A stretch of 64,000 nucleotides of DNA from Candidatus Harrisonbacteria bacterium (GTDB lineage: Bacteria > Patescibacteriota > Minisyncoccia > UBA6257 > UBA11618), in NCBI GenBank assembly GCA_016867415.1, contig VGJO01000002.1, positions 118,472-182,471 of the forward strand, in the 5' to 3' direction. Below the pieces are notes generated by a model. It did no database searches. It saw only the letters and a list, made by a program, of their open reading frames with translations, and was not told the origin of the DNA. Both the position numbers and the translations under genes were made by a program. Each line of letters starts with the position of its first letter. Positions within the stretch are counted from its first letter, which is position 1. Of this stretch, positions 1-64,000 are shown piece after piece.

Positions 1-449
1 TGAATCAGGAACAAAAAATAAATAAGGAAGAAATAAAAAAAACATTCCATTAAGAAAAACTGTCAAGGTCACATTAAAAAATAATTTCTTTCCCTGCTCA
101 TTACTTTTTTTCTTAATATATAAAGTAACTAAAGAAGGAATAGCAATTATTATGCAAATCAAAATAGTAAGCGCACTTTAAATATTTTTAAGTAAATAAT
201 GTAAATCATGCTCACCAAATAAATAATGCCTACCCTCAGCAGTATTTTGAAATTCTAGTAAAAACTCTAATAATTGAGGAACAAAATACCAATAACAAAA
301 AACAACTATAAATATTAGAAAAACTAAAAAAAAGCTTTTATAGGACCAAGATAAAAAAAACTTTTATGAAAAACTGATGTTTCATCGATTGTGCTTATTA
401 TAAGTTAATTATATTTTTAGAAAAAAATACAAAAACCTTCTTCATGGGG

Positions 450-521
450 TGCGCGCGGGAGGGATCGAACCTCCGACACCTGCAATGTGAATGCAGTGCT
501 CTACCACTGAGCTACGCACGC
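450..521 (-). tRNA. tRNA-Val (anticodon CAC)
   Basis: Hand-folded cloverleaf on minus strand: acceptor GCGTGCG/CGCGCGC (one G-U), D arm GCTC-AGTGGTA-GAGC, anticodon stem CTGCA/TGCAG with loop TTCACAT, T arm GGAGG-TTCGATC-CCTCC; CCA not encoded. Confidence 0.8.
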
Positions 522-594
522 GGTCATTCTTCATTCTATTTCTTTTCCAAAACAAAATGAAGAATACCTATCAATATCTGTATTTTTAAACATT

Positions 595-732
595 ACGCTA
601 GCACTAGATGCAAACGCAGGATTTTTGGATGAAGTTTCCTATTTCTTTTCGAGCAGCGAACGGAGCATACTGGATCTGAGTATGTGAGTACGCAGCGCAG
701 AAAAAAATGGGAAACTTTACCAAAAAGACAAG
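595..732 (+). repeat. Family A intergenic repeat, copy R1 (ends 1 nt before rplL stop codon)
   Basis: Shares ggatttttgga...ttcttttcgagcag...ggagcatactg...agtatgtgag...gaaaaaaat...ccaaaaag...caagc with 9 other copies. Confidence 0.75.
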
Positions 733-1125
733 CTATTTAAGCTCTACCGTGGCGCCAGCTGCTTCAAGCTGCGCCTTAAGCGCATCCGCATCCTCCTTCT
801 TCATCCCCTCTTTCACCGTCTTTGGTGCGGCATCCACCAAAGCCTTCGCCTCAGTAAGACCCAAACCAGTCGCTTCCTTTACTGCCTTGATAACGGCAAT
901 CTTCTGCGCACCGCCATCCTTTAAGACCACATCATAAGTAGACTTTTCTTCCGCCGCTGCTCCTTCTGAAGCTCCGGCACCAGCCGCCATCATAGGCATC
1001 GCCGCCGACACACCAAACTTCTCTTCGATAGCCGAGACCACCTCCGAGAGTTCAATCGCGGTCATCTTCTCAATTTGAGCAAGAAGATCTGCATACTTTT
1101 CCACTAACATTTTTTTATCTTCCAT
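733..1125 (-). CDS. rplL: 50S ribosomal protein L7/L12
   Basis: 130 aa; Ala/Glu-rich hinge; C-terminal domain [24 protein letters not shown]...ELK typical of L7/L12. Confidence 0.93.
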
Positions 1126-1160
1126 ATTTTTATCTTATTTTTATTCTTATATCTAATCTA

Positions 1161-1283
1161 AAGAAGTAATTTTGGAGGATTTTTTTATTTTTCTTCTGAG
1201 TACGGGACGGAGCATACTGCAAGAAGTATATGAGTACCGAACGGAAGAAAAAAATAAAAAAAGACCCAAAAGTACGAAGTGAC
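1161..1283 (+). repeat. Family A intergenic repeat, copy R2 (between rplJ and rplL)
   Basis: aagtaattttggaggattttt...ggagcatactgcaagaagtatatgag...gacccaaaagtacgaag; outer helix gatttttttatttttcttc / gaagaaaaaaataaaaa. Confidence 0.75.
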
Positions 1284-1295
1284 TTCAATAATTAA

Positions 1296-1802
1296 CTATT
1301 TTACTAGAGATTCTTTTCTCGCATTAAGAGCATACATGAGACTCCGGACCGGATATGAAAGCGAAAACGCAATCTGAGTGATAAGTACCGCTCGAGTGGG
1401 TAACTTCGAAAGAGTCACAAAATCCTTAGCCGTTATCTCCTGCTTTTCCGCAAAATTATAGCCGCCTAAGACCTTTAGCTCTTTTTTCTGCTTTTCAAGC
1501 TCTTTCACAAATTTAGAGAGCTTATTCGCCACCTCAATCACATCCCCCATCACAAAGATAGTTGCCGCTTGCGCATCAAACTGCGTCGGATCGTATTCAA
1601 TCCCCGCTTCCTTAAACGCCACCTTCATAAGTCGCTTCTTATACACTGACATTTTTGCATTCAGTTCTCGAAGAAGCGTCCGAAGAACGCGAATATCTTT
1701 TACCGGCACCCCAGAAAAATCAGCAAAAAGGAGGCTATTCGAGGCCTTCATCGTTTCCACGGCTTCCGCAATATGCGCTTGTTTCTGTTTTTTAGTAAGC
1801 AT
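1296..1802 (-). CDS. rplJ: 50S ribosomal protein L10
   Basis: 168 aa; L10 family N-terminus (KKQ..I...V........L..DF.G) immediately upstream of rplL on same strand. Confidence 0.88.
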   Translation of the reverse strand: MLTKKQKQAHIAEAVETMKASNSLLFADFSGVPVKDIRVLRTLLRELNAKMSVYKKRLMKVAFKEAGIEYDPTQFDAQAATIFVMGDVIEVANKLSKFVKELEKQKKELKVLGGYNFAEKQEITAKDFVTLSKLPTRAVLITQIAFSLSYPVRSLMYALNARKESLVK

Positions 1803-1994
1803 TATAGTAGCTCTGATTTTTAAAAAACCAGAAAAAATCTTCGATTATTATTCTTTTTATAAGAATAATAAAAAACGACCTTTCGGCCGCAAACAAAATA
1901 GAAGTAAAGCAATAAAAATTGCTTTTTCCTCGGCAGGACCTCTGGGTTTCCCCCGCCTGCTGTCTGCGGAACTCTTATTAATATATATTGTATT

Positions 1995-2032
1995 CTAAAA
2001 AAAGTAAAGCCCTACTCTATATAATGTAGGGC
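1995..2032 (-). terminator. Rho-independent terminator candidate downstream of trmD
   Basis: Hairpin gccctac-tctatataat-gtagggc followed on minus strand by T-run (plus-strand A-run 1996-2008). Confidence 0.45.
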
Positions 2033-2343
2033 TAAAAAGTCACACCAAGTAAATCTTCTTCTCAGAAATACATGAATCAGAAAGATACCATTTCCGATCA
2101 TTAAGTTTCCTCAGAAGTTCTAATTCTTCTTAATCAATTTCTTCTTTATTTCGAGCGAGCCGCTTTTTCTGAAGCAAAGTGCTACCAAATAAAAAGGTAA
2201 TTTGGGCCTCCACTACTGCTATATTCTTCTATAAAAGAAAATAGTGGTAAAAGGGGAAAAATATTATTCTTCAAAGTGAGCAAACTGAAAAAAAGATGGT
2301 GCGGCCGAAAGAAAGATAAATGGGTAAGACTGGGGTTTATATT

Positions 2344-2991
2344 TTAAAGTTTAAAACTTTTCCTCCATTCCTCGATTTTTTTATGATTTCCTTCTTGTAG
2401 TACCTCCGGCACCTTCCACTCCTTAAATTCCGCCGGACGAGTATAGGTGGGATAGCTTCCTTTTGTTTCTTCCAATGACTCCATCTTTCCTAGTACTCCC
2501 GGCACAAATCGAGAAACCGCATCGATTGTGACCATCGCCGGCAATTCCCCACCAGTAAGGACATAATCGCCAATCGAAAGCTCCTCATCAGCGAGATACT
2601 CTGCCACCCGCTCATCTACCCCCTCATATCGCCCAGAGATTAAAATAAGTTCATCATATTTTTCCGCATATTCTTTCGCCACCTCATTCGTCAGCTTTCT
2701 TCCTCGGGTCGAAAAAAGCACCACCCGCGCCCGCGGTTTTTTCTTCCTTTTCGCAAACTTTGCTTTTATTTTCTCTACCGCTCGATAGATCGGCTCCACC
2801 TTCAAGACCATCCCAGGTCCCCCGCCAAAGGGCGAATCATCCACTGTCTTATGCTTATCTTTCGGATCCGTGTAATCCCTTAGCTGCATGAGCTCCACTT
2901 GAATTGCTTTTTTCTTTTTTCCGCGTGCTAAAACCGATGTCTCAAGATATGAGAATGCTTCTGGAAATAAAGTTATAACCGTAAATTTCAT
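2344..2991 (-). CDS. trmD: tRNA (guanine37-N1)-methyltransferase TrmD
   Basis: ORF 2344..3036; conserved MKFTVITLFPE start and GGGPGMV, ISGRYEGVDER, LTGGELPAMV motifs; start moved to internal Met at 2991. Confidence 0.88.
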   Translation of the reverse strand: MKFTVITLFPEAFSYLETSVLARGKKKKAIQVELMQLRDYTDPKDKHKTVDDSPFGGGPGMVLKVEPIYRAVEKIKAKFAKRKKKPRARVVLFSTRGRKLTNEVAKEYAEKYDELILISGRYEGVDERVAEYLADEELSIGDYVLTGGELPAMVTIDAVSRFVPGVLGKMESLEETKGSYPTYTRPAEFKEWKVPEVLQEGNHKKIEEWRKSFKL

Positions 2992-3016
2992 AGTAATAGT
3001 ATAATTGTTACATTTG

Positions 3017-3052
3017 TAAAAAAATAAAAACCACAAAAAATATTGTGGTTTT
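3017..3052 (-). terminator. Hairpin plus U-tract between KH-protein gene and trmD (attenuator/terminator-like)
   Basis: ccacaa-aaaatat-ttgtgg stem flanked by A/T runs; on minus strand followed by tttttattttttt. Confidence 0.3.
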
Positions 3053-3075
3053 TATTTTTTAAAACTAAAAGCGAG

Positions 3076-3369
3076 TTAGTAGTTACTATCATCGTTCGAG
3101 CTCATTCTTGGCGCTCGTCCGCCCTCCGGCTCCTCAATCTTTAGATTGACGCGGGCATTATTTTTGACACCCACAATTCGGAGTAAGGATCGGATAGCCT
3201 TCGCGGTCGAACCCTGCCGACCTACCACGACTCCCATGTCCTGCGGATTTACTCTCAGGGAAAGTAAAACGCCCATCTCATCGACTTTGCGCTCTACTTT
3301 GACATCCGATGGATTATCAACAATAGCCTCCACTAAAGTCTGCAGAAATTCCTGATCTCTTTCAGCCAT
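3076..3369 (-). CDS. KH-domain RNA-binding protein (YlqC/KhpA-like)
   Basis: 97 aa; VVGRQGSTAKAIRSLL is a KH GXXG loop context; sits between rpsP and trmD as in the conserved rpsP-KH-rimM-trmD-rplS cluster. Confidence 0.7.
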   Translation of the reverse strand: MAERDQEFLQTLVEAIVDNPSDVKVERKVDEMGVLLSLRVNPQDMGVVVGRQGSTAKAIRSLLRIVGVKNNARVNLKIEEPEGGRAPRMSSNDDSNY

Positions 3370-3469
3370 TCTTTCGAAATTTAGTAATAGTCTTTCTTTC
3401 CCGACCTTTTCTGTACCCAGCTAGTATAGCAAAAAGAAGAAAAAGAAGCAAAAAAATAAGGCAAAAGCC

Positions 3470-3757
3470 TTATTTTTTTGCTTCTTCAGCCTTTTTTCTA
3501 CTATGAACCGCAATTTTCTTTCCTTCAATCACCGCATTTTTAACAAGAAGATTATTCACCGTATCTGTCTTCTGCGCTCCGACACTAATCCAGTGCTTCA
3601 CGCGATCTGCATTTATCTTCGTCTCTTTGGAGTGCGGATTGTAATACCCGAGATCTTCAAGCACCTTTCCATCATTTTTGTCTCGGCGCTCATTAACAAT
3701 CAAGCGATATGCCGCCTGATGCTTCTTGCCAATCCGCTTAAGCTTTAATACCAACAT
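3470..3757 (-). CDS. rpsP: 30S ribosomal protein S16
   Basis: 95 aa; MLVLKLKRIGKKHQAAYRLIV...YYNP matches S16 family N-terminus. Confidence 0.9.
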   Translation of the reverse strand: MLVLKLKRIGKKHQAAYRLIVNERRDKNDGKVLEDLGYYNPHSKETKINADRVKHWISVGAQKTDTVNNLLVKNAVIEGKKIAVHSRKKAEEAKK

Positions 3758-3782
3758 AATAAATAAGTGCTCCCAGTATAAT

Positions 3783-3811
3783 AAAACCCCTCCAAATTGT
3801 CAATTAAACGA
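3783..3811 (-). promoter_or_regulatory. Candidate sigma70-type promoter for rpsP
   Basis: On minus strand TTGACA - 17 nt - TATACT ending 17 nt upstream of rpsP ATG. Confidence 0.3.
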
Positions 3812-3879
3812 ATAACCCTTATCTTAATATTACCAAACAGATAATCGTGACAAATATGAGCAGGATTTTTGTCCCTATG

Positions 3880-4067
3880 ATGAGCCTCCACTAGCAATAA
3901 TAGGCTTTAAAAGAAAAAATAAAAACTTCATTAAAGAATGAATAAAATAAGATAAAGCGAGCGAAAGAAAGAGAGGCTTGCGAGGAGGTATGCTGGGCTA
4001 ATGTATGTCGACGAGCAAACAGAATTTTCGACAAAGTCAGAGGAAAAAGAAAAGCGCCAAAAAACAA
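3880..4067 (+). repeat. Degenerate family A-like element, copy R0, abutting smc stop codon; starts with GAGCCTCCAC motif
   Basis: aggtatgctgggctaatgtatgtcgacgagc resembles R8 core cagcatactgggctaagtctgtgagg; 3' end gaaaagcgccaaaaaacaat directly precedes tta (smc stop). Confidence 0.5.
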
Positions 4068-6143
4068 TTATAATTTCATCGACACCACGCGACTATAGCC
4101 TTCCGGAGTCATTGATACGCCATAAATCGCATCCGCCGCCTCCATCACCGCCCGATTATGGGTAATTAATATAAACTGCATCTCTTTTTTCATCTCAGAA
4201 AGAAGCTCTGCAAATCGCCGACAATTCCGCTCATCAAGTGGTGCATCCACCTCATCAAAAAGTAAGAATGGTGGCGCTGATACCGAAGCCAGAGCAAAAA
4301 GCGCCGCTATTCCCAAAAGACTCCGCTCTCCGCCAGAAAATGAAAGCACGCTCTTCGCTCCTTTGTGACCAAGCTCCGCTTGCATCTCCACTCCTTCCTC
4401 TGGAGTAAGAAAAAGTTCTACTTTTCCATCCTTAAACATCCGCAAAAAATTATCCGACAGCCGCTCTTTCACTAAAGAAAACTTCAGAGAAAACTCCTTC
4501 CGAACCAAGTCCTTCAGCTCGCCAATAATCTTTATAAGATTCTCCCGGCTTATTCGTATATCCGCAAGCTCCTTAATAAGGAGAGCATTCCGCTCCTCCG
4601 CCACTCTTGCCTCAAGAAGAACATTTTCATCGATAAGACCTACCCTATTAAGCTCATCCATCGTCCGCTTTCGCTTCCTAGTCACCTCTTCCAAAAGCGG
4701 GGCGGAGCCTTCTCCTATTTCATCAAAAGAAAAATCATCTTCACTCATCCCCACCTCTCTTAGCTCATATTGATACAATTCATTTTCTTTCTGCCACTCC
4801 TCTTCTTGCCGATTGAGCTCCCGGAGCCCATACTCTGTTTCGCGTAATTCATCTTTTTCCTTCTCTATCTCTCTTTCTTTCTCTCTAAACTGCAATCGCA
4901 TTTTCTCTTTTTCCTCCTCAATCTTCTGGAGTTCTTTCTGAAGTTTTTCCCGCACCTGCCTTGCATTTGCTATCTGCTCTTTTTCTTTAGTAAAATCCAA
5001 TTCCTTCTGCGATTCTTGTTTCATTACAAGCTCTTGAGGCTCTTCCTCTCCTAAATATTCTTTCCCCATTTTCCGAATATCTTTGAGCCCCCTCCCCATT
5101 GCCGTCACTCCTCCTTTCTCAATTGCCCGTTCCGCCGTCATAACTATAGAAAAAACTAATTCATTCTCCTGTTTTTTTTGAAGAGATTTTGTAACCGGTA
5201 GAGTCTTGCTAGCCACCACTTCAATGCGCTGCTCCATAAGAGAAACAAAAGAAAAAATCTCCTGCTCTTTCTCCTCCATCTGTCTCTTTATCAACGAAAT
5301 TTTCTTTTCGATAGTTATGAAATCTGGTTGCTCAATAAGCGACATCAAAGTCACCTCTGAAATTCTTTTTAAAAAAGACTCTTTCTGGAGAATAAGTTGC
5401 TCTTTCCGCTCTTTTATTGCAAAAAAATCACGACGCAATAATCCTTTTATTAAAGAAAAATATTGAAGATGAAGCTCAGTGAGTTTCTTTTCGAGATCTT
5501 CCTGTTTCTTTTTCCTCTCTGCTTCACGCCGGAGGATGGTAAGCCGTGGTAAAAGACCTTCAAGTTCTATCTCTGCTCGAGCAATATTTTCCTCAGTGAG
5601 CGTTAGTTTTCGCTCTGCCTCCTCTCCTTTCATTCGGTACCCCTTAAGACCAAAAATTTCCTCGAGAAGGGCTCGTCGCTGAAGAGGCTTTGAAAGTACA
5701 AAAGCATCAGCCTCTCCCTGATTCACAATCATCATTCCCCGCGCCCCGATCCGTGAGTGGGCAAAAAGCTCCACCGCATCCTTGAGCCGCATAGCACTGT
5801 TATTAATAAGACATTCCGAATCCCCATTCTTATATACTCGTCTTGTAATAAGAAGTTCGGGAAAATCGCTAGCCAACTTTCCCTCATGATTCAAAAGCGT
5901 GAGACTTGCATACCCAGCACTCATCCCCTGCTTCTTCTTACTCCCAGAAAATATCAGTCCCGAAAGATCTTCACTCCGAATATTCTTCGCTTCTCGCTCT
6001 CCCAAAACAAACCGAAACGCTTCGACAATATTTGATTTCCCCGAACCATTCGGGCCAACGATCGTGGTCACCCCCGCCGGAAACTCAATCTCCGTCTTCT
6101 CCGCAAATGACTTAAACCCAGAAAGCTCGAGACTCTTTAGCAT
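4068..6143 (-). CDS. smc: Chromosome segregation protein SMC, shortened form (691 aa)
   Basis: N-terminal Walker A FKSF...GPNGSGKSNIVEAFRFVLGE; long coiled-coil; C-terminal LSGGERSLLGIAALFAL...LLFDEVDAPLD signature/Walker B/D-loop. Confidence 0.85.
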   Translation of the reverse strand: MLKSLELSGFKSFAEKTEIEFPAGVTTIVGPNGSGKSNIVEAFRFVLGEREAKNIRSEDLSGLIFSGSKKKQGMSAGYASLTLLNHEGKLASDFPELLITRRVYKNGDSECLINNSAMRLKDAVELFAHSRIGARGMMIVNQGEADAFVLSKPLQRRALLEEIFGLKGYRMKGEEAERKLTLTEENIARAEIELEGLLPRLTILRREAERKKKQEDLEKKLTELHLQYFSLIKGLLRRDFFAIKERKEQLILQKESFLKRISEVTLMSLIEQPDFITIEKKISLIKRQMEEKEQEIFSFVSLMEQRIEVVASKTLPVTKSLQKKQENELVFSIVMTAERAIEKGGVTAMGRGLKDIRKMGKEYLGEEEPQELVMKQESQKELDFTKEKEQIANARQVREKLQKELQKIEEEKEKMRLQFREKEREIEKEKDELRETEYGLRELNRQEEEWQKENELYQYELREVGMSEDDFSFDEIGEGSAPLLEEVTRKRKRTMDELNRVGLIDENVLLEARVAEERNALLIKELADIRISRENLIKIIGELKDLVRKEFSLKFSLVKERLSDNFLRMFKDGKVELFLTPEEGVEMQAELGHKGAKSVLSFSGGERSLLGIAALFALASVSAPPFLLFDEVDAPLDERNCRRFAELLSEMKKEMQFILITHNRAVMEAADAIYGVSMTPEGYSRVVSMKL

Positions 6144-6297
6144 AAAAAAATAAACAGTACCTCTAGTATATCAAAAAAGATTTTTAAAGATAAAAAAAGC
6201 AGTCATCTAGTAACCGATCTTCCTAGTCAAGTTCATAAAAAAAGAAAATTATTTTCCTTGCCTTTTTTCCTCTCAATCAAATGGTTTTGCAATATCA

Positions 6298-6552
6298 TCA
6301 AAATTCATATGAGAAAGATAAGAAAAAAGATTTCTCATAAATTTTAGCTAAAAGTACTTCCCTATCACGATTGATTGTAATCACTTTTCTGAATCTGAGA
6401 AGAGCTTCCCCTCTATAATTTGGCAAAAAATTTGAAATTTTATTAAGAGATGGATGAGGGGGTGTCTCTTCATAATCTAAAAAATATTCCTCTGTTTCAG
6501 GAATATCAATATTTTTTTCCGACGCATATCCGTGCAATTTGTATAGATCCAT
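6298..6552 (-). CDS. hypothetical small protein (weak)
   Basis: 84-aa ORF only; no recognisable motif; overlaps another predicted ORF. Confidence 0.2.
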   Translation of the reverse strand: MDLYKLHGYASEKNIDIPETEEYFLDYEETPPHPSLNKISNFLPNYRGEALLRFRKVITINRDREVLLAKIYEKSFFLSFSYEF

Positions 6553-6611
6553 AAAATAATCCCGAACATCAAGAAAATCTCCACACCACTAAAAAAGCTC
6601 TCTTCCCTATC

Positions 6612-6742
6612 GTGACTATTCTGAAGAAAAGATCTTAATTTTTTATGGTATTTTTTATCTCCTTTTTCCCCAAAAAAATCCTTTTCAAGGACAGAAGAAT
6701 CCATTCTCAGGATTGGATTCTGAGTCACAGAAAGAGAGAAGA
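6612..6742 (+). repeat. Family B repeat fragment (B5)
   Basis: cgtgactattctgaagaaaag...tttttatggtatttttt...ttttcaaggacagaagaa...gagtcacagaaag matches family B 3' module. Confidence 0.55.
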
Positions 6743-6775
6743 AATTTTTTAAAAATAACAGTACAAATCCGTGCT

Positions 6776-7456
6776 TTATTTCTCCAAAGCCTTCTTCGCC
6801 GCCTCCGCCTCTGCCTCCTGCTTTGAAAAGCCTTTTCCCTTCGCTAGCAATACTCCATCCACATACACTCCCACTTCAAAAGTCTTTTCGTGTTCCGGTC
6901 CCTCCTCATGAGTTACCCGGTACTCTGGAGTAATTTTCTTCTCTTTCTGAATCTCTTCCTGAAGGAGGCTCTTAGGATCACGATAATTTCCACTCTTTAA
7001 GACCTCGTGCAAATACTTCATCAAAAATCGATCAAGATACCCCTTCACCGCGCCGTAGCCCCCATCCAGATATATCGCCCCAATCAAAGCCTCCGCCGCA
7101 TTCGCAAGGATCACTTCCATCGCCCGCTTTGTGTCCCGCGCCTCTCCTCGCGATACGAGCATCTTCTTCTCAAGACCACTTTCCTTCGCTACCTCCGCCA
7201 TCATTAAGTAATTGACAAGTGATGCTCGGAGCGGCGTAAGCGCCCCCTCACTTTTCTCTGGAAACCGATGATAAAGCTCCTCAGTCACAATAAGCTCGAG
7301 CACTGCATCTCCTAAAAATTCCAGTCGCTCATTATGAGGAAATGGCCATCTCGGATTTTCATTCAAATATGAGCGATGGGTAATCGCCTCCTTTAAATAC
7401 TCTGGCTTAGAAAATCGATATCCTATAGTTCTCTCTATTTCTCCAATATCCACCAT
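6776..7456 (-). CDS. rnc: Ribonuclease III
   Basis: 226 aa; RNase III signature ERLEFLGDAVLELIVTEELY; C-terminal dsRBD with GxGxSKxxAxxxAA-like KGKGFSKQEAEAEAAKKALE. Confidence 0.9.
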   Translation of the reverse strand: MVDIGEIERTIGYRFSKPEYLKEAITHRSYLNENPRWPFPHNERLEFLGDAVLELIVTEELYHRFPEKSEGALTPLRASLVNYLMMAEVAKESGLEKKMLVSRGEARDTKRAMEVILANAAEALIGAIYLDGGYGAVKGYLDRFLMKYLHEVLKSGNYRDPKSLLQEEIQKEKKITPEYRVTHEEGPEHEKTFEVGVYVDGVLLAKGKGFSKQEAEAEAAKKALEK

Positions 7457-7458
7457 AC

Positions 7459-7965
7459 CTATTCTTTATCCTGAGCTTGTCGAAGGACTTTAACCTCTTC
7501 CTTTTCTTTTTCCTCAGGTTTTTGAGACACTACTTCTTTTGGCAAAGTCGCCTCAATTTCCTTATACACCGTTCCTAAAACACCGTTAATAAATTTACCC
7601 GAATTCGGCCCCCCGTAATTTTTGGCAATCTCAATTGCTTCATTAATCGCCACTTTCGGCGGCACTTCATCCTTATTCGCATGCAAGAGCTCAAAAAGAC
7701 CTATCCGCAAGGCATTTCGATCAATGACCGCCACCTGCGGCAATGGCCACTCCGGCGCCGCCTTCTCAATAATGGCGTCGAGCTCATTAATGTGTTCAAT
7801 CACTCCCGAGACGAGTTTGAAAACAAATTCTGGCTCGTCAAAACCTGGAGCAAACTCATTAATATTGCGCTCCACTATCTTTGCTAAATCTTCCTTCTTA
7901 TCAAGAAAGTCCCATTCATAGAGGGACTGCAGGGCTATTGACCGCCCAAGCTGTCTAGTCGCCAT
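7459..7965 (-). CDS. nusB: Transcription antitermination factor NusB
   Basis: 168 aa; NusB-like helical protein with conserved [15 protein letters not shown]... region. Confidence 0.75.
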
Positions 7966-8010
7966 AATATAAAGTTAATTCTACCACACCACATAAGAAA
8001 GAAGAGTGAA

Positions 8011-8313
8011 TTACTCACTCTTCTTTTCCTCTTCCTTAGATTCGGCTACGACCTCTCCTTCCTCTTTCACTTCTTCTTGCTTTGCCTCTAGAACCACTTC
8101 TTCTTTTTTCTTTCTCGTAGTTTTCTTAGGCTTTATCTCCGCCGTTTTTGCTTCAAGCGGTCCATAATTACCACACTGCAAACATGCTCGATGAGGCAAG
8201 ACCGGACCGCCACACTTCACGCAGACTGCAAGCTTTATTTTCTTCAAAGCATGATGTGACCGTCTTCGGCCCACCTTGCCTTTACTGTGATGTTTAACTG
8301 GTACACCTCCCAT
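8011..8313 (-). CDS. rpmF: 50S ribosomal protein L32 (with Lys/Glu-rich C-terminal extension)
   Basis: N-terminus GGVPVKHHSKGKVGRRRSHHALK and Cys4 cluster CVKCG...CLQCG typical of L32. Confidence 0.75.
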   Translation of the reverse strand: MGGVPVKHHSKGKVGRRRSHHALKKIKLAVCVKCGGPVLPHRACLQCGNYGPLEAKTAEIKPKKTTRKKKEEVVLEAKQEEVKEEGEVVAESKEEEKKSE

Positions 8314-8345
8314 AGTCCGCTAATGATAACAAATAATAGAGAAAA

Positions 8346-8387
8346 GTCAATAAAATCAATTTTAGCTAAAAATTAGATTTTATTGAC
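8346..8387 (-). terminator. 12-bp perfect inverted repeat between rnhB and rpmF (terminator/regulatory hairpin)
   Basis: gtcaataaaatc ... gattttattgac separated by 18 nt. Confidence 0.3.
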
Positions 8388-8439
8388 CCCCGTGAAAGTA
8401 CTCCTCTTTACAGAGTAAACTATATAAATATCTTAAGTA

Positions 8440-9000
8440 TTAATGCAAAAAGCTCTTCCTATGCCACTCAGTCACTCCTAGTTTTTGTATCGCCTCCCTA
8501 TGCTCCCTCGTCCCATACCCTGCATTTCTTTCCCACCCATATCCTTGATATTTTTCCGCAAGCCCTGCCATCACTCTATCTCGCATTACTTTCGCGTATA
8601 CAGCCGCGAGCATCACTGCCGACACTTTCTGATCCGCTTTTATCATTGTCTCTTGATCAACATTTTTATCCACCAAAAAAAGCCCGCCATCAAGAACCAC
8701 TCTATCCCCTTTCTCTCTTACCGCCATATACGCAAAATTCGCACCAAGTCGCGCCGCCTGCAAAATATTTATCTTCTCAATTATTGCAACCGACAGACTC
8801 ACCGCTTCCGCCCTCAAAATTCCCGCCTGCTTCTGCTCCTCAATCCACTCCCACCACCACTCCCGTTCCGGCCTCGGCATCAGCTTCGAATCCCGTATTT
8901 CCTTGGGCAAACAAAGGGACACTGGCACCCGTACCGCCCCTACAGTCACCGGCCCCGCGAGGCACCCCCGCCCCACCTCATCTATTCCAATAAGATGCAT
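8440..9000 (-). CDS. rnhB: Ribonuclease HII
   Basis: 186 aa; N-terminal IGIDEVGRGCLAGPVTVGAV matches RNase HII catalytic motif (DEVGRG). Confidence 0.88.
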   Translation of the reverse strand: MHLIGIDEVGRGCLAGPVTVGAVRVPVSLCLPKEIRDSKLMPRPEREWWWEWIEEQKQAGILRAEAVSLSVAIIEKINILQAARLGANFAYMAVREKGDRVVLDGGLFLVDKNVDQETMIKADQKVSAVMLAAVYAKVMRDRVMAGLAEKYQGYGWERNAGYGTREHREAIQKLGVTEWHRKSFLH

Positions 9001-9010
9001 CTATAGAAAA

Positions 9011-10171
9011 CTATTCAACTTCAGATAAATAATCCTTGCAAGCCACTTTAATATTATCAGGTAGCTTCTGGCTAATATTTTTATATAAAATCACAAAATT
9101 CTTACATTCTTCTCGACTAAAAGTAGTAACCAATTGATTTTTTTTATCTTTACTCTTAATCCTTTGAGCAAAAACCTTACAGGCTTGTTTCGGATCTTTA
9201 CCCAAGCTATTAAGATAAGAAAAAAAATCATTCCTCATCGCAACATCATAATTAAAGTTAGCCTTTCCAGTCGGATTAAGAACTTCTTTAATTTCAGGAA
9301 TTTTATCAATAATGCCGGTTTGTAAAGTTTTACCCCGAATCACAAGAGAAATAAATTTATAGTAAATATCATATCCATATTTATCAATAAAATAACCGGC
9401 TATTAAGGCTCCAGAGTTATAAAGGTCATAAACTTCCTGTTTATCTTGAGAATAAGCCTCTATTTTAAAAAAGGAATCAAAAGAACGACATAACCCGGTA
9501 GGACCAAAAATAATCTTCTTCCTTTCAAAAAACTGCAGGCAAGTTCGATTAACAAAAGACTCGCTCTCTTCTAAAGTACAAGTACCTTCATCAAAGCATC
9601 GAGGAAGAGGGGTTTGGAACATTCGACCCAAAAGTACATGAGATATTTCATGAGGAGCAATATTATCAAGTACATATTGAAAATCATTAGCAATAAAAAA
9701 CATGGTGAAAGTATTGTTTAAGAAAGAAGTTTTACCCTTTCCGAAAAAAGTTAAAAATGTATTTCCACTACCAGCCGGCTCAGAAAGATTAGGGAAAAAA
9801 ATGGAATTAAGTTTAATCTTCACATTTATATAAATATCATCTCCTCGAAGACTACAATTTTGCCTATCACAAAAATTTTTATATTGATCCGCCATTGCAT
9901 CCGCTATTTTTTCAAAATCAACAGCTCGTAAAACAATATCAGAAGAGATAGGAGCTAATTGATCACTTTTTTCAAGATCAGCAATAGGCTGATCTCCAGG
10001 CGTTTGAGAAAAAGTAAAATGAATGACAATTTTAGTTCCATCTTTGTCGGCTATTACCGTCCTTACTATTTCTTCAGTTGCAAGAGAAAGAGCATAAGAA
10101 AAGTAAAAAAATAAGAATAAGAATAAAAAAGTATTTTTAAAATAAAAAAGGAAACCCTTAAAGTTAATCAT
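9011..10171 (-). CDS. Secreted hypothetical protein with HExxH zinc-metallopeptidase-like motif
   Basis: 386 aa; hydrophobic N-terminal signal/anchor (FLFLFLFFYFSYALSLA); HEISHVLLG motif; A/T-rich codon usage. Confidence 0.55.
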   Translation of the reverse strand: MINFKGFLFYFKNTFLFLFLFFYFSYALSLATEEIVRTVIADKDGTKIVIHFTFSQTPGDQPIADLEKSDQLAPISSDIVLRAVDFEKIADAMADQYKNFCDRQNCSLRGDDIYINVKIKLNSIFFPNLSEPAGSGNTFLTFFGKGKTSFLNNTFTMFFIANDFQYVLDNIAPHEISHVLLGRMFQTPLPRCFDEGTCTLEESESFVNRTCLQFFERKKIIFGPTGLCRSFDSFFKIEAYSQDKQEVYDLYNSGALIAGYFIDKYGYDIYYKFISLVIRGKTLQTGIIDKIPEIKEVLNPTGKANFNYDVAMRNDFFSYLNSLGKDPKQACKVFAQRIKSKDKKNQLVTTFSREECKNFVILYKNISQKLPDNIKVACKDYLSEVE

Positions 10172-10980
10172 CTTTTTGGAGCATGCATTTCAATACTTTT
10201 AGCTAGATCTTCAATATTTTTCTTATACCAGTCTTCCCCAAAATTATCTAATAAGACTTTCCTTAAAACAGGATCATTTTTCATATCTGTTATCAATCTT
10301 CTGGTAACTCTTGCCGTAGGCACTATTCCGACTTGATAAATGTTTTCTGTATTAGGAAAATAACCATCATTAATGAGAGTGAACACATCTTTAATATAAG
10401 CAGAATTCTTTTCTAAAAAATCCTTAACCAAAGACCTATAGATTGGTAGAGTAGGATCATTGGGATAATTATCTTGAAGATGACGCAATATAGAGATTCC
10501 AAAGATCATAAAAGCCGCATTCCCCTCTGATAAATTACCCAAATCAGTTGTATTAGGATCAGAAGTTTTGATATTTCTATTACTTCTCACCATTTGTAAT
10601 CTCCATACATTACCAAAATAATAAGCGTCCATCTCATCAAAAAGATAAGACAATTGGGTCCAATAATTATTAGAAAAATAGGTTCCTGACTTTCTGCAAT
10701 ATTTAGCCATATCTTTAGGAATATAAGGTCGTTGGGTATAAGCTTGCAAAGTACTCTGAGATTGAGGGATTACATAAAAGCAAACTCTTTTTGGAGCATT
10801 TCCAGAAAATTGAATATCTTTTACTAGACAAGCAAAAGTATTAGGCTTCTTCCCAGCATTTTTAATGCATCCTACAAGCTTCGTTATAGCCATGAATTTT
10901 TTCGTGAACATTATTATCAGAAAAATTTTTAGAAAGAGCTTCTCTGCAAAGAGCATTATCGCCGCAAGAAGCAAGGTCAT
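10168..10980 (-). CDS. hypothetical protein (start uncertain; ATGA overlap with downstream gene)
   Basis: 270-aa ORF; hydrophobic N-terminus; 5' end overlaps the neighbouring ORF in another frame, so an internal Met start is possible. Confidence 0.45.
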   Translation of the reverse strand: MTLLLAAIMLFAEKLFLKIFLIIMFTKKFMAITKLVGCIKNAGKKPNTFACLVKDIQFSGNAPKRVCFYVIPQSQSTLQAYTQRPYIPKDMAKYCRKSGTYFSNNYWTQLSYLFDEMDAYYFGNVWRLQMVRSNRNIKTSDPNTTDLGNLSEGNAAFMIFGISILRHLQDNYPNDPTLPIYRSLVKDFLEKNSAYIKDVFTLINDGYFPNTENIYQVGIVPTARVTRRLITDMKNDPVLRKVLLDNFGEDWYKKNIEDLAKSIEMHAPKR

Positions 10981-11311
10981 TTACATCATTAATACAAAAA
11001 AAATTAATATCAGATAGATCATTATTATGATTAGTAGGCCCCCGACTATTTAAAACATCGAGTTTACTCTGAAACTCATTTACATCTTTGGCTTTTATTA
11101 TATGAATAATCCTTTTACCATCTTTAAATTCAAAAATACAATTCGAACCCAAAAATCCATCATCGCGAAAAGAGATTATTTTTTTTGTTAAATTTTCTCG
11201 CACAAGAGAATTAATAGAAGAATCATCACAGGCTATTAAAGAATATCGAAGATCCTGAGCAAAAGAAAAAAAAGGAGCAAAAAACAATAGAAGAAGAAAG
11301 AAAAATCTCAT
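10862..11311 (-). CDS. Secreted hypothetical protein
   Basis: ORF 10862..11404; internal Met gives signal peptide MRFFFLLLLFFAPFFSFAQD and removes overlap with upstream gene. Confidence 0.45.
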   Translation of the reverse strand: MRFFFLLLLFFAPFFSFAQDLRYSLIACDDSSINSLVRENLTKKIISFRDDGFLGSNCIFEFKDGKRIIHIIKAKDVNEFQSKLDVLNSRGPTNHNNDLSDINFFCINDVNDLASCGDNALCREALSKNFSDNNVHEKIHGYNEACRMH

Positions 11312-11315
11312 GAAG

Positions 11316-12380
11316 TTAGAAGACACTCCCCACCAAATCAGAAGAATTAGATAATGACCTTTTACATTCTTGAACAGCTTGATCAATCTTATTATTAAAA
11401 TCATTTTTAGCAGTAGCTAAAGCAGCTAGTAAATTCTGATTATTTCTTTGGCTAACAAGATCGGACAGATCTTTAAGAGCCTCATAAGCTAATTGAAAAT
11501 TTTCATTTTTCTTAATTAATGCATCTCGGGTACACTGACCAGGAATAGTATTAGACGAAAGCGAATTATTACCTTCCGGCATAATCACCTGCGGCGGCAA
11601 CTGCATCCGAGCTAAACAATCTTTATAATCTTTATACGCTGCCTGTATTGCCGCAATCTTTTTCTCTGATTCATCTGCGTTGATAGCACAATTAAACGAA
11701 GTCAAAGTTTTTAATAACTTCTGAATCTCGGGAATAGTATTCGATACAAAGTTATCTATATTCAGATCTTTTCCATTTACATAATCCTTAACCGAATCGA
11801 CAAAGTCCACCACATCTTTCTTTTCTTTTGGAGATAAACGACAATACTTGTTTTGAGCTAAATTGACATACCGATCATAAGGCAACCCTCGAATAAGAGT
11901 AATAAGATCACTTTTTTTCTTATCTAGTTCCGCCTTATCCGGTATCGCTGGCTCCAAAAGTCCAGAATTTTTTCTCGCTTCAGTCACAAGACCGCTCACA
12001 TACGCCTCCTTATTCTCTCGCTTGGCATACGCTTCCGGGTCCCCAATCCGTCCCATCACATAGGAAGCAATGCTATTTGCATTTCCTTCGTTAATTCCAT
12101 TAAGCTTCGCCGCATCATTCGGATCAAGCGGGGTATCAAAAAGATACTTCGGTGAGGTGACATTAAAAGTAATCGTATGCGGCCCCAGTTTTCTCACGCA
12201 GGTATAGGTCGTGTGATAAACAGCGTCATCTCCCGGCTTGCACTCCGCCGCCTGCACCTCCTCCGCTAACGGAAAAATAGTTTTTTGTTTAGCAACAACA
12301 AGCAAAAGTAAACTTACAAAAATAAGAGAAAGAATCAAATATTTTTTTCTGTTATTTCCAGTATTTTTTTTCTTTTTCAT
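11316..12380 (-). CDS. Secreted hypothetical protein
   Basis: 354 aa; N-terminal KKKK + hydrophobic signal (YLILSLIFVSLLLLVVA); several Cys; no known motif. Confidence 0.55.
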   Translation of the reverse strand: MKKKKNTGNNRKKYLILSLIFVSLLLLVVAKQKTIFPLAEEVQAAECKPGDDAVYHTTYTCVRKLGPHTITFNVTSPKYLFDTPLDPNDAAKLNGINEGNANSIASYVMGRIGDPEAYAKRENKEAYVSGLVTEARKNSGLLEPAIPDKAELDKKKSDLITLIRGLPYDRYVNLAQNKYCRLSPKEKKDVVDFVDSVKDYVNGKDLNIDNFVSNTIPEIQKLLKTLTSFNCAINADESEKKIAAIQAAYKDYKDCLARMQLPPQVIMPEGNNSLSSNTIPGQCTRDALIKKNENFQLAYEALKDLSDLVSQRNNQNLLAALATAKNDFNNKIDQAVQECKRSLSNSSDLVGSVF

Positions 12381-12383
12381 GAA

Positions 12384-13832
12384 TTAATTAAAATTTCTAA
12401 ATTCTGAAACACGCCACGGTTGAAGTTCAGGATGAGGATATTTATCTACATCGTAGTAAAAGACAGGAATAACACTACCGTCTTTCTGAAACTTGCTATA
12501 ATTTTTATAAGAATGAGGCTTAGCTTCCTGACATGGTACGCACCACGAAGTAGACAGTTGGAGTCGAAATGGTTTGCCGCTCGCCTTTAGTTCCTCAAAC
12601 TGATTATTATCTATTTCAAATGACATCCCTTTTCGAGGATCATCAGGCTTTAGAAGATTATTATTCGGCTGCGTCGCCGGCTTCAAACACGCTACTAGTT
12701 TAATCGGACCAGGCAATTTCACCGCCACCGTCACCTTTGATCCGCATTTTTTATCATTTTCCTCTTTAAGCCGCATAAGCTCATATTCAATCTTCGCTTT
12801 TTTGTCCGACACACTGCACGCCGCCGCTTTCCCCTCTAGTTCATTTTTCTGTTTTTCATAGGTATCGCAAAAAAACTGATCATTTTCCTTAAACGGGGTA
12901 AATGAACAATCATCCTTTTGCTTCTTCAAGCACGCCTGCACCGATTTCAAAAGATCCCCTATATTAAATTTACCTGGATCAGGATATAGATATTTCTCTC
13001 CATCTTTCTCCACGTCCGCTGTTAAGATTTTTAACTCCCACACAAGCGAATAATACGACAACAGCGGTCTTTGAGGAGGTTCAGGTAATGCATTTATTTT
13101 ATTAATGAGCTCAAAAACCACATCTCGATTCTTATTAATATCTTGGAATTTTTTATTTACTTCCACAATATTTGAACCATTCTTTGCAATGGCTGGAATT
13201 TGAAAAATTCCTTTTACATAATTTTTTCCGTTATACTTATCTGCATTATATTTTGCAATCGCCTCATTCGCCGCCTTAATCGCCTTATCGCAATCCGGAG
13301 AAACAATACACGGTTTTTCTTTTATTATTTTATAAGGACCAAAAACCTTCCCATTCTTAGCATTAGTAATAGTAATATATGACTCTCCTTTCTCTTCTTT
13401 TATTGTAACTTCATCACCAGGATAAATTAGTATACAACTAGTCTCTTCTCCATTCTCATCAACTGTACATACTTGTTCCACATTCTTATTCTTATCTTTT
13501 TCCTCCTTCTCATTCTTATATTTAACCTTACATCCTCCCTTACATAAATCAGCTAAAGAAGTATCTGAAGGAACAATATCCACTCCCGAATCATCCATCT
13601 TCCCCGAAAGACAAACTTTCAATTTCTGAGTCAGGGTTTGTACTTCTTTTTTTAGATCTTCAAGCTTAAAAAAATCATCATTATTTATGGCCTCTCGCAG
13701 TAATTCTCTCGCCTTCCTAAGTTCTTCAGAGATAGCCCCGCAATCCGGCCGGGCTTCTTGAGCAAAAGCAAATTGAAAAGAAAAAATACTCAAGAAAAAC
13801 CCCATTAAGAAAAACCAAGCGCTATATTTCAT
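12384..13832 (-). CDS. Cys-rich secreted hypothetical protein with C-terminal thioredoxin-like WCxPC motif
   Basis: ORF 12384..13886; signal peptide from internal Met (MKYSAWFFLMGFFLSIFSFQFAFAQE); about 24 Cys; C-terminal FRLQLSTSWCVPCQ resembles the Trx active-site context (F.AEWCGPCK). Confidence 0.55.
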   Translation of the reverse strand: MKYSAWFFLMGFFLSIFSFQFAFAQEARPDCGAISEELRKARELLREAINNDDFFKLEDLKKEVQTLTQKLKVCLSGKMDDSGVDIVPSDTSLADLCKGGCKVKYKNEKEEKDKNKNVEQVCTVDENGEETSCILIYPGDEVTIKEEKGESYITITNAKNGKVFGPYKIIKEKPCIVSPDCDKAIKAANEAIAKYNADKYNGKNYVKGIFQIPAIAKNGSNIVEVNKKFQDINKNRDVVFELINKINALPEPPQRPLLSYYSLVWELKILTADVEKDGEKYLYPDPGKFNIGDLLKSVQACLKKQKDDCSFTPFKENDQFFCDTYEKQKNELEGKAAACSVSDKKAKIEYELMRLKEENDKKCGSKVTVAVKLPGPIKLVACLKPATQPNNNLLKPDDPRKGMSFEIDNNQFEELKASGKPFRLQLSTSWCVPCQEAKPHSYKNYSKFQKDGSVIPVFYYDVDKYPHPELQPWRVSEFRNFN

Positions 13833-13882
13833 AAACTCTTTCTTGAAGAATATCATAATAAAAAAAGAATGTTTTCCCCAGA

Positions 13883-15604
13883 TCACGGCATCTGCACAAC
13901 CGGCATCGTGATTCCGCCTCGACTTCGCTTATACTGCTTCGGCGGAGTATTAGAGACCTCGTTCACCGCCTCCTGTATCTTCGCCCGCTTAAGCGCCTCC
14001 TCAGCTTCTTTTAAAAGCTCCTCCGCCTCTTCTTTTAATTCCTTCTGAAGCTTCGCCCGCTTAAGCGCCTCCTCAGCTTCTTTTAAAAGCTCCTCCGCCT
14101 CTTCTTTTAATTCCTTCTGAAGCTTCGCCCGCTCAAGCGCCTCCTCAGCTTCTTTTAAAAGCTCCTCCGCCTCTTCTTTTAATCTCTTTTCTTTCATTAG
14201 TCCATTCCCCTTCATACAGTAAGATGGTAAAAGCTTTTGCACCTCCACATCACTAATTGCAAGAACTCTCAGATCGAAATCAGAAAGCTTTTTGGCATTA
14301 TCAATAAAATCACAGATATCATTCACCTTATTATCATCAATATCTTTGATATCTTTTATTTTTTGTTCAATTTCTTTCTTCATCTCACGAAGAGTGGCAA
14401 GATTTGCGTTGATTTTATTCCTATTCTTTTCTGTATTAACAACTGCTACATCCACCCATCCTAAACCTTTTCCTTCACTTAGATTTTTAAACAATTCCTC
14501 AAGCCTATTCACTCGCCCCCAAATCACCTGCAACACTGATTGTAGATTATTCTTCATCAAAACTACCTGCCCTCTATCACAAATCGCTTCTCCCTTCGAA
14601 ATCGTCAGAAAGTCGTTAATAAGTTCAGAAAGTCGTAAAAGATCCTTTTCTTCTCCGCTTCGTTTTTTACCTAGAATTAATGGATCTACTATAGTCACCG
14701 ACCCCCCAATAACCGCCACATGATTATTAGCGTTTTCCATTTGCACCAATTCATTCGCAATAGTAATAAGATACCAATTAATATTTCCTAAAAATGAAAT
14801 ATTAGAAAGCACCTCTTGCACACCTTCTAAGATCTGCTTCTTGGCACTACTTACAATAGCAAGAGAGTCTGCTAAAAATACATTTTCAATATTAGTCTTC
14901 ACTTCATTAAGTACCAGACCCTTTATAAGCTCCTCCGCCGCTCCATACTTCTCCGCAAAAAGATCTGCTAACCGCTCGATCAAATTATCGGGTGATTCCG
15001 TATTCCCTTCTACAAACTTCGTCACGTCTGTAAGAAATTCGAAGACCTCGCTTGGGAAAAGTTTGTTATCTTTTGATTTTGCGCACATAAGCGCCACTCG
15101 ACCCTTCACGCATGCTTTATACTCAGAAGACACTCGGCGAAAAAGCGACACCGCCAAATCCGTTACTACTTTCTTAAGATTTTCCAGTTTATCCTCATTA
15201 TTCTTAAAAAACTTTTGAAGCACCGTATCTACTCGAGTTCGCTGATCATTTGAAAGCCGGCTATATGACGAACTAAAAAATCCTTGGGACACCTCTTCCA
15301 TGATCTTCTGTTCAATATTGATAAAAAATTCATCCCCGCCTAACTTCTCCTCCACCGCTTCCCGAATCGCTTTCTCCGCCTCATCAGCCAAAGCCGGACT
15401 GTTTAGCATCTCATCTACAAGTGTTTTCACTTTAACACAACCCACCCTACACCTTTGTTTGATAAGATCAGCAAGAGTAGTAGGCATCTCTTGAGTCTCG
15501 GGTGATGGTTTTTTAGATACTTCTTGAGCCAAGCTAAAATAAGGAAAAGAGAAACAAACCGTACTCACTACCAAAAGAAAAATCATACCCGTTCTCGAAA
15601 ACAT
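13883..15604 (-). CDS. Secreted coiled-coil hypothetical protein with 3 tandem 24-aa repeats
   Basis: 573 aa; signal peptide MFSRTGMIFLLVVSTVCFSFPYFSLAQE; C-terminal repeats LQKELKEEAEELLKEAEEALKRAK x3; stop-start overlap ATGA with upstream gene. Confidence 0.6.
   Translation of the reverse strand: MFSRTGMIFLLVVSTVCFSFPYFSLAQEVSKKPSPETQEMPTTLADLIKQRCRVGCVKVKTLVDEMLNSPALADEAEKAIREAVEEKLGGDEFFINIEQKIMEEVSQGFFSSSYSRLSNDQRTRVDTVLQKFFKNNEDKLENLKKVVTDLAVSLFRRVSSEYKACVKGRVALMCAKSKDNKLFPSEVFEFLTDVTKFVEGNTESPDNLIERLADLFAEKYGAAEELIKGLVLNEVKTNIENVFLADSLAIVSSAKKQILEGVQEVLSNISFLGNINWYLITIANELVQMENANNHVAVIGGSVTIVDPLILGKKRSGEEKDLLRLSELINDFLTISKGEAICDRGQVVLMKNNLQSVLQVIWGRVNRLEELFKNLSEGKGLGWVDVAVVNTEKNRNKINANLATLREMKKEIEQKIKDIKDIDDNKVNDICDFIDNAKKLSDFDLRVLAISDVEVQKLLPSYCMKGNGLMKEKRLKEEAEELLKEAEEALERAKLQKELKEEAEELLKEAEEALKRAKLQKELKEEAEELLKEAEEALKRAKIQEAVNEVSNTPPKQYKRSRGGITMPVVQMP
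13975..14195. repeat. Three tandem ~72-bp repeats (coding, inside 13883..15604)
   Basis: cgcccgcttaagcgcctcctcagcttcttttaaaagctcctccgcctcttcttttaattccttctgaagctt repeated 3 times nearly perfectly. Confidence 0.9.
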
Positions 15605-15706
15605 AGATACCTTTAGTATACCGCATAGAAATAAAGAAAGAGTGTGGAATAAAAAACCCGCCCATAGTTGAGCGGGGTTTCGGAAAAAGATTTGGGTCTT
15701 CTTCCA

Positions 15707-15982
15707 TTACTTCTCGTCGCTTTCGGGAGAAGGGAGTGTCGGCTTCTCGGGCAAATTGAGTCCCGGAAAAAGCTGCAAGCCTTCGCGGCTCACTTTCCCC
15801 ATCGCCTGCATGGCTTGGAAAGCGTCGGTCACATCCGACGCTGTCTCGATCGAGGCCTCCAAGGAGGCCTCGATCGCTTGAGCACTCGCATCAAGCGCCC
15901 GCTCCACCTTCTTGCTCTCGAAATGGATGAGGAGAGATATCATCAGCACAAACGCGCTCGAAATACCAAAAAACATTTTCAT
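15707..15982 (-). CDS. Small secreted/membrane hypothetical protein
   Basis: 91 aa; N-terminal hydrophobic segment MKMFFGISSAFVLMISLLIHF. Confidence 0.35.
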   Translation of the reverse strand: MKMFFGISSAFVLMISLLIHFESKKVERALDASAQAIEASLEASIETASDVTDAFQAMQAMGKVSREGLQLFPGLNLPEKPTLPSPESDEK

Positions 15983-16079
15983 GACCAGACTCCTGAAAAA
16001 GAGATTTGAATATTTTCAAACTGCCACTATTACTCATATATTATAGCATACCAGATATACAAAAGTCAATAGTAACCCC

Positions 16080-16330
16080 GAAGTTGTCAAGTACCCTTAT
16101 AAAATAAGGGTTCTAGAGATTGTCATCCTAGACCACGATCCAGAATCCAGGGCTTGCCGTCTTTGGCGAGCCTCGCTAAAAGCGGGACCCGGAATCTCGT
16201 AGCGGAGCCCTTAGGCCACGTGGGACAGTATTCTTTCCTTTACGTGGCGAAGACCCTGGAACGGGACAAGGCTTGCCGCTTATGGCGGTATTCATAAGTA
16301 ACTAACTATTTTCTCTTAAGATGTTGTGGG
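16080..16330. ncRNA. Candidate structured non-coding region (unassigned)
   Basis: GC-enriched ORF-free stretch with several stems: gccacgt...acgtggc (7 bp), gggcttgccg/ggcgagcc, ccgc-ttatg-gcgg; ggcttgccg occurs twice. Confidence 0.2.
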
Positions 16331-16387
16331 CTTAACGCAGAGTAGTTTTGTACGAATTTTGCAATTTCTTTGCTCGAAATTATTAAA

Positions 16388-16528
16388 ACGTTACACGTCG
16401 TCAAGCGCAGGATTTTTGGATGGAGTTTGCGATTTCTTTCCGAGGAGCCGCCGCAGCGTACTAAGAGCTAGGTACGTGAGGAGGCACCGCAGGAAAAAAT
16501 CGCAAAATCCGCCAAAAAGACCAGCTCG
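16388..16528 (+). repeat. Family A intergenic repeat, copy R3 (abuts dnaE stop codon)
   Basis: gcgcaggatttttggatggagtttgcgatttctttccgag...cagcgtactaagagctaggtacgtgagg...gaaaaaatcgcaaaatccgccaaaaag; last base 16528, dnaE stop 16529-16531. Confidence 0.75.
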
Positions 16529-19500
16529 TTAAATAGATTTTATCTTCTCGAGTATAAATTTTGGTTCTCCGTTCCTATGACTCATTCGGCCTGAGGCGAG
16601 AATGATTCTCCCCTCCGCCCATTCAAAATTCTTATACTCCTCCACCGTCCGAGGAAATACAATCATCTCGAGTGAATCCCGCGCATCATTCAAGTTTACA
16701 AACATCATCGACTGATTATTCTTGGTAAGAATCTTTTTCACACTTGTCATGAGCCCCGCCACCGCAAAACTCGCCTTCTCATTTGTGACTCCCATCGCGT
16801 CCCTGAGTGTCCGCGCCGTAAGTTTCCCCCGATACGGATTAAACGGATGATCCGAGATATAAAGGCCGAGAAGCTCCTTCTCCCACTCGAGCTTCTGCTT
16901 CACACTCGCGGGTGCTACCTCCTTGAGCTTCAACTGCCCCTTAAACTCATCCTTCATTCCAAAAAGTGATCCCGCCGCCTTCTTCTTATACTCCCTGAGT
17001 AGCTGGCTATACCGCAAAATCTCATCCAAATTTTCATTCGCCATATTCCGCTCGACGCCGAGAGAATCAAAAACTCCGCACTTCACGAGCGCCTCAAGCG
17101 ACTTTTTATTAAGATCCCGATGCTCAATCCGGTTCAAAATATCCCGCATTGTCTTATATGCTCCCCCTCGTCCCCGCTCCTCAATCAAAAGCTTTACGAT
17201 ATTTTCCCCCACATTTTTAATCGCGAGGAGTCCAAATCGAATCTCCAGCTTCTCAGGATACGGTGCAAACTCCACCTCGCTCTCATTGATATCCGGCGGC
17301 AACACTTTGATCCGCATCTTCCGACATTCCTCCACAAGAAACGCCACCCGCTCAATATCCCCCGCATCGTTATTTAAGAGTGCCGTCATAAATTCCACGG
17401 GATAATGCGCCCGCAAATATGCTGTCTGATAGCCAATAAAGGCATAGCAGACCGCGTGCGATTTATTAAATCCATATCGCGCAAACGGTGGAAAGAGCTC
17501 CCAGATCTGGACCGCAATATGATCCGGAATTCCGTTTTCAATCATTCCTTTTGTGAGCTTCTCCCGCTGTTCTTCCAAAAGTGCCTTAATCTTTTTCCCG
17601 ATTGCCTTGCGAAGCGTATCCGCCTCAGCGAGCGTATAGCCGGCGAGATCCCGCGCGATTCGCATCATCTGCTCCTGATAGAGACCGATCCCATACGTGT
17701 CCCGCATGATTGGCTCGAGTCCCGGATGCAAATAGGTCGTCTCCTCTCGCCCATGCTTTCTCGCGATAAACGATGGGATAAGATCCATCGGCCCCGGCCG
17801 ATACGCGGCGACCAATGCCACCAGGTCATCGAGCCGTGTGGGTTGGAGCTCCTTCATATACCGCCGCATACCCGACGATTCAAATTGAAAGACTCCCGTC
17901 GTCTCCCCCCGCTGGAGCATCTCATATGTCTCTGGGTCATCAAGCGGCAAAGTATTAATGTCCACATGCCCCTTTCCGTTTTCTTTAATCAGTCGCACTG
18001 TCTCCTCCATGATCGATAAATTTTTCAGTCCTAAGATATCCATCTTAAGAAGTCCTAGAGACTCAATCGCATGCATTTCAAATTGAGTGATAATCGCCGA
18101 TTCATCCTGTGGCGCATACTGAAGCGGTACATAGTGTGAAAGCGGCTTATCCCCGATCACGATGCCGCAGGCATGCACAGACGCGTGCCGCGTGAGTCCC
18201 TCGAGCTTCCGGGACGCATCGATGATCTGCTTTGCGTCCGCCTCTTTTTCATAGAGCTCTTTGAGCTCTGGCACCGTATCCATCGCCGTCTCCAAGTCCT
18301 CATTAAATGGGATTAGTTTTGCCACCCGATCGCAAAAGCCATAGCTCACTCCAAGCGCTCGCCCCGCATCCCGCACCGCCGCCCGCGCTGCCATCGTCCC
18401 AAAAGTGATAATATTAGCCACTTGATCCTTCCCATATTTATCCCGCAGATATTGCACCACTCGATCCCGCCCCTTATCCGCGATATCGGTATCGATATCC
18501 GGCATTTGAATACGATCGGGGTTTAAAAACCGTTCAAAAAGCAAATCATATTTCAATGGATCCACGTTCGTGATCCCAGTGATATACGCCACGATCGATC
18601 CGGCCGCCGAGCCTCTCCCTGGTCCCACGATGATCCCTTGGCTCCGCGCCCAAGCTATAAAATCCTGCACGATAAGAAAATATGCCGGATACCCCATCCG
18701 CTCGATGACCGAGAGCTCATACTCCACCCGATCTAGCACTATTTTATTTGGCTCCGCCCCATACCGTGTTGGCAGTCGCCCTTCTACAATTTTTCTCAAG
18801 TATGTCGCCGCTGTCTCATCTTCAGGCAAGGGAAATTTGGGCAAAATGGTTTTCCCCAGTTCCAACGTTACCTTGCATCGCTCCGCGATTTTTCCCGTGT
18901 TCTCAATCGCCTCCGGCAAATCGACAAAACATTCCCGCATCATGGCCTCACTCCTCATGGAGAAATCATCCATCCGCATGCCGCCTGCCTTCCCTGCAAT
19001 CTTTCTTGGCCCCTGAGCCTCTCCCTCCACATTACCGCTATGCAGCTTATTGCTCATCTGCACCGCGAGCAGTATCTCATGATATGGCGCATCCTCCTTC
19101 TTCTTATAGTGCACGTCCTGTGTGGCAACCAGTGGCGCCCCGATCTCCTTGCTTATCCAAAGCAACCCCGCCCGCACTCGCTCATGATCTTCTGGAAAAC
19201 ATTTCGGGTGATGCGACACTTCAATAAAATAATTATCTTTGCCAAAAATATTCTGATGGCGCTTCGCCGCCTCCAATGCCTCCTCCCGCTTCCCCAATAG
19301 CAAGTTGCGAATCACCTCGCCCGAATAGCATCCCGAGAGCGCAATCAGCCCCTCGTGATACTCTGAAAGGAGCTCCATATCCATCCGCGGCTTATAATAA
19401 AAACCCTCAAGATTCGCCCGAGTAGTCAGCTGAATCAAATTTTTCCACCCTGTCTCGTTTTCGCAAAGAAGCGTGAGGTGATAGTACTTATTATCCACTC

Positions 19501-19780
19501 CATGCACCTTCTCGTGCCGACTCCTTGGCGCCACATAGGCCTCCACTCCCAAGATCGGCTGAATCCCCACCTTTTTGGTCTTCTCATAAAATTCGATAAG
19601 CCCATACATATTCCCGTGGTCCGTAAGCGCCACCGCTCCCATCCTCATCTCCTTTGCCCCAGCAATGATGTCCTCGATCTTCATCAGTCCATCCAAAAGC
19701 GAAAAATGCGAGTGTAGATGCAGATGGACAAAACCCCTCTTCTCCCCTTCCATATGCCTCCATTCTAATACCTCCTTCAA
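16529..19780 (-). CDS. dnaE: DNA polymerase III alpha subunit
   Basis: 1083 aa; N-terminal PHP domain FVHLHLHSHFSLLDG; polymerase core; C-terminal OB region; true start may be an internal Met about 9 codons in. Confidence 0.92.
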   Translation of the reverse strand: MKEVLEWRHMEGEKRGFVHLHLHSHFSLLDGLMKIEDIIAGAKEMRMGAVALTDHGNMYGLIEFYEKTKKVGIQPILGVEAYVAPRSRHEKVHGVDNKYYHLTLLCENETGWKNLIQLTTRANLEGFYYKPRMDMELLSEYHEGLIALSGCYSGEVIRNLLLGKREEALEAAKRHQNIFGKDNYFIEVSHHPKCFPEDHERVRAGLLWISKEIGAPLVATQDVHYKKKEDAPYHEILLAVQMSNKLHSGNVEGEAQGPRKIAGKAGGMRMDDFSMRSEAMMRECFVDLPEAIENTGKIAERCKVTLELGKTILPKFPLPEDETAATYLRKIVEGRLPTRYGAEPNKIVLDRVEYELSVIERMGYPAYFLIVQDFIAWARSQGIIVGPGRGSAAGSIVAYITGITNVDPLKYDLLFERFLNPDRIQMPDIDTDIADKGRDRVVQYLRDKYGKDQVANIITFGTMAARAAVRDAGRALGVSYGFCDRVAKLIPFNEDLETAMDTVPELKELYEKEADAKQIIDASRKLEGLTRHASVHACGIVIGDKPLSHYVPLQYAPQDESAIITQFEMHAIESLGLLKMDILGLKNLSIMEETVRLIKENGKGHVDINTLPLDDPETYEMLQRGETTGVFQFESSGMRRYMKELQPTRLDDLVALVAAYRPGPMDLIPSFIARKHGREETTYLHPGLEPIMRDTYGIGLYQEQMMRIARDLAGYTLAEADTLRKAIGKKIKALLEEQREKLTKGMIENGIPDHIAVQIWELFPPFARYGFNKSHAVCYAFIGYQTAYLRAHYPVEFMTALLNNDAGDIERVAFLVEECRKMRIKVLPPDINESEVEFAPYPEKLEIRFGLLAIKNVGENIVKLLIEERGRGGAYKTMRDILNRIEHRDLNKKSLEALVKCGVFDSLGVERNMANENLDEILRYSQLLREYKKKAAGSLFGMKDEFKGQLKLKEVAPASVKQKLEWEKELLGLYISDHPFNPYRGKLTARTLRDAMGVTNEKASFAVAGLMTSVKKILTKNNQSMMFVNLNDARDSLEMIVFPRTVEEYKNFEWAEGRIILASGRMSHRNGEPKFILEKIKSI

Positions 19781-19902
19781 ACCCCGCTTCCTCTCCTGTG
19801 TATATCTTTTTCAAAAAAACATTCCTAATTTTTTTTCAAATCCACACCTCTCATCCACCGTCAAAAAGAAAAAGAGGGCCATTTGCCCTCTCTTTAGGAA
19901 AT

Positions 19903-20595
19903 TTAGTCTCCTTTTAAATAAAATATTGGAAGAATTTCTTCTTCAAGAATTTTCTTAATTTCTCCAATTCTTTGAATTTCAACCTGAGAAATAATTCCAA
20001 ATCCTTGAAGAATTCTTTGATAACCAAGAATTGTCTTTTGAGATAAGAGGCATTTCTCAGTCTCCCTGTTCCACGCACGCCTATTCTTTTGCTCCGAAAA
20101 AAAGACTTTTATCAAATGCAAGGTAGGTGTTAGAAATAAAGATCCTTTTGCAATGATTCTCAGCCTCCCTGTTCCATCAAGCTCTGCGGCAGCAATACCT
20201 TCAATTCTATGAAAGATCTTAGGTAATGTTGGAAATAGAGATCCTTTTGCAATAATTCTTGGAAGAAAAAGAAATGTGTTAAGCATCTCAAATGCCAACA
20301 TCTCCACTTGCTCCGCTTCTAAATCACTGCATAAAGAAGATAACTTTTCGGTCTCTGTCTCAAAATCAGAAAGCAAATGGACATGAGCTTCCCATTCTAA
20401 AAAATCATCCTCTTCCATGTTTTTTTCAATATATTCCAAAAACACAAAAGAAAAATGATTTAGTTCAAAGATTGATTTATAAAACAAATATCCTGCATTT
20501 TTTCCATAAATCTGATTGGTGAGAGTAAAAAAAATTTCACTCCAAAATCCTTGAGAAACCAAAAGTAGTTCTTCTTGATTCTGAGTTAATTTCAT
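19903..20595 (-). CDS. hypothetical protein with internal ~100-bp imperfect tandem duplication
   Basis: 230 aa; duplicated peptide RIIAKGSLF.TP/LPKIF; nucleotide repeats near 20058 and 20155 share ttctcag.ctccctgttcca. Confidence 0.4.
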   Translation of the reverse strand: MKLTQNQEELLLVSQGFWSEIFFTLTNQIYGKNAGYLFYKSIFELNHFSFVFLEYIEKNMEEDDFLEWEAHVHLLSDFETETEKLSSLCSDLEAEQVEMLAFEMLNTFLFLPRIIAKGSLFPTLPKIFHRIEGIAAAELDGTGRLRIIAKGSLFLTPTLHLIKVFFSEQKNRRAWNRETEKCLLSQKTILGYQRILQGFGIISQVEIQRIGEIKKILEEEILPIFYLKGD

Positions 20596-20746
20596 TCGAT
20601 ATCTCCCTTAAAACCTAGCTATATTTAACCAGGTAATACTATAAAATTTCCAAAGTACTTTATTAATAAATATCAATTAATTAGATTATTGTCAATATCT
20701 CCCAAAAACCAAAAATATATGTAAGAATAAAGGAAATATTCTACCT

Positions 20747-22495
20747 ATGCCTTCCAAAAAGACCGCCATTTCTTCCCTCGATGCCATCCGCCATTCCCTC
20801 TCCCATGTCCTCGCAATCGCCGTATTAAAAAAATTCCCCGATGCTAAGCTCGCTATCGGCCCCACAATCGACGATGGCTTTTATTATGACTTCCTTCTCC
20901 CCTCCCCGCTCTCAATCGACGATCTCCCTGAACTCGAAGAATCTATGCGAGAGATCATCAAAGCTAATCTTCCCTTCTCCGGCGAAAAAGTAAGCGCGAA
21001 GATTGCCCGGGATTTTCTCCCCGACGCCCCCTTCAAACATGAATTAATTGATGAGCTCGAAAAAAAAGGCGAAGAAATCTCACTGTATAAGACTGGCGAC
21101 GCCTTCATCGATCTCTGTCGCGGTGGCCATGTGAATAATACGAGCGAAATCCCGCTCGACTCCTGGAAGCTTCACAAAGTCGCTGGTGCCTACTGGCGCG
21201 GCGACAATAAACGCGAGCAACTCACTCGCATCTATGGTCTCGCTTTCGAGTCAAAAACCGCCCTCGATGCTCACCTCACGCTCCTTGCTGAAGCCGAAAA
21301 ACGCGACCACAAGAAACTCGGTCCCGAGCTTGGCCTCTTTTTCTTTCACGACACTGCCCCGGGCATGGCCTACTGGCTCCCTAAGGGCATGATCGTCATG
21401 AATGAACTTGTTAATTTCTGGCGCAAAGAGCATGAAGCTCGTGGCTACAGTGAGATCAGTTCCCCACTCATCAACAAAAAAGCTCTCTGGGAGACCTCCG
21501 GCCACTGGGAACACTATAAGGATGATATGTTTATTTGCGACCACGGCGAAGATGAAGTCTATGGTGTCAAAGCCATGAACTGCCCCAATGCCATGATCGT
21601 CTTTGGCTCCACCACTCGCAGTTACCGCGATCTCCCTCTCCGCCTTTCCGATACCGATATGCTCCATCGTCATGAGCTTTCCGGCACCTTAAATGGCCTT
21701 CTCCGCGTACGGAGTTTCCGCCAAGATGATTCTCACAATTTCATCACCGAAGATATGGTAAAAAGCGAATACGAAGCCATCCTCGAGATCGCCGACCGCT
21801 TTTATTCCATTTTTGATTTGAAGTACCGTCTCCGCCTCAGTACCCGACCCGAGAAATTCCTAGGTGATAAAGAGACCTGGGACAGAGCCGAACGAGAACT
21901 AAAAGAAATCTTAGATACCCGCTGCGGTAAAGATGGTTACGAAATTGCCGAGGGCGATGGCGCCTTCTATGGACCAAAAATAGACATCGTGATGGAAGAT
22001 GCCCTAGGCCGAAAGTGGCAAATGGGCACCATCCAGCTCGACTTCCAGCAGCCCCGTCGCTTTAATCTCGAGTACACGGGTGCCGATGGCAAAAAACATA
22101 CTCCCATCGTCATTCACCGAGTCATCTATGGATCGCTCGAGCGCTTCATTGGAATCTTGATTGAACACACTGCCGGCCATTTCCCTCTCTGGCTCTCCCC
22201 GGTCCAAGTAAAGATAGTAAATGTCGGCCTCGACCATGAAGCGTTTGCTAGTAAACTCAAGGATGAATTAAAAATTGCCGGCATTCGCGCTGAGCTAGAT
22301 GCCAGTAACGAAACCCTCGGAAAAAAAATCCGCACCGCCCGCCTCGAAAAAGTCCCCTACCTCATCGTCGTTGGCGACAATGAAATCAGCTCCAAGAACT
22401 TCAATCTTGAAGCCCGCGAAAAAGAAAAGAATTATACGGGTGGAAAAGACGAGCTCATCTCCCACCTCCACTCCCTCATTAAAGCTAAAAAATAA
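20747..22495 (+). CDS. thrS: Threonyl-tRNA synthetase (lacks N-terminal TGS domain)
   Basis: 582 aa; begins at editing-domain motif RHSLSHVLAIAV (HxxxH); class II motifs incl. HRHELSGTLNGLLRVRSFRQDDSHNF; C-terminal anticodon-binding domain. Confidence 0.88.
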   Translation: MPSKKTAISSLDAIRHSLSHVLAIAVLKKFPDAKLAIGPTIDDGFYYDFLLPSPLSIDDLPELEESMREIIKANLPFSGEKVSAKIARDFLPDAPFKHELIDELEKKGEEISLYKTGDAFIDLCRGGHVNNTSEIPLDSWKLHKVAGAYWRGDNKREQLTRIYGLAFESKTALDAHLTLLAEAEKRDHKKLGPELGLFFFHDTAPGMAYWLPKGMIVMNELVNFWRKEHEARGYSEISSPLINKKALWETSGHWEHYKDDMFICDHGEDEVYGVKAMNCPNAMIVFGSTTRSYRDLPLRLSDTDMLHRHELSGTLNGLLRVRSFRQDDSHNFITEDMVKSEYEAILEIADRFYSIFDLKYRLRLSTRPEKFLGDKETWDRAERELKEILDTRCGKDGYEIAEGDGAFYGPKIDIVMEDALGRKWQMGTIQLDFQQPRRFNLEYTGADGKKHTPIVIHRVIYGSLERFIGILIEHTAGHFPLWLSPVQVKIVNVGLDHEAFASKLKDELKIAGIRAELDASNETLGKKIRTARLEKVPYLIVVGDNEISSKNFNLEAREKEKNYTGGKDELISHLHSLIKAKK

Positions 22496-22957
22496 TCCTC
22501 TTGCTTTACCTTTCTCCCTATGCTTTAATAAAAAGATATTTTTTAGAACCTTGTCAATTTAACCCCGAATCCATCATTGGATTCACTTCTAAGAAAGGAA
22601 AAGGAATATGTTGCAACGCGCCTATTCGACCCAAAGTAGGAGACTCCGGTCAAGTAAAGCGCGCAAACCAAAGTTTATTTTTGCTCTATTTCATCGAAGG
22701 ACCAAAAAAAAACCTTGGGAAAAAATCCCCAGGGAAGTGACTGCCAGTCATCTCCACGAGGCTATCGTCGCTTTTGTGGAAATTCCCGAAGGCAATCATT
22801 TGCGCAAACATCAGCCCGTGAGCCGCAACGAAAATGGCAAGATCACGAGCTTTCATCCAGAGACCACTCATCTCAAAGTGGATCTTGTTGAGAGTTATTC
22901 TTAACTCTCTTCAAATCTTTCCTGTATTTCCCTCTTCATCATTTCTACAAATAGGAT

Positions 22958-23278
22958 ATGAAGCCTATGTCTGCAAAAATCCGGTCACAAAAAAGTCTCC
23001 CGGTCTCAATCCTCTCCCATTTCTCCTTCTACATCTGGCAAGAAAAGAGTTGGGAAGAAACACCGATCAAGACTTACGCCTTGAGTAAAGGAGACGCCCT
23101 TCAAAAAATGAAGCGGCGCATCCCTGATAAATTTCAAAAAATCGCCTTCCATCCCTCAGGAAATGAAGAAAGCGTCTTCACCCGCCTCACAAATTCTTTC
23201 AAAGTCGATACATCAGGCCTCGGCACTCACAAAGATCCCATAAACGAATCTCTCCCTCAAAGAAAAGCCACAGCCTGA
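22958..23278 (+). CDS. hypothetical small protein (followed by its own terminator)
   Basis: 106-aa ORF ending 20 nt before a strong hairpin + T-tract; no recognisable motif. Confidence 0.3.
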   Translation: MKPMSAKIRSQKSLPVSILSHFSFYIWQEKSWEETPIKTYALSKGDALQKMKRRIPDKFQKIAFHPSGNEESVFTRLTNSFKVDTSGLGTHKDPINESLPQRKATA

Positions 23279-23297
23279 CTTCTCCCCTCTTTCTCCC

Positions 23298-23330
23298 GCC
23301 CCGGACAATCGTGTCCGGGGATTTTTTTAT
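23298..23330 (+). terminator. Rho-independent terminator
   Basis: ccccggaca-atcg-tgtccgggg followed by atttttttat. Confidence 0.65.
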
Positions 23331-23339
23331 CTTGTCATT

Positions 23340-23675
23340 CCAGATTAAATCTAGAATCTATATAAATAAAAAGCTTGAGCGATAGCAAAAGCTCACCTAA
23401 GGTGTAAACCTTCGTTTCATAAAAACGAAGAAATCAATCTTTGATTAAAAAAAGTCGGAGACTTTTTACTCCCTCCTCCACTACTCACGCCACCCAATCT
23501 CTCTACTACCAAAGAAACTTTTATCTTCTCCTAAAATGACCATCCACAGAAAAATGGCATGGTTTTTTTATGGTAATGCTTTTTCTTCTTCTGTCCTCAA
23601 CGGATTGCCATAAAAAAAATTTTCAAGGACAGAAGAAAAAGCCGCTGGGCTTTTTATGGGTCACGGAAGGAAAAG
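23340..23675 (+). repeat. Family B composite repeat, near-full copy B1
   Basis: ataaataaaaagc...cttcgtttcataaaaacgaag...aaaaaagtcggagacttttt...ccaaagaaactttt...atgaccatccacagaaaaatggcatggttttttt...ttttcaaggacagaag...gggtcacggaagg. Confidence 0.65.
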
Positions 23676-23701
23676 AGAAAGTTTCTAAAAAACAATAAGC
23701 T

Positions 23702-25117
23702 TTATCTCTTTAAGATATCCAGTAAAACAGACTTGATAATCTCTGGATTTCCTTGGCCTTTTAATTCCCTCATCACTTGTCCTAAGAAAAACTGGAGAAG
23801 ATTTTTATTTCCTGCCCTATATCTCATTACCACCTCTTCATTTTCAGAAACCACTTTCTCCACTACCTCCTGAATTCTCTTCTTATCCGAAATCTGTCCC
23901 AACCCCCTCTCTTCCACCAGTTTTTTTGGCGAAATTCCTTTCTCTTGCATCACTCCAATCAAATCCTTCGCTGTTCGGCTATTTATCTCTCCACTACTTA
24001 AAAGATAAATGAGCTCGGAAAGTGCCAAGGGCTTTATCCGTAGCCCCTCAAACTCCACTCCCTTTTCTTTCAAAAAACCAAAAATATCTGACGTTAAATA
24101 ATTATAGACTAGTCCCGCCTGACGCTTATCTTTAAGCTCCGATACCGCCTCCTCAAAATATTCCGCTATTTTTGGATCTTCTATCAAAATATCTGCCTGT
24201 TCTCTTGTAAGTTCATATTCCTTAGTCATCCGGACTCGCTTTTCCTCCGGAAGTTCTGGGATACTCCGCCGTATTTCTTCTATCTTAAATGCCTCTTTGG
24301 TAAACGGTGGCAAATCCGGCTCTGGAAAATAGCGGTAGTCATGCGCCTCTTCCTTGCTCCGCTGAGATACTGTTTTTTTCTCCACATCATCCCATCCGCG
24401 TGTTTCCTGCGTTACTTTCTCTCCATTCTTGATCAGCTCTTCCTGTCGCGCCGCTTCATAATCAATCGCGTCCGCGAGCGCCTTAAAGCTATTAATATTT
24501 TTTACCTCTACCTTCGTCCCCATGTTAAGCGACACGTTAGCCTCGAGCCGCATCTCTCCCCGCTCCATATTTCCGCCTGATACATTGAGGTACCGCAAAA
24601 TCCGCTGGAGCTCCTCGGCAAATTCTTTCGCCTGCTCCGCACTCCGGATGTCCGGCTCAGTCACAAGCTCCATGAGCGGCACCCCCGCCCGATTTAAGTC
24701 CACAAGACTCGCGTCTTTTGCGTGAGCAAGCCGCCCCGCATCCTCCTCCAAATGAATCCGAGTAATCCCTACCCCCAAGAGCTTTCCACCCGAAACAATT
24801 GGCTCATCATATTGCGAGATCTGATACCCCTTTGGCAGATCCGGATAAAAATAATTCTTCCTATCAAATTTCGCCCGACCGCTCGGAAATATCTCTCCGC
24901 CCAAAGCTAATCCCACCTTGATCACCGACTCAATTGCTTTTTTGTTTGCGACCGGCAGTGCCCCCGGATGCCCCGCGCAGATCGGGCAGACATGCTCATT
25001 CGGCCGGCCCTGATGCGGATCATTCAGACACTCGCAAAACATCTTCGTCTTCGTAAGTAGCTCCGCGTGAATCTCTAAGCCCACCGTCACCTGATATTTC
25101 TTCTCCCTACTTTCCAT
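23702..25117 (-). CDS. gatB: Asp-tRNA(Asn)/Glu-tRNA(Gln) amidotransferase subunit B
   Basis: ORF 23702..25237; GatB motifs YQVTVGLEIHAELLTKTKMFC...NEHVCPICAGHPGALP; start moved to internal MESREKK. Confidence 0.88.
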   Translation of the reverse strand: MESREKKYQVTVGLEIHAELLTKTKMFCECLNDPHQGRPNEHVCPICAGHPGALPVANKKAIESVIKVGLALGGEIFPSGRAKFDRKNYFYPDLPKGYQISQYDEPIVSGGKLLGVGITRIHLEEDAGRLAHAKDASLVDLNRAGVPLMELVTEPDIRSAEQAKEFAEELQRILRYLNVSGGNMERGEMRLEANVSLNMGTKVEVKNINSFKALADAIDYEAARQEELIKNGEKVTQETRGWDDVEKKTVSQRSKEEAHDYRYFPEPDLPPFTKEAFKIEEIRRSIPELPEEKRVRMTKEYELTREQADILIEDPKIAEYFEEAVSELKDKRQAGLVYNYLTSDIFGFLKEKGVEFEGLRIKPLALSELIYLLSSGEINSRTAKDLIGVMQEKGISPKKLVEERGLGQISDKKRIQEVVEKVVSENEEVVMRYRAGNKNLLQFFLGQVMRELKGQGNPEIIKSVLLDILKR

Positions 25118-25310
25118 AACTATTGCTCCCGCATTCTCCCACATTTCCTCTCTTTTTTCCACATTGCTTCTCCATAACGTACTCGTGATGGAAGGATCCG
25201 AAATCCAGTACATATACTTTGTCACTATAAGCGGCATTATATAAATTCTCTCCGTTTTTTCGTTTTCTAATTTCCAAATACTAATTACTAAACACTCTTT
25301 TATCTTGAGC

Positions 25311-25607
25311 TTATCGAAAGATAAAAAAAGAACTCCTGCAAGAGCCCTTTTGTAATAGGAAAAGAGAATTTCCGACTCTGCCGCCGAAAGTGATCACCTT
25401 AATCCCAAAAGTGCCGGTGAGCATTCCTTTGATAATTTGCCCAATCGAAGTTGGGTAGCGAGGCATATCCACCATACACACCTCAATCCCTCCTCCTAAT
25501 TGACCCTTAAGCCAATGACAGAGAAGTGGGGATTGGGTCGCCTTACCAGCTCCATCCGGCCCCTCGATCGCCACCGACACATGCTCCGGCTTCAGAGAAA
25601 AACTCAT
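25311..25607 (-). pseudogene. tmk: Thymidylate kinase N-terminal fragment (truncated after ~90 aa)
   Basis: VAIEGPDGAGKATQS P-loop and MPRYPTSIGQIIKGML (compare LRFPERSTEIGKLL in eukaryote/archaeal-type TMPK); ORF terminates early, no room for the rest before gatB. Confidence 0.5.
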
Positions 25608-25711
25608 AATTCCTTTCCCTTCTCTTTCTCTAAAAGTAAAAAGTTTTCAAACTCATTTTTTGTGAAAAATGAGAAACCGCCCCCACTCTACCAAACTCTC
25701 TCCCCTTCTGC

Positions 25712-25737
25712 AAATAAAAAACCGCGGAAACGGTTTT
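25712..25737 (-). terminator. Terminator candidate downstream of rplK
   Basis: aaaccg-cggaaa-cggttt hairpin with T-run on minus strand. Confidence 0.35.
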
Positions 25738-25899
25738 TTAGAAAAGAATAACACTACACAAAGAAAAGACGTGACTAACAGAATAGTTTCTGAGATAAAA
25801 TTTCCAAGATCAAGGCGTAAGAAAATTTTTACGAGGGTAGCTGTACAAAGGAGTACTGCGACTGAGAAAAATTTTCTTGCAACGATGATATTGGGAATT

Positions 25900-26331
25900 T
25901 TAGCCAGAAATCTCGATGCCCATATTCTTGGCCGTCCCCGCAATAATCTTAATCGCCGCCGCTTCATCATAGGCATTTAAGTCATTCTTCTTGCGCTCGG
26001 CAATTTCCTTCACCTGTGCCATCGTCACTTTTCCCACGATAGTCTTAGCCCCTGTCGCCGATCCCTTTTCAATCCCCGCCGCCTTCTTAAGCAAGACCGA
26101 GGCCGGAGGAGTACCGAGAGTGAAGCTAAAACTTCGATCTTCATAGACGGTAATGAGCGCTGGTACCATCTCGCCTGGCGTCATGTCCTTGGTCGCGTCA
26201 TTAAACTCCTTGCAAAAACCGGCAATGTTAATACCGTGCTGACCAAGCGCCGGACCAATAGGAGGCGCTGGATTTGCCTGCTTGGCCGGAGCCAAGAGCT
26301 TTAATGTAGTTTTAATAGGTTTTCCTGCCAT
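25900..26331 (-). CDS. rplK: 50S ribosomal protein L11
   Basis: 143 aa; [27 protein letters not shown] and C-terminal [15 protein letters not shown] typical of L11. Confidence 0.93.
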
Positions 26332-26416
26332 ATCTCTAAAAAGTCCCTCTATAGTATCAAACTAATCTAAAAAACGCAAATAAATCTTATTCCAAAAATT
26401 TTGATTACTTTCGTAC

Positions 26417-26553
26417 ATCCAGCACAGATGTAAGTGAAGTAATTTTGGAGGATTTTTCGATTTTCTTTTCGAGCAGGCATCGGAGCATACTGCGGGAAGT
26501 ATGTGAGAAGCCAGCGCATAAAAAAAATCGAAAAAGACCCAAAAGTACAAGCG
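26417..26553 (+). repeat. Family A intergenic repeat, copy R4 (abuts nusG stop codon)
   Basis: aagtgaagtaattttggaggatttttcgattttcttttcgagcaggcatcggagcatactgcgggaagtatgtgagaagccagcgcataaaaaaaatcgaaaaagacccaaaagtacaagcg; nusG stop 26554-26556. Confidence 0.8.
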
Positions 26554-27135
26554 TTAAACCTTTTGGACTTGGAGGGAGTCCAGCTCTAAATCCGTTTCCC
26601 GTCCGAAAATCTGCACCGCCACCTTCACTCTTCCTCTCTCCTTATCCACTCCCATCACCTTGCCATCATAATCCTTAAAGGGACCATCAATAATCTTCAC
26701 TAAATCATTCTCATTAAGATCAATGGTAAATTCCTGATCTTCCCTTCCCATTCGCGCAAGCAGGGCATCTACCTCGTGCTTGGAAAGTGGTACAGGTCGA
26801 GTCGTCTCCGGTCCTACAAAGCGAGTCACTCTCGGCGTATTCCGTACCACGTACCAAGTATCTTCATTCATGATCATGTCCACCAAGACATATCCTGGAT
26901 AAATTTTCTCTTCAATCACTCGCCGCTTACCATTCTTCACTTTGATTTTTTTCTCCTTTGGCACTACTACGGAAAAAATCCGATCTTCCATGGAAAGAGA
27001 TCCTACCCGCTGATCAAGATAACGCTTCACCGCATCTTCATAGCCAGAGTAAGTATGCACTGCATACCAATGTCGCTCACCCGAAAGCTTCCCTCCCTCG
27101 ACTATATTTCCTCCCTTCTCTTTATTGTCTTCCAT
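26554..27135 (-). CDS. nusG: Transcription termination/antitermination factor NusG
   Basis: 193 aa; NGN domain HWYAVHTYSGYEDAV; KOW motif near C-terminus; secE-nusG-rplK synteny. Confidence 0.9.
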   Translation of the reverse strand: MEDNKEKGGNIVEGGKLSGERHWYAVHTYSGYEDAVKRYLDQRVGSLSMEDRIFSVVVPKEKKIKVKNGKRRVIEEKIYPGYVLVDMIMNEDTWYVVRNTPRVTRFVGPETTRPVPLSKHEVDALLARMGREDQEFTIDLNENDLVKIIDGPFKDYDGKVMGVDKERGRVKVAVQIFGRETDLELDSLQVQKV

Positions 27136-27144
27136 AATTCAAAT

Positions 27145-27336
27145 CTATAAGATATTAAATAAGTTCTGTAATCCGGAGAGAAATGCGAAATCAAAAACTC
27201 CCAAAAGTATCGCCATCACGAGCGAAAACCCAATCACAGTAATAGTCATTTGAATTGTCTCTTGTGCATCCGGCCACTGAATCCGAGAAAATTCCCCCAT
27301 TGATTCGGTCAAAAATCTTTGCAACTGCGCAAACAT
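27145..27336 (-). CDS. secE: Preprotein translocase subunit SecE
   Basis: 63 aa; single TM helix ITVIGFSLVMAILLGVFDFAF; position immediately upstream of nusG. Confidence 0.75.
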   Translation of the reverse strand: MFAQLQRFLTESMGEFSRIQWPDAQETIQMTITVIGFSLVMAILLGVFDFAFLSGLQNLFNIL

Positions 27337-27363
27337 GATAAATAAAATGTAATATAGGAATCG

Positions 27364-29292
27364 TTATATGTCAAGATTAGTCACCGAAATAGCGTGGGTC
27401 TGAATAAAATGTTTTCGAGGCTCCACCACACTTCCCATGAGGATATCAAAGAGTTTATTTGCCTCCTCCGCATCCTCCATCATCACCTGTTTCAATATTC
27501 GATTTCGTGGATCAAGAGTGGTTTCTCTAAGTTGATCCGGATTCATTTCTCCAAGACCCTTATAGCGTTGAATAGAAATTCCTCTTAGACCCCCTTCTGG
27601 GTCAATTCTTTTAAGCAAGGCTTCTTTCTCTGCGTCCGAATAGACATAATGAGTCTCCTTGCCTTTTTTAATGTTATACAAGGGCGGCTGAGCAATATAG
27701 ACATATCCGTTTCTTAGCACCTCTGGGAAATACCGATAAAAAAGTGTGAGAAGAAGAGTACGGATATGTGATCCATCTACATCCGCATCAGTCATGATTA
27801 CAACCTTATGATAGCGAAGCTTGGTAAGATCAAATTCCTCGGCAATTGCCGTCCCCAGTGCTACAACCAACGACCGGATCTCAGCGTTTGCAAGCATCTT
27901 ATCCACGCGTGCTTTTTCTACGTTTAAAATCTTACCTTTTAGCGGCAAGATTGCCTGCGTTCGACGATCCCGACCCATGCGTGATGATCCACCGGCCGAG
28001 TCTCCCTCTACGATAAAGAGCTCACTCTCCTCCGGCTTTCGGCTGGTGCAATCAGCTAATTTTCCCGGTAAAGACAAACCCTCTAAGACTCCTTTGCGCA
28101 AAATAGTCTCCTTGGCCGCTTTTGCCGCCTTGCGCGCCTTAGCCGCCAGCATACACTTCTCGATCATCCGCTTAGCATCTGCTCCATTCCGCTCCAAGAA
28201 ATCCTTAAGCGCCTCGGCCACTACCGACTCGACCGCCGTTCTCGCTTCTGTACTCCCCAGTTTTCCCTTGGTCTGACCCTCAAACTGCGGCTCCGGCATC
28301 TTGATAGAGACAATCGCTACCAATCCCTCTCTCACATCATCTCCGGTAAGATTATCCTTCGTATCCTTAATATACCCTCCTTGCTTACCGAAATCATTGA
28401 TCACTCGAGTGAGCGCCGAACGGAAACCAGTAAGGTGTGTCCCACCATCCATCGTATAAATATTATTTACAAAAGAAAGCTCCTTCGTCTCAAGTTCATT
28501 GGCATACACCATCGCCACTTCGACAAACATGCTTTGCCACGCCTTCTCTACATAAAACATTTCCTGTTGCAACGGAGCTTCTTCCTCGGAGATATGTCGA
28601 ATAAATGATTTAATTCCGTTTTCAAAATAAAATCCGTGATAATCTCCTTGAGGATTAGTCCGATAATCAATTACTTCAATCGTAATCCCTTTGGTAAGAT
28701 AGGCCTGCTGGCGCAAGTGATCCAAGATTTTTTTCAACGAAAATTCCGTCGTCTGAAAAATAGTGTCATCCGCCCAAAAAGCAATCTTTGTCCCCTGCTT
28801 TTCCGTCTTCCCCACTTTCTTTACCGCGCCCTGAGAATCTCCTCGCTTAAATTCTTGTCGATGAATATTCCCATCCCGATAGACCTCGGCTACCAATTTG
28901 TTTGACAAGGCATTCACGACCGACGCGCCCACGCCATGCAAGCCACCAGATACTTTATATCCCCCACCGCCAAACTTGCCTCCCGCATGAAGAATAGTAA
29001 GCACCGTCTCAAGTGTTGAAAGTCCCGTCTGTGGATGCTTCTCAACTGGGATTCCTCGCCCGTCATCCTCTACCGCCACTCCGCCATCAGCCAAAAGTTC
29101 CACCCGGACCTTCGTGGCATGTCCGGCCAAAGCTTCGTCAACCGAGTTGTCCACGATCTCCCAGATCATGTGGTGCAGTCCCTCCGGCCCCGTTGAGCCA
29201 ATATACATACCCGGCCGCTTCCGGACCGGCTCAAGACCCTCAAGTACTTGAATACTTTCCGCCGAATACTGCTCTTTCTTGTTCTCCGCCAT
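27364..29292 (-). CDS. gyrB: DNA gyrase subunit B (type IIA topoisomerase ATPase subunit)
   Basis: 642 aa; GHKL ATPase N-terminus VRKRPGMYIGSTG...HHMIWEIVDNSVDEALAG; TOPRIM EGDSAGG; C-terminal tail. Confidence 0.88.
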   Translation of the reverse strand: MAENKKEQYSAESIQVLEGLEPVRKRPGMYIGSTGPEGLHHMIWEIVDNSVDEALAGHATKVRVELLADGGVAVEDDGRGIPVEKHPQTGLSTLETVLTILHAGGKFGGGGYKVSGGLHGVGASVVNALSNKLVAEVYRDGNIHRQEFKRGDSQGAVKKVGKTEKQGTKIAFWADDTIFQTTEFSLKKILDHLRQQAYLTKGITIEVIDYRTNPQGDYHGFYFENGIKSFIRHISEEEAPLQQEMFYVEKAWQSMFVEVAMVYANELETKELSFVNNIYTMDGGTHLTGFRSALTRVINDFGKQGGYIKDTKDNLTGDDVREGLVAIVSIKMPEPQFEGQTKGKLGSTEARTAVESVVAEALKDFLERNGADAKRMIEKCMLAAKARKAAKAAKETILRKGVLEGLSLPGKLADCTSRKPEESELFIVEGDSAGGSSRMGRDRRTQAILPLKGKILNVEKARVDKMLANAEIRSLVVALGTAIAEEFDLTKLRYHKVVIMTDADVDGSHIRTLLLTLFYRYFPEVLRNGYVYIAQPPLYNIKKGKETHYVYSDAEKEALLKRIDPEGGLRGISIQRYKGLGEMNPDQLRETTLDPRNRILKQVMMEDAEEANKLFDILMGSVVEPRKHFIQTHAISVTNLDI

Positions 29293-29417
29293 AGATATAA
29301 ATAAGTAACTTAATTATAGCAAAAAAAAGAAGGCTCCACCACCCCCTTTTATTCTCTAAAAAACACTCATTCTAACCAGCGTAAGTAAAGTATTTTTGCT
29401 TTGTCCGCCGTAGCCTC

Positions 29418-29517
29418 TGGCGAAGGAGGAGAATTTTTCGATTTTCTTTCAAAAAAGCCAGGGTAAAGCGGAGAGAACGTGATAGTTTGTACTCAAACTA
29501 TCACGTTCTACAAGCGC
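29418..29517 (+). repeat. Family A variant, copy R5 (alternative central palindrome)
   Basis: ggaggagaatttttcgattttctttc shared with family A; central perfect palindrome gaacgtgatagttt-gtactc-aaactatcacgttc; ends ctacaagcgc 8 nt before the stop of 29526..29873. Confidence 0.5.
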
Positions 29518-29525
29518 TTTTCCTT

Positions 29526-29873
29526 TTACATTTGGCAAGCCAAAAAAGCGCACTGTCTATCACTCGTCACGCCTTTAATCTTATTCCCCCCATTATCAAA
29601 ACACCCAAGGTCCGGCTCCACTCCCGTCGCTACATTTTTATTTCCCCAACCAAACGCTCGAGTCGGATTATTATCACACTCTCGCACAATAAGCGTCTTC
29701 TGATCCAATCCTTCTGAAGCCTGTACTCGCTTCTCCTCCGAATCACTGAAATACACCTGAGTATAAATAATATAAAGACCTACCGCCACCAAAAACAAAA
29801 ACCAAAAATCTCTCCGGTGGGAAGAAAAAAACGACCCTTTATTACCCTTATCGCTTCCTTTTTTCTTTTTCAT
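29526..29873 (-). CDS. Small membrane-anchored hypothetical protein
   Basis: 115 aa; KKKKGSDKGNKG then TM WFLFLVAVGLYIIY; 4 Cys in C-terminal part. Confidence 0.45.
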   Translation of the reverse strand: MKKKKGSDKGNKGSFFSSHRRDFWFLFLVAVGLYIIYTQVYFSDSEEKRVQASEGLDQKTLIVRECDNNPTRAFGWGNKNVATGVEPDLGCFDNGGNKIKGVTSDRQCAFLACQM

Positions 29874-29933
29874 ATCCTAAGTATAAAACAAAGAGAAAAG
29901 AAAAACTGGGGATAAGTACTTCTATATAAAAAT

Positions 29934-31853
29934 CTAAAAAATTTCTACTCCATTCTTTGAAAGAGACTGGATGATATCCGACATTCTCCCGTCCACTTCT
30001 TCATTAGTAAGAGTTTTCTCCTTGCTCTGAAAATACATTCTATAAGTAAAAATACTCTTACCTTCCTTCTTATATTCATCTCTTTGATAAAAATCAGAGA
30101 GAAGCTCTCTCCCCGCTTTTATCATCTCTGACTCTAATTCTCCAAAAGAAACTTCCCTGGAAAGGGAAAAAGAAATATCTCGAAAAGTTACCGGGTACAC
30201 TGACTCCGCCTCATATTTCTTTTCGAAAGAAATGAAAGATAAAAGCCTCGTAAGACTAATTTCTCCGTATGCCACTCCTTCTGCATGCCCGACTACCCCT
30301 ACCACCTTCCCCTGCAAAGAGAGGAAAAGCTTATCATCTTTTTGTTCTTCTATAAGAGAAGAGGGAGAAATGTTTTTTATAATAGCTTGAAGTACTCCTT
30401 TCACTTCTCGAATTCCTTCTCGTTCGCGGGAGGAAGAGAAAAAAGTCGCCACAGTCTCCTCCTTCACTTTTCCTATATTTTTCACATACACATTTCCAAT
30501 TTCAAACATTCTCACTTGAGAAAAATCCTTCGCCGCTCTCTTTACCACCTCTTTCCCGAGAGTGATCAAAGTTTTTCTCCCACGCGCATACAAAGCCGCC
30601 GTCGGATTTTCTATTTTCACAGCTTCTCCCTCATCCCCTATCACTCCCCAATTCCCAGTCTCTTCCGCTTCTCGCTCTGAAACAAAGCTATGCGTCTTGA
30701 TCTCTTGATACGAAGTAGCGATTAATCGTTCTCGCACTACTCTTTCAAGCATATGAAGCCCCTCCTCTTCATTAGAAAATAAATAAACCTGTGGCGAAAT
30801 AAGAGAAAAGTTATTATATCCATAGATTCGCCCCACTTCCTCCGCCACGTCTTCAATCGTCTCAATATCTGTCCGAACACTCGGAACAATAATTTGTTTT
30901 CCGGAAAATCCGAATCCTGCATCCTGAAGAATCTTTTTCATTTCTTTGGGTGTAATCTCTACCCCTAAAATTTCCAAAATTCGATCCGGATCAAAAACTA
31001 TTTTCTTCGCTAATGCTTTTTTCGGATATGCATCAAAAGTCTTTCCAAGTTTTGCTCCTGTGATTTTGATAAGAAGATTAATCGCCATCTCCATACCCGC
31101 CCCTACAAGCTCAGCAGATAAGCCATGAGCAAATCGTGAAGAAGCATCCGTAATCACTCCCACTCGTCGGGCTGTTTCCCGCACCGTCGTCCCATCAAAA
31201 TTAGCCGCGGTAAGAACAATATCTTCAGTCTCTGCATTAATCTCTGCCCGCTCCCCGCCCTTAATTCCAGCAAGATCAAGCGCGCCTCTTGTATCAGCAA
31301 GCATTAATTCTCCTTTTTGGAAAAAAATTTGCTCTCCAGTGAGAAGCTTCACTTCTTCTCCTTGTTTCGCCTCTCGCACCACAATCTGTTTACCCTCCAT
31401 TTTTTGAAAATCAAAAGCATGCAAGGGCTGTCCAGTCATAAGCGTCACATAATTAGTAACATCGACCACATTATTAATCGGCCGCATCCCTGAGTGCAGT
31501 AAGACGTCCTGAAGCCACTTCGGCGAAGGACTAATCCTCACTCCTTCCATATACACAGTCATACACCGAGCGCACTTTTTAGTCTGAATAACGGCTTTAA
31601 CAGATCCCTTTTTTACTACTCGGACTTTCGTAAGCTTTTTCTCTTTCCAGCGCTTTCCGGCCGCCGCGTAAAGTTCTCGAGTAAGACCAAGATACGAAGC
31701 CGCATCATATCGATTAGGCAAAATCTTAATATCAATCGTATCTCCTACAATATCCTCCACTTCAAATAAATGTGTGGTCAGCCGCTCGCGTACATCTTCC
31801 GCCGATTTTACAAACGGCGCCATCTCTCTAATTTTTTGTATTGAAAATTTCAT
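29934..31853 (-). CDS. pheT: Phenylalanyl-tRNA synthetase beta subunit (short form)
   Basis: 639 aa; B3/B4 and B5 domains, catalytic-like core and C-terminal FDX-ACB domain (TYRMYFQSKEKTLTNEEVD); follows pheS. Confidence 0.85.
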   Translation of the reverse strand: MKFSIQKIREMAPFVKSAEDVRERLTTHLFEVEDIVGDTIDIKILPNRYDAASYLGLTRELYAAAGKRWKEKKLTKVRVVKKGSVKAVIQTKKCARCMTVYMEGVRISPSPKWLQDVLLHSGMRPINNVVDVTNYVTLMTGQPLHAFDFQKMEGKQIVVREAKQGEEVKLLTGEQIFFQKGELMLADTRGALDLAGIKGGERAEINAETEDIVLTAANFDGTTVRETARRVGVITDASSRFAHGLSAELVGAGMEMAINLLIKITGAKLGKTFDAYPKKALAKKIVFDPDRILEILGVEITPKEMKKILQDAGFGFSGKQIIVPSVRTDIETIEDVAEEVGRIYGYNNFSLISPQVYLFSNEEEGLHMLERVVRERLIATSYQEIKTHSFVSEREAEETGNWGVIGDEGEAVKIENPTAALYARGRKTLITLGKEVVKRAAKDFSQVRMFEIGNVYVKNIGKVKEETVATFFSSSREREGIREVKGVLQAIIKNISPSSLIEEQKDDKLFLSLQGKVVGVVGHAEGVAYGEISLTRLLSFISFEKKYEAESVYPVTFRDISFSLSREVSFGELESEMIKAGRELLSDFYQRDEYKKEGKSIFTYRMYFQSKEKTLTNEEVDGRMSDIIQSLSKNGVEIF

Positions 31854-31857
31854 AAGC

Positions 31858-32853
31858 TTACTTTAGTCGCATTTCTCCGCCAAATTGCTGGAGAAATTTC
31901 ATATCATTCTGATAGAAAAAACGAATATCCGGCACTCCATATTTCACCATCGCCAAACGCTCTACCCCAAGACCAAAAGCGAATCCCGAAATTCCTTTTG
32001 GATACTTCACTGCCTGGAATACTTTAGGATGCACTAGTCCCGCCCCGCCCATCTCAAGCCATCCCTTCCCCGGCAAATACACATCCACCTCAATCCCCGG
32101 CTCCACAAAAGGAAAATAACTCGGGCGAAATCTCGTCTTTATTTTTTGCCCGGAAAAAAATCGCTTAAAGAAAGCATCGAGAGTATAAAGGAGATTAGCC
32201 ATGCTCACTTTTTCTCCTACGAGCAGTCCCTCGGCCTGATGAAAATTAATTTCATGGGAAAAATCCGTCGCTTCATGACGAAATACCCGACCCACGGAAA
32301 TTATTTGAAACGGCGGCTCATTTTTTTCCATATAGCGAATTTGCACCGCCGAAGTCTGCGTCCGCATCAGTCTCCCCTCCTCCCGAGGCGCTACAAAAAG
32401 CGTATCCCACATTTCCCGTGCCGGATGATCCGCTGGAATATTAAGCGCGTCAAAATTATATCGTTCCGTTTCTATCTCCGGCCCCGCCACGGACAAAAAT
32501 CCAAATCCTTCAAAAATCCGTTCAATTTCCCGAATAGTCGTCGTAAGAAGATGCTCTCCTCCAGTCGGTACAGTTTTTCCCCGTCCGGTTAAGTCTAATA
32601 ATTCATCTTTAGCAAAATTCTTTTCCTGAATGGAAAGTAAACTTTCCACGGTGACTCGTAATTGCTGAAGAATTGGACCAACATCTCTCTTCTGATCGAC
32701 TGACAAACCTGGCAATCGTTTCATAAGCTCCGTAATCTTTCCCTCTTTCCGTCCCAGATAAAAAATTCGCGCTTGAGAAAGCTCTTCCGCTGTCTGAGCC
32801 GCCAAAATCCTTTCCTCCGCCTCCTTCAAGAGAGCTTCAACTTCCTCTTTCAT
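31858..32853 (-). CDS. pheS: Phenylalanyl-tRNA synthetase alpha subunit
   Basis: 331 aa; class II motifs FDALNIPADHPAR, RTQTSAVQIR, FRPSYFPFVEPG. Confidence 0.92.
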   Translation of the reverse strand: MKEEVEALLKEAEERILAAQTAEELSQARIFYLGRKEGKITELMKRLPGLSVDQKRDVGPILQQLRVTVESLLSIQEKNFAKDELLDLTGRGKTVPTGGEHLLTTTIREIERIFEGFGFLSVAGPEIETERYNFDALNIPADHPAREMWDTLFVAPREEGRLMRTQTSAVQIRYMEKNEPPFQIISVGRVFRHEATDFSHEINFHQAEGLLVGEKVSMANLLYTLDAFFKRFFSGQKIKTRFRPSYFPFVEPGIEVDVYLPGKGWLEMGGAGLVHPKVFQAVKYPKGISGFAFGLGVERLAMVKYGVPDIRFFYQNDMKFLQQFGGEMRLK

Positions 32854-33079
32854 AAGTAATAAAAAGATACCTTACTAACCAACAATTTTCAAAAAACATA
32901 ATAGTTGGTAAAAAATAATATTCGCTTAAAAGCGTAGAATTTTTTGTCCAGAGCTAAGAAGAAACGAGAATTAGGAGAAAGCATACGTAATCTGTATACC
33001 GTAGGTGCTAAGTAATCTCGGCATAAGACGACTAAACGGAATTTTAAAACCGCTCTGAACAAAAAAACAGCGAAAGCAT

Positions 33080-33113
33080 ATAAAAATCCCCCTGAGATAT
33101 TTCACTCAGGGGG
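33080..33113 (-). terminator. Rho-independent terminator after 33137..34039
   Basis: ccccctgag-atatttca-ctcaggggg with T-rich run downstream on minus strand. Confidence 0.5.
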
Positions 33114-33136
33114 CGGGACTTTCAAAATCCTCAGGT

Positions 33137-34039
33137 TCAGTGATTGTTTAAGATCTGGCTCGGCGTCTTCCCTTGGAAGGAAGACCGGGTCCGCGCCGTC
33201 GAGACTTTCATCTGCGGTTGTTGATACCGCATCTGAGGTTGCACAGTTCGCGGCGCCTGAGAGCCAACAGGGATTACCACCGCGCCCGCCAAGAATCGAT
33301 CTCGTTCTTCTCGAGAGACTTCGGTGCGAACACCGTTTCGCTCAATGAAGAACCGATCCTTACGAACCACCGCCACTTGATCACTCGAGCTTGGCTTCCG
33401 ACCCGGATACGGGCTAAAGGTCGGTTTCGCTTCCGGTTCTTGAACCTTCGGCGTCGAAAGCTTCGGTTGCTTCGGCGTGAGCTGAAGCTCCTGCACCGGC
33501 GGCTCCTCTTCACTGTCGAAGTTGAGCTCGAGTTCCTGCGAAGGCACGGACGGCGAAGCTACTGGTGCCTTCGCCTGCTGACTCTTCGATGCATTCGGCG
33601 GGGCTTGTCGCGTCACCTCCGGCGGTTCTTGCGAACCGCCATTAGTACCCGAAGCCTTCGACGCATTCTTCTGATCAAGGAGCTGTTTGATTCCAGCCAG
33701 CTCATCTGGATTGAGATCCCGAAGCAGAAGTGCTGCGGCCGATGATTGACCTTCTTGGATGAAGATCATATCGTGACTGGTGCCAGCCAGTTGCCGCTTG
33801 ATGGCAACCTTGATCTGATCCTCGAGCGGCAGTGCTTTGAACGCTTCCTCTGCCTTCCGCTGATCAGACTGCAAGACCGAGTCTTGACCTTCGCGCCGAC
33901 CCTGATTCAGAGCCTTTTCGCGAGCCGTCGCGACCGCCTCATCGACAGTCTTCTGGACATTCGGAGAGACGCAGTAAGCGATGATCGCCACAAGCACTCC
34001 GCCGAAAAAAACACCAACGAATTGCCAAAAATTCTTCAC
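33137..34039 (-). CDS. Membrane-anchored low-complexity (Pro/Gln/Ser/Glu-rich) hypothetical protein
   Basis: 300 aa; N-terminal TM FWQFVGVFFGGVLVAIIAYCV; long disordered-looking tail. Confidence 0.5.
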   Translation of the reverse strand: MKNFWQFVGVFFGGVLVAIIAYCVSPNVQKTVDEAVATAREKALNQGRREGQDSVLQSDQRKAEEAFKALPLEDQIKVAIKRQLAGTSHDMIFIQEGQSSAAALLLRDLNPDELAGIKQLLDQKNASKASGTNGGSQEPPEVTRQAPPNASKSQQAKAPVASPSVPSQELELNFDSEEEPPVQELQLTPKQPKLSTPKVQEPEAKPTFSPYPGRKPSSSDQVAVVRKDRFFIERNGVRTEVSREERDRFLAGAVVIPVGSQAPRTVQPQMRYQQPQMKVSTARTRSSFQGKTPSQILNNH

Positions 34040-34251
34040 AGGGCACCTACTTTCGTTTTGAGGGAGTTTTTAAACTTCATTCATAGGGTTACTAAACATT
34101 CACCCTTTCTCTTATATTATAGCATACTAAATACACCAATGTCAATATATAGCCCAAAAACTATTAATAAAACCTGTAAAATAAGGATAATTTACAATTT
34201 TAATTGTGCGTAAACAGTCTATTTGTAAAAAATCTAATCCCAAGGGCCGCC

Positions 34252-34299
34252 TAGAAAATAAAACCGCTTTTTCTATAAAAAAGCGGATTTATTTTCTTT
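34252..34299. terminator. Bidirectional terminator-like hairpin downstream of tRNA-Met
   Basis: aaaccgcttttt-ctat-aaaaagcggattt flanked by A/T runs on both sides. Confidence 0.45.
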
Positions 34300-34305
34300 T
34301 CGGGG

Positions 34306-34444
34306 TGGCTGGGGTGGGGAGTCTTACTACTCGAAACTTTTCTCATAAAGAAAAGTTTCTGCGTCCGTAAACCCCTCGGTTTACGATATCCGCCACGGAA
34401 AACTTCCGTTTCCCGACCCCTTCCCCTTCGACCCCCACCCCAGC
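34306..34444. repeat. Duplicated copies of the tRNA-Met 3' end (direct 14-nt copy at 34306-34319; 18-nt perfect inverted copy at 34428-34444)
   Basis: tggctggggtgggg (34306) repeats tRNA 3' segment at 34465; ttcgacccccaccccagc (34428-34444) is the exact reverse complement of gctggggtgggggtcgaa in the tRNA. Confidence 0.7.
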
Positions 34445-34464
34445 ATAAAAAAGCAAGCTTTTTG

Positions 34465-34538
34465 TGGCTGGGGTGGGGGTCGAACCCACGACCTAGGGGT
34501 TATGATTCCCTCGCTCTAACCAACTGAGCTACCCAGCC
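34465..34538 (-). tRNA. tRNA-Met or tRNA-Ile2 (anticodon CAT), elongator type
   Basis: Cloverleaf resembling elongator tRNA-Met: GGCUGGG acceptor, GCUCAGUUGGUUAGAGC D arm, loop AUCAUAA, T arm GUGGG-UUCGACC-CCCAC. Confidence 0.75.
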
Positions 34539-34669
34539 TACTTCTACAGAGAATGTAAAGCTCATAATAGCTTATTTTCCGGCACTTTAAAAGATGTAAT
34601 CATTTTTCTTTACGTGACTACCTTAGCGTTTATACCTCCTATTCCGGAAAAGTAAAACGTATCCTTATT

Positions 34670-34812
34670 GCGACCTTCTGCAGAAAAGAAGCTTGGCTTT
34701 TTTGTGATATGCTTTTGTCTAGTTTTCTATCCTCAAAGGCATACCACAAAAAATTCTTTTCGAAGCCTGAATGAGAGCTCGCAGGAGCTTTCATGTGTCG
34801 TAATAAGGATAT
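34670..34812 (+). repeat. Family B repeat, 3' module copy B4
   Basis: gaccttctgcagaaaag...ttttttgtgatatgcttttg...cataccacaaaaaattcttttcgaagcctgaatgagagctcgcaggagctttcatgtgtc. Confidence 0.6.
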
Positions 34813-34835
34813 TTTTTACTTTTCCCCTCCCTTTG

Positions 34836-34907
34836 TTGCCGGGGTCGGATTTGAACCGACGACCTTCGGATTATGAGCCCGACGAGCTACCACTGCTCCA
34901 CCCGGCG
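34836..34907 (-). tRNA. Initiator tRNA-fMet (anticodon CAT)
   Basis: Near-identical to canonical bacterial initiator: CGCCGGGUGGAGCAGUGGUAGCUCGUCGGGCUCAUAAUCCGAAGGUCGUCGGUUCAAAUCCGACCCCGGCAA with C1xA72 mismatch and three G-C pairs in the anticodon stem. Confidence 0.85.
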
Positions 34908-34958
34908 ATACTGAAAATTAACCTCCTAATTATATAAAGTTTTTAGAAAAAAGACAAG

Positions 34959-35663
34959 CTAAGCAAAAGCAATAATATCAGCAATTTCTCCTCTCAATGA
35001 TGCTCCCCCCACTAAAGTACCCTCAATAACACTTTCCTTTAAAAAATCTTCGGCATTGTTTTTGTCCACCGAACCTCCATACAAAAATTTCACTTTCGTA
35101 AAGTCTTTTTTTTCAACAACTTCCCGTAATCCTTCAATCACCTTTACTGCTCTTTCGGGCACATCCGCCTCCGCCCCAGCATTCGTCGAAATCGCCCACC
35201 ATGGCTCATACGCCACATGCATCTCCTTCTCCTCCAATCCCCGCAATTCAAAAAGTACTCGCTCTAAACTTTCTCTCACTATTCTTTCTCCCCCTCCCTT
35301 TTCCTTCTCCCCCACACAGATAATCGGCACCATCCCGGAAAAGATTACCGCTCGCGCCTTCTCCCCTACTTCTCTATCCGTCTCCCCCAAACGCCGCCGC
35401 TCACTATGCCCGATAATAATCGCTTTCACGCCAAGATCCTTAAGTTCCGTAGCGGTCACCTGTCCTGTCTGCCCCCCAGGCCTCGGAAGCGCTACGTCCT
35501 GTGCCGCCAAACTCGCCTTCTCTAAGGTCTCCCTCACCGCCTCAAGATACACAAACGGCGGCGCCACAAAGACAAATGGAAAATCACACTCCTTCGCGAG
35601 CCGTACTGCCTCCCGTCTTGTCCCAGGATTCGCCTTCCAATTCGCCACAATCACCTTCCCCAT
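34959..35663 (-). CDS. tpiA: Triosephosphate isomerase
   Basis: 234 aa; ANWKAN, IIGHSERR, VGEKEKGG-like and FLYGGSV motifs. Confidence 0.9.
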   Translation of the reverse strand: MGKVIVANWKANPGTRREAVRLAKECDFPFVFVAPPFVYLEAVRETLEKASLAAQDVALPRPGGQTGQVTATELKDLGVKAIIIGHSERRRLGETDREVGEKARAVIFSGMVPIICVGEKEKGGGERIVRESLERVLFELRGLEEKEMHVAYEPWWAISTNAGAEADVPERAVKVIEGLREVVEKKDFTKVKFLYGGSVDKNNAEDFLKESVIEGTLVGGASLRGEIADIIAFA

Positions 35664-35747
35664 ATTCCTTCCATCATTATATCACTTCAAAAAATCTTCC
35701 AGATTTTAAAAAATCATTTCCTCAGATTTTACAGATTAAATAAATAT

Positions 35748-35882
35748 CCTCAGTTCCATGAAGTAATTTTGAATAAAGTTTCGCGATTCTTTCCGAAGAG
35801 CCAAGGAAGCACTACTAAGAGCTGAGTATGTGAAGAGGTGCCATAGAAAAAACCGCGAAAATTCTCCAAAAGTACGAGCGCC
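35748..35882 (+). repeat. Family A intergenic repeat, copy R6 (abuts mrdA stop codon)
   Basis: gaagtaattttgaataaagtttcgcgattctttccgaag...ctgagtatgtgaag...gaaaaaaccgcgaaaattctccaaaagtacgagcgcc; mrdA stop 35883-35885. Confidence 0.75.
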
Positions 35883-37712
35883 TTAAGGTTTCCCAAACCG
35901 ATGAGCATACCACCAGCTAAATACTTGATGCGCTATCGGAATAGTGTTTAGACTCCCATCCTTTGAATCCTCGATTAAAACTAAAATCGCAATTTTCGGA
36001 TCTTCCGCTGGCGCATATCCCACAAAAAACGCATTAGTCTTTTTATTATTCTGAATCTGCGCGCTTCCCGTCTTTCCCGAAATCATCATTGGAATATTAT
36101 TCAGCAAATGTGCCGTCCCATATTCCTTCGTCACCGAATCCCGTAATCCTTTTTTTATCTCATAGATAAGCGGATAAAGATCCGAAAGATCCAAGGACAT
36201 TTTAGGCTCATGGAGCGCCGCAATATTTCCCCTCGCATCCGTCACCGACTTTCCCACAAACGGTACAAATTCCTTCCCATCATTTGCAATCATTGCAATC
36301 GATGAAATAAGCCGCAAAGGCGTAAGCGCCAAATCCCCCTGCCCAATGCTCACATTGTAGGTATCTCCAATCCGCCACGCCGATCCCGTCTTTTCTTCCT
36401 TTTCCTCCGGAGTATAAAAAAATCCTTTTCCCTCCGCCGGCAAATCCACTCCCGTCTTCTCCCCAAACTGAAATCTAGCCCACCATTCCTGAAGCTTCTT
36501 GATTCCCAGTCCCTTCGTCCGCTCAAATCCTCCTCCAACATAGTAAAAATAGACATTGCTCGAGCGGGCGAGCGCAGAATACAGATTTACCCAACCGTGC
36601 GGTTTCCAATCCAAAAATCGTGATGGCTTATCAGGAAAATATGGATTAGGAATTTCAATATGTCCTTTAGAATAAAATTCATCCGTCGTTTTCATCACTC
36701 CCTCCTTTAGCCCTGCAAGCGCCACAAAGGGTTTGTACGTTGACCCTGGTGAGTAGACTCCCGACAATGCCCGATTAAAAAGCGGCTGCCCGGAAGCACC
36801 CAGATACTTCGCCGGTTCATTATTGTTGTAAGATGGAAAATTAACTAAAGATAAAATCTCTCCCGTCTTGGGATTAATCGCTATCCCCACTCCGGCCGTG
36901 CGTGAGAGTCTCGTAAGTCCTTCCTGAAATGCCTTATAAAATACCCGCTGTAATGGTGCGTCAATCGTAGTCACCAAATCATGTCCCAACTCCGACTTTT
37001 GCGTCACTGTCTCCGAAAGGATCTTTCCCTTAACATCTCGAAACTTGGTAAAAATCCCATCCTTACCTTTAAGATCTTTATTATACTGTGCCTCCAGTCC
37101 CGTGTCCCCGACTATAAACTGCCCCGAATCATGGAGTCGAGTATAGCCCAAAACATGAGCAAATATCTCCGGGTCAAAATATTCTCGTTTATAATCATTC
37201 CGCACTCGGAGCGCCGGAAAAGAAAGTACCTTTGCTTCGAGCGCTTGCTCCACTGGTATATTATGAAGAAGCACCACTTCTCCCCCCTCACCTTTCTTAA
37301 ATTTTTCTATTTTTTCTCCCACTCCTTCTCCCGGAAAAATAAGCGCTAATATAGACAGCATTTCTCTTTGCTCCTCTTTCTTCATCTGAAAATAATCCGC
37401 CACCGATAGCGTCAAAGAAAAAGCCGGCGAATTCCGCAAAAGCGGCTCATGATTTCTATCATAAATAATTCCCCGAAGAGCTGGGGTCCGGATCTCTTTA
37501 TTGACATTTGATTCCGCCCGCACCCGATAATTTTCGCCTTGAATAACGGAAAAATAAAATACTCGCAAAAAAAGAAAAAAGATAAGCCCGCTTGTGGTAA
37601 GGAGCATGAATGAAAAAACTCTCTCCGAAATGCCTAATTCTATCCGGCCATAGCGCCTGTTTTCTTCAAAAAGAGCCTCATCAAAATCAATTTGTGGCTT
37701 TATATTCTTCAC
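35883..37712 (-). CDS. mrdA: Penicillin-binding protein 2 (peptidoglycan D,D-transpeptidase)
   Basis: 609 aa; N-terminal TM; dimerisation domain; transpeptidase motifs STYKPF, SSN, KTGS/A; follows mreBCD. Confidence 0.85.
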   Translation of the reverse strand: MKNIKPQIDFDEALFEENRRYGRIELGISERVFSFMLLTTSGLIFFLFLRVFYFSVIQGENYRVRAESNVNKEIRTPALRGIIYDRNHEPLLRNSPAFSLTLSVADYFQMKKEEQREMLSILALIFPGEGVGEKIEKFKKGEGGEVVLLHNIPVEQALEAKVLSFPALRVRNDYKREYFDPEIFAHVLGYTRLHDSGQFIVGDTGLEAQYNKDLKGKDGIFTKFRDVKGKILSETVTQKSELGHDLVTTIDAPLQRVFYKAFQEGLTRLSRTAGVGIAINPKTGEILSLVNFPSYNNNEPAKYLGASGQPLFNRALSGVYSPGSTYKPFVALAGLKEGVMKTTDEFYSKGHIEIPNPYFPDKPSRFLDWKPHGWVNLYSALARSSNVYFYYVGGGFERTKGLGIKKLQEWWARFQFGEKTGVDLPAEGKGFFYTPEEKEEKTGSAWRIGDTYNVSIGQGDLALTPLRLISSIAMIANDGKEFVPFVGKSVTDARGNIAALHEPKMSLDLSDLYPLIYEIKKGLRDSVTKEYGTAHLLNNIPMMISGKTGSAQIQNNKKTNAFFVGYAPAEDPKIAILVLIEDSKDGSLNTIPIAHQVFSWWYAHRFGKP

Positions 37713-38116
37713 GCGTTATGAATATTTCTCCCTATTATATAGAATATCTCTCCAAAAAAAACAAAAAGTAAAAAATCCCAAAAAGAGAGGGAAAAAGTTC
37801 CCAAAAGCACTCCCGCTCCTAGCAAAACAAAAAGTTGATTAAGCTCCGCTCGAAAAGGAAAATTTTTTTGAATGACATATGTCAAAATAACCATCAAAAA
37901 CAATATTCCCATAAAACGAATTTCAAACGGCGATGATAAAGAAAAGACCACTGAAAATGCATACAAAAGCATCGCGTCAAATAGATTAGGAAGAAGTGCT
38001 ACCAAAGCAAGAAGAAGAGGTACAAATACTGGCAAAGATTGATGAGAAAAAAAAGATACCGCCCAAATTTTTTGCAAAAAAGCGACCACAAAAAGAACTA
38101 TGATTGAATAAGCCAT
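37709..38116 (-). CDS. mreD: Rod shape-determining protein MreD (putative)
   Basis: 135-aa polytopic membrane protein positioned between mreC and mrdA. Confidence 0.55.
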   Translation of the reverse strand: MAYSIIVLFVVAFLQKIWAVSFFSHQSLPVFVPLLLALVALLPNLFDAMLLYAFSVVFSLSSPFEIRFMGILFLMVILTYVIQKNFPFRAELNQLFVLLGAGVLLGTFSLSFWDFLLFVFFGEIFYIIGRNIHNA

Positions 38117-38853
38117 ACTTCTGATATGTCTGCCATATCATATGGCAAGCGAAGTTTTGCCTCAAAAAAAAGCCCCTCTGTCGACTGAGCAAGTTCTGTA
38201 TCCACTTCTCCTATCTTCATCCCATAAGGCAAACCGCGCCCAGCAGTAAAAATAACATCTCCTGGCTTTATCTGCTTTTCCTTCTCTCCCAATACCATCT
38301 GTAATATTGGTTCTGGTCCGCTCTTTACAAGACCACTTCGCGCCGGCTCACCCACCCGAATTGGTATTTGCCACCCTGGTGAAAAGATAGTCTTTACGAC
38401 AGCATAATGCTTCTCGACCAATTGTACTACCCCCAAGAAAATCTCCCCGCCAATCGTCACCACCGCCCCCTCTTTTACTCCTGCTTTCTGCCCTGCTTGA
38501 ATGACTATGGTATTTATCTCGGGATAACCCGATCCGGCAAGCACTTTCGCCGGAAGCAAGTCGTTGGTAAATGCCAAAGTTGACGAGACAATATCTTCAA
38601 ACTGATTTGCCTTGAGTAGCGCAATCTCCGCTTTTAAAACCTCATTTTTTAAAAGTAACACCCGTTGCTCTCGCTCGGAAAGTGCTGGGGAAAAAATCCC
38701 ATAAAAAAAATATTTCACCTGCCCCACTCCCGTATTGAAAAAAGCCACCGCCCTATCCCGATGCAGCACAAAAAATTCTCCCGCTAAAAACCACAAGATA
38801 AAAATGATTGCCGTTGCTAAAAAAGACTTCATCTCTTTACCATAATTCTGCAC
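38098..38853 (-). CDS. mreC: Rod shape-determining protein MreC
   Basis: 251 aa; N-terminal TM + coiled coil (LLLKNEVLKAEIALLKANQ) + beta-rich C-terminal domains; downstream of mreB. Confidence 0.75.
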   Translation of the reverse strand: MQNYGKEMKSFLATAIIFILWFLAGEFFVLHRDRAVAFFNTGVGQVKYFFYGIFSPALSEREQRVLLLKNEVLKAEIALLKANQFEDIVSSTLAFTNDLLPAKVLAGSGYPEINTIVIQAGQKAGVKEGAVVTIGGEIFLGVVQLVEKHYAVVKTIFSPGWQIPIRVGEPARSGLVKSGPEPILQMVLGEKEKQIKPGDVIFTAGRGLPYGMKIGEVDTELAQSTEGLFFEAKLRLPYDMADISEVWLIQS

Positions 38854-38880
38854 TGTAAAGAACGATAATAGAAAATTATA

Positions 38881-39960
38881 TTATATGCGAATCTCTTTTG
38901 GTAAAAGCGGCTGGGAAAGAATACCCATAAACTGGGGAAAATTTTCCACCGCGATTCCCGTCCCTCGAGCCACGCACGTAAGTGGATCATCTATGATATA
39001 CGTTGATACAAAAAGCTCCTTCGCGACCAGCTCATCAAATTTCTTAAGCATTGATCCTCCTCCGGAAAGAAACACTCCCCGCCGCAAGATATCCCCCGCA
39101 AGCTCCGGCGGAGAGATCTCCAAAACCTCGCGAATCGCATCTACAATCGTCTTCAGAGATCGGATAATTGCAGTCCGCACATGGATATCTTTCACTACCA
39201 CCTCCTTTGGAAGACCCGTCGCCAAATCTCTTCCTTGCACTGCCATCTCAAGCCGCTCCGTAAGGGGCATCGCCGAGCCAATCTGGACTTTGAGCTCCTC
39301 TGCTGTCGGCTCCCCAATTACTAAACGAAATTCATCTCGTACAAATCGGATAATCTCTTCATTAAGCTTGCCTCCGGCAATTTTCAGAGTCTTGCTCTTC
39401 ACCGTCCCATTCATGGAGATAATCGCAATCTCCGTAGTCCCCTCCCCAATATCCACAATCATGCTCGCCGTCGGCTCATCGATCGGCAACCGTGCTCCCA
39501 AAGAGACCGCCAGCGGTTCATCAATCAAATATGCCCTAGAAACTCCGGAAGAGACCACTACATCCTCCACCGACTTTCTTTCGACCTCCGTAAGATTAGA
39601 CGGCACCCCCACGACCGCTCGCCGGAAGTTACCAAAAGCCCCTCCCCCCAAAGCCTGTTTCAAAAAAGTCTTTAGAATCTCCTGAGTCACCTCAAAGTCA
39701 GAAATTACTCCGTTTACAATCGGCTTCACTACTTCTACATGCAAAGGCGTCCGTCCCATCATCTTCTTTGCCTCATCCCCCACCGCGATCACCTGCCCTG
39801 TCTTAGTATTGATGGCTGCAAGCGTCGCTTCTTTCACCACAATCCCGCTCCCTGCCACATAAATAAGCGTATGTGCCGTCCCTAAATCAATCCCTACATC
39901 CTTCGCAAAATAATGAAGAGGATTAAAACCAAATTCCGTCAACTTGGAAAAAGAAAACAT
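38881..39960 (-). CDS. mreB: Rod shape-determining protein MreB (actin homolog)
   Basis: 359 aa; IDLGTAHTLIYV phosphate-1, DIGEGTTEIAIIS phosphate-2, FLSGGGS adenosine motifs. Confidence 0.92.
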   Translation of the reverse strand: MFSFSKLTEFGFNPLHYFAKDVGIDLGTAHTLIYVAGSGIVVKEATLAAINTKTGQVIAVGDEAKKMMGRTPLHVEVVKPIVNGVISDFEVTQEILKTFLKQALGGGAFGNFRRAVVGVPSNLTEVERKSVEDVVVSSGVSRAYLIDEPLAVSLGARLPIDEPTASMIVDIGEGTTEIAIISMNGTVKSKTLKIAGGKLNEEIIRFVRDEFRLVIGEPTAEELKVQIGSAMPLTERLEMAVQGRDLATGLPKEVVVKDIHVRTAIIRSLKTIVDAIREVLEISPPELAGDILRRGVFLSGGGSMLKKFDELVAKELFVSTYIIDDPLTCVARGTGIAVENFPQFMGILSQPLLPKEIRI

Positions 39961-40112
39961 CGTGCATACAAACTAATCTATCTCCTTTATTTTTTCAATC
40001 TCTCTTATTGTCATCCCGGGCTTAACTCGGAATCCAGTAATCTACCTCCAAAGGAGGTATTATAAGATTCCTTACCTTTTTCTCGTTTATAAAACATTAG
40101 ATAAAAAAATCC

Positions 40113-40136
40113 CATGCATTATTTGCATAATGCATG
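40113..40136. promoter_or_regulatory. Perfect 10-bp inverted repeat (candidate operator) upstream of mreB
   Basis: catgcattat-ttgc-ataatgcatg located about 150 nt upstream of mreB start. Confidence 0.3.
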
Positions 40137-40359
40137 AGACAAACACCCTCCCTCGGAAAAATTTACCGAGAGAAAACAAACCAATTGATCGGGTTAGTGA
40201 GATCGCGGAGGTAAATGAGATTGGTAGTCTGCCAATCCTTTTCCTTCGCAAAAGTACAAGTAGACTACCGCTCGTCAAATACTCAGAGTTTCTTTACCTA
40301 GGGGTGAGCCTTTGTTTTTTAAAACAGAGGATACATTATCGATTGTACCCAATCGATAT

Positions 40360-40592
40360 TGCATAAAAAAGTCCCCGACTTTTTACTCACCCCGTCTACC
40401 CTACCATCCTCACCTAATTCTAGCATCACCAAGAAATATTTCTCTCCCTTGAGTGACCATCCGCAGAAAAGTGGCATGGTTTTTTTGTGTTGTTATTTTG
40501 TCTTCCCTGCCCTCAAAAGAACAACACAAAAAACACTTTTCGAGGAAAGAATAAAAAATTCGCAGGAATTTTTTATGCGTCACGAAGAGGAG
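40360..40592 (+). repeat. Family B composite repeat, copy B2
   Basis: aaaagtccccgactttttactcacc...ccaagaaatattt...gagtgaccatccgcagaaaagtggcatggtttttttgtgttgttattttg...caacacaaaaaacacttttcgagg...atgcgtcacgaag. Confidence 0.65.
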
Positions 40593-40623
40593 AGAAATAT
40601 TTCAAAAAATACCCAATACAAAA

Positions 40624-41823
40624 TTATCCAAAAACCCTCTTAATCATTTCTTCCTCCCCCACCACCTCACTCTTTGCTCTTCCTCTTTTCTTAATCTCCA
40701 CCTCCCCCTCTGGTACCCGATCCGAGATCACTATTCTATAAGGGCACCCGATCATATCCGCATCCACAAATTTTACTCCCGCCGGCTCCTCCCGGTCATC
40801 AAAAAGCACTTCATGTCCCTGAACTATTAATTTTTCATACAAATCCTTTGCTCGCTCCCGCGTCTTCTCCTCCTTCCCAAGCACCAAAAGATGTGCTTGA
40901 AACGGCGCCACGGCCTCCGGCCAGACGATCCCCTGCTCATCATGAGACACCTCGACAATCGTCCCTAAGACTCGTGTCGGCCCGATCCCATACGACGCCA
41001 TAAAAAACTTTTCTGAAAATCGCTTCCCTAGTCGGAAAATATTTCCCACCTCAATCGCCTTTTTCTCCTCTATCTTTCCCTTACTGCACTGCGGACACTG
41101 CTCTCCCGCGCCCACCTTAGCAATCTCTTTGTTCTGGCAAAAGCCACACCCCGCTTCGCAGACATAGATAAGATCCTCTCCCGACTCCGCCACCACCTGA
41201 AACTCATGTGTGTAGTCTTTAGTAAAATCCCCTCCCGAAGCTTCGCAGACAAGCGCCTGAAGGCCTACTCGCGCAAATACTCGCTTGTACGCCTCTGCCA
41301 CCACCTCGTAGTATGCGCGCATATCCGCCTCTGTCGCATGAAAACTATATAAGTCCTTCATGAGAAATTCCCGTCCGCGCAAAATACCGCTCTTCGCCCG
41401 CGCCTCTTTCCGAAACTTAGTCTGGATCTGATATACTGCCCTCGGCAAAAACTTTTCCGCCACCAAATATTTCTCGCCAATCTCTGCGATTACCTCCTCG
41501 TGCGTCCAGCCGAGTCCATATTCCTCTCCATCCGCCCCAGTAAGCTTGTAGACTACAGGCACTTCCCACCGTCCCGACTGCTCCCAAATTCGCTTCGGGA
41601 TCAAAGCCGGCATCGAGAGCTCCTCCGCTCCCACGCCATTCATCTCCTCTCGGATAATCGCATTGATTTTATGTAGTACTCGCTGCCCAAGAGGCAAAAG
41701 CGTATACACCCCTGCCGCCGTTTTTGACAGAAAGCCAGCCCGGATCAAATACCGCGCATTGATAGCCTCCTCATCCTTAGGCCACTGATCTAAGACCCGC
41801 GCAAACTGCCTAGACTGTAACAT
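40624..41823 (-). CDS. proS: Prolyl-tRNA synthetase, minimal form without editing insertion (probable)
   Basis: 399 aa; class II motif 2 RGREFLMKDLYSFH; WEQSGRWE; Cys-rich insertion CEAGCGFCQN...CPQC; C-terminal anticodon-binding domain. Confidence 0.6.
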   Translation of the reverse strand: MLQSRQFARVLDQWPKDEEAINARYLIRAGFLSKTAAGVYTLLPLGQRVLHKINAIIREEMNGVGAEELSMPALIPKRIWEQSGRWEVPVVYKLTGADGEEYGLGWTHEEVIAEIGEKYLVAEKFLPRAVYQIQTKFRKEARAKSGILRGREFLMKDLYSFHATEADMRAYYEVVAEAYKRVFARVGLQALVCEASGGDFTKDYTHEFQVVAESGEDLIYVCEAGCGFCQNKEIAKVGAGEQCPQCSKGKIEEKKAIEVGNIFRLGKRFSEKFFMASYGIGPTRVLGTIVEVSHDEQGIVWPEAVAPFQAHLLVLGKEEKTRERAKDLYEKLIVQGHEVLFDDREEPAGVKFVDADMIGCPYRIVISDRVPEGEVEIKKRGRAKSEVVGEEEMIKRVFG

Positions 41824-42125
41824 TTCTCCTTATTTTAATCTGATTAACCAAAATTGCCAATAAAACACATTAACTACTATCACATTTATTAATTTATTTT
41901 TAAGATGCTCTAGATCTTTAATAATCTATAAGCAGAGAAAAGGAGATGATTTTAAAGACACCTCGCTCCTCTCTTCTTTCTTTCTACTGGGAAAGAAGTG
42001 ATCTCCAATAAAAAAAGATTATTCTTTTTTCCCCTCTCTTCTTCAAGTAAGAGAAATCCAGAAAGGTAAAAAAACAACCCCTTTTCTCTGACCTCTCTCC
42101 ACCCGCCCACCTGGCAAGTTTTTCA

Positions 42126-43157
42126 TTACAAAAATCTAGTTATATCTTTCACCGTCACCAAAATTATCAAAAGGAAAAGCAACGCGAGTGACAAAGAATT
42201 CGCCGCCATCTGAAATTTTTCCGAAAGATTCCGTCCCCGCACTTTTTCAATGAGAAGAAAAAGTAATCGTCCCCCATCGAGCGCCGGTATTGGCAAGCTA
42301 TTAAGTACCGTAAGATTGATGGACAAAAGTCCTAAAAATTGAAAGAGGTATGCTATCCCCGAGGCATAGGTCCCTGCCCCCACTTCCACAATTCCCACCG
42401 GCCCCAAGACATCAGCCGGCAAAAAGAAAAGTTGTGTCAGAGAAATGAGGATGAGAAAGACCATCTTAAACGCCATTAATAATCCTTCATAAGCACTAGA
42501 AAAAAACCCTCTTTGCTCTACCCCCGCGAATTCGGATAAAGCCACTCCCAAAGCTCCTTTATCTTCATGAGACACAAGAGGAATTACTGGTGTCAGTACC
42601 ATCTCTTTTCCCTTCCGTCGTATGGTAAGTGCTGCTTCTTTCCCTTGATGCGCCTTGATATATTCTACAAACACCCTTGAATCAGGAAAACCAATCACCT
42701 CATCGCCCACCATAAGTCCCGCCGCAAGCGCCGGAGATTCTGGAAAGATCTTATCAATAATAATCCGAGGCATCGTCCCGATCATAAACACCAGCGCAAA
42801 AAGCAGCCATCCAAAAAGAAAATTCATGATGACTCCGGCCGCCAGCACCACCGCCTTCGCTCCCGGCCTTGCTGCCACAAAACTCTCCTCTTTAGTAAAA
42901 AAAGCTTGAACAGCATTTTGATCTTCGTCTTTTCCAGTCACTTCTCCGTTTTCTTCGAAAATCTTTACAAATCCGCCAAGAAAAATGAGTCCGAGCGAAT
43001 ATACCGTCCGTCCAATCTTTTTTTGCAAAATCCGTGGCGGAAATCCGATAGCAAATTCAATCACCCCCATCCCATAATACTTAGCCGCCAAAAAATGTCC
43101 CAGTTCATGAACAAAAACCAGTGCCGACAAGCCCAAGAGCACTAAAAGAATTCCCAT
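42126..43157 (-). CDS. rseP: Site-2 protease RseP (M50 zinc metalloprotease)
   Basis: 343 aa; HELGH zinc motif in first TM region; PDZ-like middle; C-terminal LDGG motif region (ALDGGRLLF). Confidence 0.85.
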   Translation of the reverse strand: MGILLVLLGLSALVFVHELGHFLAAKYYGMGVIEFAIGFPPRILQKKIGRTVYSLGLIFLGGFVKIFEENGEVTGKDEDQNAVQAFFTKEESFVAARPGAKAVVLAAGVIMNFLFGWLLFALVFMIGTMPRIIIDKIFPESPALAAGLMVGDEVIGFPDSRVFVEYIKAHQGKEAALTIRRKGKEMVLTPVIPLVSHEDKGALGVALSEFAGVEQRGFFSSAYEGLLMAFKMVFLILISLTQLFFLPADVLGPVGIVEVGAGTYASGIAYLFQFLGLLSINLTVLNSLPIPALDGGRLLFLLIEKVRGRNLSEKFQMAANSLSLALLFLLIILVTVKDITRFL

Positions 43158-43168
43158 CGCTTCAATAA

Positions 43169-43735
43169 TTAATTATTTGCTAACTCCTCGCTTTTTTTTC
43201 TTATCATCTCCTCGATCATCTTATTCCCGCCATTAATCACCTCCTGAATCTCCGACAAAGTCCGAAATCGCTGATCCTCGCTGATAAGCCCCTCCGCCTC
43301 CACTCTCTTTACCATCTTGTTTGCTTCATCTCGGACCCATCGCAAGCGAATTCGGGTCTCCTCCGCCATCTTGCCAATAAGCTTAATAAGTTCTTTTCGC
43401 CGTTCCTCCGAGAGAGCCGGTAAATTGATCCGGATCGACGCGCCCGCCACCGACGGATTCACCCCAATCCCCGCGTTTTCGATCGCTTTCGCCACATCAT
43501 TTGCTGCACCCGCATCCCAAACACTGATCTGAATTTCCCGCGGCGGCACAATTGAGATTGATCCCAAGGCTTTTATGGGCATCCTTTGCCCAAAATACTC
43601 CACCTGAATATCTTCGACAAGCTTAGTGCTCGGCCGATTGCTCCGCACTCCCCCAAACTCACCCTTAAGATGCTCCACCACCTTACTGACTTCTTCCTTT
43701 ATTTTTTTTATCTCCAGTTCCATATACATTATCAT
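43169..43735 (-). CDS. frr: Ribosome recycling factor
   Basis: 188 aa; conserved RRF core ...IRINLPALSEERRKELIKL...RIRLRWVRDEANK. Confidence 0.9.
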   Translation of the reverse strand: MIMYMELEIKKIKEEVSKVVEHLKGEFGGVRSNRPSTKLVEDIQVEYFGQRMPIKALGSISIVPPREIQISVWDAGAANDVAKAIENAGIGVNPSVAGASIRINLPALSEERRKELIKLIGKMAEETRIRLRWVRDEANKMVKRVEAEGLISEDQRFRTLSEIQEVINGGNKMIEEMIRKKSEELANN

Positions 43736-43920
43736 TCCGGCTTTGCCTCATCTTGGTGTACTCGCAGCGGCAAAACCCATAATCCATTTTTCTGTCTCTC
43801 CTTAAAGAGGCAAGTTTACAATAATCCTACCTTTTTCAAAACATCATTATAAAATAAATCACCACAAATATAAAGACATTGGATACAAATATAAAAAAAG
43901 TGCTCCAAAAAACAAAATCA

Positions 43921-44643
43921 CTACCCACTGAAAGATTCCTTCCATGCTTCAAGCTGTAATCGTTTATTAAGTGGCGATCGGGAAAACCCCTGATAAAGAG
44001 ACACAAGTCCCCGCAAAGCCTTTGCATACTTTTCCGAATCCCGAGACAAAATATACATTCCCGCCCGCAAAAAATCAAAGATATCAAAGGCTACCTCACT
44101 CGCCGCCATCTCTTTAATAAAGGCCATCCGCCCCGCATCTTTACTTCGCATAAACTTTTCAAACTTCTCCACCCACTCTTCTTTAGTAAAGATCTTACCC
44201 CCTGACATGTCAGGGAAAAAATATTGCTGCGCCCGTGATCGGATCGGCGAAAGAAGCCGCCCCGCCTCTGCAGTAACTAGAAGTATCATTCCATCCTTCG
44301 GTGGCTCTTCGAGAATCTTCAAAATAGCATTCTGTGCCGCCCCAGTCATCCTCTCTGCTCCCATTACAACAAGCAATCGCTTCTTCCCTCGCCCCTTCCC
44401 TAAAAAAAGAAACCGTCTCCCTTCTCGCGCCGTCTCAATCCCAATCGATCCCGATTCATTCGGCCGGATCATCATACTGTCAGATAAAACTCCTTTATAT
44501 TCCTGCCACTCTCCTGTCTCGAGATACCCCATCATTCCCCCCAGAAATTCCTCCGTCACCCCCCCGGAAAATAAACAAGCATGCGGCAACCCGCCCTGCA
44601 TCACCTGCCCCTTCACAAACTCCTTCACCCCTGCTCCTCTCAT
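43921..44643 (-). CDS. holB: DNA polymerase III delta-prime-like subunit (degenerate P-loop)
   Basis: 240 aa; sensor/box motif TGAAQNAILKILEEPP and LLSPIRSRAQ typical of clamp-loader delta-prime/gamma; no intact Walker A. Confidence 0.6.
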   Translation of the reverse strand: MRGAGVKEFVKGQVMQGGLPHACLFSGGVTEEFLGGMMGYLETGEWQEYKGVLSDSMMIRPNESGSIGIETAREGRRFLFLGKGRGKKRLLVVMGAERMTGAAQNAILKILEEPPKDGMILLVTAEAGRLLSPIRSRAQQYFFPDMSGGKIFTKEEWVEKFEKFMRSKDAGRMAFIKEMAASEVAFDIFDFLRAGMYILSRDSEKYAKALRGLVSLYQGFSRSPLNKRLQLEAWKESFSG

Positions 44644-44808
44644 AGTCTTTTCTATACTAATCCCTTTTCCTTTAAAAATAAAAAGGTTGGCGCGAAATGT
44701 AAGCCTACCTAGGGATGAGTCTCTCTTAAAGGGAGAATAGAAAAACTTATATTTCTCTCCTTGCTTTTATCTACACCATTCATGTATTTTATAAACACTT
44801 CCATGCCC

Positions 44809-45816
44809 ATGTTTGTCCGAAAAATTGGTATTGATCTTGGCACGGTAAATACCGTCGTCTATGCAGAAGGCCTTGGTTTTGTGGTCAATGAGCCCACAAT
44901 AGTTGCTCTTTCCTACCCCGACAACACCGTCATCGCCGTCGGTCGCGAAGCAAAGGAAATGGTGGGCAAGACTCCCGAAGACATCGTCGCTTACCGTCCA
45001 CTCAAAGACGGTGTCATCGCTGACTATTATATTACGCGCGCGATGCTCAAGTATTTCATTAGTAAAGCTCTGGGTAATTTTAATTTTTTCAAACCCGATC
45101 TGGTAATCAGCGCTCCCGCTGGCATCACCCCTAACGAAAAAAGAGCGATTACAAACGCCGCCTTGGAATCAGGTGCGAAGACCGTTGCTATAGTAAAAGA
45201 GCCTATCCTCGCCGCTCTTGGTGCTGGCATCCCGATCAACTCTCACTCGGGTAATATGATCATCAATATCGGCGGTGGCACGGCTGAAGTCGCAGTCATC
45301 TCCTTAGGCTCCGTCGTCTCCTGGTCATCGCTACGCGTCGCCGGAAACAAATTTGATCAAGCGATTATCGATCTTATTAAACGAAAATATTCTCTCTCTA
45401 TTGGCGAGCAAACCGCCGAAACTATCAAAATCCAGATCGGCGCCGCCCTCCCCGCCCGCCAAAAGCTCGAAATGGAGACTCGCGGTCGCGACCTCATCTC
45501 CGGCCTGCCAAAAAATATCATAGTCAATTCCAATGAAATCGCCGAAGCCTTGAATCCCCACCTCATGGATATTGCCACCGCCGCTCAAAATGTCTTCAAC
45601 AATACCCCGCCCGAGCTCGTCGCCGACGTTATGGAAAAAGGCATTATTATCTCTGGTGGCGGCGCCCAGATCCGCTACATTGATGAGTTCTTCAAGCGGA
45701 TGCTTGGCGTCGAGGCCTACATCGCCGAAGAGCCTCTTTTCTGCGTCGCCAAAGGATCCTCTCTCATCCTCTCCCACCTCGACACATACAAACGCACCCT
45801 CTTAAACAAAAGATAA
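44809..45816 (+). CDS. Second MreB/Mbl-like actin homolog
   Basis: ORF 44761..45816; MreB motifs from internal Met: IGIDLGTVNTVVY, NIGGGTAEVAVIS, IISGGGAQI; one of only three plus-strand genes. Confidence 0.85.
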   Translation: MFVRKIGIDLGTVNTVVYAEGLGFVVNEPTIVALSYPDNTVIAVGREAKEMVGKTPEDIVAYRPLKDGVIADYYITRAMLKYFISKALGNFNFFKPDLVISAPAGITPNEKRAITNAALESGAKTVAIVKEPILAALGAGIPINSHSGNMIINIGGGTAEVAVISLGSVVSWSSLRVAGNKFDQAIIDLIKRKYSLSIGEQTAETIKIQIGAALPARQKLEMETRGRDLISGLPKNIIVNSNEIAEALNPHLMDIATAAQNVFNNTPPELVADVMEKGIIISGGGAQIRYIDEFFKRMLGVEAYIAEEPLFCVAKGSSLILSHLDTYKRTLLNKR

Positions 45817-45980
45817 AAAAAATTATTTTTGAAGCCTGAATGAAAGCTTGCTGGATCATAGGACTTTTTGTGCTCTAATAGTCTGAAGATCCACAGTACT
45901 TGGGGGCCTTTCATGTATTGGGAAAAACTTGAGCTTATTTTTTTCCTCTCCCTCTAAATTACTATCTACTAGCCACTGCT

Positions 45981-47276
45981 TTATTTTTCTCTTACTATCT
46001 CTGCCCCCAACACCCTCAATCTCCCATCAATCTCGGCATACCCCCGATCGATTTCCTCTACCCCAGAAATTACTGACTCTCCCTCAGCAATCAAAGCTGC
46101 AATGAGATTCACCATCCCTGATCGCAAATCCCGCACCGTCGTCTCTACCGCAATAAGATTCGTCGGCCCTTCAATCACTGCCACATGCCGAAATCCTTTT
46201 CCACTATAGTGACATTCCTCCCCTTTCGGACACTCGGTCTTAATCTCTATCTTTGCTCCCATCGCAATAAGATCATCAGCGTAATGAAACCGATCTTCAT
46301 AGATCGTCTCATGCATCACCGATCTTCCCTTCGCCTGCGTAAGCAAGGCCACAAATGGCTGCTGCCAATCCGTCATAAAGCCCGGATGGGGCGCCGTCAT
46401 AATCTCCGTCCCGATAAGCTCCTTTGCCCGGAAAAAACGAATTCCTTCTTCCTTTACCTCATACTCTCCTCCTACTCGCCGAAATGCATTTAGAAAATTA
46501 ATAAGAGTATCTTGCCTTGCCCCTTTGGCAAAAATATCTCCATTAGTCGCCGCCGCAAGGCAAGCAAAAGATACTACCTCATTTCTGTCCGTGATCACCT
46601 CATGCGTCACGCCATGAAGTTTCTTTACCCCTTCAATAAAAATTTTCCGATCCACCCCCATTTCAATAATTGCTCCCATTTTCTGGAGCATCTTAATAAG
46701 TTCCATTATCTCTGGTTCTACCGCCGCTCCAGTAATTATCGTCTTTCCCGAAGCCAAAACTGCTGCTAAAAGAGTATTCTCAGTCGCTCCTACTGATGGA
46801 AATGAGAGATGAATCTCCGCTCCATGCAGACCCTCCAACGCCTCAGCGTAGTAGGTATGATCGCGCACCTCAATCCTTGCTCCTAGTTTTTGAAGCGCTT
46901 CGATATGCAAATTTACTGGCCTCGCCCCAATCTTATCCCCCCCCAAAAATGGCACTTCCACTCTTCCCACTCGAGCAAGAAGAGGCCCAAAAGCCAAAAT
47001 AGGGATTCGATTTCTCCGCGACAAAGTGAGCGCCTGAAAATTTTCTATTTTTTCCGTCCGAATCCGAAGACTATCTCCCTCGTGAATAATGTCACTCCCA
47101 AAAACACTCAAGAGTTCTTCGGTAATCTCAATATCCCCAATTTTAGGAAAATTATTCAGCACACATTCTTCATCAGTAAGAAGCGAAGCGATCATCATCT
47201 TCGTCGCCGCATTTTTCGCTCCAGAAATATTCGCCTCTCCCCTCAGCGCTTTTCCACCCCGAACCCTGAATTTCAT
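45981..47276 (-). CDS. murA: UDP-N-acetylglucosamine 1-carboxyvinyltransferase
   Basis: 431 aa; N-terminus KFRVRGGKALRGEANISGAKNA; typical two-domain EPT fold signature. Confidence 0.9.
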   Translation of the reverse strand: MKFRVRGGKALRGEANISGAKNAATKMMIASLLTDEECVLNNFPKIGDIEITEELLSVFGSDIIHEGDSLRIRTEKIENFQALTLSRRNRIPILAFGPLLARVGRVEVPFLGGDKIGARPVNLHIEALQKLGARIEVRDHTYYAEALEGLHGAEIHLSFPSVGATENTLLAAVLASGKTIITGAAVEPEIMELIKMLQKMGAIIEMGVDRKIFIEGVKKLHGVTHEVITDRNEVVSFACLAAATNGDIFAKGARQDTLINFLNAFRRVGGEYEVKEEGIRFFRAKELIGTEIMTAPHPGFMTDWQQPFVALLTQAKGRSVMHETIYEDRFHYADDLIAMGAKIEIKTECPKGEECHYSGKGFRHVAVIEGPTNLIAVETTVRDLRSGMVNLIAALIAEGESVISGVEEIDRGYAEIDGRLRVLGAEIVREK

Positions 47277-47505
47277 ATATTGTATGAATGTAACCTAAAA
47301 AAACCTTTCCGGCAATTTACGGCGTAGCTATAAGCATACTCGCTTCAATTTGCTCCACCTCTTGAAGCGATAAAATCAATCACACCAATCAAAATATCCG
47401 TACTCCCCGCTCTCTCCTCTTGAGAAAAATTCGCGCCGCCCACGTTGACCTCGATGAACCCCGATCAAAAAGCCATTTGTACTCAATATTCCGTATCCCC
47501 TTTCT

Positions 47506-48939
47506 TTAAGGGAATTGATGCAAAAAATCAAAAAAGTGGTAGATGGCAGGTGGCAGTATCGGTAGTAATGATTGCAGTAATAGTAGTGATAATGCAGGTG
47601 CAGGTGCAGGTGCAGGTGTAGGTGCAGGTGTAGGTGCAGGTGTAGGTGTAGATGTAGGTTCAGGTGTAGGTGTAGGTGTAGGAGTAGGTGTAGGAGTAGG
47701 TGTAGGAGTAGGAGGAGGAGCAGGAGGAGGAGCAGGAGGAGGAGGAGGAGGTGGAGGAGGAGGAGGAGGAGGTGGAGGTGGAGGTGGAGGTGGAGGTGGA
47801 GGAGGAGGTGGAGGTGGAGGTGGAGGTGGAGGAGGAGTAAGTTCAGTTGCATGAGGAGGTTCAGGTGTAGGTTCAGGTGTAGGTTCAAGTGTAGGTGAGC
47901 CGTCTACTAGGGCGCCGCCATCGCCGCCATTGCCGCGATTGCCGCCATCGCCACCATTGCCACCATTGCCACCATTGCCGCCATTGCCGCCATTGCCGCG
48001 ATTGCCGCCATTGCCGCCATCGCCGCCATTGCCGCCATCGCCTGTATTGCCTGTATTGTCTGTATTGCCTGTGAATCCAGTCAACTTTGAAATTTCATTT
48101 AATATTAGTTTACGTTCATCAGAATCTCTCAAAAATTTTTCGGCTATTTTTTCAATTTTCGCTTCTATTTCGGCTTGGCTTTTTGGTGACCAAGATTCAA
48201 TAGCGGCAGGCAAAGAACTGGCTTCAATAAAACTATCATTGATGAATACTGGCACTTCTTCTCTCCTTGATTCTCCTCCATACGCTTGGGCTGTTAACCT
48301 CCCCATTTCATTGTTCTTATTCGAAGCAAATCCCCGTTTCCATCCCAATTTTTGCTCTATCCATCTGACCACCCACTGCTCAAAGGATTCGGCCGCTGCC
48401 GCATTCGCCTGCAAGCTTGCGAATCGGACACCCACCGAATAACTCCCGAAAGTATAGTGGTAAAAAAACAATGTATCTTCATTTGTATCCGGATTAATTC
48501 CATTTTTCCCGTTTTGTGGATCAATCGGCAAAGCATCAATCTGAATCCCAGGAATCTGCCGAAAATCAATTGGTAGCCAACCACTTCCATCAATCTGCGT
48601 AAGTCGCTCTTTTGGCACACATCGGTAATCATACCCCTCCGCTAATTGAAGCAAACCCCGATCTCTCCAATAGCCACAAGTCGGATCATCATCTGGTAAG
48701 GAAACATAGACAAGCCGCCGCTCCCCTAAAAGAGCATATTGAGCCTGCTCATCTATAAAGCTAATAAGTTGAGAAAGAAACTTAAGATCTTTATTGCGTT
48801 GCCGATCTACCTGAAAACGAAAAAATTCCAAAGGATTAATCGTCACCGAAAATACCCCTGCAATAAGAAAAAAAGACACCCCGATAAGCAAGGCTTTCAC
48901 CGGAAAAGATAAACGCTCGAGCCTCTGCATGAGCTCCAT
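47506..48939 (-). CDS. Membrane-anchored/secreted hypothetical protein with GN-rich, poly-Pro (34 P) and (TP)n tail
   Basis: 477 aa; N-terminal TM ALLIGVSFFLIAGVF; ~300-aa globular region; then GNGGNGGDGG repeats, P34 run, TPTPTP repeats, hydrophobic C-terminus. Confidence 0.65.
   Translation of the reverse strand: MELMQRLERLSFPVKALLIGVSFFLIAGVFSVTINPLEFFRFQVDRQRNKDLKFLSQLISFIDEQAQYALLGERRLVYVSLPDDDPTCGYWRDRGLLQLAEGYDYRCVPKERLTQIDGSGWLPIDFRQIPGIQIDALPIDPQNGKNGINPDTNEDTLFFYHYTFGSYSVGVRFASLQANAAAAESFEQWVVRWIEQKLGWKRGFASNKNNEMGRLTAQAYGGESRREEVPVFINDSFIEASSLPAAIESWSPKSQAEIEAKIEKIAEKFLRDSDERKLILNEISKLTGFTGNTDNTGNTGDGGNGGDGGNGGNRGNGGNGGNGGNGGNGGDGGNRGNGGDGGALVDGSPTLEPTPEPTPEPPHATELTPPPPPPPPPPPPPPPPPPPPPPPPPPPPPPPPPPAPPPAPPPTPTPTPTPTPTPTPTPEPTSTPTPAPTPAPTPAPAPAPALSLLLLQSLLPILPPAIYHFFDFLHQFP
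47594..48062. repeat. Coding simple-sequence repeats (hexamer ggtgca/ggtgta, trimer gga/ggt, nonamer gccgccatt)
   Basis: Visible runs caggtgcaggtgcaggtgtagg..., ggaggaggaggtggaggtgg..., gccattgccgccattgccgcgattgcc... Confidence 0.9.
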
Positions 48940-48962
48940 AAAAAAAGTATATCACTAAAAAA

Positions 48963-49385
48963 TTATTTATTCTCCACAAACGCCTTCTTTCTAGGCCAAA
49001 AAAAACTAAAAAATACGAGCGCACCAGAAAGATCATTCATGAAATCAGTCATAGTGTCCGGCAAGCCTGGCTGAAGAAAATGTTTTTGTAAATAAAGATC
49101 GCCTAGGAATTCATACCCTTCCCACAGCACCGAAAAAAGCGCCACAAATGAGAGACCAAAAAAAAGCCGCAACCACGGCTTCCCTAAAGTCTCAGCAATT
49201 CCAGTCCGATAGATAAAAAAATCAAAAAGAGATGCAAGCCATACCCCTCCTGAAAAGTGTAAAATATTATCTGTCCAAAGTGATTGGAAATGCCAGCCAA
49301 AATAAAGCGTCAACCAAAAACCAAAAACTAAGACAAAAGAGAAAAGAGCGGCCCTTCGGGCCGTCACTTTTATCGCTTGCTCCAC
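48963..49385 (-). CDS. Polytopic membrane hypothetical protein
   Basis: 140 aa; 3-4 predicted TM helices; 16-nt overlap with rpsI. Confidence 0.45.
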   Translation of the reverse strand: MEQAIKVTARRAALFSFVLVFGFWLTLYFGWHFQSLWTDNILHFSGGVWLASLFDFFIYRTGIAETLGKPWLRLFFGLSFVALFSVLWEGYEFLGDLYLQKHFLQPGLPDTMTDFMNDLSGALVFFSFFWPRKKAFVENK

Positions 49386-49768
49386 TGCGGAGCACGCCGG
49401 GCCTTCTTAAGACCAGGCTTCTTTCTTTCCACCATTCGCGAATCTCTGGTGAGAAAGCCTAGTTTCCGTAATCGCTTCCGATATTCTTCGTTATGCCGGA
49501 CAAGCGCTCTCGAGATAGCATGTCGCACCGCCTCCGCCTGAGCCGTCAATCCCCCACCCATCACTTTCACTGAAGCTCCTATCTGATCTGCTATATGAAG
49601 CCCCGCAAGAGCTTGTCCAGCAATAGATCGCTGACCGTCAGTTTTAAAATAGTCTTTGACAGACTTTCCATTAATAGTAATCGCCGTCTCTTTCATGAGT
49701 AAGCGGGCCCGCGCCGACGCGGTCTTTCTTCGTCCCACTCCTTCCACATATCGTTCCTTAGTCTTCAT
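49370..49768 (-). CDS. rpsI: 30S ribosomal protein S9
   Basis: 132 aa; C-terminal LTRDSRMVERKKPGLKKARRAPQWSKR signature. Confidence 0.92.
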   Translation of the reverse strand: MKTKERYVEGVGRRKTASARARLLMKETAITINGKSVKDYFKTDGQRSIAGQALAGLHIADQIGASVKVMGGGLTAQAEAVRHAISRALVRHNEEYRKRLRKLGFLTRDSRMVERKKPGLKKARRAPQWSKR

Positions 49769-49794
49769 AGTCTTTTGCTAAATAAATAAAAAAA

Positions 49795-50145
49795 TTAATT
49801 AGTGACCGATAAATTAGCCATCATTTTTCGACGAAGAGAATTCTTTGGAAGCATATTAAATACCGCTCGCCGCAAGACCCATTCTGGTGATTTTTCCATC
49901 GCCTGCTTTAAAGTCTTTTCCTTTAAGTGACCCATGTAGCCAGTATGTTTATAGTAGATCTTCTGGTCATATTTCTTACCAGAAAAATCCATCTTGCTAG
50001 CATTCATCACCACCACTTTTTCTGTCCCTGGTCGTTCGTGAGTATAGTCCGGTCGGTGCTTGCCCTGCAAAAGTACGGCAATCTCCGAAGCCAATCGTCC
50101 GAGTCTCTTTGCCGAAGCATCCAAGTTGTGAGTCTTTTTTTCCAT
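49795..50145 (-). CDS. rplM: 50S ribosomal protein L13
   Basis: 116 aa; L13 family (DASAKRLGRLASEIAVLLQGKH...YKHTGY.G). Confidence 0.88.
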   Translation of the reverse strand: MEKKTHNLDASAKRLGRLASEIAVLLQGKHRPDYTHERPGTEKVVVMNASKMDFSGKKYDQKIYYKHTGYMGHLKEKTLKQAMEKSPEWVLRRAVFNMLPKNSLRRKMMANLSVTN

Positions 50146-50150
50146 AATTA

Positions 50151-50498
50151 TTATTTCACGAGTTCAATTACCGCAAGCTTTGCCGCATCCCGCTTTCTCC
50201 GCTCGCCTAATTTCACAATTCGGGTATAGCCGCCATTTCGCTCTTTATACTTCGGAGCAATTTCATAAAAAAGCTTCTCCGCTGCCTCCTTGCTATTAAG
50301 CCGGGAAATAGCCAATCGAAGATCACTCACCCGATTCCGTCGAGTAATAGTGACGAGTCGCTCAAAAAGCGGCCGCACAAAGCGAGCTCGATCCTCCGTC
50401 GTCTTCATTTTGCCATGCATGATCAAATTTACCGCTAAATTGCGAATAAACGACCGCCGCATACCCTTCTTTCTATGAAATTTCTTAACTAAAGCCAT
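50151..50498 (-). CDS. rplQ: 50S ribosomal protein L17
   Basis: 115 aa; HRKKGMRRSFIRNLAVNLIMHGKMKTT aligns with L17 N-terminus; follows rpoA. Confidence 0.88.
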   Translation of the reverse strand: MALVKKFHRKKGMRRSFIRNLAVNLIMHGKMKTTEDRARFVRPLFERLVTITRRNRVSDLRLAISRLNSKEAAEKLFYEIAPKYKERNGGYTRIVKLGERRKRDAAKLAVIELVK

Positions 50499-50583
50499 AC
50501 CAAAATAAATGTTTACAAATTCTACTATAACCCAAACAAAAAATCAATACTAAAAATTTTCAAAATAAAAGCATTATTTCATC

Positions 50584-50805
50584 ACGCTAGCACCCAGCAT
50601 AAGCGAAGTAATTTTGAGCTTATTTTCGTTCTTCTTTTCTAAAAAGGTACCGGAGCATACTACAGGAAGTATGTGAGGAACGTTTTTAGAAAAAAGGATG
50701 AGCCTCCACTACTACTAGATAAACAAAGAAAAAGAAGAAACAGAATAATCAGTAGAAGAGAGATAAGGTCGGCTACACGAGCGAAAGAAGCCAAAAATAC
50801 GAGCG
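50584..50805 (+). repeat. Family A repeat copy R7 carrying a ~100-nt nested insertion (GAGCCTCCAC motif)
   Basis: acgctagcacccagcataagcgaagtaattttgag...ggagcatactacaggaagtatgtgagg... then atgagcctccactactactag...aatcagtagaag... then gccaaaaatacgagcg; rpoA stop 50812-50814. Confidence 0.7.
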
Positions 50806-50811
50806 TTCTCT

Positions 50812-51573
50812 TTACTTCTTTTTTTCTTTCTTCGAAGAAGAAACCGAAGAAGATGTAATTTCAAAGAGAGAAATCTTTTGGAAGTGTTCTTGGAGCACCG
50901 TACACGCCTTGTGCAATGCCTCCGAAGGACTCGTCGAACCATCCGTCTCAATCTGAATCAAGACTTTATTATAGTCTGTCCGATCCCCTACCCGCATGTT
51001 CTGCACGGTAAAATTAGCCTTAATAATCGGAGAAAAAATTGCATCCAAGACAATCACCCCCACTGGCAGCTTTTCAGTCTTCATTGATTCCGCAGTTCGA
51101 TAACCCAAGCCATTTTCTACGGTAATTTCCATATCAAGCTCCGCTGATTTATTCGACAATTGAGCGATATGCGCCTCCGGATTAATCACTTCGACTTCGG
51201 AATTAACCTTTATGTCCCCTGCAGTCACTTCCTTTTCTCCTTTTACTTTAAGAGATAAGACCTGTGGCTCTTCCGAATGAAGCGTAAATCGAATTTTCTT
51301 AAGATTAAGCAAAAGCTCTACCACATCCTCTACCATGCCTGGTAAAGTAGAAAACTCATGATTAACATCCTTTAACTTTATTCGGGTAATCGCCGCGCCC
51401 TTCAAAGAAGAATAAAGTACTCGCCGCAAAGCGCTACCAATCGTAATCCCATATCCGGTATAGAGGCCTTCAATCTCAAACTCACCCGTAGTGGCCGTCT
51501 CTTTGACCTTTTTTATCTGTAATGCCTCGGAAATATTTGTTATTTTCATGTATTCTGAATCCTTATAGAGCAA
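50812..51573 (-). CDS. rpoA: DNA-directed RNA polymerase alpha subunit, N-terminal domain only (253 aa)
   Basis: alpha-NTD motifs GYGITIGSALRRVLYSSL, TRIKLKDVNHEFSTLPG; ends in SSSVSSSKKEKKK without a recognisable alpha-CTD. Confidence 0.85.
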   Translation of the reverse strand: MLYKDSEYMKITNISEALQIKKVKETATTGEFEIEGLYTGYGITIGSALRRVLYSSLKGAAITRIKLKDVNHEFSTLPGMVEDVVELLLNLKKIRFTLHSEEPQVLSLKVKGEKEVTAGDIKVNSEVEVINPEAHIAQLSNKSAELDMEITVENGLGYRTAESMKTEKLPVGVIVLDAIFSPIIKANFTVQNMRVGDRTDYNKVLIQIETDGSTSPSEALHKACTVLQEHFQKISLFEITSSSVSSSKKEKKK

Positions 51574-51635
51574 GATAATCTCAAGCTCACAGGAACATTG
51601 CTTTTATATTCAGACTATTTATATTAAAGAATAAA

Positions 51636-52250
51636 CTATTTTGCGTAATAGTCAACAACGATGTTTATCTCAAATGGAGATTCCACATCTTTTGGCTTTG
51701 CCGTTACCTTACCCTGAAGCTTATCTTTATCAATTTCCAGCCACACTGGTGCCTCATGCCGCTTAATAGTATTTGGGAGATCGGCAAATAAAGGGTGAGT
51801 CTTTGATTGTTCTCTAATAGCCACTATATCCCCCACCTTCATTTCTCGGGAAGGAATAGTCACTTTCCGTCCATTTACCGTAATATGACCATGAGAAACA
51901 AGTTGTCTTGCAATTGCTCGTGAAGCAGCAAGACCCAAGCGATAGATAACATTGTCTAATCGGCTTTCCAAAAGCTGCAAGATCGCCACGCTGGTCGACA
52001 TCTTGGATTTATTTGCCCTGAAAAACAAATTTTTCAAATATGTCTCAGAAATTCCATAGGTATAGCGAATCTTCTGCTTTTCCATGAGCTGAAGACCCGT
52101 TTCCGACAATGCCTTTCTCCGAGCCTTGCCATGCATACCGGGTCGAAAAGGCCGTTTGGCCATCGCCGACTTTGGCGTCGCGCTCCGATAAGCCTTTAGA
52201 CCAAGTTTTACTCCGAGCGCTCGTTCTATCTTTTCTTTAGTAGTAAACAT
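51636..52250 (-). CDS. rpsD: 30S ribosomal protein S4
   Basis: 204 aa; S4 domain LESRLDNVIYRLGLAASRAIARQLVSHGHITVNGRKV. Confidence 0.92.
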   Translation of the reverse strand: MFTTKEKIERALGVKLGLKAYRSATPKSAMAKRPFRPGMHGKARRKALSETGLQLMEKQKIRYTYGISETYLKNLFFRANKSKMSTSVAILQLLESRLDNVIYRLGLAASRAIARQLVSHGHITVNGRKVTIPSREMKVGDIVAIREQSKTHPLFADLPNTIKRHEAPVWLEIDKDKLQGKVTAKPKDVESPFEINIVVDYYAK

Positions 52251-52256
52251 AAAAAA

Positions 52257-52706
52257 TTAAATTTTTCTAGCTTTCTTTGGCTTAGGACCATTATGTGGAA
52301 TAGGAGTGACATCTTTAATTCCTAAAATAGTAAAACCATTATTAAGCAAAGATCGCACTGCGGAGTCTCTACCACCACCCACACCATTCACATAGACCGT
52401 CACATTAAACGGGCCGGACTTCTTAAGCTTTTCCGCAATCGCCGCAATAATCTTACTTGCCGCAAATGGCGTCGCCTTCTTTGGTCCAGAAAATCCCAAG
52501 GAGCCTGCTGATGCCCAAGCAATTACATTCCCTTTGGCGTCCGTGACCGTAATATGAGTATTATTGTAAGAAGCTTTGATGTATACTCGGCCTTCCTCCA
52601 CCTTTGAAGAAACGCTCTTTGCCATTTTGACCATAGCGGTCTCAACAGCCTCACCTTGCTTTAACACCTCTTCCTGACTTTCTGCTGCTACTTTTTTCTT
52701 TCCCAT
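52257..52706 (-). CDS. rpsK: 30S ribosomal protein S11
   Basis: 149 aa; C-terminus ...GIKDVTPIPHNGPKPKKARK typical of S11. Confidence 0.92.
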   Translation of the reverse strand: MGKKKVAAESQEEVLKQGEAVETAMVKMAKSVSSKVEEGRVYIKASYNNTHITVTDAKGNVIAWASAGSLGFSGPKKATPFAASKIIAAIAEKLKKSGPFNVTVYVNGVGGGRDSAVRSLLNNGFTILGIKDVTPIPHNGPKPKKARKI

Positions 52707-52717
52707 ATATAAAATCG

Positions 52718-53101
52718 TTACTTAAGATCAACTTTTCTCTTACCCGATCCGGCCGTCTTACGCACATTACCCCGCACCGTTCTCGAATTGGTCTTCGTTC
52801 GCTGACCGTGCACCGGCAACTTTCTCATGTGTCGAAGACCTCGATACGCCCCAATTTCTTTTAAGAGCTGGACATTCTGCCGAATCTGTAATCGAAGCTC
52901 TCCCTCTACTTTATAATTTTTTTCAATATATTCCTTAAGAAGTCCCACTTCGTTTGCCGCTAAATCTTTAGCTCGCTTATTTGGATCTATCTTTGTTGCT
53001 TGTAAAATTTCCCGAGCGGCAGTAAAACCCACACCGTAAATATAGGGTAATGCCCGCTCAATTCTCTTATTATCCGGAATATTGATACCAAGAAGTCTCA
53101 T
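52718..53101 (-). CDS. rpsM: 30S ribosomal protein S13
   Basis: 127 aa; MRLLGINIPDNKRIERALPYIYGVG typical S13 start. Confidence 0.92.
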   Translation of the reverse strand: MRLLGINIPDNKRIERALPYIYGVGFTAAREILQATKIDPNKRAKDLAANEVGLLKEYIEKNYKVEGELRLQIRQNVQLLKEIGAYRGLRHMRKLPVHGQRTKTNSRTVRGNVRKTAGSGKRKVDLK

Positions 53102-53108
53102 AATTTAT

Positions 53109-53222
53109 TTAGCCTTGTCGCTGTTTGTGCTTAGGCGTCTTGCAGATCACAAAAACTCTTCCTCCTCTGCGGACGGTCTTACAATGCAAACATCTCTTTT
53201 TTACCGAAGATTGTACCTTCAT
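53109..53222 (-). CDS. rpmJ: 50S ribosomal protein L36
   Basis: Not in ORF track (37 aa); hand-translated [37 protein letters not shown] between infA and rpsM, with C..C...C..H zinc ribbon. Confidence 0.8.
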
Positions 53223-53230
53223 AAATATAT

Positions 53231-53449
53231 TTATAATCGTCGCGTAATTCGCCCGCGATCAACGTCATATGGAGTCATCTCCACCTGCACCTTATCTCCA
53301 GGCAATACTTTTATATAATGCATGCGCATTTTGCCTGAAAGATGAGCCAAAATCAAGCGCCCATCCTCAAGCTCTACCCGGAAATTAGTTCCCGGAAGAT
53401 TTTCAAGAACAGTTCCCGAAACTTTTATGACGTTATTATCTTGAGTCAT
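53231..53449 (-). CDS. infA: Translation initiation factor IF-1
   Basis: 72 aa; S1-like OB fold [43 protein letters not shown]. Confidence 0.92.
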
Positions 53450-53522
53450 TAGAAACCCCTATGTATAACAGCTAAAAAGCCGTAAAAACATGTAAGAGAA
53501 AGTCTAACATAGCCCACTCCTG

Positions 53523-55220
53523 CTAGTCAACAGTGACATGTATCTTTTCAGGAGCCATCGGCGCTGATCCCGCCCAAATTGGGAAAAAAGAGATATCTGC
53601 TTTCTTAAGGCCTGGAATAGCTAAAATCATTGCTTGTAATTCCGCCTCATTCTTACCTACTAACATCTTTCTTACTGATTGAGGATCAATCACCTGTTCT
53701 GCCTTCGCCGTAAATACTGTATTAAGCTTAATTCTCTGCAAGGAAGGATCGCTTGCTTCAGCCATCGAATAGGTAAGAGTATGACTCTTTAATCTCCACC
53801 CCTCTCCAAGACCAGTAAGAGTTTTCGTCTCAAGGAGTTTCGAAAGATCTACTTCCTTAAAAGCTAAGATCTGCATCTCGCCTTCAAAGAAGGCGGCAAA
53901 CTTTCCCACCTCTCTCGACTCTGATTTAATCACTTCCTTCGTCAAGAAAAACTTTTCTGCATTTGGTAAGACTGTATAGCCTTTTGGAATCTGTTTGGAT
54001 AATTCAAGAGAAAGAGCCTGCCGAAAAGCATTTGTCACCTGCTCTCGAGCCTTAGCCATATCTTGGTCCGTAGGATATGCGATTTCTCCCATAAATCCTC
54101 CTGCTAATTGATTTCGAAGCTCTCCATAAAAACCAGCGTACTTTTCAGGAAATTGTTTGAATCCAGGAATAGTAAGTTTAGCCACAGGACCAATGTTGTA
54201 CTCCGCTCCCGCCTTGTCAGCAATCACTTCCGCTTCCGTAAGCGAAGGGGTTATCTTGCCATTTACAATTTTTGCCCCCGGCACAGTCACCGCCTCCGTC
54301 AAGCGAAAAATCTTTCCATCCTTCTCAAATCGAGTATTTTTAACAAGTGGCTGAGCTTCCGAACTGTACGCGTTATAAATATAAATCCTTCCTTTTGATT
54401 TTTCCGCTACCTGCTTCTTGGAAGATGCCGAAAAAAGAAATTCCCCATTCTTTGTCTTGGAAAAAATCTCTCCTGGCACCTCCCCAGGAATCGCCTGGCC
54501 CACTCCTACTATCATCTTTTCATTCAAAGTAATCTCCTTTTTCTTGGTAGTAATCGCAATCGTTGCTTGCTTGAAGTATTCTGTGCCATAGATCCCTAAT
54601 CCTAGGATTGCTATGAGTCCCAAAAGCACCTTCGTCACTGCCGCCACTGGAAACTTTCCCGGCTTTGTCTCCCGTGGCGCATACGCTCGCGAGAGACCCT
54701 CTTCTGCCTGCAAAAAAACATCATCTCCCACCCGCTCCCCATATGTCTTTGGCCGGGCAACTCCAGCATATACTTCTTCCTCTTCAGTCTCCTCTCCTAC
54801 TTCCTCTTCTTCCTCAGCTTCTTCTTCCGCTTCTCCGTCAGAATCCGGAGTCGGCGAATCTGGCTTCGGCTCTCCCACACCTTCCTCATCCTCTTCTTCG
54901 TCTCTGTAGCCCATTCCCGTCATCTTCGGCGCCACCTCTCCATTTTCTTTCTCTTTTTCAAAAAAAGGATTATAGGCTTTAAGACCCAAATCCCGAGCAT
55001 GAGCAAGGATCTTTTCATCCACCGATTCAATCGATAATTCAATAGAAAGAGTCTTTGCCCCCTCCTGTAAAAAAGCTAAAGCCGCGATCTTTGGATTAGC
55101 AATCTCCGCTCCTTTTGGTACTACGAGCACCAACTCTCCTTTTTGAGCAGCAAAGACTCGCGCCGCAACCTCCGGAAGTTTCTCCTTTTTCCCAACCTCA
55201 ATTCGTACTCGTTCCTTCAT
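53523..55220 (-). CDS. Bitopic membrane hypothetical protein (cytoplasmic N-domain, acidic linker, one TM, ~350-aa extracytoplasmic domain)
   Basis: 565 aa; acidic stretch DEEEDEEGVGE...EAEEEAEEEEEVGEETEEEE; TM VAAVTKVLLGLIAILGLGIY; no known motif. Confidence 0.55.
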   Translation of the reverse strand: MKERVRIEVGKKEKLPEVAARVFAAQKGELVLVVPKGAEIANPKIAALAFLQEGAKTLSIELSIESVDEKILAHARDLGLKAYNPFFEKEKENGEVAPKMTGMGYRDEEEDEEGVGEPKPDSPTPDSDGEAEEEAEEEEEVGEETEEEEVYAGVARPKTYGERVGDDVFLQAEEGLSRAYAPRETKPGKFPVAAVTKVLLGLIAILGLGIYGTEYFKQATIAITTKKKEITLNEKMIVGVGQAIPGEVPGEIFSKTKNGEFLFSASSKKQVAEKSKGRIYIYNAYSSEAQPLVKNTRFEKDGKIFRLTEAVTVPGAKIVNGKITPSLTEAEVIADKAGAEYNIGPVAKLTIPGFKQFPEKYAGFYGELRNQLAGGFMGEIAYPTDQDMAKAREQVTNAFRQALSLELSKQIPKGYTVLPNAEKFFLTKEVIKSESREVGKFAAFFEGEMQILAFKEVDLSKLLETKTLTGLGEGWRLKSHTLTYSMAEASDPSLQRIKLNTVFTAKAEQVIDPQSVRKMLVGKNEAELQAMILAIPGLKKADISFFPIWAGSAPMAPEKIHVTVD

Positions 55221-55270
55221 ATTATAATTATATATTTCTTCTAAAAATCTGTAAGAGCTTCAGCTTTGGA

Positions 55271-56392
55271 TTATAAAATCCCCATCCACTCCATCCGACG
55301 CTTAAGAAGTGAAATAAGTCGAGGATCACCTCCTCGAAACAAGACTTCTCCAAAATGCAGCAAAAAAAGCAAAAATCCCGGTCGCACCCTCTCCCCTTCT
55401 TTATAATCAAATGATACCAATCCTGCATCAAAAGAAAAAGCTTTATTTTTCCCCAAATCTACCTCCGCCACCCCGCTCTTTCTCCCCCTCTCTCCCTGTG
55501 AAAAAGAAAAGTCCTGATATGGTGCAAATAATATCCCCTCCTTCACCCCCTTCCGCTTGCAAAAAGCAAATAAAAGAGCTCTCAACTTTTCTTCCTCATC
55601 TTTATACAGCATCTCAATTTTTTCTCTTACCTCTCTACTCATCCCTCCGCTCTCATAAAGCGCCATGATCATTTTTCCCTCCCCCGCTCCCACTCCAAGC
55701 ATTTCTTCTAACTCACTCCTCAAAGCTTGCAAGCCTCGCACCTCATTCCCTATTTGCCGCTCCGCTCCTGATCCTTCCTCAACAAAAAATAAATCCCTGT
55801 GCCCTAGAAAAAACACCCCTTGCTCTCCTCGCCGCAAAGAAAGAGAAAAAGGAAGAAAAAAAGTACTGCAGCCCACTTCAGGAAAGTGAGAAAGTAATTC
55901 TTTCATTTCTTTAGTGCAAAAAATCACTGCAATCCGCACCTTGATCTCCCGCACCGATTCCTCAAACACCCTCTCTATATTTTCTTCTTTCTTCCCATCA
56001 ATCTCCCATTGAAGCAAAGATATGGAATAAAGTCTTTGTTCTGCCTCCATTCCCGCAAGTGCCTCTTGCAAAAGCCGCGATATCATCCCATCAAGCTCCC
56101 CCTCCTCCAATCTCCTTCCCGAAAGATCCCAAAAAAGATGCACCCACCGCATCCGTCCCACCAATCGAGAATCCGAAAAAAATGCGTATCGAAAAAAATC
56201 TTTCCCCTTCCCTGAGATTTCCTTCATTGTCATCAGCATTTCCCTCACTCCCTCCCCTTCAGAAACAAAAGAAAAGCGCGTCTCTTCCCGCCTCTCCCCC
56301 GAAAAAGATTTCACAAACCGATACGTAAAAAATTTTCCCCCATCCTCAAACCCCAAAACCCCCTCCTTCATATACTGCGATTGTACACCCAT
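55271..56392 (-). CDS. Cytoplasmic hypothetical protein (373 aa)
   Basis: ORF only; no Walker or other recognisable motif; co-oriented 50 nt upstream of 53523..55220. Confidence 0.5.
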   Translation of the reverse strand: MGVQSQYMKEGVLGFEDGGKFFTYRFVKSFSGERREETRFSFVSEGEGVREMLMTMKEISGKGKDFFRYAFFSDSRLVGRMRWVHLFWDLSGRRLEEGELDGMISRLLQEALAGMEAEQRLYSISLLQWEIDGKKEENIERVFEESVREIKVRIAVIFCTKEMKELLSHFPEVGCSTFFLPFSLSLRRGEQGVFFLGHRDLFFVEEGSGAERQIGNEVRGLQALRSELEEMLGVGAGEGKMIMALYESGGMSREVREKIEMLYKDEEEKLRALLFAFCKRKGVKEGILFAPYQDFSFSQGERGRKSGVAEVDLGKNKAFSFDAGLVSFDYKEGERVRPGFLLFLLHFGEVLFRGGDPRLISLLKRRMEWMGIL

Positions 56393-56463
56393 TTTCCTCT
56401 TTAACTCTAAGAATAAATCTTTAGAGTACTAATAGAGATAAAAAGACAAGTGATACTTCTATG

Positions 56464-56534
56464 TCGGGCTGCCGGGAATCGAACCCGGGCTACAAACACC
56501 CCATGCTCGCGTACTACCATTATACTACAGCCCG
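56464..56534 (-). tRNA. tRNA-Pro (anticodon GGG)
   Basis: Cloverleaf: acceptor CGGGCUG/CAGCCCG, D arm GUAU-AAUGGUA-GUAC, anticodon stem CGAGC/GUUUG (2 G-U) loop AUGGGGU (U33, G37), T arm CCGGG-UUCGAUU-CCCGG. Confidence 0.65.
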
Positions 56535-56583
56535 TAGTATTACTTTCTGCAAAATTTTACCCTAAAAATCCCCTTTAATCCAG

Positions 56584-56622
56584 CCAAAATAAAATCCCGT
56601 GCTTACGGGATTTTATTTATAT
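56584..56622. terminator. Terminator hairpin between rpmB/R8 and tRNA-Pro
   Basis: aaaatcccgt-gctt-acgggatttt flanked by A/T runs on both strands. Confidence 0.5.
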
Positions 56623-56640
56623 TATGTCTTTTGTTTAAAT

Positions 56641-56780
56641 AACAGCGAATAACGTAAGCGAAGTAATTTTGGATGGAGTTTGCGATTTCTTTTCGAGCAG
56701 GCACCGCAGCATACTGGGCTAAGTCTGTGAGGAGCCAGCGGAGAAAAAAATCGCAAAATCCGCCAAAATTACAAGCACCC
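56641..56780 (+). repeat. Family A intergenic repeat, copy R8 (ends 2 nt before rpmB stop codon)
   Basis: aacgtaagcgaagtaattttggatggagtttgcgatttcttttcgagcaggcaccgcagcatactgggctaagtctgtgaggagccagcggagaaaaaaatcgcaaaatccgccaaaattacaagcaccc. Confidence 0.8.
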
Positions 56781-56782
56781 AG

Positions 56783-56971
56783 CTACTTGGTAGACTTAAC
56801 AGAAGTCCGCATGCATTGAGTACACAACAAACCCCTACTTCCATCAGGCAAAGTTCCCTTCTGTAAATTCGGCTGCTTTCTCGTCCAATTCACCGGATTA
56901 TAATGGCCGCGCAAGAGCTTTCTCGCCCCCACCATTCGCGATCCTTTTTTACACACTGCACACTGTCTCAT
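56783..56971 (-). CDS. rpmB: 50S ribosomal protein L28
   Basis: 62 aa; CAVCKKGSRMVGARKL..GHYNP..TRKQPNLQK matches L28 family pattern. Confidence 0.75.
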   Translation of the reverse strand: MRQCAVCKKGSRMVGARKLLRGHYNPVNWTRKQPNLQKGTLPDGSRGLLCTQCMRTSVKSTK

Positions 56972-57269
56972 ACAAGTAAAATTAAGTATCCGTAATTCTA
57001 CCTTATCTCCTCTTTTTTTGCAAATGAATCAGAGCGGACGGCAAAAAAATCATGTAGCCACACCATATCCTGCCTATCCGGCTGCCTTGCCTCCCCCGAC
57101 GCGCCGATTGGTTGCACCACATAAATGATCTTATATTGGAGAAGTTCCTTTTTCCTAATATGTTCCCATACCACCTGATCCTGTGTTACTCATGTTGTCT
57201 TCGCCGTCCATCATACCACCTGAGCCTTTGTTTTCTTAAAAAAAATAATTCAATCGAAGATTGAAGAAA

Positions 57270-57590
57270 AAAGTCTTTGACTTTTTGCTCACCCCTCCAC
57301 TCTCTCCTCTCTTTATTACATCTCAATCTCTGCGCCAGCAAAGAACTCTACCTTTCCCGTGAGTGACCTTCTGCAGGACGAGCTTCCACAAAGAAAAATA
57401 TTCTTTAAAGAAAAAAACAAAAGCATCAGTATAAAAAGACTAAAACAAGATAAAGTCAGCGAGGCATGGTTTTTTCATGGTGTTATTTTTTCTTCTTCTT
57501 TCCCAAAAATAACACCATGAAAAATTTTCTCCGAAGCCTGAATGAAAGCTCGCAGGAGCTTTCATGTGTCACGAAGGGGAAAGGTGGGGT
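57270..57590 (+). repeat. Family B composite repeat, copy B3
   Basis: aaaaagtctttgactttttgctcacc...gtgaccttctgcag...catggtgttatttttt...aaaataacaccatg...gcctgaatgaaagctcgcaggagctttcatgtgtcacgaagg. Confidence 0.7.
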
Positions 57591-57644
57591 TCTTCTAAAA
57601 GATAAAAAGTACTGGATTCCAGCTCGGGGGCCGGAATGACAAGC

Positions 57645-59390
57645 TTACTTAACTACCGCTCTAATACGTCTTATTCCTGCCCCCACCGCCTCGTCTTTCA
57701 CAATCTGAAACTCCCCCACCTCCCCTGTATGCGTCACATGAGGCCCCCCGCAAAATTCCTTTGAGATCGCCTCATCAAGACTTTTTCCTACATAATACAC
57801 CTTCACCCGCTCTGGATATTTTTCTTTAAAGAAATATAAAGCTCCCGTTCTCTTAGCCTCTTCTATTGGCATCTCTTCATATGAGACCAAGAGATCCTCA
57901 CTCACCATATTACGCACCCAAGTCTCCACCTGCCGCAGTTCCTCCTCGGTGAGTTTCCGAGGCGCCGCATAGTCAAATCGTAATCGCTCACTGGTAATAT
58001 CACTCCCTGCCTGCTTGACCTCTGGTCCCAGCACTTCCCGAAGTGCCGCCTGTAGCAAATGCGTCGCCGTGTGAAGCCGAGTCACCTTCTTCACCTCCTC
58101 CTCGCTCCCCGCCTTTAGCTCTCCTGTATCCAGGATTAATCCGTGCCCGCCAAACTTCTTTTCCATCCCCGCCTTTGACACCTCCCGATGCTTCTCCATC
58201 TCCGCATCAAATTCCGCTCGAGTAAAAGCCAGCCGCCCCTCGCCCCGGTCCTTGATCACTTCATAAGACAATCCATAGCTTTCATACAAACGAAAGGCTT
58301 CCTTCGCCCCGATCTTCATGATGCTAGCCATCTCCCGCAACCCTTTCCCTAGGCTTTTCTCAAACTTTCCCCGCTCTTTGGTGAGTACCTGAAAGGCCTC
58401 GTGTGCCCGCAAGTCATAGAGTCCCTTATATATCCCCTCAATCTGCTCAAAAATCTTTTCGTAAGGAATCTTTCGTTCCCGCGCCAAAACCCGTCGAATG
58501 AGCCGCCGCAAGACATAGCCCACCTCTTTATTCGATGGCATGACCCCATCGCTTATGAGAAAAAGAGCGCTTCGCAAGTGATCCGCAATCATCCGCTGCT
58601 CCCTCTCCTCTGTCACTTCTCCTCCTATCTCTTCCGCTATCTTTTGAAGCGGCCCTACCTCATACACCGATTTCTTTGCATTAATAATTGTTACGAGCCG
58701 CTCAAGACCCATCCCAGTATCTACTCCGGGACTTGAGAGATTCTCAAGACTCGCCTTCCCTGAAAGAAGCTCCTCCCGACTCCCTGAACAAAAAAACTGA
58801 TTAAAGACAATATTCCAGACCTCAATCCCATCCACATAGATCTCCGTCGTCGGTCCGCATGGACCATTCTTCCCCGTCGGCCCCCAAAAATTATCCTCCA
58901 TTCCCGAAAAATGGATCCGCTCCTCTGGTATCCCCATCTCTTCCCTCCAGATCCGAAAAGACTCCTCATCCCTCGGCACTCCGTCTGTCCCTTCAAAGAC
59001 CGAAACCTCGATCCGGGACACATCCACCCCTAATTCCTTCACAATAAACTCATACCCAAAGCGAATGCTTTCTTCTTTGAGATAATCACCAAAAGAAAAA
59101 TTCCCGAGCATTTCAAAAAAGGTGAGATGCGTATCATCCCCCACCTCATCGATATCACTCGTCCGAAAGCACTTCTGCGCCGACGCCACCCTCCGCCCGC
59201 CAAAATCCCGCATCGGATCCAGCTCCCCTGTATAATATTTCTTAAATTGCTGTACTCCCGCCGTAGTCAAAAGCACCGACGGATCATCAGGTAAAAGCGA
59301 AGACGACGAAACCACCCGATGCCCCTGCCGCTCAAAATACTCCAAAAATTTTTTCCTCACCAAAAAATAATCCATAGAAACTTCCCTCAA
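57645..59390 (-). CDS. alaS: Alanyl-tRNA synthetase, short form (catalytic + tRNA-recognition + editing domains; no C-Ala domain)
   Basis: 581 aa; class II core ...FEMLGNFSFGDY...; editing-domain HTATHLLQAALREVLG and CGGPHV. Confidence 0.88.
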   Translation of the reverse strand: MREVSMDYFLVRKKFLEYFERQGHRVVSSSSLLPDDPSVLLTTAGVQQFKKYYTGELDPMRDFGGRRVASAQKCFRTSDIDEVGDDTHLTFFEMLGNFSFGDYLKEESIRFGYEFIVKELGVDVSRIEVSVFEGTDGVPRDEESFRIWREEMGIPEERIHFSGMEDNFWGPTGKNGPCGPTTEIYVDGIEVWNIVFNQFFCSGSREELLSGKASLENLSSPGVDTGMGLERLVTIINAKKSVYEVGPLQKIAEEIGGEVTEEREQRMIADHLRSALFLISDGVMPSNKEVGYVLRRLIRRVLARERKIPYEKIFEQIEGIYKGLYDLRAHEAFQVLTKERGKFEKSLGKGLREMASIMKIGAKEAFRLYESYGLSYEVIKDRGEGRLAFTRAEFDAEMEKHREVSKAGMEKKFGGHGLILDTGELKAGSEEEVKKVTRLHTATHLLQAALREVLGPEVKQAGSDITSERLRFDYAAPRKLTEEELRQVETWVRNMVSEDLLVSYEEMPIEEAKRTGALYFFKEKYPERVKVYYVGKSLDEAISKEFCGGPHVTHTGEVGEFQIVKDEAVGAGIRRIRAVVK

Positions 59391-59464
59391 AGATACCTCA
59401 ATCTACAGTCATTTTTCAATGTCTTTTAGAGAAATCCCCTTTAGACATTGCTAAAGATCGCAAG

Positions 59465-59770
59465 ACATGTCGGATCCGCGAAGTAATTTTGGAGGATTTT
59501 TCGATTTTCTTTCCGAGTATGAGCCTCCACTACTAAAAGATAGTCTTATGCAATATAAAAACAATAGAATCAGTAGTGAAAATCAGAAAGAGGAACGATG
59601 AGCACAAGAGAGTATATCGAAGGCGATTAGTACTCTAATCGCCTGAAGATCCCGAGTACTCTTGGGGCAATCCATTCTGTGAGTACCGAGCACAGAAAAA
59701 AAATGAAAAGGAGCCTCCACAAGCAATAGTAGAAAATTAGAAAAGGTCAGCGACCCAAAATTACGAACAC
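59465..59770 (+). repeat. Family A repeat copy R9 split by a ~215-nt nested insertion bounded by GAGCCTCCAC-type repeats; abuts stop of 59771..61051
   Basis: gcgaagtaattttggaggatttttcgattttctttccgagt | atgagcctccactactaaaag...ggagcctccacaagcaatagtag | ...cagcgacccaaaattacgaacac followed by cta (stop, minus). Confidence 0.65.
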
Positions 59771-61051
59771 CTAAAAAGAATCAAAGAGCCACGCTTCTAC
59801 TCGCACATCTGGGAAAGTCAACTTCCTATCCTTTACTACCTCCAAAATATTCTCAATCCTCTCTCGTTGATCCGGATTCTCTATCTTAAGCCTCTCAAAT
59901 TCCTTTATATATACCCGCTCTGAATTATTCGGGGTGGTAAGAAATAAAAGCGTCTGAAAAAGGACAGCTACCGCCCGATTCGCTTCGAAAAGCGCCTGCT
60001 CCGGCTGATTATTTTTAAGAAATAGATCTGCCTGATCAAGGAAAAATTGTACCTGATCAATATTCTTTTTCATTGCTCCTTCCGTATCCCACTTCTCTGC
60101 CACCTTTAGCATTTCTCGAGAAAAACGAACGGCCCTAAGCTCCACCTTTTTTATCTCAATTGGCGCTCCAATCATTTTAATGATTTCAAGATTAAGACTA
60201 TCAAAAGTAGCTCGCTCAGCCTCAGAGACCCTGGCCCGAATTGCCACGAGAGCTTGCAGTTTCAAAAGCGGATCAAGATTAGCGGAAAGGAAAAGATTCT
60301 GTTCCTCCCGAGCAATCTTCAAAGCCCGATTAAGATAGCTAAGCATTTCCTCCGAAAGTCGTAAGAGCTCATATTGGTCAGCTGAGCTAAGGCCCGGCTG
60401 AATTGCCGCATCAATAAAAAAATTAAAAGCCGTTACTGCAAGCACCGGATTCGCTTCTTCTAAAAAAAAGACTCGATATTTCTCGCGCACGGTCTCCCCC
60501 GTCGTTCCTAAATCAAAGATAGCTTTAAGAAGCGCCTGCTTCTCTTTTAGCACTACCTCTCCCAAAGGGAGATTAGAAAAAACATCCACATTGGAGTAGC
60601 TAAGATCTAAGGCCTTTGCCTGGATAGCCGGCGAATATGACCTCTGTTTCAGAGCGGCAAACTTCGGCTGAAATGCTCTAAACTGATCTGCATACTGTCG
60701 CACCGCCACTCCCACTGCCTCGCTCCCTTCTGACATGATACCCGAAAGTTTCGTGACCTCCGCCTCCTTGTCTCTTAAGATCGAAAGCTCAAGCAAATTA
60801 CGCTTTTCATCCGAAAAAGTCGTCGCTCGGCGAATCCCCCGTCCCCACTCCTTAAAAAAGTAAAAAGGATTAGAGGGTAAAAGCCCCTCATCCCCCGGGG
60901 CTGCAAAGGTCGAGCCAGAAAAAACTAGAAGACACCCCAAAACAAGCAATGTCTGCTTTAAAATATTTGTAGTAAACTGACGTATACTCATGTGAGTTTT
61001 TATTATATCATATCCACCACAAAAATCAAGGAAAATCCCCCATTTTTTCAT
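59771..61051 (-). CDS. Secreted hypothetical protein
   Basis: 426 aa; signal peptide LLVLGCLLVFSGSTFAAPG; largely helical-looking, no known motif. Confidence 0.5.
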   Translation of the reverse strand: MKKWGIFLDFCGGYDIIKTHMSIRQFTTNILKQTLLVLGCLLVFSGSTFAAPGDEGLLPSNPFYFFKEWGRGIRRATTFSDEKRNLLELSILRDKEAEVTKLSGIMSEGSEAVGVAVRQYADQFRAFQPKFAALKQRSYSPAIQAKALDLSYSNVDVFSNLPLGEVVLKEKQALLKAIFDLGTTGETVREKYRVFFLEEANPVLAVTAFNFFIDAAIQPGLSSADQYELLRLSEEMLSYLNRALKIAREEQNLFLSANLDPLLKLQALVAIRARVSEAERATFDSLNLEIIKMIGAPIEIKKVELRAVRFSREMLKVAEKWDTEGAMKKNIDQVQFFLDQADLFLKNNQPEQALFEANRAVAVLFQTLLFLTTPNNSERVYIKEFERLKIENPDQRERIENILEVVKDRKLTFPDVRVEAWLFDSF

Positions 61052-61224
61052 TCTGAACTTGATCTATAAAATATCCTCTCCAAAACTAAAAAACCTTATT
61101 TCACAAAAAAATTTTGACAGAAATAATAAATATTTTATGTTAAAAAATAATTATAACATAATAATGGAGAATAGGACAATTTCGCCAAAAGAATGGCCGT
61201 CTTTCACTCGTCCCTCCCTTCCTG

Positions 61225-61440
61225 CGACACCTCGCCACGGGATTTTTTATAAATAAAAGGGCTTAAGTGAAGTGAAAGACTACCAAAGGAGTATGTCTTC
61301 GTTTCTGGGAAACGAAGAAAAGAAATATTAATTGTGTTCAATCAAAATTTCTTTGAAAAGATTGTAAATCTTTTGCTTACTCCTCCACTTTCCGCCCCGC
61401 CAATCTCGACATTACCAAAGAAATATTTTTTTAAAACAAT
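61225..61440 (+). repeat. Family B repeat, 5' module only (B7)
   Basis: ataaataaaagggcttaagtg...cttcgtttctgggaaacgaagaaa...cttactcctccactttccgcc...ccaaagaaatattttt parallels 23340-23520 of copy B1; runs to the rpoD stop. Confidence 0.5.
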
Positions 61441-62819
61441 TAATAGTCCTCCAACGTATAAGACTTTTCGTGGTTCTTAATCCGTTGCAGCGCCTTCGCC
61501 TCAATCTGCCGAATTCTCTCTCTCGTCACACCAAACTCCTTTCCCACCTCTTCCAAGGTATGCGTCACCCCATCATCGAGCCCAAATCGCATCATAAGAA
61601 TCTTCTGCTCTCGCTCAGTAAGATCTACTAAGACCTCCTTAATCCTTTCCCGAAGTAAGGACTGCGTCGCCGACTGCGCCGGGGTGAGACTGCTGTCATC
61701 TGGAATAAAATCCGAAAGCACCGAATCATTATCATCCTCATCGCCGAGAGGCGCCTCTAGTGAAATTGTATCCTGAGAAATCTGCTGGATATGATGGATC
61801 TTCTCCACTGGCATTCCCATTTCAATCGCTATTTCTTCCGGCAATGGTTCTCGGCCAAGCTCTTGAAACAACCGCCGCTTCGCCTGAGTATATTTGGAAA
61901 TAGTCTCCACCATATGCACTGGAATTCGGATTGTCCGGGACTGATCCGCTAGAGCACGAGTGATCGCCTGCCGGATCCACCAGTGAGCATACGTCGAAAA
62001 TTTAAAGCCTCTCCGGTAATCAAATTTTTCCACCGCTCTGGTAAGACCAATATTTCCCTCTTGGATAAGGTCAAGAATACTCAAATTCGGACTCCGATTG
62101 GCATATCGCTTCGCAATCGAGACCACAAGCCGCAAGTTTGCCTTGATAAATTGCCGTCGTGCTTCCTCATCCCCTCTCTCAATCCTTTTTGCCAACTCCT
62201 TTTCCTGATCAGAAGTAAGAAGATCTGTCTTACCAATAGATTTTAGATAAATCTGGACCGCATCTGGCAGACCCTGGAGCAGACGTTCGTCAGAAATATC
62301 CTCCATAGAAATCCTCGCTTCATCCGGCACCTCAATAAGCTGCGCCGTCTCTACTACTTTAATATTCATCCGCTCGAGCTCCTCATAAATTTCATCCAAG
62401 AAACCCACACTCATCTCAATATCAGGAAAAACACTCAAGACCTCCTGATCCGTCACAAAACCTCGGTCCTTGCCCCGATCAATAAGCTCTTCCAAATTTT
62501 TTTTCTTCTCCTGCTCCTTAGGAGTGAGTTTCATTCCTTCTACTCGCTCCAAAAAAGTCTTTTTTCTCGGCACCTCTTCTTTTGCCTTTACAACCGGTTT
62601 CTTGACCTGTTTAAGCTTTTTCAGCTCCTCCCCTTTTTTCGCCACAGCCAAAAATTTCTTCCCTTTGGAAGAAATTTTCTTCTTAATCACCACCTTCTTT
62701 TTCTTATCCTGAGTAGACCGAATTATTTTTTTAGAAGCAGCAATTTTTTTTCCTCCGCTTTTTTTCCCACCACTCCCTTTGCGAGACTTCACCTTGGTCT
62801 TTATAGACATTATCCGCAT
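61440..62819 (-). CDS. rpoD: RNA polymerase sigma factor RpoD (sigma-70 family) with Lys-rich N-terminal region
   Basis: 459 aa; region 2.x motifs [39 protein letters not shown]; region 4 HTH ...[24 protein letters not shown]. Confidence 0.9.
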
Positions 62820-63017
62820 TATGCTAGTCTACATCCTCTTTGTCAAACATATTGCAATAAAAAATAATCTTATTTAGCAGAAAGTTTTCCGAGGATTTTT
62901 TCCGAATGGCTAGGCGCCTTTGAGCATTGCGACCAAGATGTACATAGAGGAAGTACTTCGCGGGAGCAAGCGGAGAAGGCAACAACGCCATTCGGAAAAA
63001 AGACCGAAAACTATAAA

Positions 63018-64000
63018 TTATTTCACGGTTTTCTTTATTCTCTCAAACTCCTTTAATTTTTTCATAAGCTCCTCTCCTCCTCCCCGTTCCTCGAGCTCTC
63101 GAATCTTTCCTCGTAATACAAAAAGCTGCCGTTTCATCCTATCCTTAGCAAGAAGCTTTTCAAGCATCACAAGCGTCATCTTCCGCTCATCTTCTCCCAA
63201 ACTCCCATTCACATACGTTGCCTGAAGCAAATCTTTTTCGGAAAGTCGAGAAAGATCCTCCACCTCCTCTCCTATAAGCTCTCCTCCCAAATCCTTCACT
63301 CGCGCCATAAGAAACAATCTCCTATCAGTCACTCCTTCATCCCGACTTTCTTTTTGTTTTACTTCATCATAAAAAGATTCGTCTTTCACTTGATCCTTAC
63401 CTAATCGTTTTACCTCTTCCTTGAGCGCTTCAAGTGACACTCCTGTCCGCGCCGCCACCTCCTTATACCACTCCTCCTGATCAATCGCCGATGCTAATCC
63501 TTGGATCCGAGAAAGGATTATGGTAAGCCCCTCTTTCTTTTTCTTTTCATCCTGGACAATATCACTGCTCAGATACTTCGCAAAAAAATATTCCTTCGTC
63601 GAAACCGCCTCTTTTAATTTTTTCTTGAGCTCTCCTGGCGCTTCTTTCACCATCTCCGCCGGATCTTTTCCCGAAAAAGAAATCACTTTGACAGCAAAAT
63701 CCAACGAATGCGCTAAGTCAATCGAGCGCTCCGCCGCCTTCTGCCCGGCCGCATCCATGTCAAAACCCAAAAGAATTTTATCCGTCATTTTTTTCAAAAT
63801 CCGCAATTGCTCAAGCGTCAGTGCCGTCCCTGATGACGCCACCACATTCTTCACTCCGTCTTGATAGCTCATAAGCACGTCCATCTGCCCCTCGACAATC
63901 ATCACATACCCCCAATCCTTCACATGCGGCTTTGATTTGTGATATCCATACAAAATCCGCGACTTTTTATACGCCAATGTCTCCGGCGTATTCACGTACT
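63018..64000 (-). CDS. dnaG: DNA primase DnaG (C-terminal part; N-terminus beyond window end)
   Basis: TOPRIM motifs YVMIVEGQMDV and LGFDMDAAGQKAA; dnaG-rpoD synteny; ORF open at position 64000. Confidence 0.85.
   Translation of the reverse strand, partial: YVNTPETLAYKKSRILYGYHKSKPHVKDWGYVMIVEGQMDVLMSYQDGVKNVVASSGTALTLEQLRILKKMTDKILLGFDMDAAGQKAAERSIDLAHSLDFAVKVISFSGKDPAEMVKEAPGELKKKLKEAVSTKEYFFAKYLSSDIVQDEKKKKEGLTIILSRIQGLASAIDQEEWYKEVAARTGVSLEALKEEVKRLGKDQVKDESFYDEVKQKESRDEGVTDRRLFLMARVKDLGGELIGEEVEDLSRLSEKDLLQATYVNGSLGEDERKMTLVMLEKLLAKDRMKRQLFVLRGKIRELEERGGGEELMKKLKEFERIKKTVK

Follow-up and report, generated by a model that had tools for sequence, protein, structure and literature searches.

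An intergenic spacer of Candidatus Harrisonbacteria holds a copy (R9) of a hairpin repeat, family A, that is interrupted by sequence beginning with GAGCCTCCAC. An earlier note on this DNA described the interruption as a single element of ~215 nt bounded by GAGCCTCCAC repeats. It proposed either a second small element that repeatedly lands in family A copies or a modular variable domain of one RNA. The question raised by this locus is therefore what the GAGCCTCCAC segments are and how they came to lie within family A.

The 64,000-nt stretch of DNA that we analyzed (the window) is bacterial, with ~43% G+C and a strongly negative GC skew, and comes from a metagenome-assembled genome (MAG) of an uncultured member of the CPR (Patescibacteria) from Lake Tanganyika. 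Its - strand holds nearly all of the genes, as well as an L10 leader and four tRNAs. The same DNA recurs across several Lake Tanganyika metagenome assemblies, and two contigs, L067 and L071, represent the window plus flanks. The region carrying R9 and a second interrupted copy, R7, is identical or 99.3 to 100% identical in independent JGI, ENA, and Logan assemblies of different samples and is therefore not an assembly artefact. Our census of the GAGCCTCCAC segments covered ~143 kb, or ~15 to 20% of a genome estimated at roughly 1 Mb. Contigs L035 to L059 are probably other parts of the same species, an assignment made because the database holds no RpoA that is >68% identical to that of the window (the closest is 68% identical). 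In a search for an orthologous R9 site in close relatives, the neighboring protein of R9 had no homolog of >47% identity besides itself.

The host repeat, family A

Family A is a ~124-nt noncoding imperfect hairpin of 41 base pairs, known from ~25 copies, whose ends form an inverted repeat. A repeat search, together with a covariance model derived from six clean copies, identified eight copies in the window, in addition to divergent and degenerate ones (Table 1). All of them are + strand elements that run antisense to the genes around them, and in 12 of the 12 copies examined the + strand 3' end falls, in fixed orientation, 0 to 14 nt from the upstream gene's stop codon. The same stop codon adjacency and antisense orientation are found on L035 and L038, whose genes run in the opposite direction. 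Insertion at random does not account for positions and orientations as strict as these.

The two arms covary strongly. Across 19 copies, 91% of cells are paired, versus ~45% when the partner is slid, and compensatory changes occur at 20 of the 41 pairs. Single copies fold with z scores of -4 to -7 on either strand. G-U pairs outnumber A-C pairs overall (51 versus 23), but the counts are 28 versus 23 when two fixed positions are set aside, so no RNA strand is singled out. Rfam returned no match to family A at gathering thresholds across the window and chance-level matches only for R9 and R7 at E ≤ 10. A 20-position pattern of the arms gave only chance matches in GTDB genomes and none in viral contigs; in a metagenome scan, it recovered true copies in Lake Tanganyika samples only.

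Many copies are preceded on their left by ~18 nt of a semiconserved tail resembling AAAACGTTGCACRTCGCC (for example, window positions 16385-16402, 26414-26431, 594-611, and 50583-50600 and L067 positions 7987-8004 on the - strand), which makes the family A unit asymmetric and longer than the hairpin. There are also short forms without the apical part and a long form in which ~70 nt replaces the apex (L038 3641-3729, L035 5495-5567, and L054 419-575). Size variants are thus common beyond those created by the GAGCCTCCAC segments.

Table 1. Family A copies, inserts, and insert-associated features. Positions are those of the window unless a contig is named.
Feature	Position	Strand	Context or evidence
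R9, family A host with two inserts	59476-59772	+	Between stop of DUF5667-like gene (59771) and alaS
Left CCGAGTA, 7-bp direct repeat flanking insert 1	59513-59519	+	Read directly
R9a module	59519-59597	+	Head ATGAGCCTCCACTACTA, hairpin CACTACT...AGTAGTG, A-rich tail ...AGAAAGAGG
Unique 3' extension of insert 1, 54 nt	59598-59651	+	No other copy found
Right CCGAGTA direct repeat	59652-59658	+	Read directly
Divergent apical part and inner 3' arm of family A, between inserts	59659-59709	+	Aligned to A26426, A1153, and L059:4946
R9b module, short form in 3' arm	59711-59751	+	GAGCCTCCAC-AAGCAATAGTAG-AAAATTAGAAAAGGTCAGC
R7, family A host	50601-50810	+	Between rpoA stop (50812) and rplQ; covariance model, 55.8 bits
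R7 module, 83-nt insert in 3' arm	50697-50779	+	Gap versus closest paralog L043:4343
Degenerate family A copy	3857-4066	+	Adjoins SMC stop (4068); partial matches to 5' arm, apical, and 3' parts
E3881 module	3879-3957 (3' limit approximate)	+	Head GATGAGCCTCCACTAGCAATAATAGG and A-rich body
E2204 module variant	2202-2258	+	GGGCCTCCACTACTGCTA...ATAGTGG hairpin, preceded by GGTAATTTGG; trmD-rplJ spacer
Canonical family A (reference A26426)	26432-26554	+	Repeat search, covariance model
Other canonical family A	612-735, 1159-1281, 16403-16527, 35756-35881, 56656-56778	+	Covariance model
Divergent family A copy	62875-63017	+	Covariance model
L067 family A copies	L067 4944-5068, 7862-7986		

Two inserts in R9

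The 5' arm of R9 matches the canonical copies, and its outer 3' arm, GACCCAAAATTAC, lies at 59752-59764. Alignment to the canonical copies placed 139 nt of additional sequence at 59520-59658 (insert 1) and a further ~41 nt at about 59711-59751 (insert 2). With ~50 nt of family A lying between them, R9 contains two inserts and not the single GAGCCTCCAC-bounded element described earlier. Moreover, GAGCCTCCAC starts each of the two inserts, and it is thus a 5' head rather than a bounding repeat.

Insert 1 combines the R9a module with an extension in which a second, degenerate head, GATGAGCAC (59597-59605), is accompanied by a hairpin of 10 perfectly matched base pairs, GGCGATTAG-TACT-CTAATCGCC (-20.2 kcal/mol, z = -3.3). 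Insert 2 corresponds to the R9b module, the start and end of which are both common to the R7 module.

A short block recurs within family A copies

The motif at the head of these segments, which the earlier note had pointed out in R9, in R7, and at position 3881, recurs well beyond chance. ATGAGCCTCCACTA is found exactly at 3880, 50698, and 59519, with variant forms at 59711 and 2204, and every one of these is on the + strand; allowing ≤2 mismatches gave six matches versus 0.25 expected. GAGCCTCCAC is exact at 3882, 50700, 59521, and 59711, and at ≤1 mismatch there were nine matches versus 2.4 expected, a number reached in none of 100 shuffles.

In the ~143 kb sampled, the motif marks six copies of a noncoding block of ~40 to 85 nt (R9a, R9b, R7, E3881, E2204, and one on contig L043, L043:7743). 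The block consists of a conserved 17- to 30-nt head, (G)ATGAGCCTCCACTACTA or ..CCAC(A/T)AGCAATA.TAG, followed by an A-rich body, and in R9a, R9b, and R7 it ends in ..AATCAGTAG..A-rich..AGG(TC.GC). The proposal that the insertions share AATCAGTAG held, in that R7 and R9a have ~61 nt in common, including this stretch, at 72% identity (repeat family D18). Beyond the head, homology among the blocks is weak and A-rich, and short BLAST matches to their bodies are mostly at chance level.

All six copies lie within family A or its remnants, in a single orientation that is that of the host. A check for copies outside family A found none that was clear in the ~143 kb; even E2204 comes after the GTAATTTGG arm start, in a spacer adjoining a stop codon. 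The degenerate element that was said to begin with the motif at 3881 turned out to belong to family A and to carry this same head. Outside the window, L043 is the sole contig with the block, which indicates a low copy number. Its positions within the host number at least four: near the start of the 5' arm (E3881 and E2204), at the junction of 5' arm and apex (R9a), and at two places in the 3' arm (R7 and R9b), where the insertion sites are ~9 nt apart.

Terminal inverted repeats are absent from the block itself, the best pairing being 4 to 5 nt (GAGCC/GG(C)TC); its 5' end is TGAGCCTCCAC, and its 3' ends are ..GAAGATC, ..GGCTACACG, and ..GGTCAGC. A flanking direct repeat is present in one of the six copies (R9a). 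R9b is flanked by GAGCC and GACCC, and R7, E3881, E2204, and L043:7743 have no direct repeat of ≥3 nt. As RNA, the block folds weakly, with + strand z scores against shuffled sequence for the six copies of -1.5, -0.35, +1.4, -2.9 (E2204), -0.3, and -0.7. It has no Rfam match, either at gathering thresholds across the window or, for R9 and R7, at E ≤ 10. R9a and E2204 form a hairpin of the CACTACT/AGTAGTG type, which R9b and E3881 appear to have lost by deletion.

In place of the ~100-nt related insertion suggested earlier for R7, comparison with its closest paralog delimited an insert of 83 nt. With these nucleotides removed in silico, R7 folds as a nearly perfect hairpin of 129 nt (-50.1 kcal/mol), denser at -0.39 kcal/mol per nt than canonical A26426 at -0.33 per nt. 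In at least this case, insertion of the block is clean. R7 and L043:7743, the latter a truncated host copy between convergent genes, have a common junction between host and insert, with 81% identity over the 85 nt across it. This implies that at least some of the spread of the block occurred by copying of the host-block composite as a unit. The notion of a second element repeatedly landing in family A thus survives insofar as there is a distinct block within family A, inserted cleanly in R7; it does not survive as regards a repeat-bounded element, and the R7/L043:7743 composite was copied rather than formed by a separate landing.

Several functional readings of the motif were tried and rejected. 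A Shine-Dalgarno (SD) or anti-SD role for GGAGG/CCTCC found no properly spaced start codon on the - strand; most genes are without an SD sequence, and the probable 16S rRNA 3' end lacks CCUCC. The mini-ORF ATG AGC CTC CAC TA(A/G/C) on the + strand has 4 to 6 codons and no ribosome-binding context. The hammerhead-like GAUGAG...CGAAAG of R7 and E3881 departs from the CUGAUGA core and has no Rfam match. Consensus scans for a promoter or terminator were at chance level, and one copy lies between convergent genes. Structure that would support a tRNA-like acceptor end is absent.

Family A in relatives and the expansion of spacers

The genomes of CPR bacteria are small, with little space between genes. 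Three syntenic relatives (L085, L086, and L087) have the gene order dnaG-rpoD-DUF5667-alaS...S4-rpoA-L17, as in the window, and the family A covariance model found no match in any of them. Their rpoA-rplQ spacers are 11, 41, and 2 nt long, versus 313 nt in the window, and their DUF5667-alaS spacers are 38, 3, and 68 nt long, versus ~390 nt. At the distance of these relatives (66 to 68% RpoA identity), it is empty spacers that are seen, exact empty-site junctions not being readable. The absence of family A from the orthologous spacers identifies it as a lineage-specific, proliferating palindromic repeat, and from its distribution in these sequences it behaves like a lineage-specific MITE-like repeat. 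Family A and the block have inflated the spacers of essential genes (rpoA-rplQ, DUF5667-alaS, and dnaG-rpoD) to 200 to 400 nt, where previously there were a few tens of nucleotides or the genes even overlapped.

Origin of the block

Taken together, these results led us to regard the GAGCCTCCAC segments as copies of a short repeat block, the secondary component of a mosaic system of intergenic repeats in which family A is the host, a reading about which we are evenly balanced between belief and doubt. On this reading, family A would have proliferated in the Candidatus Harrisonbacteria lineage, widening the spacers as described above, and DNA insertion would have brought the block into it at several different points along the hairpin, each time in host orientation. 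At least one composite, of the R7 type, would then have propagated as a unit, and later deletions would have given rise to short forms such as R9b and E3881. The block probably has no function of its own, and its movement presumably relied either on whatever machinery mobilizes family A or on recombination between copies. A scan of 19 window ORFs revealed no candidate transposase, nor did the gene tables of the contigs that were fetched, the ORFs of L035 to L059 lying outside the scan.

The chief competing explanation dispenses with a separate element and has the segments arise by local rearrangement within and between family A copies, through slipped or template-switch duplication, unequal recombination, or gene conversion in hairpin-prone DNA, the head being a degenerate end of the family A 3' arm (ATCCTCCAAAATTAC compared with GAGCCTCCAC-TAC). 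Both the covariance model and local alignment place GGATGAGCC-TCCACTAC on the 3' terminus of family A, and MAFFT aligned CCACTACT to the apical GCATACT. R9 has two or three heads (59519, a degenerate one at 59597, and 59709) along with the duplicated CCGAGTA, and the block is always inside a host and in its orientation, all of which favors rearrangement. Against this, the head of R7 is unpaired with R7's own 5' arm, while the distal 3' arm pairs perfectly after excision, which implies that the head is foreign to that copy. In addition, an exact 14- to 17-mer is common to copies whose host arms differ, and the homology of the bodies (AATCAGTAG..AAGGTC.GC) has no counterpart in canonical family A. 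We therefore consider rearrangement alone unlikely, if well worth keeping in mind. A more elaborate version of events, in which the block is a hairpin-seeking nonautonomous element, a parasite of a parasite, seems to us improbable. Such an element would recognize the single-stranded form of family A hairpins and insert into it with a fixed orientation, and its head would mimic the end of the family A 3' arm because one single-strand enzyme of the HUH/Y1 type handles both.

The earlier suggestion of a modular domain of one RNA fared poorly. It would make family A a functional structured RNA (for example, a 3' untranslated or intercistronic element) with the block as a variable accessory stem-loop domain. 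Strong covariation, the fixed orientation just after stop codons in all 12 copies, the CACTACT/AGTAGTG-type hairpin of R9a and E2204, and the form of R7, where the block is a side branch and the main stem stays intact, are what one would expect of such an RNA. Speaking against it are the weak folding of five of the six blocks, their differing positions along the stem, the lack of an Rfam match, the lack of a clear RNA strand in the G-U and A-C counts, the absence of family A from the same spacers of the three relatives, and the presence of one block copy in a truncated host between convergent genes. We find a role of this kind about as doubtful as the hairpin-seeking element. Finally, the bodies are A-rich, most short BLAST matches to them are at chance level, many contigs break within R7 and R9, and one contig (L084) is probably chimeric, so the segments might be chance matches in A-rich low-complexity spacer DNA or the product of repeat-induced misassembly of the MAG. 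The threefold exact 14-mer, the excess of matches at ≤2 mismatches, and the recovery of the same R9 and R7 sequences in independent assemblies exclude both, and this explanation is effectively refuted.

Relation to known repeat systems

The pattern is a mosaic of small repeats of a kind already known in other bacteria and is not a new type of system. In the BOX elements of Streptococcus (boxA-boxB(n)-boxC), an internal module may be absent or present in several copies while the outer stem is undisturbed, and the pneumococcal BOX, RUP, and SPRITE elements nest in one another (PMC3049150). BOX and the family A/block system are alike in being small, noncoding, modular intergenic stem-loop repeats with mutual insertion. 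They differ in that the block is not tandem at a fixed central position but occupies varied sites in its host, with the two blocks of R9 split by host sequence, and there is no sequence similarity between these repeats from different phyla. We know of no insertion sequence with ends matching those of family A or the block.

The ERIC (IRU) elements of enterobacteria occur in both orientations, and their copies, as Wilson and Sharp reportedly described in 2006, include shorter versions as well as extended ones in which particular internal sites carry insertions. Family A, too, has short forms, long forms, and insert-bearing forms; unlike ERIC, to which it has no sequence relation, it is strictly fixed in orientation, adjoins stop codons, and has strongly covarying arms. 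ERIC itself is a 127-bp imperfect palindrome of transcribed intergenic regions that folds into a long stem-loop and influences mRNA in an orientation-dependent way, and the repeats of the Correia, RUP, and RPE class, of ~100 to 200 bp, likewise give transcripts with long stem-loops and have proliferated in a lineage-specific manner (PMC2229807). Size, stem-loop, and lineage-specific proliferation link the present repeats to the Correia/NEMIS, RUP, and RPE MITEs. In the latter, the terminal inverted repeats are well defined and a TA target duplication is usual; the analysis showed neither feature for the block and no TA duplication for family A. A further likeness is to REP/BIME and REPIN/RAYT, in which a palindromic unit and other short motifs form mosaics in spacers just after stop codons. 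REP units are 20 to 40 nt long and come as inverted pairs, and no RAYT (Y1 transposase) gene was seen in the window or the fetched contigs.

As a MITE in its own right, the block falls short, having no terminal inverted repeats; a duplication of the target kind flanks only one of its six copies. Judged by its spread, with no copies at unrelated sites in the ~143 kb sampled, it would rank as a mosaic module and not as a MITE.

Assembly breaks and other features of the genome

Independent metagenome contigs end repeatedly at window positions 2167, 50607, 50682-50718, 50805, and 59483. These recurrent end points are family A arms or block boundaries, and it follows that the family A and block repeats fragment assemblies of the Harrisonbacteria organism. 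In L084 (a JGI contig), positions 1-242 join a putative 16S rRNA 3' end (..AAGTCGTAACAAGGCACGCGTAGCGGAAGCTGTGCGTAGATCATTTAATG) and ~180 nt to the outer end of R7 (window 50805). This could represent a further R7-like copy downstream of the 16S gene, but the contig is probably chimeric. A recognizable SD sequence is missing upstream of most gene starts on L067 and L071, which is consistent with a 16S 3' end without an anti-SD sequence, as found in L084.

RpoA (window 50812-51573) has only 230 to 272 amino acids here and in all of the closest Patescibacteria relatives (P0014 to P0132), and in all of these proteins Pfam finds no alpha C-terminal domain. Two ORFs contain internal repeats: that at 47506-48939 has in-frame low-complexity arrays with periods of 12 and 9 nt (47578-48084), and that at 13883-15604 has a 72-nt tandem triplication (13969-14188). 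A second, unrelated family of spacer repeats, with the hairpin GGCATGG-T7-ATGG...CCAT-A8 followed by TTTTCAAGGACAGAAGAA or GAAGCCTGAATGAAAGCTCGCAGGAGC, occurs at window positions 23556-23638, 40473-40555, 57463-57570, 34710-34799, 45817-45855, and 6670-6699 (repeat search families D9, D10, and D13 to D15).

Significance of the block and its host

If the block were a hairpin-seeking element after all, this would be the first two-tier mobile repeat system of such a type described in a CPR bacterium. As a nested module, it allows events to be placed in relative order in time and distinguishes subfamilies of family A. It can thereby serve as a marker that helps to reconstruct the spread of the repeats, to explain why assemblies break at repeat sites, and to design a census. 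By itself, the block opens no new biological question. More remarkable is its host, family A, which keeps strictly to one orientation and to sites at stop codons, has arms that covary, and goes along with expanded spacers in the streamlined genome of a CPR bacterium.
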